This document shows, piece after piece, positions 1 to 64,000 of a stretch of DNA of 64,000 nt. The translations under genes and the position numbers were made by a program. Each line of letters starts with the position of its first letter. Position 1 is the stretch's first letter. The notes beneath the pieces were generated by a model. That model did no database searches and was not told the DNA's origin. It saw only the letters and a program-made list of their open reading frames with translations. Source of the DNA: Callorhinchus milii. Its lineage: Eukaryota. The stretch is from the NCBI RefSeq assembly GCF_018977255.1, contig NW_024704757.1, positions 11,842,001-11,906,000 on the forward strand. The letters are read 5' to 3'.

Positions 1-224
1 CTTTTCTCAACTGTTAAAAAAATATCAATTATTTAACTGAAAACATAAAATATCTATTTGCATATTTCCGGTCTGGGATTTGGCAATGCTACTTCCGTGT
101 AATTTGGGGCTTTGTGAGCTGACAAGTGACCACACTGAACTAACTGAGAGACTAAACAAGAACCAGTGAAAAAACACAAAAGAAATATCACCTTCTTTGA
201 AGCATAAATGTTACCGTTACTCAC

Positions 225-293
225 CTGCCCTGCAATGGACCTGGAATATCCTTCCTGGCATATCTCATTTTCTCCTTTTCTTCATCCATTTCC
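225..293 (-). CDS. PDXDC1: PDXDC1 coding exon 3 (69 nt)
   Basis: caatcag|G GAA ATG...CAG GGC AG|gtgagt; EMDEEKEKMRYARKDIPGPLQG. Confidence 0.92.
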
Positions 294-3200
294 CTGATTG
301 GAAAATTTTAAATCACAGACAAAACAATTTTTACTCACTTTCTTCAGCAGAACAATTGCAATATTTACCATATACTGTAGAGCTAGTTAATTATATAGAC
401 GGTCATGTAGACAATTTTACAAAAATCAGTTTCAAACGGTACCTCTGACTGCATGTTTCAATGTAAGCTAATAGTTTTGCCTAGAGCTTACATTTGTTCG
501 GATTTGTTCTGTGTAAAAAGCAATTATCAAAGATGATAGTGAATCCATTAAAAGCATTACTCCGTTATTATTTTGCTAAAATGATTATTAAACGTTTTCT
601 TAATCACTGAAATATTCCATAATTGGAAAGCGCAGAGAGACCTTCTCCAGCAGTCAGCCTGTGCCACAGCTGCTTAATTCTTCCATGATGACCACTGAAC
701 TCTAGAATGTGTGATTTCTTCTGAGTTTAATTAAAGCAAATAAAAAGGTACAGTGGATGCCCTCTCATATATGCAAGAGGAAATCACTTGTGATGCTTGG
801 TAAAAATCCAAAGCACAGCTTTCAAGTTATGAAGGTGACATTATGACTGAAACATAGGTGAATGGTTTCCATGGATGTTTCAGGGAACACTTTTCCTGAG
901 GGGAGATGTGTTCTCTGAAACTTTCTGATTAAGCAATAAGTAAGTTATGGACCAGGCCTGTTTGCTGCACGAATTACCCTACACATCTTCAAGTAAAGCA
1001 TAGAAAACAGGTTCAGTTTTTTTGTTTTTTAAAGCTTAGAATTAATTTTAACAAAACCTTTGATTGTTTTCCAATATCTTCATTGCTTCATTGAGATTCT
1101 TCCCCATCTCAGCTAAAGTGGGATCCACCATCACCTGCCGGGCACAAAATGACAACAAATCTGAATATTGTAAGCCACACATGATCATTGCTAATGAATA
1201 TTTCACCACTGTGCTACCTTGGTAGTATTACTGCTATAAAAGCAAGCAAAAAGTTGCCATCAGCGCTACTCCTGCAAGTGTCTCAAAAAAGATAAAAGTT
1301 CTATAGGTAGGTCAAACCAAAGCAGCAGGCAACATCATTAAAATAAAACTGTTCATTTGCAGATAAACTAGAATGAACCATTTCTGAATGGTGAATCCTG
1401 CAATTGAAATTAAAATGGGAAATTAAAGCAATTCTAAGAGAGCCAGTAAATAGCCAGAGAGCCATAAAACACAAACTGGACACTTTATTGTACTTGAGGT
1501 TCATCCGCATACAAACTGTTAATATAACCAGATCATACTGTATATGAGGTCATGTGTTTTTAAAATTATGTGTTCATTCTTCCTAACCATAACATTAGAT
1601 TATTTTTTAAAAAAAGGTATCTACAGCATTGTGAATAGTTACTCCATTTTAATGAATTGATCCCTTACTTTGCAAATAATGTCAACAGATCAGTTGGGTG
1701 GAAAGAACGTTAGAACTTTTACAATCTAAAAGATATTTAGAAACTCTACCCGAAAAGGCAAATTACAATAAGCGAAGATAAACATGTTCTGGAGCAAAAA
1801 AAAAGAGAAATCAAAAATCACTCAGTAACCCAAATTCAGCCTATATTTGGCTTTCAAATTCTATTACTACCGACAGTCGTATTTTGTGAAAGACTGTCCC
1901 CGTTCATCTGCATTTCCCTTGCAAATCTGTCATATGTTAAATATTTACTTTTCAACTGATGCCGGCATATATACTGTTCAAACGTTTGTTGCAGCTCCCT
2001 CCCTTCTAAAATTTTTGGTGTAAGCATGAAACCAATCGGCTCTGCTGGAGAAACGTTTGCTGCTTTTATTGCCACAAGTTTACTGTGTCATGGCGAATAC
2101 TGCACTTCAAAAAAGGTTCCGTCATCTCCATCTTGCAATTGAAGCAAACTTTAAATGTCACTTCCAAAAAAAAATGTTTTCAAAAGAGAGAACAGAAGTG
2201 ATGGATTGGAAAATTAAGCGCTGACAATAATACTGTGAAGCGCCTACTGTTTCCTAGATTTCTATTTTTTCTATAGTTTTGCTTGCATTGTACGATTGCT
2301 CTGCAGTTTTATGTGGATTTTATTTACATATGGTAGGAAAGTATGAGCCCGTATAATACTGATAACAAATCAATTAACAGGTCTGGCATATGTGAAATAG
2401 ATTCTGATCCATATAATAGTATTTGCATTTCTTTTGATATGCAGCTTCCTGCTATCACTAAACAGCCAGGAGAGGTAGTATAACCATAACAGCAAAGCAG
2501 AGAGGGAAACCAAATCCAAGTCCCAATAGCCTCATATCATCCGAATATCAAAATGTTTTGTACATGGAAGCTGAGTAACTACCGTTTTAGTTTTGTAATA
2601 AGGATTTATTTCTGTGCGATAGTCTGATTTGAGTATACGAAAACAGATGCAATTTATTTTAAATTGTTTCACATATTGTGGTTCCCTAAAAAAACAAAGT
2701 CGTAAAAATATATATCTTGCGCAACTTAATTCTTAACATCTTCAAGTGCATTCACTGTCACACTAAACCCTTTTAGCTAAACTGTGCACTGTAGCTAAAT
2801 CAACTGATGAATTAACAGAGTAACAACAGTGGAACAATTAAATTAGGTTACGCATATTGAATGTCTTTATGGGCGTTATTTAAACAACATTATAAAGAAA
2901 TGTATTGGTTATTAATACATCAAGATAAGACAACTTCATTGTTTACAAACCTGTCGGACTTGAAAAACAACCCGTCTACTGAAACTGGATTTAATGGAAA
3001 TTGCTGTAAATACTGAAGTGAAAATGTACTTATGGCCTCAGGTAACTCTTGTCTAAACTACAGGACTCTTGGGAGTCCTGTAGCTCAGTGGTTAAAGAGC
3101 ACTCGCCTCAGAAGCGAGAGACCTGGGTTTGATTCCCGTTAGGGCGAAATGTTCGGCAAGTTTCCTTACTCCACACGCCTCTGTTTACCTAGCAGTAAGT

Positions 3201-6200
3201 AGGAACCCGGTTGTTAGTCGATTGGTGGATCGCTTTTCCGGGGATAATAATCCTTAAAAAAAGAATAATTTGTTCACTCAATCCATGACTGTTTGTGGGA
3301 CACTGCTTTGCACAATTGGCTGCCGTGTTTCGCCCACAAATATAGAGTCAATTCACTTTACAGTATATTCTGTGAAACGCTTTGAGACGTCTAGAAGACA
3401 TGAAAAGCGTTATAACAAATTCAAGGATTATTATTATTATTACAGTCGTTAGTGGAACTTTAAAAGACTCCCATTCAAGATTACAACATTGGACACTAGC
3501 AATTGCACAAAATAACAGAGTCAGCAAGCCAAAGCAGACTCTTTAACAGTCTTTCACAATCAGAATATTTTGGATTAAATTATTCAAGTACGCAGTAAAA
3601 CATTTCGACTGTAAGCTACAGTTTCAAAGTGAGTTGGGATCAACTGAGGACATTGTAAGACACTAACATATAATGGGTTATTAACCATATTGTACATTAT
3701 CGAATGACGGTGACATGCTCTCTGATGCTTGCCAACTGTATACCGTGTGAACCAGGCCAGCAACCGTTTGAAAACTGGAAAGTTTAAAAAAAGCTAGTCA
3801 ACTTGCATTGAGTAAATGTTTCAACAGACAGTAATTAATTTCAAAATACATTTTTGCTCGCTGCAAGACTATCCAGCTCACTCCATCTTCAGAGGTGCCT
3901 CACTACTGGAAATTAAGATTATTATCAAGATTATTGTTACAACGCTAGCCTACATTTCTAAATAAGTGGCTTTCTAAAATGTATTATAATCAGTGTCTAT
4001 CTGGTAAGGAATGACTGGAGTCAGGGTAATTTACTGTCAGTATTACAGTTAACAAAAAACCTACACAAAGAAGTGGATTTGCCTTATAGTTTTAAGCAGC
4101 TAAACAGTAGAGCCAGAACTTTTTTTAAAAAGGATCCTTGGAAATATATGTTCAGAGCTGACTTTTTAAATCTTCGTTCCTGTTAACGGGCTCTTCAAAA
4201 TAGCAGAAAATCTTCTGGGGGAAGGATGGTTCCATGCTTGTTTTAGTCCAAGTTCAAATAATAATAATAATCTTTGCATTTTGATATAGTGCTTTTCACG
4301 TCGGGAGGACGTCCCAAAGCGCTTCACAGAACACACTGTAAAGTGAATTGACTGTATATTTGTGGGCGAACGCGGCAGCCAATTGCGCACAGCAATGTCC
4401 CACAAATGACCAATTTTATTATTGTTTTTGGTTTTGGAGGGATTATTATTCAGCCCCAAATCAAAAGATTTAATACTTTCTCCCACAACCTGCACAGTAC
4501 AGCAGCGCAAAATGAATAGTCACTGTCCATTATTCCGCAGTGTATGAAACTGATCGTGACAGACCGATGGCCTTGCAGAATTGAGGGCACCAAACAGATC
4601 AAATTACAAGCTCTAAGGTAAACTGGGAACAGTACAGGCAGCCATCCGCATTCTTCCAAGAATCAACTTTGTTTTATTGTGCTGAAACCAGGACTTCAAA
4701 TTAGCTAATAAGGATGTCAACCAAACGTTCATTACAGCAATCGACATTTTGGAAGTCGTGTGGTTAAACAAACAGCATCGTATCAACGTTTGTTAAAAAA
4801 ACGTTAATACAATGCTTTTTTTTGATAAACGTTGATACAATGCGTTAGTTGATACAGCGCCTTGGGACGTCCATCTGACATGAACAACAACAAGATTACA
4901 TTTGTTTAGCGCCTTTCATCTATACAAATGTAATTTTCTTCTTGTTGTTTGTGGGGAAAACGTTATAACTTGAGTGAGTGGAAGCTTGCCTTCAGATTGC
5001 ACAATTTAATCTTATCAGGTGTAAACATAATCCATATTAATGGTACAAGCTAAAAATTTGCAGATTTTATTCAGGTAACTATCTTTGTGAAGGTATACCG
5101 AACCCCTCGAATTTACAGTTTAATAAAAAGAAGGAATTACACTGGATCTAATATAATAATAATAATGGATCTAATATGTTTATGTTACATGCAGTGCAAT
5201 GCAGTAAACTTTTTTTGGAGCTTCTCAGAATCGGGATTGTTAGAATTCAGAATTGTATACTCAGTTTTGATATTTTTAAAAACAGTTACTGGAAAATCTT
5301 CAGGAATGAAGATTAATAGTGCTGTTGCAGTGCGTCAACAAAGGCAATAATTGGAACATAATCTTTGAAACTATTTTTTTAAAAACGAATGTTGTCATTA
5401 AGAATATTTGAGGTATCAATGCACTACAGGAAACAAAAATTACACTTGGGCCAATTTGCTTAAATCAACAGATCAATATGTTTTGCCGACAAACCTCTAA
5501 ATCCCACCCAAAAGTACAGCAGAATGTACAACATACCTATAACCAGTCGTTCACCCCTGTGTTAAATACCTTAACATGGTTAATTCAGACAATCCTCTTA
5601 GTAAAAACCTATAAGTTTTCACAATTCAAGGGGACACTTTGTACGAAAACCCTCGTTCTTTACTAATATCCTGGAGTAGTCACCTGAACCGGACATTTTC
5701 CACCATTGTTCTTTGTTGAATTCTAAGGTACAACAGAGTCAACATTAGAACACACCCAGAGGCCTCAGAGTTAAAACTAATCCAAGATCACCAACAGATG
5801 CAGACTATTCAGACAGAACAGCAATCAATGAGGTGTGTAATATGAGCTCAGTGGGTAAGCACTTAAGTCAGAGGTTATGGGTAATAATCCTTTCAAAAAA
5901 AAATGAGAATTTTGTCACACCCGACCCACGACTGTTTGTGGGACACTCCTGCGCGCAATTGGCTGCCTCGTTTCGCCCACAAAATATACAGTATATTCTG
6001 TGAAACGCTGTGAGATGTCTCGAAGACGTGATAAGGCACTTTTTCAAATGCAAGGGCCATTATTATTATTGTGATTATTATCATGATAACAAACCAAACA
6101 TTGGGACTTGAGCTCACAGTCTGGCACTCCAGTGGAGTAATAGGTGAGGGCTGCACCGTCACAGGTGCTGTGCTGTCTTTCGGATACGATATCAAACTGC

Positions 6201-9200
6201 CTGCTTAGGTGCATGTTAAAGATTCCGCTGATATTATTCAAAAAGAGAAGAAAGTTTCTTACGATGTCCTGGCCAAACATCTCCCACATAAGTTAGTCCT
6301 TCAGTTCATTGGACATCTATTTTTGTCGACAAATTCAACAGCTATGTGCAAATAGCTGTTGAATTTGTCGACAAAAATAGGGAACTTGAGACATTTTAAC
6401 ATAGGCTGAATTGAGTCCCTGTGATCTAATTCGAATGTGCCCTGCCTGGATGTATTCAACAACTGTGACAATATTCTGCAATACGTGCCCATAAACAATA
6501 GAGGACTTTTCAGCTAAAGATAACTTTAGAGGAATCAAAACACCTGTGCATCAAAAATGCATTGATTATTTGATAGCCTAAAGTAGGGGAAGTGAGATCC
6601 CTTATAACAAACGGAGCAGAAGCAAACTGTTTTTGAAGGGGGAAAAAAAAAGCAATTTAAAAATATAAAATTAAAAATAAGTCCTAAGGCAAGTTCTGGA
6701 GAAGGACATTTAAAACAGTCAAACCAGACCATTTAGCTATATTGATAGCACAGTTAGCACAGACAGATTTTTAAAAGCAGTAGAGAAAGCTTAGGTTTGT
6801 GAACATCACATTGAGAAGACAGACCCCCTCCCCTCGGGACTAGAACTTTGCACAACAGTGACTGTTATTGAAAATTGATGACTTTTGTCAGGTAACAGCT
6901 CTGCTCTCAAAATGGGTTGGAACCTGAGTTTCAGGTCGAGCACCAGTTCATTTAGAAATAGTGAAACTCTAAAATGTCCAAAAGAAATACAAACAAAAAA
7001 TATTATTGTGGCTGTTTTTCAAAATTACTCACGGTCTTGCGATTTTCTTTTCTGGCAAGTACTGCAAGACACCTGCTAACCTCGAGCCTCCCTAATCATA
7101 GCACTAACTATTGAAGGCCAATGGGGAAATCATCCTGTACATGAATCAAAGTGTGCCGCTAACACAGTATACCAGTTTCTCTAAGTGGCATGTTGCTCAA
7201 TTAAGTGTATATCACACAATCGGTCCCAGGACTACACCAATGGAGGTGACATTTTATATGCATGAGGTCATAATTACCAGATGGAAGAGCAGAATAATTT
7301 TCCTTTCAGTTCCACAGTCGCCACATTAACTCAATTCAAATTCCCTTCCTCCTTTCTTACAGAATATCTCATATGCAATTCAAATGCAATTCAGTGAAGT
7401 GCAATGCCTGTAAAACATTTTCGCTTCACAACCACTTTTTCCCCCAATATAGAAATTCAAAATAAGTGTTCTTCAAATTGACTGATCACTGAATTAATAT
7501 AAGATGCATACTTAACAGACCTGCTGTACAGACCCGAAACAGTAAGGCTCGTGTTATGATTCTACAGTGGCAAAGGCTAATTTGAACACAGATACACTTT
7601 TTGGAAATATCAAGTGTTCAGTTTTCAAAGTGCATATCAGATGCTCAATGACAACCTGAACATTTTGAATGGTCACAGAGCAATGGAATTAAACCACCAT
7701 TCCATTACAAGGTGACACAACCTGAAAATCAATAGTGACAATTAGAACTAAAGTCAGGAAGCTTCTTCGCATCGAGGGTTGTGAAAATGCGAAATCATCA
7801 GAGATGTTTCAAAGAGGCAGATATTTAGATAGCAGAAGGTGTACGACAAAAGGATGCACATTGGAATTAACAAAAATCAGACACCATCTAACATTTATTG
7901 GTGGAACAGACTCAATGGTCTTCTGTAATCATATGTTCTACATTTGTAACAATTATGTTGAATCACCATAGGAATCATTCTCCTTTACCCAACATTATCC
8001 AAAGGCACAATGTTTTCATTAAAAACAATAAACATAATACAGCTAGCAGTTAAAGACCCCACTGCAGACTGTGTTTAATGTTTTTGTTCATTTCAACAAC
8101 TCAATCACTTGTACATTACAAAATTACTTCTCTTATAGCAATCTAGTAAACATTTTTTTTCCTGTTACCATCTTGTCTTGAAACAAACACAAGTAATGTG
8201 CAGCACTCCAATCTGACGTCAAGATAAGTGTCAAACAAAGCACTGTGACCTCAATCAATCAATAATATGTTTTAAGAGGACAAGGATCTCTTCATCATAC
8301 ACAATGAATTTGTATGTATACTGTACCATCCATTACAGTCATCAGATTATACCCAAAGCTGCAAATCCTTCAAACAACACAATACTCCTTCAGTGAGCAT
8401 CTCCCAGTATATTGCCCAACAATCCTGAGATAAAACCGGTCATTCACATCTTGGCTGTTTTGGGGACATTGTAGTGCACAAATTGGTTGTTGTATTCAAA
8501 ATAAATAACCTTTACATTTGATGTAGCACTTTTCATGCCAGAATGTTTCCAAGCCCTTCGCAGGATATACTGTGAAGTGTAAAGTTTAATGATCAGGTAT
8601 CTCACCTACAAATAATAATCCTTGCATTCGATACAGCACCTTATCACATTGAGAGGTCTCAAAAGCATTTCACAGGATAAACTGTAAAGTGAATTGCCTG
8701 TGTTTTGTGGGCAAAATGCACCGCAATTACACTTTGCAGTTAGATCTTGTGAAGCACTTTGAGACATTTCGATAGAGGGCTAGACATTGTGATAAGAGTG
8801 CTAGATCAACCGCAGGGATTAATAATATTACAGTGATACAGACTGCCTCACCTTAAAGCACAGGAGAGATACACTAAATACATTCCATTGAAAACAGGTA
8901 TGTTAAGCATGCGTATAGGTCTTGAAGCCAGAAATGAGCTGTGTTTTTTTTCCCCCTTCTCTCTCTACCCAACTAATCGAATGACACCGAAGATTTAGGA
9001 GGGGTGGAGGGAGAGGGGGTGGAGGGGAGTGGAGGAGAAAGGGGGGGGGGTGGGGGGTTTGGGTGTGGGAGGGTCGCCGAAGGCACGATCAAAGAGAAAG
9101 GTCTTTAGACGAGACTTGAAAAGAGGCAAGACAGGGGAGGGGGTGAGGCTGAGGGATTGCGGGATAGAGTTTCAGTGTGGGGGGGGGGGGGGGAGTGGGG

Positions 9201-9367
9201 GTCAGAGATGCTGAATGTCTGACCACCAACGGTGCGGTGGGAAATGCCAATACAGAAATAAAAACCTAATTGGGCAAAAATGGAATCTCTGAGCCAAGTT
9301 TTACTGTCACCAAAGACCACAAATGATAAAAGTTCAGGGGGCGACGGGGGAGGGGGAAGGGGGGAGT

Positions 9368-9398
<31 letters not shown>

Positions 9399-9692
9399 GG
9401 TGGGGGGGAGGGTGCAGAGTGGGGGAGAATGGAGAGGGTGGGGGGGGGGGGGGACGAGTCACTATGGCTTTTACATAAAACATAATGGGGGGGGGGTCTG
9501 GTGACCTGACAGAATGACTGGGCTGTCACTGACCCCCACAGGGCCATGTGAAGGAGTCAGTTCATATGGGGGGGAGGAGGAGGGAGGGAGTGGGGGGGGG
9601 GAAGGTGGGGAGGGAAGGCCTGAGCCCCGCGCTCGCCCTGTCCTGTCGTCTTCGACCCCCCCACGCACCTTCTGGCTGGAGCCGCTGTCCAT
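225..9692 (-). CDS. PDXDC1: PDXDC1 (pyridoxal-dependent decarboxylase domain-containing 1), 5' part only; coding exons 9669-9692, 1058-1134, 225-293; gene continues left of the window
   Basis: Spliced translation MDSGSSQK|VMVDPTLAEMGKNLNEAMKILENNQR|EMDEEKEKMRYARKDIPGPLQG matches the recalled vertebrate PDXDC1 N-terminus (DPTLAEMGKNL, DIPGPLQGS); GT-AG boundaries in phase; synteny with MPV17L/BMERB1/MARF1. Confidence 0.93.
1058..1134 (-). CDS. PDXDC1: PDXDC1 coding exon 2 (77 nt)
   Basis: cggcag|GTG ATG GTG GAT CCC...CAA AG|gttttg; VMVDPTLAEMGKNLNEAMKILENNQ; weak donor. Confidence 0.92.
3071..3441 (+). mobile_element. Full-length tRNA-derived SINE with Deu-like domain, L2-type 3' end and (TAT)n tail
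   Basis: A box tagctcagtgg, B box ggtttgattcc, Deu-like ctgtttgtgggacactgct...aattggctgcc, tail tgtgaaacgctttgagacgtc...ggattattattat; many copies in the window. Confidence 0.88.
4258..4450 (-). mobile_element. SINE 3' half (short subfamily with an L2-like tail)
   Basis: Reverse complement is very close to the 3' part of the 43223-43541 copy. Confidence 0.8.
5881..6072 (+). mobile_element. SINE 3' half, inserted into an older Deu-SINE remnant (~5845-6295)
   Basis: Same body and tail; flanks resemble an older SacSINE/AmnSINE-like sequence. Confidence 0.7.
6317..6380. repeat. 64-bp near-perfect palindrome
   Basis: 29-bp exact arms ctatttttgtcgacaaattcaacagctat / atagctgttgaatttgtcgacaaaaatag around gtgcaa. 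Confidence 0.95.
9669..9692 (-). CDS. PDXDC1: PDXDC1 first coding exon (MDSGSSQK)
   Basis: gcagccATGG Kozak context, AAG|gtgcgt donor, inside the CpG island, phase 0 fits exon 2. Confidence 0.82.
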
Positions 9693-9716
9693 GGCTGCTC
9701 GGGCGGGTTGTGTGTG

Positions 9717-9747
<31 letters not shown>

Positions 9748-9984
9748 GTGCGTGTGGACGGAGGCCCTGTTTGCGGGTCAGGACAGGAGTGTGAGGAGGG
9801 GGAGCGGAAGGCGGGTGTGTGTCTGTGGGTGGGGGGGAGGGGGTGGGCCGCCGCCGCCGCCGCTGCTGCTGCTCCTCACTGCCGAGGCCTCCCTCCCGCC
9901 TCCGCTTCCGCCGCCATCACCGCTCGCTCCACGTTGGCAGCTGACGTTACCACCCGCGCCGCCCCGCCCCCTCACGGCGGGCCG

Positions 9985-10230
9985 GCTCCGCGCGTGCGCA
10001 CCGCCACACCGCCCCTCCCCCCGGGGAGAAGCTCCGCGCGTGCGCACCGCCCACACCGCCCCGGGAGAAGCTCCGCGCGTGCGCACCGCCCACACCGCCC
10101 GCCCCGGGAGAAGTTCCGCGCACGCGCACGGCCGTACCATCCGGAGACAGATCCGCGCGTGCGCACTTGCCACACCGCCCCACCCCCCCTCCCCCAGGGA
10201 GAAGCTCCGCGCATGCGCGCCGCCACACCT
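9985..10230. repeat. ~40-bp degenerate tandem repeat (gggagaagctccgcgcgtgcgcaccgcccacaccgccc), ~6 units, each with an NRF1-consensus 12-mer
   Basis: Cores at 9989, 10035, 10074, 10117, 10154, 10208. Confidence 0.85.
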
Positions 10231-10984
10231 GCCCTGAGCCGGCACTGTCATGTCAACCACCAGCTGCCGCCACCAGGTGTGTCAGACACCTGGGCCTCGG
10301 GCGCCCCCTCCCCCCCCTCCACCCCACCCCACCCCCCCCCCGCCGGCCCCAATGGCGTCCACTCACCCGCCCGGGTTGACGATCACAATGATAGTCCTTC
10401 CTTGCGGAAACGGCCACTCAGCAGCGGGTCAGGCGGGGTGGGGCGGGGCAGGGCGGGGCCCCCCGGGGGGTGGGGGTAGGGGGTGGAGGGGTGGGGGTAG
10501 GGGGTGGAGGGGGGGGGGGGGGGGGAGAAGAGAGCGGAGTCAACGTTCTGGGGTCCACCGACGTCTTCGTCAGGACAGAACTTGGCCGGACCCCCGACTG
10601 CCGAAGGCCGGCGGACCCCGAAACGTTGACTCGCCCTCCTCTCTCCCACCCCCCTCCCCCCCCCCCCAGCGACGCCGCCTGACCCGCTGACCAGCGTTCC
10701 CAGCCGCGTCTTGTTTTTTTCTTTGGGATTTCGTTCCGGCGTCTGCGGTGTTGGGCGCTCTGTACATACCAATCCTTGCGTTTGATACAGCGTTAAGATA
10801 CACACAAGAACATAAGTGTTGGCTTGCGGCCAGAAGACCAAGGTCCGTCCAGTTTGTCTTCCATCCTCCTGGCAGCCGCTTGACATGTCCCGTCCCGTAC
10901 TGTACACCAGGTGTCCCCGAGATATTATTTTCTAGTTGGAATCTCTCTTAATTTGTTCTTGAAACAAATAACATTTTCTACTTC

Positions 10985-11357
10985 CACTGTCTCCCGAGGG
11001 TGACTTACCTGCCCGTACCCTCCGTTCTTCTGGCTCCGGTCTGCTCCACATCCCCCGCCCCAACCGTCCTACCATCGGTGGCCGGGCCTTCAGCCTCTCA
11101 GCCCCGAGGCTCTGGAACTCCATCCCCAGTGCCTTCGCCGCTTCCTACCTTTCCTCCTTCAAGGCCGGTCTCAAGACCTTTCTCTTCGACCGTGTCTTCA
11201 GCTCCCTTCTCGACTCCCTACCCCCTCCTCGCTCCCTCCCTTCCCTCCCCTCACCCTGACCATTTCCCCCCAATGCTCGGGTCCTGACCCAACTGTCCAG
11301 CGCCTTGGGACGTCCTCCCGACGTGAAAGACGCTCTATAAATGAAATCTTGTTGTCG
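10985..11357 (+). mobile_element. L2-clade LINE 3' fragment
   Basis: ORF2 C-terminal-like coding then ctgtccagcgccttgggacgtcctcccgacgtgaaa...ttgttgt tail. Confidence 0.85.
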
Positions 11358-12767
11358 AGGGAGCATATTCCGTACGTTTACTACTTGCTCACTGAAGTAG
11401 AAATAGAAAGAGTGTTATTATTCTGATGATTATTATTATTATTATCGTCAAGCAGTATTAAAATAAAAATATTTTAAAGAACTGATTGGCTTAATCCGTG
11501 AATTTACCACTCGCTCACTAAAATAGTGTTTCTACAGATTTGTTCTGAATTTATCCCACTTCATTCGAAGGTCGATAGTCTGTATCGTACTGAAATTTTT
11601 CTTTAAACCAACCTTCCTCTCTTTAATGTCACAGGAATACTCAAAACTGTGCATAGCGCTATCCCTCGTGAAGGGCGCTATATAAATGCAAGTTGTTGTT
11701 GCTTCGCATGGCTTAAGGACATTCCCATTAAGCCAATGATAACTTGCAGAGTTAGTAAAAAAAAGACAATCAGATGGCGCTACACGGTGCAAATTGGTAT
11801 ATTTGAGTAAATATACACACAGTCACTACAGGTGATTTCACAATCACAATCACTGCAGGTGATTTCACAATCACTACAGTTGATTTCTTTCCACTTTCAG
11901 GTAAAGTATTATGTACCGTATAACTTTTTTTTAACAATGCGGCCCATCAAGTGAACAGTGTTAACTTGAATGGCCCTTGTGGCCAGATGAGTTTGACACC
12001 TCTGCTGTTCCCAGTACTTGCTCATTCACACAAAAAAAAGTCTCTGTTTTTTCAAAAAAAATTTAAAGTGGTAATCGAGATTTAATTATTACAGTGAAGG
12101 TGTGGCTGGAATGAAACACGACCGAAATACAATACCAACACATCACAATGCGAGACTGTAATAACTAAACCTCAATTACAGCTTGTATAACATGCAATGT
12201 TTGCAAACCTTATTTGAAGGAGGGGGTGGGAAGATGTGGGAGGGGAGGGCGGGGTGGTGGGGGTCACAGAGCCTTGCGTCACAATTGTCCTGATGACTTG
12301 AGACAAAGGGATGCCAATGAACCGATGATAATGATTCAATTTCAAAGTGAGTTATGAATGTTTTACAACCAGAACGTACGTGAACACCTCTTTTGCGACA
12401 TTTCCGCAGAAAGATAAAGATAGCCGCCAATCCGCCCGCAGCTGATTGGGTGCCAAGCAAGCAATTTGGACTTCAAACTTTTGCCAATATAATGAGCTGG
12501 CGGAGGAAAATAACATTGGTGATCATGTCTGGCACTTATTAAATGACTCTGTTAATTGATTACTCAGGTGGTGAAGAACATTACAGTAACAATAACCCAG
12601 TCTCACAGGAACGAGCAAAGGAGCGAACAACCCAACTTTTGGTGGATGTGCCAACACTGCACTGTGTTGTGTTTGGTGTGACAAGTTCACTCTGCTTTTA
12701 TAGACATCCTGTCTCTAAGATCCTGTGGGAGATCTTAGCTCCTACAAGTAGAGAGAGAGAGAGAGAG

Positions 12768-13077
12768 ATGCTGAGATCCATTAGGTCTGGGATAAAGAGG
12801 TTCCCTTGGATCACCAATGTCACCCTGTACAGCTGTGTGTTCGGAGCAGGTGATGTGGTCCAGCAGAACCTTTCCAAAGAACGCGAAGCCAAAGTGGACC
12901 TCAAGCAAACCCGAAACATCCTCCTCCTAACCTTCAGTTTTCACGGCAATTTCAATTTCTTGTGGCTCAAGACGCTGGAGAGAATGTTGCCAGGTGTGAC
13001 GATGGGTAACATCGTGAGGAAGGTGTTGTGTGACCAGCTGTTCGCGTCTCCTGTCGCCATCAGTGCCTTCTACGTGG
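12768..13077 (+). CDS. MPV17L: MPV17L coding exon 1
   Basis: ATG after (GA)n; ends TAC GTG G|gtaagg. Confidence 0.92.
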
Positions 13078-15918
13078 GTAAGGTGTTCCGCCAACCTGGG
13101 TGTGAGCAGGGTAGGGCATTGATCACCATCAATAGTGATCTGATCACCAATAAGTACCCAATCTGGGCTGTAGGGCATGGCACATTGTCACTGATCATCC
13201 AAAGCCTCTTCCACAAGCCTGATGGGTCATCCAATCTGGGCAGAGAATAATAATAATAATCCTTGCATTTATAATGCAAATGTAATCCTTGCAAATATAG
13301 TTGCTTATCACGTCTTTGAGATGTCTCAAAGCGCTTTGCAGGATATACTGGAAAGTGTTTTTGAGTGTATTTGTGGGTGAAACGTGTCAGCAAAGAGAAC
13401 GCAGAAATATGAATACCCATCAATATTGGCATTCAGCTGTGTTTAAAAGTTAGTCATTTTGCTACGAAATTTTGAGAAGAGAATCTGACTAAAAGGAAAC
13501 TGAAGTCCGCTGATAAACCAGTCGCAGGCATTACGAATAACGTCTTTGATCATGAAAACAATGTCTATTCATTGAACCATTTATAAAAGCCTGCATTAGT
13601 GCTGAAAATTAAAATGGCCTTTAGGGGGAAATGTATCTGATTGAAATGATTAAGGGTTAACGCAACAAAGACACTTAAGATAATTTACTGACACTGAAAT
13701 CCTCAAACTGAAATAAAAGACAAGAGCGATCTTAGCTGCTTGTTCTGAAATATCTCTAAAGTTTCCTTTCGAACATAGAACAGGAAAGCTTGCCCTATTC
13801 AACACTTTGTCACGTTATCAAATCAAAGCTGACTGTTGAACCTGTAAATCATTCAATTAGTTCTGCACATTCAGGCCAGAAGTAAAAGAGGCACAAACAT
13901 AGCTGCAATGATTTATTCATTACTTGTAAGATTTTATTCATTACAAGTAATGAATAAAATCTTATTTCTTTAATAAGATTTTCTACTTAACTGTTTACTT
14001 TGCTGCTACCTTAACGTAATTTGTAATATGTTTCCTCTCCTCTTCTAGGCAATCAATAAATAATGAATAAAAACTGTTTTTTATTACAAGACACATTACA
14101 AGACATATTTGAAGACACTTGTAACAGCTATCTTTGTGCCTCTTTTACTTCTGGCATTAACCTGTAGAACACAATGGCAATAAGCCATGTGCCAAAGCTG
14201 TGTAACTCAATGCAGCAACGCTAGTAAGGATAACGTAAGTGGGAGGGAACGTTTTCAGAGAAGGATTCAGTCTTCTCTTTCCTTTTTTTATTGTTTATTC
14301 CTTCCCAACGATGCTTTTTTGTTATTGATGTCGTTTAGGTATGAGTGCACTGGAAGGGCAACCAGATATATTTGGAGTCTGCAGAGAAAAGTTCTGGAAC
14401 TCGTACAAGGTAAAAACCGAAGACTGAAAGTTGATCACTTTGCACCTTAGTTTTTGTCAATGTCAGGAGCAGGAGAATGCCAACCTTCTAGTATCAGTTT
14501 AATCAAAGTCTACGGCTCTTTCACACCTGATAATGCAATGTGTCTTTTCCCTTATTATTACGAGTGTGATCGCAATTTCATTTTGGGTAAAAATATAGCC
14601 AAGGAATACTAAGAGCTAATTAATTATTGCAGAAGTGAGGCAAGAGTGCGGTGCAAAATAGGCACCTCAAAGGACTAATGAACTGCTGTGGTTTAATTTA
14701 GGTTACACTACAACATACAGCAGTGTATATCATCTATGTGATGCACAAATTGATTGGCACTTTTGACTCCTATTCTCTGCATTATATCATTGTTCGCTGA
14801 GCTGACATCTAGCTTCGCCCCTTATATTGGGCAGGTGATTTTCTACCTGTTTGGAGGCTGCCCATACCAGTCAGTTACCAACCATTATGCAATGCAATAC
14901 CAGTGGATCAGGTTGACTGAAGTGTGGATAATCTCCATTTACAGGAAACAGCATCTGACTTCCCTTTTTTCAAGGTTGTGATCTGAAATTTAAAGTAGGA
15001 GAGTGGTGAATGGTTGAACAGAAAGTATGAGCTAAACATGTCTTAAAATTGAGAGACTGTAGCGGGTTTTGAGGGGAGTTGCAGTGATATATTTGTTATC
15101 AATATGAATATAATCCATCCTAAACGTGTTCTCGACACATCTGAGTAGTATTGAAGAAATACAAAGGATAATACAATAAAGAGGACAAAACTATTATTGA
15201 AAATTATTCAACTTAATTCCCCTATCAAACTATTTTCTTTTCAGATTGGTGTGGCATATTGGTCTGTCATGCAGGTAAGTTTTCAATATTTCTTTCATAA
15301 GAGTTTATACTTAACGTTTTATTTTGCTGCTACCTTAACCTGGGGACCTGGGTTCGATTCCCGGGTAGGGCAAAACATTGGGCAAGTTTCCTTATTCCAA
15401 ATGCCTCTGTTTATCTACCAGTAAGTAGGAACCTGTTTGTTACTCGATTGGCAGATTGATTTTCTGGGGGACAATAATCCCCTCAAAAAAATAATAATAA
15501 TAATTTGGTCCTCAATCCCCAACTGATTGTGGGACACTGCTGTGCACAGTCAGCTGCCGTGTTTTGCCCACAAAACATACAGTCAATTCACTTTACATTA
15601 CATTATGTGAAGCACTTTGAGATGTCTCAAAAATGTGATAAGGTGCTACATAAAATGCAAGGAATATTGTTATTATTTTATTAAAGTAATGTCTTTCCTC
15701 TCTTCTTCTAGGCAATCAACTTTACCTTTGTGCCACCATATGTAAGGACAGCCTTTGCTGGCTTTTGTTGCNTTTTTTGGGCCATCTTCATGTCGTTTAC
15801 CCAGCAGAGAGGAAATGGCACTGTTTTTGCAAACCTACTTAAACCGGCTAACTCTGGCAGTGAGGGCAAGAAGTTAGAGTCGGAAAATAAAAAGGACAAC
15901 ACTCCACCTATTTCATAA
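12768..15918 (+). CDS. MPV17L: MPV17L (Mpv17-like protein, Mpv17/PMP22 family), ~205 aa; exons 12768-13077, 14339-14409, 15245-15274, 15712-15918
   Basis: PWITNVTLY...AGDVVQQ...[19 protein letters not shown]...KVLCDQ...SAFYVGMS...EKFWNSYK...[14 protein letters not shown]; all junctions GT-AG and in phase; first three exon sizes (310/71/30) match what I recall of the vertebrate gene. Confidence 0.95.
13860..14170. repeat. Inverted-repeat-bounded composite containing a copy of MPV17L intron 3 and the exon 4 junction
   Basis: ~46-bp imperfect inverted arms at 13860-13905 and 14124-14170; internal 18-bp-arm hairpin; copied segment 13963-14056. Confidence 0.85.
14339..14409 (+). CDS. MPV17L: MPV17L coding exon 2
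   Basis: tttag|GT ATG AGT GCA...TAC AAG|gtaaaa. Confidence 0.93.
15245..15274 (+). CDS. MPV17L: MPV17L coding exon 3 (30 nt)
   Basis: tttcag|[10 protein letters not shown]|gtaagt. Confidence 0.92.
15340..15682 (+). mobile_element. 5'-truncated SINE in MPV17L intron 3
   Basis: B box ggttcgattcc, body and tail as in the 3071 copy. Confidence 0.87.
15712..15918 (+). CDS. MPV17L: MPV17L last coding exon
   Basis: tcttctag|GCA ATC AAC TTT...TAA; contains one ambiguous N base (15772). Confidence 0.9.
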   Translation, partial: AINFTFVPPYVRTAFAGFCCXFWAIFMSFTQQRGNGTVFANLLKPANSGSEGKKLESENKKDNTPPIS

Positions 15919-17571
15919 TGTTCCAATAATTCTGCTGCCAATATTGGAATGCGTGTAAAAATTCTGTCAAGTTGTAAAACTATCTGATGACCATAAATTT
16001 GCAAAGGATTGTTGTCTTGTGTAAGTGAACTTTAGTCACACTATTATTTCTGAATATTATGAGGCACATTCAACTTTCACCTGCGGTAACGGCACATTTA
16101 GAGCACGACTTAATCCATGCCGGCAAAGTAAAATGACATGCTCTGATAGAAAAAAAACAGGCATTTTTGGCGGGGGGGGGGTGGGGAGGGGGCAGAGGGA
16201 TTATACGCCCCGGAGATCGATCTGCCAATCGACCAGCAACCGGGTTCCTACTTACTGCCAAGTAAACAGATGCATAAGGAAACCTATCAAAGGTTTCGCC
16301 CCGACAAGTCGATTTGTGCAGAAGGATTCACAGAAACACTGTCAACCATAGGTTCTCATTCTCCAAAAACATTTTCCCTTCAAACACCTGTTTAAGTAGC
16401 ATTAGGGGAACTGATCCGTTCAACGATTGAGTTTAAATAATGAATCATTAATATCGACGACTTCACCACAAACCTGTTCCTAGTACAATTGAATCCCCTT
16501 AACTGTGTTATTTCTTTGTCGGACTGATTCATTATTGTATAATTTTGTAACATTATTAGGAGATATTTGCCTCCTCTTTGACATTGCGTGAAGGAGACAT
16601 TCATTATTTATTAAATTGCGAAGCATCCACGGAAAATTTGACTGCCTATCCCACAAGAGGGAGTCAAGAGCATGCACTCAACTAATACAGTTTGTAAGAA
16701 CCTCCAAATAATACATGATTCTAGGAGTTGCTTAAGTATAAAGTTGAGCAAATTCTAAATCATTAAAATACAGTCCACGCTCGGATCTCTTTTACGTGTA
16801 CTCTGCAGAATAATTGGCATTTGCAGACAAATGTATGAATCAAAGGGCTGTATCTTTTTGGAGGTCTGTTCACCAATGGATTCTCCCAGGAGTCAATTGA
16901 CATTGCTCAATAATCCGGCAAGTTTCTAGTTTAATAAAACAATCGGTGCTTTGTTGGCTAAGGATTTATGCCCGCACACCACTGGCATCAATTCTTTATC
17001 GGGCAAAAATAATCTAACAAAATATACAGCCACTATACTTAAAAGTATATCCTGTGAAGCACTTTGAGACGTCCTCTAATTTGGACGTCCGCCGGACGTG
17101 AAAGGCGCTATACAAATGTAATCTTGTTGTTGTTGTTGTTGAGACGTTTCGAAGACATCATGAGGTGCTATATCAAATGCAAGTATTATTATTATTTCTG
17201 AAAAAAATGATTGCAAATTTACGAGAATTCAGGGCTAAATAATTGAATCATGTTTTATTTTTTGCAACATGTGCCAGATATATGTCTTTTGTTATTTTTT
17301 ATCCGCAATTTAGGTAAGTGTGCACTTCAGTTTTAAATATTGCATAACAATGCACAATGGATGTCACTTACGTTTACAATGTTTACATCGCCAATTGCTG
17401 GAAAATTATTACACATTAATGGTGAGGTTGATATTTGGAGAACTTGTTCCAAATGTCAAGCAAAAGCAAGAACAAATGTGACCTTGTAAATGGATCCAGG
17501 TTAACATTCTCTTTGGTGCTGTTTGGCAGATCACATCTGCAGAATACAGTGAGATACAGTTTACATTTATA

Positions 17572-17920
17572 ATAATAATAATAATCGTTGCAATTGATAC
17601 AGCGCCTTATCACATTGTTGCGACGTCTCAAAGCGCTTCAAAGAATATACTGTAGAGGGAACTGACTGTATATTTTGTGGATGAAATGTGGCAGTCAATT
17701 GCGCACAGCAGTGTCTCACAAACAGTCGTGGATTGAGTGACCAAATTATTATTATTATTATTTTGGAAGGGATTATTGCCGGAAAGCGATCCGCCAATCA
17801 ATTAACAACTGGGTTCCTACTTATTGCTAGGTAAACAGAGGCATGTGGAGTAAGGAAACTATCCTAAGGTCTTACCCTATCCAGGAATCGAACCCAGGTC
17901 CTCTCGCTTGCGAGGCGAGT
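17572..17920 (-). mobile_element. SINE, near full length
   Basis: Reverse complement of the family sequence. Confidence 0.87.
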
Positions 17921-19679
17921 GATTTAAAGACTCGCAAGCGAGAGTATCCGGGTTTGATTCTGGGTATTTCGTGCCTTTCACTATATGAGGACATCTCAAA
18001 CCGCTTAACAGTGCTAAAATATATATAACTGGTAGATGTCAATATCTCTTTGCCTGAATGATGTCACATGTTATATGGGCACGATAAGATATACAATCAC
18101 CTGTAACAGACAATATAAACACGGACACCTCCTCCAACCAGAATATCTGCTCAATTTAACACAGCAGTTAAAACTGACCTAAAAAATCATAAAATCAATA
18201 AGTACCTTATTACAGTTTGAAGTCTCGGGCGATGAATCCAACAATAAAGCACACAATTATAAGCAAACAGTTCTTTATTGACCTGCTGAGTTTGGATGCA
18301 GTTTATTTACCAGGATCTTACCAGGATCAAGAGGACACATCATTGCAGGTTACCCTGACAAATGTGCGCAGTCTCTGTACCTTGATATCTTGTGTTTTAC
18401 TTCGTTATTTCAGTTTTCGTTATTGACATCCCAGATTTCCGTCTGTAAATAATGAAACAACAAAACACCGTCAAATAAGATTGCCAACACAACACCCTCT
18501 ATCCGGTTGCTCCCTCCTGATGCTTGTCAATCAAATGTGCTGCACGGTGCGACTTTAAGTTATACAGACCGGGTGCTGAGAATGAGAGCGCTACACATGG
18601 CTGGATGAGAATAGAGAAAAATCAGACATCATCATCATCATCATAATAATAATAATGCTTGCACTTGATATAGTGCCTTATCACATCATTGAAACGACTC
18701 AAAACGCTTCACAGAATATACTGCAAAGTGGATTTATTGTGTATTTTGTGGGCAGCCAATTGCTCACACACAATCACGGATTGAGTGACCGCATTTTGCT
18801 TTATTGGAGGGATGATTACTCCCGGAAAGCGATCCCGGTTTCTCAGCAGGTCTCTGGAAGGAGATCGAGCCTGTGCGGGTCAGCACAGGGTGACGTCATT
18901 CAAGTGACGGAATTTAAACGTGACAGACACAAAGAGGATGTTCCCAGGCACAAGCCAAGAAATGGGACGAATCAAATGATTTGAACTCACGCACACACAA
19001 AAAAAACTCCAGTGTGAAAACCAAAATAATCAGGCGAGGTTTTTCTTTTCATCCTCGCCTGGATCGATAAAACCCGAAGAAACTGTGGGCCGTAACTCGT
19101 AGAGAAAAAAGACAGCAGATTTGCTTTCAGGCAAAAGTGTGGGGTTTACTGGTGTAAGTACGACTCTGACAAAGCAGTAGGTTAACCGGTGGTGGTGGGG
19201 GTGAGGGTGGAGTGAATCTTGCTTTAAATTAAATTGTACACCTGGTTAAGACCCACTGCTCTTCTGTGGCAATCAAAAAGCTTGGAAATCCAGGATATAG
19301 CTGACCAAATACCACAGCAAAAATGCAATTAGCATCAATCAAGCACCGAAAAGTTATGTTAGAATTAACCTTTTTAAATGATCTGCACAAATGCAGTCAA
19401 TCTTTCGTAAGCTCACGCGGCTTTAGGATCGGAATTTCAAAAGGTGCTTTTTTTTTAAAAAAAAGGAGTTATTCAATGCAGCATTTCTGCTCACTCAGAA
19501 ATTGGTTCCCACCACAATATTTGGAGTTCTCTCATAAAACGTCTTACTTCCGGCCAAAGTGGTAAGGCATGGACACCGATAAGTAACAATAATAATAAAT
19601 CATAATAATCTTTACATGTTATAGCGCCTTATCACATTGCCAAGATGTCTCAAAGGGATTCACAGGATATACCGTAAAG

Positions 19680-19983
19680 TGTATTCGGATGAGACATTAA
19701 ACTGAGGTTCTGTCTGCCTGTTTAGGTGGACATTAAGATCCTATGGCACTATTCGAAAAGAGAAGGAAATTGCTCTCTCCTGGCCAATAAACCCCAAATA
19801 AAATTGGTCACTTGCTTCATGGCTATTTGTGGGACAATGAAGTGGACAAATTGGCTGCTGCGTTTCGCCCACAAAATGCACAGACAATGCACTTTACAGT
19901 ATATGCTGTGAAGCGCTTTGAGACGTCTCGACGACATGATAAGGCGCTAAGTCAAATGCAAGTATTATTATTATTATTATTAT
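19680..19983 (+). mobile_element. Older Deu-SINE body with L2-type tail
   Basis: ggatgagacattaaactgagg...gtggacattaagatcc...aattggctgctgcgtttcgccc...(tta)n. Confidence 0.7.
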
Positions 19984-21160
19984 AAGTGGTGTGACTTTGT
20001 TTATTTTATGGGAGATTGTGGCAGCAAATTTACAAACAGCAATGTCCTGAGTGTTGAAAATACAATCTGGACGATAGATTTTTGTAGAGAGGATTGTAGA
20101 GAGAAGCTTGCAGAGAGCTCTCTGTACTCCAGATCATCAGAACATTGTAATTACCAAGGCATTCGTCCTCATTTACAGTTGCCTCTGGTACATTGTGTTA
20201 TGCCAATCCATGTTCAAATGAAAATCGCATTCTTAAGAGTATGGCCTGGACTTGCATTCGCATCATTAACATTTAATTAACATTCCGAAGTGACTCAGAG
20301 GTTCTCAGTGACTCCTTTCAAAAGAGCCTGAATGAATTCTGAAACAAATAGCTTTCTGAACAGATCTCTCACATTGTTTATTCTGGAACACTCTCCCTCA
20401 ATCCCTCCACCTTGCCCCCTCTCTCCCCTCTTTCAAGTCCCGCCCGAAGACTTTCCTGTTCGACCGCGCTTACGGCCACCTCCCCCCCTCCCCACTGTTC
20501 AGAAAATTAACCAAAAATTGATCCCTGTCTTTGGCAAATGTATTAATAAATAATGACGCACATTTAGTGATCTGACCTGTTTCCTTTGTAGCTATAATGA
20601 GCATTAGTGTTATGGTAGTGCATTTGGAATATACCCAGTGCACTAAAGGGTTTGGGGTATTCTTAAGTGTTCCATGAATTCCTTTGCTTTTTAAAAAAAA
20701 ACACTTTTGCGTTAAGATTTATTGCTGTTTAAGGTCCCTAGTTCCCTTTAATTATTTTTAAAACATCATTCAGAATCCTGGGTTGACAAAGAGAATCAGA
20801 TAAACTACCTGGGCTGCAATAATAAACCTGTTCGGGGTTATATAATAATCCTTCCATTTGCTACAGAGCCTTATCACCGTTGAGATGTCTCACGCGATTT
20901 GCCATGGAAAGCGGAGTGACTATGAATTTTGTAAAGCGACGGGGAAGGAGCTGGAAAGTGGGATCAATATAAAAGGCTTCCATAGATTTACATAGACTGT
21001 GTGGATAAAATTGGTCACTCATTCGATTGTTGTTTGTGGGACACTGCTGTGCGCAACTGGCTTTTATCCACAGAATACACAGTCGATCGACTCTACAGTA
21101 CATTCTGTGAAGTGCTTTGAAACTTCTCAACGATGCGATAAAGCGCTATAGCAAATGCAA

Positions 21161-21210
<50 letters not shown>
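21161..21210 (+). repeat. (TTA)n microsatellite between a SINE tail and a CR1 fragment
   Basis: ~16 TTA units. Confidence 0.9.
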
Positions 21211-21356
21211 CCCCTTCTACTCCCTTCTCCCTGCTGTGTTTATCTAGCTTTCTCTTAAACGCATCCACGCTTTTTCTGATCCAACCACCGCTTGGGGGAA
21301 GCGAGTGCGGAACTCTCACTACCCTCTGCATGAAGAAGTTCCTCCTCAATTCCCTT
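21211..21356 (-). mobile_element. CR1-clade LINE ORF2 C-terminal fragment
   Basis: Minus frame RRNFFMQRVVRV.HSLP...VDAFKRKLDKH resembles the CR1 ORF2 end. Confidence 0.75.
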
Positions 21357-21992
21357 GGATAGATAGAAAGAGAGCGCGAGAGAAAGAGAGAGAAGCCCTA
21401 GTCGTTAACTCATGCTGCGGGTGGCACAGGCAAAGTGGATTTGACGCAGACGGACTGAATCGTGAGTCGATTGAATGGCGGATCGCTTTCCGGGGATAAT
21501 CATTCTTTTAACAGATTTTTTTTTTAAAAAAATTGCTTTTTTAATATAATTTGTTCGCTCTAATTTCTTTGTGGGTCACCCGCCGGGCGCAATCGGCTGC
21601 CGGGCTTCGCCCGCAGAATATACAGTCAATTCACTTCACAGCGTATCCCCTGGAAGGAGTACGATGATGGTGATGATGATGATGATGATTATTATTTATT
21701 ATTTATTGTTATCATTAACACTGGTGATACAGTACCTGATGATGCTGCCTTGCTCCACCCATGTCTCTCTCTCTCTTTTCTCTTCCCACTTTCCTTTCCC
21801 ATGCAGTGGGTGACGTTATATTGGGAGGTGGTTCCCAGCTGAAGAAGCCTGAGCATCAGCATGGAGTGAGTGGAGGAGTGGAGTGAGTGAGTGAGTGAGT
21901 GAATGAATGAATGACACAGACAGACAGACACAGACAGACAGACAGCACCAGGCAAAGCAAGGCACAAGGTAAAGCAGCCAAGCGTTATGGAC

Positions 21993-34290
<12,298 letters not shown>

Positions 34291-34992
34291 TTCTCATCAG
34301 TCGCATTTTTACTCTCACCTCCTGTGAGCGTTTGTAAATGAAAATTGTAGTCAGAATGGATCAGACACACCTGGATGGTAAACAAGGCCAACCAGGCTAC
34401 AACTAAACCACACCGTCCAGTGTTGAAGTGAACCTTTCCTGCCTGCATAGATCACAAGCGCCGCATGCTGCAAAGGAAAGTGCATCACAATTTCCCTCAC
34501 TGTTTAGAACAAGATGTTTTTGTACCCGGCACGTGTGATAAAGTAGTTTGATCAGTGTTCCAAAGTTCACTTAAATTTTCTGTGCGCAGATGTTCCAACA
34601 AGGACCCCCCCCCACCCCAAAGGGACAGCGATCCAAGGTTGCGCTATTCTGATCTGTGAAGTATTTCACGTGCAGCTTCAGGGACACTGTTACAACAGCA
34701 CACAGTTTTAACCTATAAAGAAGGCAACCACTAAACTCCTCAAGTTCTTAAGTGTAATGTGAGCTGTCCTCTAGACAAACATGTCCACAGACAGATTAAT
34801 GTACGATCATCTTACTGTACTGAGTTAGAAGTTCCAAACTAGATTGTTCATGTATTATGGTTAAACGTTGGGTTGTAGGTGAAGATAATATTTCTGGTCT
34901 GACATACCATAAGTTAGTTTGTTAGTAATCATGTTGCACTTGGATCAGGGTTTAAATTCCCCAAGTATAAAAGTTGCATTTGTGTATTTATT

Positions 34993-34998
34993 AATAAA
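34993..34998 (+). terminator. Candidate polyadenylation signal of BMERB1
   Basis: AATAAA ~700 nt after the stop, followed by T/GT-rich sequence. Confidence 0.55.
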
Positions 34999-35355
34999 AT
35001 GTATAAAAACAATATGCTGATATTTTATAATCTTTCTCTGCGTCGGTGTTATTGATCATGTTCCTTCCATTAGTTCCCTTAACCAGACATCAGAGGATAG
35101 TCTTGACTGTTGAAACACGACAATAACTGGACAGTGGTCACAAGCTACCGCAAAGTTTTAATGAAAAGGTTCTGAACAAACTACTTTTTCTTGGGAGTCA
35201 GATTAATTTCCCAAATGAATGCTATGGAAGGAAAGAGTGTGTTTAAGGCACTTGCTCCGTCTTTCTTCTGACTGAAGATCGCTAAATATTTTGCAGCTTG
35301 AATACGTTAGAATAAAAACAAATGCTCCAAACACTGATTTTATGCTTGCTGTGAA

Positions 35356-35361
35356 TTTATT
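35356..35361 (-). terminator. Candidate polyadenylation signal of MARF1
   Basis: tttatt on + (AATAAA on -) at the end of a ~2.2-kb stretch after the MARF1 stop with no SINE/LINE that I could recognise. Confidence 0.55.
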
Positions 35362-37596
35362 GATGGCAAAATAAATGTGGTCCCAACACAGAAGTAGCCA
35401 GCAATTCATAAGCCATTTTTCTGGTTAAATTTTGGTAGAAAGTACATTCACAGGAAAACAAAACAAAGTGCGAGTCTTTGTCACATTTTCAGAAACATTA
35501 AATACTTTAGCCAACATAATGTTTGAAGACTTCAAACAGATGCTTCGACCAGTTTACATCAATCAGTTGTACAAAGCTTATTCAAATTAGTCTACACAAA
35601 TTACCAACATACATTTATCCAGACCTGCATATATAAGCCTCCATTTCAGAGTACTGTAATATTTCATATAGTTTAGACATCACAAAGCCATAAGTCTGCT
35701 CTAAAGCAGAGACCTGCCATAAGTGACTTGCAACTTTCCCGACCAAAAGATTTTAATTCCTTTACTTCGGCTTTTGTTATAAGCAGGAACGAACAGTTGC
35801 CCTGCAATGGTTACTGCACATCAACCGGTTTTGCTTAGCAGTTAAATCGCCTCCATTTGATCAGAATTGTTAAAATTCTCATGTGCTCTGAGGCACAGAT
35901 ATTGAACACTGTGTTTCAAATTCATTTCAGGATTAGAGTTCCAGTTTTAATTTGGAACTGACAGATTAGTTTTTAAATTCCAGTTTTGCTACAAGTTTTA
36001 AAAATGAACATTTTTAACAATTGCAATTTCAAGGCACATGCACATGTTTCAACATGCACCTCACCATGACTCCAAGTCGATAGAGAGAAGAGAAAAAACC
36101 CCACGCGCACACACATCAGTTACTTCCACCTTTTGTTATTAGACACAAACAATCTCTGGCACCAGCGGAGAACTTTTTTTTTAAAAAAAAAGGTTCACTC
36201 TAATCTAGAAAAAAAGATTCATTCTCTACTGGCAAATACAACCCATTGTAAAAGCCAGCTCTGCCCAGAAGGCCCTAAGGGACCGACTGCTACATCGTTC
36301 TCAAATCCTCCAACCTCTCCCTTAAATTCTCATCTCATCTCATCTAAAAATGCAAAAATCCTTTCAACCTTATCCAAGGTCATCACACTGGCACCAACTC
36401 AGACATTTAAGACTTAAAACTTCCAGCAACAACTACTCAAGACAAACACACAGAAATGGAATAAAAGCAACCCACATTAAAAAGACAACCTTCTGAGACG
36501 GTTACTCACATAGCTTCCCAATGAAACACGCTTTTAAGAAACCAAAGCAAGGTTTAACAAAACCTTGACGTTTCAACATGCTCAGGGGATTCAGCTCCAT
36601 TAACTGTCAAGTGGAAATAGCAACTTTTAAACAGCAGTTTCCCCCTTCGCCTGCCTCATGACTTGCGATTTATACAATAAATGCATATTTCACATTGAAT
36701 TGAAAATCACATTGAAAATCACCAATTTCTGCACAGGTGCTGTTAGCTTCCAGCTGAAGCACAGAGTACAGCAGAATGCTAGGGCAATGGCGACTCCAGC
36801 TACTTGATGTACTTCATGAGGTCAGGACGAGGCAAGTGAATAAATCAACTTGCAGCAAAAAAAAATACAACCTAAACCTTATGGGAAGCCCAACGTACGT
36901 CCCAACATACTAGCATTGCTAAGAAGCTCTTCAGTTCCATTCTGCAGCAACAGGACACCGACACCACAACCATTCAACAAGATCTGTTCTGCCACAGACA
37001 GAAGTGAACAAGACTGGAGGTTAGATTATATAGTTACAAGTCACCCAGGTAACATTCTAAACAGTTCAGTTACACTTTTACCCTCTGACTGTACAAGCTG
37101 TATTATTATTCAGCAGGTATTGGATCAAAGTGCAGGATTTTAGCAAAACGTTCTTGTGCATTTTAGTAAAAACCTTCGGAGCTGGATAACTAATATGAAC
37201 AGGCTTTTTAATGCAAGAAACAGCTTTCTTTTACTTTTTTTGTAGAAAAAAAGTCCGCGAAACATGACAAATACCTAAATTATAATAAACTATACACACA
37301 TTTTGGAATAGTATTGATAGTCAAATAAGAATATTGCTCATGTACTGCATCAAATCCAAATGCATTGGGTCAGGCTACAAGCACAGCCAAGTTCTTCTCT
37401 TACTTTTTTAGGGTTATCTTAATTACTGTTTAAATACAGAAGCTGATTTCTAAGATCAAAATGGTGTGCATCTCACTTTGGATTTAAGCACTTGAGAACT
37501 GATTTCCGTGCTTCACTCAAATCTAGTTACGTAATAAAATTGCATCTATGTATCCTATTCCCTCCCTCCCCCCCCACCACCCCATTTTAAACACAT

Positions 37597-37835
37597 TTAA
37601 AGATTGGAAGACGCCAGTGAAAAATTTGCTGCCAACTTCACTTTATTTCTGGGCTTCTTAAGAGGGCTGTCTGTCAGTTCTGCGCACAGGGACTTTGGCT
37701 TGGGCGTTTCCTGGGGCTGGCACATGATAGGAACATTTTCATTTATCGGTTTGACCACATTGTTGCTGCTGAATGCCTCTTCAGTCATTGCCGCAGGAAG
37801 GACAGTCTTCTCCTCCTCTGTCAAGACCAACATAT
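37597..37835 (-). CDS. MARF1: MARF1 last coding exon
   Basis: aaacag|AT ATG TTG...[20 protein letters not shown]. Confidence 0.93.
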
Positions 37836-40800
37836 CTGTTTAGAAAATTATACAAACGTTACCATAAAAACATTCAAAAAGTTTATGCTTGAAGACTAAA
37901 ATTGCATACCAGCTTCCTCAAGAATAAAATTGACCTCGGACTATTTGAAGATAAGGTTTGATTGTTAAAAAGCAGAATATCTGATTGTAATTTTCTGCAT
38001 CTAAAACAAACCTGTAGGGCTCAGTGTTACTATAAAATCTAAGCCAAGCAAATATAGAAACTACCATCAGTTATGCTTAGACATTAATAACATGGTTCAT
38101 AAGTTTAATCAGTTACCTTTTATTCTCTTTGTTTATAATAAAGATGCATAATTTCACGAGTACTTAAAGTGACTCATTTAGAAAATAAAATTTCAATTAT
38201 CATCCATTAAATAATCCACCAGCAATAGATCTTATTTATCCACATGCAAAATTAGTCATATTAGAGGGGTTTGGATGATTTTTTTCATTTTTTTTCTTAC
38301 GTTAGCCCGATCAGTAACAATTATTAACGCTTACATGTTAAGCCAATATTGTTAAGTCCCTGGGGACGTCCTCTTGATGTGACAGGCGCAAGATAAATGC
38401 AAGCTTGTATTGTATTTGCAATAGCTTAGTGAGCATTCCTGAAACAGTTTAAAAGCATGAAATGCAGTTTTGAACCACAATTATAAAGTGCAGTAGTTTT
38501 AAAAAAAAATTAGCTTTTTTTCCTCAACCTGTGACATTTGGAGAGTGTTCCTCAAACTGAATCAAGTCACCATATTCAAGAATAACCGGGTCAGGTCTGA
38601 GCTGAGGAGATGGCAAGCAGGATGGGACAGGTCCACCCAACAGGTCAATAGGAGATTGATTGCTGAGGCAGAGAAGGTCTTGTTCAGTCTGGTTTGAACC
38701 TGTAAAATTCATGATAGATTGTGAATGTTACTGATCACAAAGTTTCAAGTACCCACACCTTACACCAATTTTATTAAGATGCATCCATCATTTCACGTGT
38801 GCTTAAAAAGTGATTCATTTTTAGTTAAAAAAAGTATTTATAAAGTTCATTTAGTTCCATATCTTAATTCCATTCTGCAGCGGCCAGAAACTATGATATC
38901 ACAACCATCCAACAAGATCGGTTCTTCCACAGACAGAAGTGAACAAAACTGGAGGTTAGATTATATAGTTACAAGTCACCCAGAAAACATTCCAAACAGT
39001 TGAGTTATATGTTTACTTTACACGCTTGACTGTGCAAACTATTATTATTATTAAGCAGGTATTGGATAAAAAAAATCAAGTGCAGGATTTTAGCAAAACG
39101 TTCTTGTGCATTTTATTGAAAATCTTAGCAGCTGGATAACTAATATGAACAGGCNTTTTTTTAATGCAAGAAACACAGCTTTCTTTTACTTTTTTTAATA
39201 AAGAAGTCAGCAAAACATGACAATTATCTAAATTATAATAAACTGTACACACATTTGGAATATTGTTGATAATCAAACAAGAATATTGCTCATGTATTGC
39301 ATCAAATCCAAACGCCGTTGGGTCAGGCTACACAAAATTTCAAGTGCTCACATCTTACACCAATTTACTAAGATGCACCCATCATTTAACGTGTACTTAA
39401 AGCGATTCATATATATTATACATAAAATTGAAAAACTTACTGGAGCTGGAAGTTTCTTCTTTTGTCTCACTGTCACACTCCTCTAGTCTTTCTGATTTCT
39501 CTACAGCCAAGGTTATAGGTCGTTTGGGGTCTTCCAGTACCTGTTCACAATCTTCAACTCCGCAAGCAGGGGAACTGGAAGAGCTATTCCAAACTGGAAC
39601 AACACATTAAAAGACATCAACTTATTCTCAGGCCGAGTCAGTAACAAGCACTTCAATTAAGCAAGAGTTTCAGTTTATTTCAACAACTCTGGCTTGGTTT
39701 AACTTAATAAAAAAAAACTTACAAAAAACTATAAATACTCCAGATTAAGATGAATTAGTTATTTCAGACAGAGTCGCTCTGGAGTACTACACAGACCCCT
39801 TTCCTCCACAGGGGGAAACATTTTGGCTTGGGTTTGTATTTCTGACAATTTCTCAATCCCTGCACCCAGCCCTTGTTTCTTTATATTCATAAATATAAAG
39901 TCTTTACCTTTCATGCTATTTTTCAAAACGATTATTCTTTTCTGACCATGCCCTTTGATCCAAACAACCTGTTTAAATAAAGAGACATTAACAACAACAA
40001 AATTACATTTGTAAAGCGCCTTTCACATCGGGAGGACGTCCCAAACACTGAACAGTCAAGGATCAGGACCCGAGCGTATGGATGAGGGAGGGCAGAAGGG
40101 GTAGGAGGGCGGCTGAAGGCAGAGTAAAAAATTAGGGTCTTGAATCGTGCCTTGAAGGAGGCAAGAGAGAGAGAGAGAGAGAGAGAGCAAGGCAAAGGGA
40201 TTGTGGGATGGAGTTCCAAAGAGTGGGGGCAGAGAGGCTGAAAGCCTAGCTGCCAAGGTAGGGTGGGTTGTGGGGGTGGGGGCAAGACTTGGAGCAAGCC
40301 AAAGCTTGCTGAGTCAAGGGAGCGGACAGGTTGATAGGCGGTCAGCAGGTCAGAGATGTAGGAGGGGGCAAGGCCATGGAGGGCCTTGAAAGTGAGGACA
40401 AGGATTTTGAATTCTATCCTCTGAGGCACAGGGAGCCAGGCGAGGGTGGGGGTGATGGGGTCACGGAGCCTGGTGCGGGAGAAGACACGAGCTGCAGAGT
40501 TCTGGATGAGTTGCAGCTTGTGGAGGGAAGAGTTGGGGAGGCCGACAAGGAGCGAGTTTCTGTAGTCGAGCCTTGAGGTGATGAATGTGTATATGCATTC
40601 GTCAAAACCCCATTCAGGAAACTTTGCTTCCTTTAGGTTCAAAATCCAGGTACAAGGGTGAATGGAGAGAGCGCTGAGTTAACGAGTGTGAGTAAAAGAA
40701 GAGAAGGAAAGCCTGCCTTGTAATTTAGGTGGACTTACAAACTAGAGAGAAGTCTATCGCTATTTTTTGGATACCTTGATTTATATTCCCTCCAGATCAA

Positions 40801-43800
40801 AATATCCCTCTGCTAATTTAAATTAATTGGCTACTCATCTCATTATGGTACTTTGCTGGCTGAGATTAGTTGCCGCATTTACTTATATAATCACTTTATC
40901 TCTAATCTAATTTTGTAAAGCACTCAAGTTGTTTATTTTACACAGGGCTACATGAATGAACTGTTATCCACAATACAAACTGTACCCAGGCAAAAGTAGC
41001 CTAGCCTTCAGCAGAGCAGACAATTGGGAAATTTCAATACCTTAATTCTGTTGTCTTGCCTAATCTGGCCATCCATAAACCTCTTACCCTTTTTCATCCT
41101 TCTGTCAGCCACTAACTGATTTAATGGCAGTTTAATAGTATATAAAACAAAGTTTTCACAGCCTGAAGGTAAACTTTAAAGGTCAGATTTCTTATCCAAA
41201 GCCCCAATATAGACACATATGTAATCATATCAACCTGAAATGTTTACTTGCCAAACTTCAGCTGAGTCAGGACTATTCACACTATTGAGTATCAACAAAT
41301 GCAACATTCCCATGTCGTACTCTCCTCTTCCCCCCCTCCAATATTTAGACCAGAAATTTTCTCTCATTCTGATGTTGCAAAGTAGAATAAAAGTCCTTTG
41401 GCTTAGCTTTACCTGTGATATTGCAACAAGGAGATCTTCAACACTCGCGTACCCATACAGTTTGGGTTGGAGCACTTCACCTGTGTACTTGTGGTAAGTA
41501 GCGGGAAACTCGGACAGAAAGATCTGCTGGTAGTGATAGGTGTGCAACAAGCTGCGGACATTCTTGGCAAACTGGTACACGTTAGTAAGTTTCACAGATT
41601 CTTCGCCTGCATCAGTACTGAATACCTGTCAAAGTTAACCAGAAAGAGAGCTAAATGAATATACGTCACCACTGCCTTAAACTGCTAATTAAGTTCTAAT
41701 ATTTCCATCTGGAGATGGAAACTGGTAGCCAATAGAATATCCTGCATCAGTTTCCCTTTATAACACCTGAATAATAAAAGGTGTCTTACAAAATAACCAT
41801 TGTCCACTCTACTGTAGCCTCAATTTTAGCTTTAATGAAACTAGCAAAAGCAACAAAATATTACATTAATGTGTACTAGACCTACAGTAAAAGAAAACAT
41901 CAAACATACCAAGTCAACGAGAGATAGGATAGGAAGAGCTTTGTTTAGAGGTTTGAATTTGTTCCAAATGATGGGGAAATGGGCAAATACATTTCCAAAA
42001 TTTATGACACTCAGTATTCAAAATTAACACGGTAGTGCAAATAGCATTCTCACCTCAACCAGGTAAGGCAAATTCTTCAATAGTTCTGCCAAGGACATGA
42101 AACCATACTCAGATGGGACAAGAGCATAGCCATAAAAAGAATCAAACTGATTTTTAAGATTGTCGAACGTCAGGAAAGGGATACCATCCAGGGACATCAG
42201 CAACACCATCAGCTGAGCAGTGAGCGTACGAAAAGGCTTCTTGTTTATCAGCTGGAGCTGTTTGCCTAATGGTGTGTTAAGAGTCTTCAGAGAAAAGACA
42301 CATAGAATCAGAAACAATCAAAAGGAACCTATAACTGGTATATGCTGGAAGATTCACTTTCACCTACCTTTGCAATGTGGCAAAGTTTCTGCATAAGCTC
42401 TGCAACAGTGTTGACGTCATAATCCTGGAGGCGTAGAGTATAACCAAATGTTTTGTTATACTCCGGAAGAAAATCAGAAAGCATCATGCAACTGTCCTTT
42501 TGCGAACGAACCAACTTAATGAGCTGTGCAGTCAGTGCATTGATCTGTTCAGTTTCTGTTAAAACTAGAATCTTTTCTTCCCCACACTCCAGCACCTGTA
42601 GACAACAGTAATCTTAATTTGTATTATCAATTAGTTTAAAAGGTTCATACAGCTCAACTCAAACACCTAGTGTAATGCCTAATGAAAACAAATTAAGCCA
42701 AATCAAGCTTCAATCTAAAATTAATCTGCTTGTCTCCGATCCTCCCTGATCCAAAATACTGAATGAAAATCATTCTCTCATTTTGGAACAAAACTGGATC
42801 ATGGATACCAACTGAATGAAATTGTTCTCTTTTCATGAATGCTTTGATAATTTTCACCTTCAATGAAGATAGAAAAAAAATCCGCCGGATAAATCCATCC
42901 TGCATCCGTTTCGCCCACAAATATACAGTCAATTCACTTTGCAGTCTATTCTGTGAAGCGCTTTGAGACGTCGAGAAGACGTGAAAAGCACTATATCAAA
43001 TGCCATGATTATTATTATTATTATATGAGGTTAGAGTTTGTCAGCAAAAGTGGGCACAGAATTGGTTAAACTGGGTCATGTCAGCATTTGGAGAGGATGA
43101 GTGTCCCAGCCAACAATCCTGATAAATGAGCTCCATGTGTGGGAGATCACATTTGTAGGTGTGCCTAGAAGTCTCTACACTATACCTGTGACGCACTGTG
43201 TTTTGCTCTCTTTTTGGCAGCATGGAGTCCTGTAGCTCAGTGGTTAGATCACTCGCTTTGCAAGTGAGAGACCTGAGTTCAATTCCAGGCAGAGGGCGAA
43301 ACCTTGGGCAAGTTTCTTTACTCCACACAGAGCCTAATAATAATCCCTCCAAAACCAAAAACAATAATAAAATTGATCATTTTCAATCTACGATTGTTTG
43401 TGGGACATTGCTGTGCGCAATTGGCGGCCGCGTTCGCCCACAAATATACAGTCAATTCACTTTAGTGTGTTCTGTGAAGCACTTTGGGACGTCCTCCCGA
43501 CGTGAAAAGTGCTATATCAAATGCAAGGATTATTATTATTATAAATACCAAAACAAATCCCAGGATCATTACACAATGCCCAGAGCCTTGGGACATCATC
43601 CGGACAGACACAAAAGGAGCTATAATAATGCAATGTTTGTTGTTGCTAAATTTACAAATGCATTATACACTAGATATTATAGATCGTTAGATACTCCTTT
43701 CCATCATTGCCTATTTTTTATGTAAATACATTAATAATAATCCTTGCATTTGATATAGCACTTTTTACGTCTTCTAGACGTCTCAAAGCGCTTCACAGAA

Positions 43801-46800
43801 TAGACTGTAAAGTGAATTGACTGTATATTTGTGGGCAAAATGTGGCAGCCAATTGCGCACAGCAATGTCCCACAAACATTCGTGGATTGAAATGACCAAT
43901 TTATTATTTTTTGAGGGATTATTAGGTGTGTGGAGTAAGGAAATTTGCCCAAGGTTTCACCCAACCGGGAATCGAATCTGGGTCTCTCGCTTGCAAGGCG
44001 AGTGCTCTAACCACTGAACTACAGGACTCTAATGTAAGTTGCTGGTAGTTTGATATGAAAATTTACTGGGATAATATTCCAAGTTTCCACTCACCTGCAG
44101 GACCTCTGGTATACATTCAAACAGTTCCAGGAGTTTGTTAAATCCATAGTAAGTGAGTTTGCACTGTCGTCCAAAGTGGTGGTGATATGTAGGGATGAAC
44201 TTGTTAAATGGCATCCGGAAGTGAGGTTGATGTCTCATCAAATCCACGACTTCTTTGGCAAACTGCTTGGTTCTCGCAATTTCCTCTGGAATCCGTTCTG
44301 AATTTAAAATGCAGATTTTTTGCATAAAATAGAAAGGCTGTAGTAATATTAGCTATATTAGTCTAACTTAAGACAAATTGGCAGATAAGATTAAATCTGA
44401 AGGGTAATCTGATATTTTATAATACTCGTTGAAGCTGTGGGAGATTAAGAAAATTTCTCTTATAAATGAATACTGTAGAATCTTGTGTATCCACACGTCT
44501 CTAGATGCAATACAAAGGCAGTACCATAATAATCCTTGCGTTTGCTATCAAACTCCGTACCCACATCTCACCAGTTCTGGCCCAGGTTCCACTGGTTCCC
44601 CATCAACGAACAGATCCTCTCACTCTTGTTCAAATCTCTTCACTCTTTGGCACCTCCCTACCTCTCCGACCTCCTCACTCCACCACCCGGCGCCTGTGCT
44701 CGACTGGCACCAGCCTCCTGCTCGGCCCTCGCACCCACTGCCCCAGCATTGGAGGTCGTGCTTTCAGTCACTACGCCCTGAAACTCTGGAAAACTCTCCC
44801 TCAATCCCTCTGTCTTGCCCCCTCTGTCCCCTTTTTCAAGTCTCGCCTAAAAACCTTCCCCTTTGACTGTGCTTACGGCCACCTCCCACCACCACCAGCT
44901 CAGAGTCAAGCTCCGCCACTGTTAAGCACTCCGTGACGCTTCCCTGCATGGAGGGCGCTATGCAAGTGCAAATTGTGGTTATAGCGGCTTATCACGTCTT
45001 TGAGACGTCTCAAAGTGCTTCACAGAATATACTGGAAAATGAATTGACCTCTACATTTTGTGAACGAAATGCGGCAACCAATGGTGCCCAGCAGTGTCCC
45101 ACAAGCAGCTTTAGATTGAGTGACCAATTTTTTCTTTTTTTTGAAGGAATTATTACCCCTAGACAAGCGATCTGCCATCGACAAACAACTGGGTTCCTAC
45201 TTACTGTAAGGTAAACAGAGGCGTGTGGAGTAAGGAAACTTGTCCAACGTTTCTCCCTGCCTTGGAATCATCCTAGGTTTCTCGCTTGCGAGGCGACTGC
45301 TCTAACTATTAAGCTACAGAACTCCACAAGATAGCTACTATGGGATTTAAGTGAGATGCATTTTTAGAGGAAGCTAGGTAGACACGAGGAAAAAGGGAGG
45401 GCGTAAGGAGTGGATGGAGAATGGAGTATAAACACCAGGATGGACTAGCTGGGCCGAATGGCCTGTTCCCGTGCTGGAAATCAATGTAAAGTTCATTTCA
45501 TATTTAGCTAGTTACTGTATTCATAGTGTATACAATGATTCAGATTTTGTACTCATGCCCCAATTGAAAGCAAAGGAACGGACAGTATATATCCAACTTC
45601 CCACTATATATTCTGTTCAAGTGCTGGTTTTCAAAATAAATTCTCAAATTTATAAATGTTTAGAGCAACAATGTTGAATATTTACTTCGCTTTGGGATAG
45701 AAATCACTGTATCATCATTTTCTTGTGCAATACAGATTGTCGTATCTGGTATTTCTGAGAGCAGGTCAGTCAGCTCACAAACACCATAGTCTGTCACGTT
45801 CCAATCCTTTGAAAAACACCTAGCAGAACCAAAGATGACCACATTAAGATGCGGAATTCGATGTTGCATACAAAAAAACATTTGCATTATAGATACACAG
45901 TAAAGTGGATAAACAAATCAGTAATGTCAATATAGTATTTATTACAATTTCCAATAGAAAATGATCGCAAGCAATCAGAGTTGTGTCTAGTGCTGGGGAG
46001 AGAAAGAAATGCAATCCCTTACACCTTCAGTGCTATAAAACTCAGCAGGGGTGGTAAGTGATGAGTCAATTGTGTTCAAACAGTGTGATGCAAACACACG
46101 GGCTTGATTGCTAAAATCTAGCAAGGGCTAGACTGTTAAAATTCCTGCACTTTAAGCGGTATTAAAGGGCTGACTGTAAGGAACAGCTTTCAATCTGGAA
46201 AGAGGCACCTCTTAGGTGCTCGTGTATAGAACAATATCAGACACTTAATGCGATAGTGAAAATAAACTCAAAATAATGCTTTCACACCAAAGCAGCAAGA
46301 TAAGAATGTGCATAAAATGACACCAGTTTGTTTTGAACAAGTCTTGATTTCCAGTTAATAGCATTATTAAAACACCTACTTTCCTTCAAGAATAATTCAG
46401 GTAAACACGCAATAGATTTGTGCTGCTGATTTCACGTCACAAGTGGAAATCCAGAATCAAGGCTGCCATACTATGACTTGTCAAACATTGTGGAATGTGT
46501 GATCACTTACCAATGATAAGCTTGTCCAAACTCGTTGATGAAGACTTGTTTGCTGGCTTGCGATTTGAGAAGCTTAAGTATATCCTGAGTGAAGCGCTTT
46601 ACCTGTGCCCGATGAGTTAGCGTAAGTAGACGTTTTGTGCCAAGGCCAAGAATCTGTACCAAATGACCACAGAGAGAAAAAAAATGACCGTCGATAGCCA
46701 GACGAATGCATTTCATAAATGGATTGACTCTACTAAACATCCTCTTGATAGGCTTCTGCAACACCCACTTCGGAGAACAAGAAATGCTATCTTTGTTTAG

Positions 46801-49800
46801 CAAAGAGCTGGACCTTCATTGCACCCTGGAGTGTCAGCTGGACACTACTGCCAATAAATTATGATTTGGAATTTCAAAGATTTATAGAAATGCTAAAATA
46901 GTTTAGATTCATACAAGTTTAAAAAATGTCAAAATAGATCATAGAATCAGTGAATCATAGTAGTATACAGGACAGGAGGCCATTCGGCCCATCATGCCCA
47001 CGTCAGCTCTTTGAAAGAGCTATCCAAATTAATTCCACGCCCCTGCTCTCTCCCCATAGCCTCGCAAATTTGTCCTCCCCAAATATCTATCCATGATGGA
47101 GAAAAAAAAAGATATTCAATAGATAATGGTCAAACAACAATCTGATGAATATTTGTGAAAACCCATCATTGATAGAATATGTGCTGCTTGCTGTATTTTA
47201 TTAGAACACTTACCTGCAGAACATGAGGTACTGCCTCCAGCAACTCCATTAATTTGGAATAGCCATAGTCTGACACTCGGCACTGCTTCCCAAAATGGTG
47301 GTGATAATTCGGTATGAATTTGTGATGCGACATGATGCAATGAGGTTGGTTCTTAAGCAGATCAATCACTTCTCGACTAAACTGAATCAGCTGTGGATTT
47401 CGTACAGGACTCTTGCAACGCAGTAGCCAGGGATCTGTGGAGACAGACAATGATCTGGTTTGTTGCTGGACTGATTTTGCAGCTTTACTCCTTCTCCCAG
47501 TGATGGGGTTGGAATGAAGACAAAGGTACTGAAAGTCAATGAGCTATGGGAAGGAGATTCTTTAAGAGCTCAAACTAAAGTCAAATGTTCCCAGGACCAT
47601 ATAATAACAAATAATAATTTGATATAACACCTCTCAGTGCTTCATAATATAATATACCCTATGAATTCTAGGTCACAAAAGCCATAACTGGTATTTCAGG
47701 AGCACAAACAATTTATATTCCACCTTAGGACAGTCTCAATCTACACCACATTTTTTTTAAAAAAAGCTTTGTTTAATACAAAATCAACAGCAGTTAACAC
47801 TGCATAAATAGTAACCTCATACAAATAGTAGAATAGTTTGAATGCTTCCTAGAGGTTATAAAAGTATTACATGCACCAGGAGGAAGACTGGAGACAAGTT
47901 TCTCAAGCCACCAGTCTTTCCAAGATGGCCAATCAATAATTCTATTCTGAGAACACGGTGAAAATCTCTATACTTAATGGCAGGAGGAATGTCACACCTA
48001 GATATTTCAAATAAACCACATAACCACAACCTATCTCTCACCCATATATATTACTACCTGCACTAATAGGTAGGCTTTCCCCACAGGTTAGCTTGAATTT
48101 TGAGTGAACTTACCAGTGTTAGGAAGTGGTGGCTTGTTATGCACCCATTTTACAACCTTGATCCCGTTTTGTGCCGTAACGATGTTAACACCAGGAACAC
48201 AGATTATGAGGTGTTCCAAAGGAACACCACCTTCTCCCTCCTCCACCATCTTCAGAACAGTGAACTCTGCAGCATAGCAGTCAGGAAAGCTACCGGCAAA
48301 AAGAGGGATGGGGGGGGGGGAGAAAAAAAGGTTAGTGATTCCTTATTGCCATGAAGGTTCCTTCCTCGGGTTGGCAACCACCCACAATTGGTCTGTTCCC
48401 CCACACCCGTGATCTCATTCCCTCTCCTGCTCCATGAAACAAGTTCTGTCATTGGCCTTCTATCTTTGCATTTAGCTTTTTTCCCCGTGTTTTATACATT
48501 GTTTCGCGTTTTATTTCATGTTATTTCGTCTTTGTGGATACAGCCCGGGGCTCTAAAAATCAAGATTTAAAAGGTCAACACGAACCAACTTACCTAAGCA
48601 GAGGAACGGTGCCCTCATGTGTGTGTAACAGGCTATGAACCTGAGGCGCAAACGTTTTTAGGGATAATATAACATATTGTATCTTGTAAGAGTCTGGGTC
48701 AAATTCATTCTCACTGGAACAAAACAAGAAAGACAAAGGTTATTTCTAAATGGACAAAAACGTGGAATGTGTACTTTTTACAATTATATTAATCCATCCT
48801 TGGAAAAATACGACTTTGCCACAGTACAAAATTACATTTGTACAGCGCCTTTTACATCAAGAGGACGTCCCAAGGCGCTGGATAGTCAGGGATTTGGACC
48901 CGAGCTGGGGGTTGGGATTGTGGAGGGTGACTGAAGGCATGGTCGAAGAGAAGGGTCTTGAAGGAAGCAAGAGAGGGGGTGAGGCGCTATAACAAAAAGC
49001 CATCCGTTCAATGTTTCAAAGTGCCCGTCAGCACAGCAAAAAGAATAGATATCACTCCGAAGTGCAACAAATTAGAAGAAATATGTGAAAAGAGGAAGCC
49101 TTACTCAAAGTTTGCATAGTATTAAAATAAGTAATCATCAAATGAAAGTTCCAATCACATTAATTCAGATCTATTTGATTGCATTTTCAAGCATTCCTTA
49201 GATAAACATATTTCCCATTTTTAAAGCAACTTATCTTTATAATAATCCTTGCATTTGATATAGTGCTTTTCACTCGTCTCAAAGCGCTTCACAGAATATA
49301 CTGTAAAGTGAATTGACTGTATATTTGTGGGCAAAACGCGGCAGCCAATTGCACACAGCAGTGTCCCAAAACAGTTATTGATTAGTGACCAAATTTTTAC
49401 TATTGCCAAACTATCATTTTTTTAAAAGGATTATTATTCCTGGAAAAGCGATCCACCAATCTTTGATTGGATACAGCCAGCCATTAAAAGGAAGAGGTTT
49501 CTTACCTAAAGTCGTTATCGCTGCAGTGTTGTTTACAGACTGGTTCATGATACTCCAGTTCCTCAAATATCACAGGACTGCAATTGGCTGATGAACCATC
49601 ATGAGACTGTGCAGAACTCAGTGGACTCTGCCTAGCCTGACTGCTAGGCAAGAGACAGACCATCCGTCCGTTTGGCTGATCGCGAATGGTCACCGTGTCC
49701 GTTAACTTGTACAAATTAGACACAGTCAGTTTGTGTCCAAACCTAGGAAGAAAATGTTTCACATTTCCATGAAATTCTTTGCACAAATTCTTTTGAGTAT

Positions 49801-52800
49801 GTTAAAGGCTGGCTGGGGGGGTGGTGGGGGAGAGCAAGCAAGCAGAATAATAGAGTAGATTGTACATCAAATGTAGAGATTGATGGACATAAAGGTATTC
49901 TCTAAGGTCATGTTTTACATTCTACAACATGAACTGTACCTTTTCTCATAGATCTCTGTAAACTTGAACAAGGGTAAGCAGCATGCTGGTGCATCTTGCA
50001 GGATAGACATGGTCTCAGAGCTGTGCATAATGAAAGACATTTGAGCGGCAGGAACAGTAATAAGCAAACCACAATGTTCAATTTTTTTTGTGACTAAAAA
50101 CAAGGCATGCACAAACAGAATAATCAAAGGTTGTATAGCTTGCTGCAAAAGCAAACTATGAATCGAAGCGAGTTATAAATGTTTGATAAACTGCATCTAA
50201 TATTGAGATTCTGATTTGCTCATCAAGGTGAGAGATCATCAGTGCCAGAGAAAGCAATTGTATTCTGGTTTACTTCAAAACATACATAGCACTTCTTACT
50301 GACCTCAACAATCGCTTTTGAGTTAGTGAAGAGTTATTGGAACTTTTCGCTAAGTTTTCAAAAACAAAGGTACTTTCAGCAAATACAATTTTTTATTTTT
50401 TTTAATAAAGTGAAAAATATTCCTTTCCTTGTTTTCTTTTAATCCTTGAGACAGCCAAAATGTAGTTTATCTAATAAAATCCAAATACACTTACCTGAGC
50501 AAAGCCAATGATTTGTTACTGCCTCCTGTGGCCAGCGACACCTGGACTCTCTTGGTTCCAACTTTATATCTATGCAAGTTATTGACAGCTGAGATTGCTT
50601 CCTGCAGATTGCCCATTTGTACAGTTGCTTTCAGTTGATAGTCTGTGTGAGGGCTCAATTCGACATTCTTCACCTATAAACCAGATCAACTTCAGGTCAT
50701 CGAACAAATCAGTAGAGGGAGAGGACAGAATCTGGCTCAGCTGCTAAGTTTTTTTTAAACTTTTGTTTTTCAATTTTTTTAAAATTTGCAGGATAGACAA
50801 CTATACCCAACACCTTTATTTTGTATTCATTTAAGAAGAGCTGTGAAGCTTCGAGTACTGCGATCATTTCAAAATCTAACCTTGCCATGTCTGGAGAAAA
50901 TGTCATGCAAGATTTGTTGTAGTTCCTTTCTGGACATTCTGTAATCCAAGTTGCTGATCTGTATGTCTGCTCCATTTGCAAATGGGTCAGCCTGGGAGTC
51001 ACAATAGCGATTCTGATTCGCATGATTCACACTCAAAGGAGAGGATCGATTTGAGAGGCTCGGGGATAGATTCCTAAAAGCAATAATCAAGGGAAACCAT
51101 CATCATAAATTGGAGTTGAAGCCAAACACAAAAAGGAAAGCAGGATTCATAAAGCTAATTTTTTAAATTTCTGACTAATGCCCACCTCCACAATTTCATA
51201 TCCATTACGAATGGTCACTTACTAAACATTTTCTTACACAAAGCAGTAAAAGACTGCAACTCCTACCTTAAAAATACAAGGATTAAATAAAACAGAACAG
51301 AAAGCCATCTCTACACCAGGACAAACAACAGGAGTGGTTTACCTTGAGGTTGCCAGCTTGCAAAATGCAGAAGGAGAGCTGACATGGAATTCAACTTTAT
51401 TCTTCTCAGTTTTGTCTACAGAGGATTCCAGAGAGCCTCGGGACGTTGAAGTGTCTCTTCTGTGTATCAAAACGGATGCACGCATTTCAACATATTAATT
51501 TTTAAAATCTACAAGAATGAGGGAACTCAGGTGGCGATCCAGGCACTTAGTAACTTGGCCGCCCTGGGGTGGGAGGGAGTGGAGGAGCTGCCCTGGGGTG
51601 GAGGAGCTGCCCTGGGGGGGGGGAGGGGCCACCCTGGGGGGGAGGGGGGGGGGAAGGAGCCACCTCTTTTTGTTGGCAGGTTTTGTAGGTTACTGCACTC
51701 ATTCCCACTGAGCTTATCAACAGTGTTGTAAATCAAAGAAAATAGTATTAATGACCATCCTATTCCTCAATTCAATTCCAAGGATAAGCATTTGTGCTTC
51801 CAAGATGTTATCCAGGAAGCCTTACTACAAATAAGATAATATAATAATGATTATTATTATTATTATATAAGAGTCATGATTAAAACAGTTAGTTTATAGA
51901 TGTAAAATCAAACTCACTTAAGGTTTCCACTGAAGGAATCTCCATTTCCCACTTGTTTAATGGGAGTAGCAGGGGAATACGATGAGTTGTTGTGATGACT
52001 TATTGACGGGGATTCATTTCCTTGCTTCTTGTTCTGCTGTGCACGAATAACTGGTTTGGTTTGGGATTCCATGCCACAAAGCTCCTATTAAAACAAAACA
52101 TTAAGCAAATTACATTTTTTTTGTAGTTTGAGGAGAACCATTACTCTCGCTTCTAAAGTAGTAAGATAGGGTTCAGACAAGTAGATAAATTCAGATAAAT
52201 CGTACCCTTAGGATTTCAAGATTTACAAAGCAATCTGCATAGGGCCAGGCAAGAGGCTACTCTATCTCGCTCACCTTTACTGCTCAGCTCCTCTTTTAGG
52301 ATCTTCACAGGCAATTTGTTCATCTGGCTCCTACCCCCAAGCCTAGGCACATCCCTTTAGGCTTCCTTGAAATTGGTGATTCTGTAAACATTACCTCAGA
52401 TTGATGCACTAACAATAGATTTTGCTGGATTCAGGTGCAAAAATGCTTGGCAAACTATAGTTCATTACATTAAAAAAAAACTAGAAGCAAATCTGATAAC
52501 TGTATTTCTCTACAGTTTTGCCTCAAATGAACAAACCTTACAAGAGATGTGATACCACTACTTACTAGTTTAAACTCCAGGCACTTCAAAGACACATAAG
52601 GAGATGGTGGGAAGTAAGTTTGTTTTACCAAAATGACATGTGCCTTGAAATACAATAAGCTGATAGACTAGTAAAGGCAATGACAAGTCAATACTTGAGA
52701 TAGAAAAGACATTATAACCCCTGGTACATGAGGCATTTATGGTATGATTACCACAGAGGACTAAAAGCTTCCAATTTAAATTATTAAGCCAGAGCTAAAA

Positions 52801-55800
52801 TACTAAATTGGATCCTAAACTTCCATTCTATAGAACAAACACCATATAATGTGCCTACCACCAGAGGCTATACAAACAAAGCTAGTCGTCTGACCATCCT
52901 CCACTGCTATTTGGGATTGCACAGATTGCATCTCTTCATTCAGTGCACCTGAATCCAGTGTTGACCAATTAGTCACTTTGTAGTAGAAAACTGGTTTGCA
53001 TTATTATGGATCATGCTGGTTTGGGATCCCATCGTATCCAAATATATCAAAGTGCAATTAGGCAGTGTCGGGACCAAAGATACATTTTTCACTTCTGGAT
53101 AGCCAAGTTAGGATATTTCATTGATGCTGTTAAATATTGATCTTGCATTCAGAAATAAACTATTGGTAATTAAGGTAATAGATCATTTGTTAACTATCAA
53201 CGTTGTTAACTATCAGGAATGGTGAACAGCAGTTTAACTTTAAAACATTCAGAAGGTTGTGATATTTGTTGCGATGGCTTTCATATTATTTCACACAGCT
53301 TTACCCTTTTCCCACCTACTTATTTTTCATCCTTAACTGCACATTTCAACATTTAAATTGTAAATCATTTACAAACTGGAGATCATACTCCACATGGTGG
53401 TAACATGTTTGCTAATATCTTACTGCCATAGATGAGCACCACCCGGATAACCAGAGACAAAAGTATTGACTAAATTAATTTGCAAAAGCATGAAAATAAT
53501 GCTAATGTGGTTTCCTCAACTCTTAAACTCTGACTCAATTTCTAAAATAATGTTCTGGACAATCCTATCACAGATCGCATTATGTCTATTGACAGAAAAC
53601 AGATTTTGTTGACATTCGGTTGTCATTCCCAACCCCAGTTGCTGTCCTCTCTCCACTTGTACCAAAAACAACTATAACTAAAATTCCAACTCAAGTACTC
53701 CACAATATAGTGTAACAAATTATTGTCCCCCCTACACAGTTTTATGTGTATTAATGTACAATTTACCTGTAAAATTCTGACATTGAGGTTTTTAAATGCT
53801 GATCCTTGGGATGCCAGCGTGTTCTTTACTGTAGAATTTTTACCATTCTGCACTTGCTCCTCGAGGTCTTTGTTCAGATGAGAAAGCTTTGCAAACTTGT
53901 TTGCCTTTTTAGGGGACTTTGTCTTTTCAACTGTAAGACAGTTATTTTTGTTCTCACAAAGATCTTTATTTTTTGGTGTAAACGACACTAGGATCTTATT
54001 ACCAAAGACGTCTTCATGTTCCATACGCTTCTGTGCCCGCTCAGCACTTTCCTGGCTTGTAAAACGAAGCATTGCACAGCTGCCGGTTATGTTTAAAACT
54101 TTTCCACCGCAATTATCAGACAAACGGCGCAGTCGGTTGCTTACTTGCTTACTGTCCCTGTTGAGTGGCAAATTGTATACGTACAGAAGGGTATGGCATT
54201 GCTGCAGAAAGAAAAAAAGGAAAGGAAGAAAAAGATAATCAGTATAATTTTTTGTCGTGGAAAATCTTAAAACTTAACATTAAAAAGAAACAATATCCCT
54301 CCTGCTCATCCATGGCATTTTAGTTTTATCTAAAAAGCATAAAAAACATTATTCTAAAACAAGACCAAAAATGATTTCACACATTCATCAAAAACTGATG
54401 GAAAGAAAAAGGCACCTTCTTCAGTTAGAAATAAAAGCTCAGGTAGAGACTGTAGAGTTGAATACATTCTTAAACAGAGACGGTTATAAACATGCTACAA
54501 TCCTGATTTAACTTGTTTAAGGGAGCTCACAAATAGTCTTTATATAATTATCCTTGCATTTGATAATCCGCTTTTCACGTCTTCAAGAAGTGGCCAATTT
54601 ATTATTGTTTTTTTTCTTGAGGGATTATTATCGGGCATGTGGAATAAGGAAACTTGCCCAAGGTTTCGCATTGCCTTGAATCAAACCCAGGTCTCTCGCT
54701 TGCCAGACGAGTGCTCTAACCACTGAACTACAGGACATAATAATAATCCTTGTATTTGATATAGTGCCTTATCATGTCTTCAAGACGTCTCAAATATATT
54801 GAATACAGTCTAGTTAAGGAGGGCCCAGCTTGTGTTAAAGCAATTGAAATACTGACTGGAGAAAACGTTGGAAACATATATAACTATTAAAAGTTCTTGA
54901 AAGCTCAGTTTATGCATTAAATCAGAAAGCTTGGTAATCTATTCATTTTGGATCAGGATTCACTTACTGGCATTTTCTCTGGTAATCTAGGTGGTAAATT
55001 AGACACAAATTCCTCAAATTTTACGTGCTTGTGTGCATGTTGGAGAAGAGCATCGGAAACTTGAACCTTGTGCACCAAGATGATCTGGAAACTGTGTCGA
55101 TGTCGGAGGTCACTCAGTTCGGATGCAAAGTTGACATCGGCTGCAAAGGTTTATGGCAAAATGATTAGAGCGCAATGAAAGGCTCAGCCACTTATAATTT
55201 TGCTCGCCTTAAGAGTTACGTCTTCTGGTGTTCTCCCCCACCACCCCCTTCAGCTTCCCCCGCCAAGCCAACAAAACATTGTCACTGTTCTGAACCTTGT
55301 AAAGAAACCCAGGAACAGAACAACAAATAAATCTTCTTCCTTCACACAAAACATTAATTTCAGTCATTTCATACACTCTGATCTAGCGACAATCTCTCAG
55401 CACCTCGGGATGTCCTCCCAATGTGAAAGGGTCTATAGAAATGTAAATTTGTATGCGTACTGTGTAACATCAAAATCAGAGCTATCTATCCACCAATACC
55501 AGCCTCAATTACTATGTGTTTCGCATTAAGCTTTCAAGCTTTTCTTTGGATCCTATTCATTTAAATATCTTTTGGTAAATATTTCAAATAACAGTGACTG
55601 AGTTCACCATAATAGTTGACTTGCGAAATAAGAATAGTGCACTCATATTTCATTTTGTTAGATGAATTACTTACTAGACACCAAAATAACAGTAGCTGGA
55701 GCAGTGTGAGTGTCAGCAAACCGCCTTAAACTCTGTCGAAGCTTATCATCTGCAGCATTCTTTGCTGTTGCATTGATATGTGCAACGGTCACCTGAAACA

Positions 55801-58800
55801 CACAAGAGATTCTAGAACTCATTTTCAATCCCATTCCCTGGAGGAAAAAAATATTGAAATGAAATAAAGAAAACACTGCCTCTATCCTCCGTCTTTCTCT
55901 CTCTCTCTCTCTTTTCCCCTCAGCTCAATCATTTCAATGTATTCTCTGCTAATGGTACTCATGGAATTATACCCCGACATCATCAGGAGAGAAGAACAAT
56001 GAACAGAAACAAATAAATAAATGTACTCTTAAACCCTGACCCAAGGGTTCCATCCTCCTACAATTCATACTTCAGACGGGTACTTCACCTGGCAGTTGTT
56101 AAGCTCCTGGATAACTTCCTTGTTCTCCTTGCTAATGTCACAGACACACATGAACTCAGCCTCTCTGTGCCCTTGAAAAAATCGTTCTCGGATTCGCTGC
56201 ACTACTGCCATGGCTGACCGTCCAGTTGGGACAGAGCAATTTTCTATGTCCCAAAACACTCCAATAGGAGGCAGATTCTCCTGTTGCCCGAGTACACCAA
56301 CATCAGGTGATCCTGGAAAATACATGACAGAATTTCAAACATATATGCTCCTTACTAATTAAAGCTGCATTCTCCCGCAACAATTTTGGAAACATTTCAG
56401 AGTCCACTAGTTCTTTGTGGCTGATTTTAGCCAGGAAAGCAGCTGGGCTCCGGATGCTTCACGTCCCCTACCTTCCTCGTCCCACTACTGGCGGGCCGGC
56501 CTTCCGCCACTCTGCCCCCACCTTCTGGAACTCCATCCCGCAGTCCCTCCGCCTCGCCCCCTCCCTTGCCACCTTCAAGACCCATCTCGAGATCCTCCTC
56601 TTCGACCGTGCTTTCGATCTCCCTGATTTTCCCCCTGCCCTTCACTCTCCCCCACCCCGACCTCCAGCTCGGGTCCATAACTCTGTCTGTCCAGTGTCTT
56701 GGGACATCCTCCCGACGTGAAAGGAGCTTTACAAATATAATTTTGTTGTTGTATATAACATTTCTGGTCTAATTTTGAAAAACTGGGGAAAGCACACAAA
56801 TTGAATACCTTGAGAATTTATTCAATCCTGAGGTACAATAATCAGAATGGAAACTACTTTGATAAGTACAGAGGGAAAATAGAAAACAAAGTATTATGAA
56901 GCAGTGGTGAAATAAATATTAGAATCACACCACACATACCGTACTTATGTGGCTGTGTGCCCAGGTTTCCAGCGGTTAATAATGATGTTTCTACTGCTTG
57001 ACCTTCAATTCGAACACCATTGCACATAGATATGGGTAGTGGAGCAGAGCGGGTAGGAGGGGGAATATTTGGCCAAATCTTTGCAGCAGAATCTCTGGGT
57101 GGCTGTGGCAGAGATGAAAAAGAAAATAATCCAAACATGAAAATCCTCTTCACTTTGTACAGTAAGTGACATGGCTTTTTTTTAAAAAATTCATTCTAAT
57201 TTTCCACAATTATTATGAATCTGGATGAAAATAATTTTCCAAAATTCTGAACAAGTTAATAATAAACTTGCATTTCACGTCTTCGAGATGTTTCAAAGAG
57301 CTTCACAGAATATACTGTAAAGTGACTATATATTTATTGGCGAAACACGGCAGCCAATTGCATAAAGCAACGTCCCACCAACAGTCGTGGATTGAGTGGC
57401 CAAATTATCATTGTGTTTTTTTTTAAGAATTATTGTCCCCAGAAAAGCGATCCACCAATTGACGAACAACTAGGTTCCAACTTACTACTAGGTAAACAGA
57501 GGTGTGTGGAGTAAGGAAACTTGCCCAACATTTCGTCCTGCTGGGAATCGAACCCAGGTCCCTTATTGCGATGCGAGCGCTCAATCACTGAGCTACAGGA
57601 CTCCACGTAAGCAGTTATAATGTTACGGCTAAGATTCCGGGGATTCAAAGGTTTTCAATCTTAACTGCTCATTTGGGGTAAAAAAGCTGCTTGTTTGGGG
57701 CAAAAAAGCCAATGAATGTCCACTGAGGGAAGGAAATGCAGGTCACCTCAGGTCAGTCTCACACACTTAGCAGCGATTATGGCAGAGATTTTGGGAACAG
57801 CTTGTCCTACCCTTTCTTGGCCAGATATTGTTCACCGGTGCTTCATTAATGGCTCAGTGCTGGTATTATTCTGGCTTACAGACCAAGGAGGTACCAGATT
57901 TCACTGGTACAGAATTGGGTAACCGTGCAGTCACCAAAATTGGTGCTGGTTTAGAGGCCGCAAGTACTTTAGAAAGATTAAGGCACACTATGAATTGTGC
58001 AATATCTTTACCCATATTGGAAAACTTAATCGACACTGTATATTAAATATTCCTGTCTTAACTTTCTAACCCCCTCCGACAATCATATAAACAAAAAAGG
58101 TATACAGACCTTGTTTAAACAGTCGTCACAGCAAGGAGAACCTTTCAGAAAAAGAGGTTTCATGTGCAAATGCAAAGGGCTGTTGCAAACATGTTTATTT
58201 ATTTCGGCTTGATTCACGTGATCTTCCAAGTGCCCACCAACCCCACCTGTGAGTTCTGTACAAGGGAAAAAACTGGATGTATTACAGCTCGGGTGCAGAG
58301 GAACTTGGTGAAGCTTGTGGACACCAGCACGGAAAGGCTGCAGTTGTTTAAACAGGCTTCCACAACACGACAGGTGCTGGGCAGGTGGCTGAAGCTGACA
58401 ACCCGAGACGACATTCTCCACATAGGTGGCAGTCAAGTGGCACGAAACTGTGTCTAAACGGTCATTAGCTGCAGCCACCTTACAAGCCTTTGGCGAATAA
58501 AATGCAAGTCCCGAACCTATTTGACACGTGACTGTTCCAGTGCTTTTGGCTTCTAAACTTCCATGATTTACTGAGTGAACACGACCGCCACCATTGTGAA
58601 TTGAGAGGGAGCACGAAGCCTCATTACCGCCAAGAGGGCAGTATCTTACTTTCGTGACAGTTGACTGCTTCTGTTGAAAAGGCTGAATGTCAGAAGATGG
58701 GGCACTTGGAAAGAGAATTGTGCTATCATGAAGGGAGGGAGGTGGAATATCCTTCAGCTTAACCATAAGTTTGTTCCTCTCCATGTACGTTTTCTAGAAC

Positions 58801-60269
58801 AAGAAGAAAAAAAACAATTTACGGCTAGCATCAGCAATGTCAGTGGAATATTATTACTGCATTTCTCATGTTGTCAAACTGTACACAAACTAAATAAATC
58901 TGCAATTCCATACACAGGGCCTTCAATTTGCATTCCATCAATCCTGCCTCCTGCCCAGAAGCATAGATTGTTAAAAACACACACAAATAAGGATAAAAAA
59001 TATGAATCTGATGGAAAATAGACATAAATTAGATTAACCTTTTTGTTAATACTGTAAATTCCTTTGAAGAAACAAAACTGTTCCTACTACTGACTTGGCA
59101 GTCAGTGAGTTTGTACACCAAAATAGTCATGCTCACAGAGACAAGATTTATTTGTTCACTAAATTTATCATGGTGCTAATTGTACAGAAAGCCAGTTACC
59201 AATATGGCGAACCGAATACAGTATCTATTGTGTGCAGTTTCCTTCATCTATCTTTTTTCTTTAAATCGCAGACAGGTTCACGAGTACAACAAGTTTTCCT
59301 TCAACTCTAACTACAAGATCATCTGGTTTGTCTCACAGATACTGTTTCCTTGCTTTTATTCACCTAAAAAAAACATTTCATTTGAATATTCTTTCTCCTC
59401 CTGACTAACATTTGTTAAGGACTTCAAAGCCATCTTATTAACTCACACAGACACTACTTCTTTACCATACTTTTCACATAACATAGACAATCAATTTACG
59501 CATCCCTTTTTCCTCATTTGTAAACCCAACCAATCAAGGATGTTAGATAAAGACAGTCCATCTGGTTACCCATGCTTTTCTCCAGACAAAGTTAAGGACA
59601 TTGGATAAGGAAAAGACACACATCACATTACTTTCTCACAAGGTTACAAAAATTACATGAGTAGTCATCAACAAAATTTTGACTTAAAGGTACAGCAGTA
59701 CAAATTTTCAAAAGCTCAGTAATTTTCCATTATAAGCAAAATACACAGCAGTAATAGCAGCATAACAGTCAACTTAAAGTTTCATTGGTCTACAGTCCTT
59801 GCTGCCCTCAGCAAAAGTATATTCCCATAATGATCGAGCTATTGTCAAGCGTGAGTGCAGACATAGCGAACATAATGTCACTGTAAATTTTGCTGATATA
59901 TGCAACAATATAATGAACCAGGCTACTGTTTTTCCATGTCCAGGTGTCCTCTCCTCCAGAACTGTATTAATACTAAACATGAGTAATAATACATATTGTG
60001 CTCTCAATATCTGCACACCCATAATTTGGGTGCATATTTTGTTAAAAAAAGCAAATATGGCATCCACTACAATGCACTGTAATACAATGAAATATGCTGA
60101 AATTAAAATTTACCGTTTTGTTACTAAAAGGTAATGTCTGTTCAACAGTTGAAAAGCAATTGGAGATTTTCCAGAGCCAATGGTTTGAAAGACCACCATC
60201 ATCATTGGGTCGATTCAGCCGTCCAGCAGGCCTACTGCAGAAGGAATTCTCCTTTCTGTTGCCATCCAT
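37597..60269 (-). CDS. MARF1: MARF1 (KIAA0430/limkain-b1), meiosis regulator and mRNA stability factor 1; 26 coding exons, 5220 nt, ~1739 aa; NYN nuclease, two RRMs, tandem LOTUS/OST-HTH repeats
   Basis: [96 protein letters not shown]; every junction GT-AG and phase-consistent by hand. Confidence 0.97.
38529..38699 (-). CDS. MARF1: MARF1 coding exon 25
   Basis: SNQTEQDLL...[18 protein letters not shown]...IQFEE. Confidence 0.93.
38868..39332 (-). repeat. Intronic duplicate of MARF1 3'UTR segment 36935-37379
   Basis: Colinear similarity, e.g. acagacagaagtgaacaa.actggaggttagattatatagttacaagtcaccca and aagtgcaggattttagcaaaacgttcttgtgcatttt in both. Confidence 0.93.
39441..39593 (-). CDS. MARF1: MARF1 coding exon 24
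   Basis: ttccag|..[11 protein letters not shown]...ETSSS A|gtaagt; open and in phase, poorly conserved. Confidence 0.82.
39908..39968 (-). CDS. MARF1: MARF1 coding exon 23
   Basis: [20 protein letters not shown]. Confidence 0.94.
39990..40600 (-). mobile_element. L2-clade LINE 3' portion (ORF2 C-terminus and tail)
   Basis: [17 protein letters not shown]...[10 protein letters not shown]...[26 protein letters not shown]. Confidence 0.9.
41413..41625 (-). CDS. MARF1: MARF1 coding exon 22
   Basis: [14 protein letters not shown]...LVAISQ|gtaaag. Confidence 0.95.
42054..42284 (-). CDS. MARF1: MARF1 coding exon 21
   Basis: [16 protein letters not shown]...LPYLVE|gtgaga. Confidence 0.93.
42368..42595 (-). 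CDS. MARF1: MARF1 coding exon 20
   Basis: [10 protein letters not shown]...LCHIAK|gtaggt. Confidence 0.95.
43223..43541 (+). mobile_element. SINE, internally deleted subfamily
   Basis: Intact tRNA head but lacks the ~65-bp ctctgtttacctagcagtaagtagg...cgcttttcc segment. Confidence 0.87.
43731..44029 (-). mobile_element. SINE, internally deleted subfamily, inverted relative to the 43223 copy
   Basis: Same deletion; tail-to-tail orientation. Confidence 0.87.
44095..44297 (-). CDS. MARF1: MARF1 coding exon 19
   Basis: [16 protein letters not shown]...IPEVLQ|gtgagt. Confidence 0.95.
44550..44980 (+). mobile_element. L2 3' fragment (second subfamily) inside a SINE
   Basis: Similar to 61706-62040; SINE tail at ~44527-44550 and SINE body 44985-45325 on either side. 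Confidence 0.78.
44985..45325 (-). mobile_element. SINE body and head
   Basis: Reverse complement of the family sequence. Confidence 0.85.
45686..45819 (-). CDS. MARF1: MARF1 coding exon 18
   Basis: [16 protein letters not shown]...SIPKR. Confidence 0.95.
46511..46653 (-). CDS. MARF1: MARF1 coding exon 17
   Basis: [12 protein letters not shown]...GQAYH. Confidence 0.95.
47214..47434 (-). CDS. MARF1: MARF1 coding exon 16
   Basis: PWLLRCKSP...EAVPHVLQ|gtaagt. Confidence 0.94.
48114..48289 (-). CDS. MARF1: MARF1 coding exon 15
   Basis: FPDCYAAEF...[14 protein letters not shown]...HNKPPLPNT. Confidence 0.95.
48594..48713 (-). CDS. MARF1: MARF1 coding exon 14
   Basis: [39 protein letters not shown]. 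Confidence 0.95.
49506..49742 (-). CDS. MARF1: MARF1 coding exon 13
   Basis: [13 protein letters not shown]...HCSDNDF. Confidence 0.95.
49940..50020 (-). CDS. MARF1: MARF1 coding exon 12
   Basis: [26 protein letters not shown]. Confidence 0.95.
50495..50673 (-). CDS. MARF1: MARF1 coding exon 11 (RRM2)
   Basis: [16 protein letters not shown]...SLALL. Confidence 0.95.
50881..51073 (-). CDS. MARF1: MARF1 coding exon 10
   Basis: NLSPSL...[17 protein letters not shown]...RHGK|gttaga. Confidence 0.94.
51343..51459 (-). CDS. MARF1: MARF1 coding exon 9
   Basis: RDTSTSRGS...[18 protein letters not shown]|gtaaac. Confidence 0.85.
51918..52084 (-). CDS. MARF1: MARF1 coding exon 8
   Basis: taatag|[10 protein letters not shown]...SGNL AA|gtgagt. 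Confidence 0.88.
53767..54201 (-). CDS. MARF1: MARF1 coding exon 7 (RRM1)
   Basis: [12 protein letters not shown]...NVRILQ|gtaaat. Confidence 0.95.
54968..55140 (-). CDS. MARF1: MARF1 coding exon 6 (NYN end)
   Basis: [15 protein letters not shown]...[10 protein letters not shown]|gtaagt. Confidence 0.95.
55675..55792 (-). CDS. MARF1: MARF1 coding exon 5 (NYN)
   Basis: [18 protein letters not shown]...ILVS. Confidence 0.96.
56089..56312 (-). CDS. MARF1: MARF1 coding exon 4 (NYN start)
   Basis: SPDV...VFWDIENC...ELNNCQ|gtgaag. Confidence 0.96.
56435..56752 (+). mobile_element. L2 3' fragment
   Basis: [37 protein letters not shown] and tail. Confidence 0.85.
56940..57102 (-). CDS. MARF1: MARF1 coding exon 3
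   Basis: [16 protein letters not shown]...HKY G|gtatgt. Confidence 0.9.
57258..57605 (-). mobile_element. SINE, full length
   Basis: Ends ctgagctacaggactcc, the reverse complement of the head. Confidence 0.87.
58110..58793 (-). CDS. MARF1: MARF1 coding exon 2
   Basis: KTYMERNK...CDDCLNK|gtctgt. Confidence 0.92.
60114..60269 (-). CDS. MARF1: MARF1 coding exon 1
   Basis: ATG with upstream in-frame TAA; ends ACG|gtaaat. Confidence 0.9.
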
Positions 60270-60427
60270 AATATAGCTTTACAGATGTGCTCAACATCCT
60301 TTCATCTATCCTTCCTGTCATTCTTCCTTCCTGTACTTAAAAAAAAGCAGATTGTAGTCATATGGCAAAAACAAATCATGAACTAGAAATCACTGCATCA
60401 GATTTTAGATCGCCATGATTTCATACA

Positions 60428-61370
60428 ACACAATTTGGAAAAGTGCCTTTCACATCAGGATGACATCACAAGGCGCTGAACAGTCAGAGATTAGGACCCG
60501 AGCAGGGGTTGGAGGGGGGGAGATCAGGGAGGGTGGCCAACGGCACGGTCAAAGAGCAGGGTCTCGAGGCGTGCCTTGAAGGAGGCAAGGGAGGGAGCAA
60601 GCCGAAAGGAAAGTGGGATGGAGTTCCAGAGGGTGAGGGCAGAGAGGCTGAAGGCCTGACCAGTGATGGTGGTGTGGGCCAGGCGAGGGGCATGGAGCAG
60701 GCCGGAGTCTTGAGCGGAGGGAGCAGGCAGGGTTAGCAGGTCGTAGAGGGGAAGGCCATGGAGGGCCTTGAAGGTGAGGACAAAAATTTTGAACTCGATC
60801 CTCTGAGGGATGGGAAGCCAGTGGAACTGGGTGAGGTCGGGTGTGATGGGGTCACAGAGCATTGTACGAGAAAGGACTAGAGCTGCAGAGTTCTGGATGA
60901 TCTGCAGCTTGTGGAGGGAAGAGTTGGGAAGGCCGAAAAGCAGGGCGTTGGCATAGTCGAACCTGGTCGTAATGAAGACATGTATGAGGGTTTTGGCGGC
61001 CTGAAGTTTGAGGCAGTTGAGGAGGCGGGCAATGTTGCGGAGGTGGGGGAAGGCAGAGCATGTCATGTTGGGGAGAAAGGACAGTTGAAGGTACAACAAG
61101 ATGCCAAGGTTCCTGCCTGGCTTGGGTGAGGTGGAGTGTGCATACATGGCTGCTGATGCTGCCAGTGCCTGAGGTGAAGAAGTGCTAGTGCGAGCCAACA
61201 GGAGGGCATCGGTCTTGCTGACTTTCAACTGTAGAACGCTGGCTCTCAGCCAGGATTTGACGTCTGACAGGCAGTCTGTCAGGACATCAGTGGTCCTGGT
61301 GTCGAGGGTGAAGGCAGTGAGTTGGATGTCATCCACGTACATGTGGAAGTTGACCCCATGTTTGTGGATG
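60428..61370 (-). mobile_element. L2-clade LINE, ~0.95 kb, including the RT catalytic region; decayed
   Basis: HGVNFHMYVDDIQL (YxDD motif), FITTRFDYANALL.GLP, LPIPQRIEFK; open frame 60524-61342 with apparently degenerate stretches. Confidence 0.9.
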
Positions 61371-61705
61371 ATAACAATAATAATCCTTGCATTTGATGTA
61401 GTGCCTTATCACATTTTCGAGACATCTCAAAGCGCTTCACAGAAAATACTGTGAATTGACTGTAGATTTTGTGGGTGAAATGCGGCAGCCAATTGCGCAC
61501 AGCAGTGTCCCACCAACAGTCGTGGATTGAAGTGACCAATTTATTATTTTTTTTTGAAGGAATTATTACCCCCGGAAAAGTGATCCGTCAATCAATTAAC
61601 AACCGGGCTCCTACTTACTGCTAGTAAACAGAGGCGTGCGGAGTGTGGAAACTTGCCCAACGTTTCACCCTACCAGGAATCGAACCCAGGTCTCTCACTT
61701 GCAAG
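61371..61705 (-). mobile_element. SINE abutting the L2 5' break
   Basis: Family body. Confidence 0.86.
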
Positions 61706-62569
61706 GCTTCAAGATCCTCACACCCATGTTCAAATCCCTTCACTCCTTCACCTCCCTACTTCTCCAACCTCTGCACTCCACCACCCAGCGCCTTGGTTTG
61801 ACTGGCACCGGCCTCCTGCTCGTCCATCTCATGCTCCGCCCCACCATTGGAGCTTGCGCTTTCAGCCACTACCCCCAAACTCTGGAAGAGTCTTCCTCAA
61901 TCCCTCCGCCTTGCCCCCTCTCTCCCCTTTTCAAGTCCCGCCTGAAAACCTTCCTCTTCAACCGTGCTTACGGCCACCTTCCCCCGAGCTCGGAGTCAGG
62001 CTCTGCCACTGTTAAGTGCTCTGAGACGCTACCCTCTGATGTTACCAAAAGGGAGCATGTACAGGTTGAAGCGGAGAGGATTTATACAGCTTGCTGTTTA
62101 AATTCTTGTATTTATTTCCTCCATATTTCACCTTTTACTTATTCTAAAAACACTCAGCGCCTTGGGACATCCTCCCGATGTGAAAGGATCTATACAAATG
62201 TTATTTTCTCCCCTCTTCAGGTCAACCGCTGAGACACAGACTGGCAGGAGATTTTAGAGAGATAAAACCTTTTCAGGGAACAGACAGATTCAAATAATCA
62301 CCAATGCAAATTATTACTGCCCTTGACCTTAAAAGATTACTACTGGAAAATGAACATTGGATAATGTGACCTTGGTAATACTATATAGCATACAATTCCA
62401 TGCAGCTATTTTAAAACATTCTGAATCAACTCCCAACTCTTTCATCCTTAAATTTGTCGCACTTCTTTTCCAAGCTATGCTGCCCAGACAATCTAAAAGA
62501 TTATTTGTTCTAGCTCAGACATTATACTTCAAGCTTATACACATTAAGGATTATATACACTCAATTTGA

Positions 62570-63122
62570 GTTAACTCCTTGCTTTTCGGCCTGACCAATT
62601 CCTCCCTCCATAGGCTGCAGATCATCCACGACTCTGCAGCCCTTGTCCTCTCCCGCACCAGGCTCTGTGACCCTATCACCCCCACCCTCGCCCGACTCCA
62701 CTGGCATCCCATCACACAGAGGATACAGTTCACAATCCTGGTCCTCACCTTCAAAGCCCTCCATGGTCTTGCTCCCGCCGACCTTTGCGACCTTATAGCC
62801 CCCTACCATCCTGCCCGCTCCCTCCGCTCAGCGGGCTCCGGCCTGCTTCACGTCCCCCGTCTCACTCGCCCCACTATTGGCGGGTTGGCCTTCTGCCACT
62901 CTGCTCCCACCCTCTGGAACTCGCAGTCCCTGCGCCTTACCCCCTCCAAGACCCATCTCAAGACCCTTCTCTTCGACTGTATTTTCGATCACCCTGCTTT
63001 CCCCCCCCCCGCCCTCCACAATCCTGACCCCCAGCTCGGGTCTGAAACTCTGTCTGTCCAATGCCCTGGGATGTCCTCCCGATATGAAAGGCACTATACA
63101 AATGTAATTTTGCTGCTGTTGT
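62570..63122 (+). mobile_element. L2 3' portion
   Basis: LFGLTNSSLHRLQII...[14 protein letters not shown] and tail. Confidence 0.88.
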
Positions 63123-63680
63123 TAAAACTATCAGCCTAGCTCAGTAGCACTTTCATCTGTGAGTCAGAGGTTGTGGGTTTAAACTCCAAATTGAGACATA
63201 ATCCAGGACATAATTCCAGTGTAGTGCTGGGGAAACAATGCATTGTTGGGAGTGTTGGCCTTTGGGTGAGGTGTTTAAACCAAGGTCCTGTCTATCTTTT
63301 CTGGTGGATTGTTAAGGATCCAAGAAACTTTTCGAGAAGCCAGGTGTGTTGGTCAACATTCCTTTAAATAAAATTAGTCATTCGGCAATGGCTGTTTTCC
63401 TGACCCAACTGTCCAGCGCCTTGGGACGTCCTCCCGACGTGAAAGGCGCTCTATAAATGGAATCTTGTTGTTGTCGTTTTCTTGGAACACTGCTATGAAA
63501 CAGTGCGCAAAAATGGACTGCTGCGCTTTCCCATAACGTCACCCTGCATTTATACAGTACCATTTGTGCAGAATGGCGTTTTGGAAGACTGCACAATGGT
63601 GGGTTGGACATCAAGCAAGGGAGAGTGGGAGGTGACCATCGGTATGATTGTATTTTTAATAGTATAAATACAGTTGCTTC

Positions 63681-63822
63681 ATAAGACCATAAGACGTAGA
63701 TACAGGAGTAGGCCATTCAGCCCCTCGAGACTGCCCCACCATTTAATAAGATCATGGCTGATCTTCTAACCTAATTCCATTTACCCGCCCTATCCCCATA
63801 TCCCTTAATCCCTCTATCCTTG
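63681..63822 (-). mobile_element. CR1/HER1-like LINE or related SINE 3' end
   Basis: cataagaccataagacgtag...ggagtaggccattcagcccctcgag...aataagatcatggctgatct resembles shark CR1 3' termini. Confidence 0.7.
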
Positions 63823-64000
63823 AAAAATGCAGTTACTTCACTTTACAGTAAAGCCTGTGAAGCACCTTGAGACATTTTGACAGTGCAATAAAGCGCTGTA
63901 TCAAATGCAAGGATTGTCATCGATAATCACCGTGGCTCATTTAATTACTTTACACCAAGATTTTTTTTGATAAGTTATTAATGCACAGCAGGAAAAATGT

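Follow-up and report, generated by a model that had tools for sequence, protein, structure and literature searches.

A patchwork of local sequence in intron 1 of MPV17L from Callorhinchus milii, with a likely pre-SINE copy of intron 3

The MPV17L gene and the copy of intron 3 in intron 1

The window analysed here is a stretch of 64,000 nucleotides from Callorhinchus milii (contig NW_024704757.1, positions 11,842,001 to 11,906,000), and all coordinates below count from its first letter. The gene MPV17L lies on the forward strand and has four coding exons, at 12768–13077 (coding part of exon 1, 310 nt, with a phase-1 donor at 13078), 14339–14409, 15245–15274 and 15712–15918 (coding part of exon 4). 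Every intron is of the GT-AG type, and the frame of 205 codons is open, with one X that stems from an N. Exons 2 to 4 follow the gene model, and exon 4 also matches the Pfam family Mpv17_PMP22 (E 2.5e-6; 27.9 bits at a cut-off of 27). The product of exon 1 shares 55% identity with two bamboo-shark proteins named Mpv17-like. Among the listed papers on MPV17L, judged by title and start of abstract, nothing concerned this intron 1.

The first-pass annotation had reported that intron 1 holds a copy of most of intron 3 together with the exon-4 acceptor, and its coordinates were right. Positions 13963–14015 correspond to 15287–15339, the upstream part of the donor in intron 3, at 47 of 53 positions (89%). 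Positions 14023–14056 correspond at 31 of 34 (91%) to 15686–15719, which by alignment and gene model comprise the pyrimidine tract, the acceptor (15710–15711) and the start of exon 4. The two local alignments score 76 and 53; the dinucleotide shuffles against which they were tested never approached either score (maxima of 35 and 31, with 0 of 2000 as high for each segment), and the match is thus better than AT-rich chance. In a whole-genome search the 53-nt match has an E value of 3.4e-10, and the sole other genome match of the copied tract of 94 nt is intron 3. Copy and donor have the same orientation and are separated by 1272 nt. The first copied segment ends in TTAAC, which we take from its fit to the consensus to be branch-point-like; the second carries the pyrimidine tract, an AG (14047–14048) and the first 8 nt of exon 4, and is a candidate cryptic acceptor. 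Between them lies a linker of 7 nt (14016–14022), at the position that a SINE occupies in the donor, where the two segments are separated by 346 nt (99% repeat-masked). The linker may have come from slippage that repeated the next 5 nt, or it may represent target bases that were lost when the SINE inserted.

The copy begins with the 13th position of intron 3 and stops 8 nt inside exon 4. An exact transposition of intron 3 into intron 1 by reverse splicing, which would suit a copy covering most of one intron, is refuted by the absence of the first 12 nt, including the donor site, and by the presence of the 8 nt of exon 4. The copy ends without a run of five A or T, and therefore has no poly(A)/(T) tail, and its left join overlaps the adjacent filler by 4 nt.

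An assembly artefact was checked in four DNA runs from one study, out of 24 listed runs that all bear the label of a single species. Contigs from all four span the left inverted arm of the insertion together with the copy, those from two of the four span the whole of 13860–14170, and contigs from all four bridge both junctions of the SINE. The presence of the insertion in four runs speaks against an assembly error. Among the 15 joints listed there is none that skips the insertion or the SINE, with a further 81 joints beyond those and with contigs being prone to lose rare variants. Many sites vary between the runs, which therefore probably come from different animals, one of them perhaps the source of the assembly. 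The insertion is apparently fixed and old.

The inverted arms and the filler

The left arm (13860–13905) is complementary to the right arm (14125–14170) at 40 of 46 positions, with a perfect core of 23 nt (13875–13897 on the left). Their alignment scores 62 against a maximum of 28 in 2000 shuffles, and inverted arms of about 46 bp are therefore real. Exact inverted matches of at least 11 nt take up 124 of the 311 nt, a value reached by none of 1481 background windows (the next being 106). The earlier description of the copy as wrapped in inverted repeats stands as far as the arms go and is purely descriptive, one arm being most plausibly a tile copied from the other. By parsimony the right arm would be the original sequence and the left arm, single-copy in the genome, a backwards copy of 14125–14170; the arms alone are mute on the direction.

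MITEs and Pack-type elements have inverted arms around host-gene sequence, and they occur as dispersed copies with target-site duplications. A non-autonomous DNA transposon of this kind, with terminal inverted repeats of 46 bp and captured host sequence, had been proposed for this locus, and the arms around gene sequence are what it would predict, but the proposal is now hardly credible and largely refuted. At up to 2 mismatches, the 23-nt arm core is present twice in the 991 Mb, and both occurrences belong to this locus, which points away from a dispersed element. At 3 mismatches there are 4 further matches, against 3 for a control, and beyond the core these agree with the arm at just 5–7 of 23 bases. 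With all 351 nt as query, a search of genome DNA gave local matches only, although the absence of a match in such a search is not proof of rarity. A target-site duplication would appear as a direct repeat next to 13859 and 14171, and there is none; the captured DNA originates 1.3 kb away. The genome-wide search of the arms, suggested as a way to separate a Pack-MITE from a local repair event, thus yielded no family with target-site duplications, and in place of a mobile unit there is a single copy with an interior of local tiles.

The filler between the left arm and the copy (13906–13962; 82% AT) is an AT-rich patchwork of about seven overlapping tiles, drawn from both flanks and from the copy. 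When templates were counted as exact matches of at least 8 nt lying outside 13906–13962, 56 of its 57 nt fell inside matches of 8–12 nt to the flanks or the copy. This tiling was equalled in 0 of 5000 shuffles (mean 0.22) and in 0 of 429 AT-rich unmasked genomic segments (mean 0.21). On the left, the tile at 13907–13915 likely has as its template the reverse complement of a 9-mer in the left flank (13845–13853). The tiles at 13912–13922 and 13932–13943 both match 14061–14072 in the right flank backwards, and the same template accounts for the tile at 13948–13959. The tiles at 13922–13929 and 13939–13947 match 14117–14124 and 14094–14102, respectively. The copy itself supplies 13927–13935 (from 13974–13982) and, backwards, 13956–13966 (from 13972–13982). 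Overlaps at the successive joins are 4, 1, 3, 4, 5, 0, 4 and 4 nt, the last being the join to the copy, so that six of the eight joins have at least 3 nt. The filler together with the first bases of the copy also contains a 38-nt palindrome (13927–13964) and an 18-nt inverted repeat (13912–13929/13941–13958).

Both tiles that derive from the copy agree with it at two positions where the donor now differs, from which it follows that filler and copy likely arose in one event. The changes at these two positions would then likely have arisen later, in the donor. With the left arm counted as a backwards copy, the whole of 13860–14056 is locally templated save for one base and the 7-nt linker, and it reads as one insertion with about ten template switches. 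The stretch at 14057–14124, which includes a tandem repeat of three 12-nt units and provides the templates 14061–14072, 14094–14102 and 14117–14124, would be the original right flank, and the breakpoints are inferred to lie near 13859 and 14057. It should be noted that local 9-mers account for 60% of 14057–14124 as well, to which the reciprocal matches and the tandem repeat of this stretch contribute. A templated insertion by template switching or Pol-theta-type repair, as the first-pass annotation proposed, is supported more strongly than could be shown there, the 57-nt filler being templated too. The sequence does not permit the enzyme to be named.

The arms, with 6 mismatches in 46, and the exact inner repeats could be of different ages. 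This would suit two steps, in which an inverted duplication made the arms, the resulting hairpin suffered a break in its loop, and intron 3 was captured in a second round of repair, an account that is unlikely, though less so than the other alternatives considered here. In its favour, the arms have a nominally higher divergence than the copy (9/87), the inner repeats match exactly, and a second locus around 3000–3660 has a 100-nt inverted local copy between the inverted arms of a repeat element. The divergence intervals overlap widely (4.9–26% for the arms and 4.8–18.7% for the copy), however, and with 6 mismatches in 46 a perfect stretch of 23 nt is within expectation (P = 0.075). The filler moreover follows directly on the left arm, apart from one unexplained base, and its templates include the right flank on which the arm also drew.

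Local duplications were surveyed in 864 kb, made up of the window, the adjoining 200 kb and six 100-kb blocks elsewhere in the genome; masking of all sequence that has a match more than 15 kb away or is a tandem repeat left 590 kb. Fifteen of 802 local matches passed the filter (at least 40 nt, at least 80% identity, at least 50 bits and less than 30% masked). Two of these belong to the present locus and one is near-tandem, and the remaining twelve are other dispersed unique pairs, 10 direct and 2 inverted. The survey suggests that local copies are frequent in this genome, at about one per 70 kb, an upper bound because rare repeats escape the mask and a density whose method is not comparable with that of the published densities of repair-mediated duplications. 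Local copying is therefore ordinary here, whereas the number of switches at 13860–14056 is not. Such frequent copies are a possible resource for dating repeats.

These results also bear on the template of the long tract. Copying from the gene's own unspliced pre-mRNA, by RNA-templated repair, would explain that the copy has the same strand, lies in the same gene and is nearly one small intron (from +13 of intron 3 to 8 nt of exon 4), and the available text of PMC5110952 proposes RNA as the template of templated sequence insertions. It is nevertheless very unlikely. There is neither a splice junction nor a poly(A) tail, the flanking 12-nt direct repeat (13948–13959/14061–14072) is one tile among several and not a clean target-site duplication, and the inverted tiles require DNA templates of both strands. 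As 11 of the 14 non-tandem local pairs surveyed are direct, the orientation is uninformative, and the near-coincidence with an intron was spotted post hoc.

The SINE in intron 3 and the order of events

Intron 3 now contains a SINE with a tRNA head, truncated at its 5' end, and a (TTA)n tail (15340–15685, with ends uncertain by a few bases). The first-pass annotation had placed it at 15340–15682; a SINE is indeed present, but it is 5'-truncated and its recognisable homology begins at 15344/15345. It agrees with a consensus of 36 other copies at 281 of 317 positions and is short by about 46 nt at the 5' end. Such truncation is usual, as 163 of 182 copies with an intact 3' end begin after position 5. 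From its abundance, tRNA head and (TTA)n tail, the element is likely CmiSINE (SINE2-1_CM / SINE2B-1_CM; PMC5499810), for which the available text of that paper gives a consensus with a tRNA-Ala head, a CORE domain and an L2 tail.

The 53 nt that precede the SINE were also compared with its head. Had they been a decayed tRNA head, which they resemble by eye, the copy would have been made after the SINE arrived. This reading was rejected, since the scores of 8 and 10 lie close to the background mean of 8.7 and 29% of 5000 shuffles score as high. Against the SINE head the same 53 nt score 8, a value attained by 55% of 6000 genomic windows, and 15287–15339 is thus unique sequence and not part of the element. 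The 23-mer across the junction is single-copy at up to 3 mismatches.

The copy had been claimed to predate the SINE and to preserve its empty site. It unites both SINE flanks to within about 5 nt on each side, with no SINE sequence inside, and on this ground a template without the SINE is likely. The order in which the copy came first is accordingly considered likely, and the claim stands in this form, but divergence neither confirms this order nor dates the copy. Copy and donor differ at 9 of 87 positions (10.3%, 95% interval 4.8–18.7%). The non-CpG divergence of the SINE is 22/282 (7.8%), from which an equally old neutral pair would be expected to differ by 15.6% (2 x 22/282), and the difference has P = 0.11. 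The point estimate leans towards a copy no older than the SINE; the gap would shrink with constraint on the donor acceptor and also with subfamily structure within the consensus.

In line with this point estimate, the copy might have been made after the SINE by a polymerase that skipped the element through TTAA microhomology, in which case the apparent fossil would only mimic an empty site. The event had many switches, and TTAA is found at both ends of the SINE (15335–15338 and 15681–15684). The skip is nonetheless distinctly unlikely, as both switches must land within about 5 nt of the SINE ends across a jump of 346 nt, whereas an empty template costs nothing, and the divergence also fits an equal or greater age of the copy, more so given constraint on the donor acceptor.

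Two further approaches were tried and rejected. TTAAC/TTAAA was considered as a target-site duplication that would prove an exact empty site, but only 7 of 34 full-length copies have an anchored match of at least 5 nt and 0 have one of at least 8 nt, with mismatched controls giving 6.9% at the 5-nt threshold. Clear target-site duplications are thus infrequent among these SINEs and the pair is weak as a duplication; the SINE tail, moreover, itself supplies TTA. Absolute ages calculated by hand (about 50 Myr for the copy and about 105 Myr for the SINE) are not comparable with each other, the SINE figure being inflated by CpG decay (14/36). They used a rough rate of 1.0–1.1e-3 per site per Myr, and the available text of PMC5499810 gives a six-fold slower rate as well.

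Overall, the locus is probably best explained as a single-copy patchwork of nearby sequence, likely laid down by a low-processivity polymerase in the course of a single repair of a germ-line break or restart of a fork, likely with a pre-SINE allele of intron 3 as one template, and likely without function. Under this explanation a break would have occurred near 13859/14057, and one broken end would have primed on intron 3 and exon 4 and copied about 94 nt in the same orientation from 1.3 kb away. The polymerase would then have dropped off and re-primed about seven times on AT-rich stretches of 8–12 nt in its own new strand and in both flanks, after which 46 nt of the right flank would have been copied backwards and the ends rejoined. 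On this view the event would also have produced the inverted arms and inner palindromes as side effects. Its short tiles are reminiscent of Pol-theta templated insertions, and its tracts of 46 and 94 nt of capture by MMBIR or SDSA. A later arrival of the SINE in intron 3, immediately after the branch-point-like motif, would have left the copy to document the empty site. If so, the pre-insertion state of a SINE site is likely recorded here without an outgroup.

The copied acceptor and comparison with known repair scars

The copy retains the branch-point-like motif, the pyrimidine tract and the AG nearly as they stand in the working exon-4 acceptor. Beside the likely record of the empty site, a second small use of the locus is to show that a gene may contain a near-perfect duplicate of its own acceptor, here 290 nt ahead of the true exon-2 acceptor. 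A hypothetical pseudo-exon of 186 nt (14049–14234) would begin at the copied acceptor and be closed by a consensus donor at 14235, with an in-frame stop three codons in, and AATAAA occurs at 14055 and 14066. On prior expectation the candidate acceptor is presumably silent or a source of rare noise. That one repair accident built a regulated exon together with its switch, as a 186-nt stop exon or a short terminal exon with arms that fold the pre-mRNA round the acceptor and tune MPV17L output, would be a long shot; if true, regulated use of the acceptor under a hairpin born with it would give a rare exon and a structural switch from one mutation. In the predicted fold the arm cores pair with probability 1.00 and the acceptor lies in the loop, with mean predicted pairing of 0.25 for the pyrimidine tract, 0.44 for the branch motif and 0.67 for the AG. 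A hairpin that hides the acceptor directly was rejected for this reason, the tract being mostly open. The z-score of the fold (-8.8) is a consequence of the inverted repeats and does not point to function, and only one of the six arm mismatches allows a G-U pair (judged by eye). Looping out is described in the available text of PMC11802352 for stems that enclose a whole exon, a geometry unlike the present one, in which the right arm falls within the would-be exon. A search with exon 1 among proteins of 56–181 residues matched two of three candidates, both from bamboo shark and neither with the predicted truncated ending, a result too weak to count.

Polymorphism gives the sole hint of constraint. 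The three polymorphisms within 13860–14170 all lie in 14057–14124, and the insertion and right arm have none of the 24 listed sites where 3.3 would be expected (P about 0.03), a comparison that is post hoc, involves linked sites and has 6 differences outside the listing.

Among known repair scars, the repair-mediated duplications (RDs) of Pace et al. (2009; PMC2671141) are close to the present insertion. In the available text of that report, they have a single donor within 5 kb, measure 50–619 bp, show filler and microhomology and have no poly(A) tail; their distances peak near 1.2 kb, which the authors regard as an artefact perhaps. Here the tract of at least 50 bp with one donor is the 94 nt whose sole other match is intron 3, the gap of 1272 nt falls within the range of more than 50 bp and less than 5 kb, and the 4-nt overlap and templated filler occur without a poly(A)/(T) tail. 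The report also gives 20 chimeric acceptors and 4 partial exon/intron donors among 824, with zebrafish and chicken among the hosts and no cartilaginous fish in Table 3. Unlike the present case, the RD acceptors lie inside transposable elements, so that the consensus gives the empty site, and one or two templates are involved; here the acceptor is unique, its empty site is inferred and there are about ten templates. On local copies as fossil empty sites, nothing was found in the available literature beyond PMC2671141, whose supplementary RD tables could hold similar cases.

The complex germ-line MMB-TI events in the available text of PMC8421209 are likewise multi-template insertions in both orientations with microhomology at the joins, and they are gene-sparing variants. 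The present insertion shares these features, with overlaps of 3–5 nt at six of eight joins and of 1 and 0 nt at the other two, but the MMB-TI events in that text have up to five templates, sought within 100 bp, whereas about ten are found here, one of them 1.3 kb away, in an old and apparently fixed event. Pol-theta templated insertions (TINS), as described in the available text of PMC7165422, are like the filler in that primary tracts rarely exceed 10 bp, are AT-rich, run direct and inverted, and involve several rounds when longer. They typically measure 3–30 bp and come from flanking DNA, which fits the roughly seven filler tiles and not the 46- and 94-nt tracts or the reach of 1.3 kb. The class 2 templated sequence insertions in the available text of PMC5110952 resemble the locus in having a copied patch at a presumed break and an intact donor, although those insertions draw on distant donors, for which RNA is proposed, and the donor here is local. 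The signs of LINE-mediated class 1 insertions in the same text were looked for and not found, as a poly(A) tail is absent and the 12-nt direct repeat around the copy is a tile of the patchwork. The insertion in MPV17L is thus likely a repair scar of a known kind, made by an ordinary mechanism, and a fully traceable example from a cartilaginous fish.

Branch-point-like motifs beside the intron-3 SINE

The SINE in MPV17L intron 3 lies immediately 3' of a branch-point-like TTAAC motif (window 15335–15340). A second motif of similar sequence, TTAAA (15681–15685), is present 3' of the SINE tail and is a candidate branch-point motif judging from its sequence. The distance from the fourth base of TTAAA to the intron-3 acceptor (15681–15711 region) is 27 nt, the same spacing as in the intron-1 copy of intron 3 when the 7-nt linker of the copy is not counted. 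The insertion of the SINE may have been tolerated because TTAAA provided a replacement for the putative branch point at a matching distance.

MPV17L coding sequence and upstream region

Exon 4 of MPV17L contains a single N in the assembly at window 15772, which gives an X in the protein. Upstream of the gene, at about 9960–10240, there is a GC-rich array of short repeats with GCGCGTGCGC-like palindromes, which we take to be possible NRF1-type sites, the array being a possible candidate promoter. In bamboo shark, a protein annotated as Mpv17-like isoform X2 (P0002) departs from the shared sequence exactly at the exon-1 border, and this predicted isoform suggests an alternative acceptor downstream of exon 1. 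Comparison by eye revealed no sequence relation between isoform X2 and the MPV17L copy.

Local duplications in the window and elsewhere in the genome

Dispersed local duplications of unique DNA occurred at about 1 per 70 kb, an upper bound, in an 864-kb sample (the window, 200 kb beside it and six 100-kb blocks elsewhere). In this sample most dispersed pairs were 0.2–1.9 kb apart, and 11 of the 14 non-tandem pairs, including the MPV17L intron-1 locus, were in direct orientation. The window itself holds two further local direct duplications of unique sequence, one of 468 nt at 84% identity (36935–37379 and 38868–39332) and one of 83 nt at 86% (38736–38818 and 39331–39410), whose second copies adjoin at about 39331. 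At another locus, L115, two collinear local copies (6218–6648 and 7079–7934, G000:C23) match over 129 nt at 88% and 201 nt at 99%. Between the matched parts, one copy has a fully masked, LINE-like fragment of 528 nt, while the other has a 101-nt stretch that is unique sequence. Because the identities are unequal, the L115 copies probably represent two separate events. A further locus, L078, carries at about 3000–3660 (G000:C3:30093000–30093660) a 100-nt inverted copy with 93% identity to a source 350 nt away, flanked on both sides by inverted arms of a repeat element; it is possibly a broken hairpin that took up neighbouring DNA.
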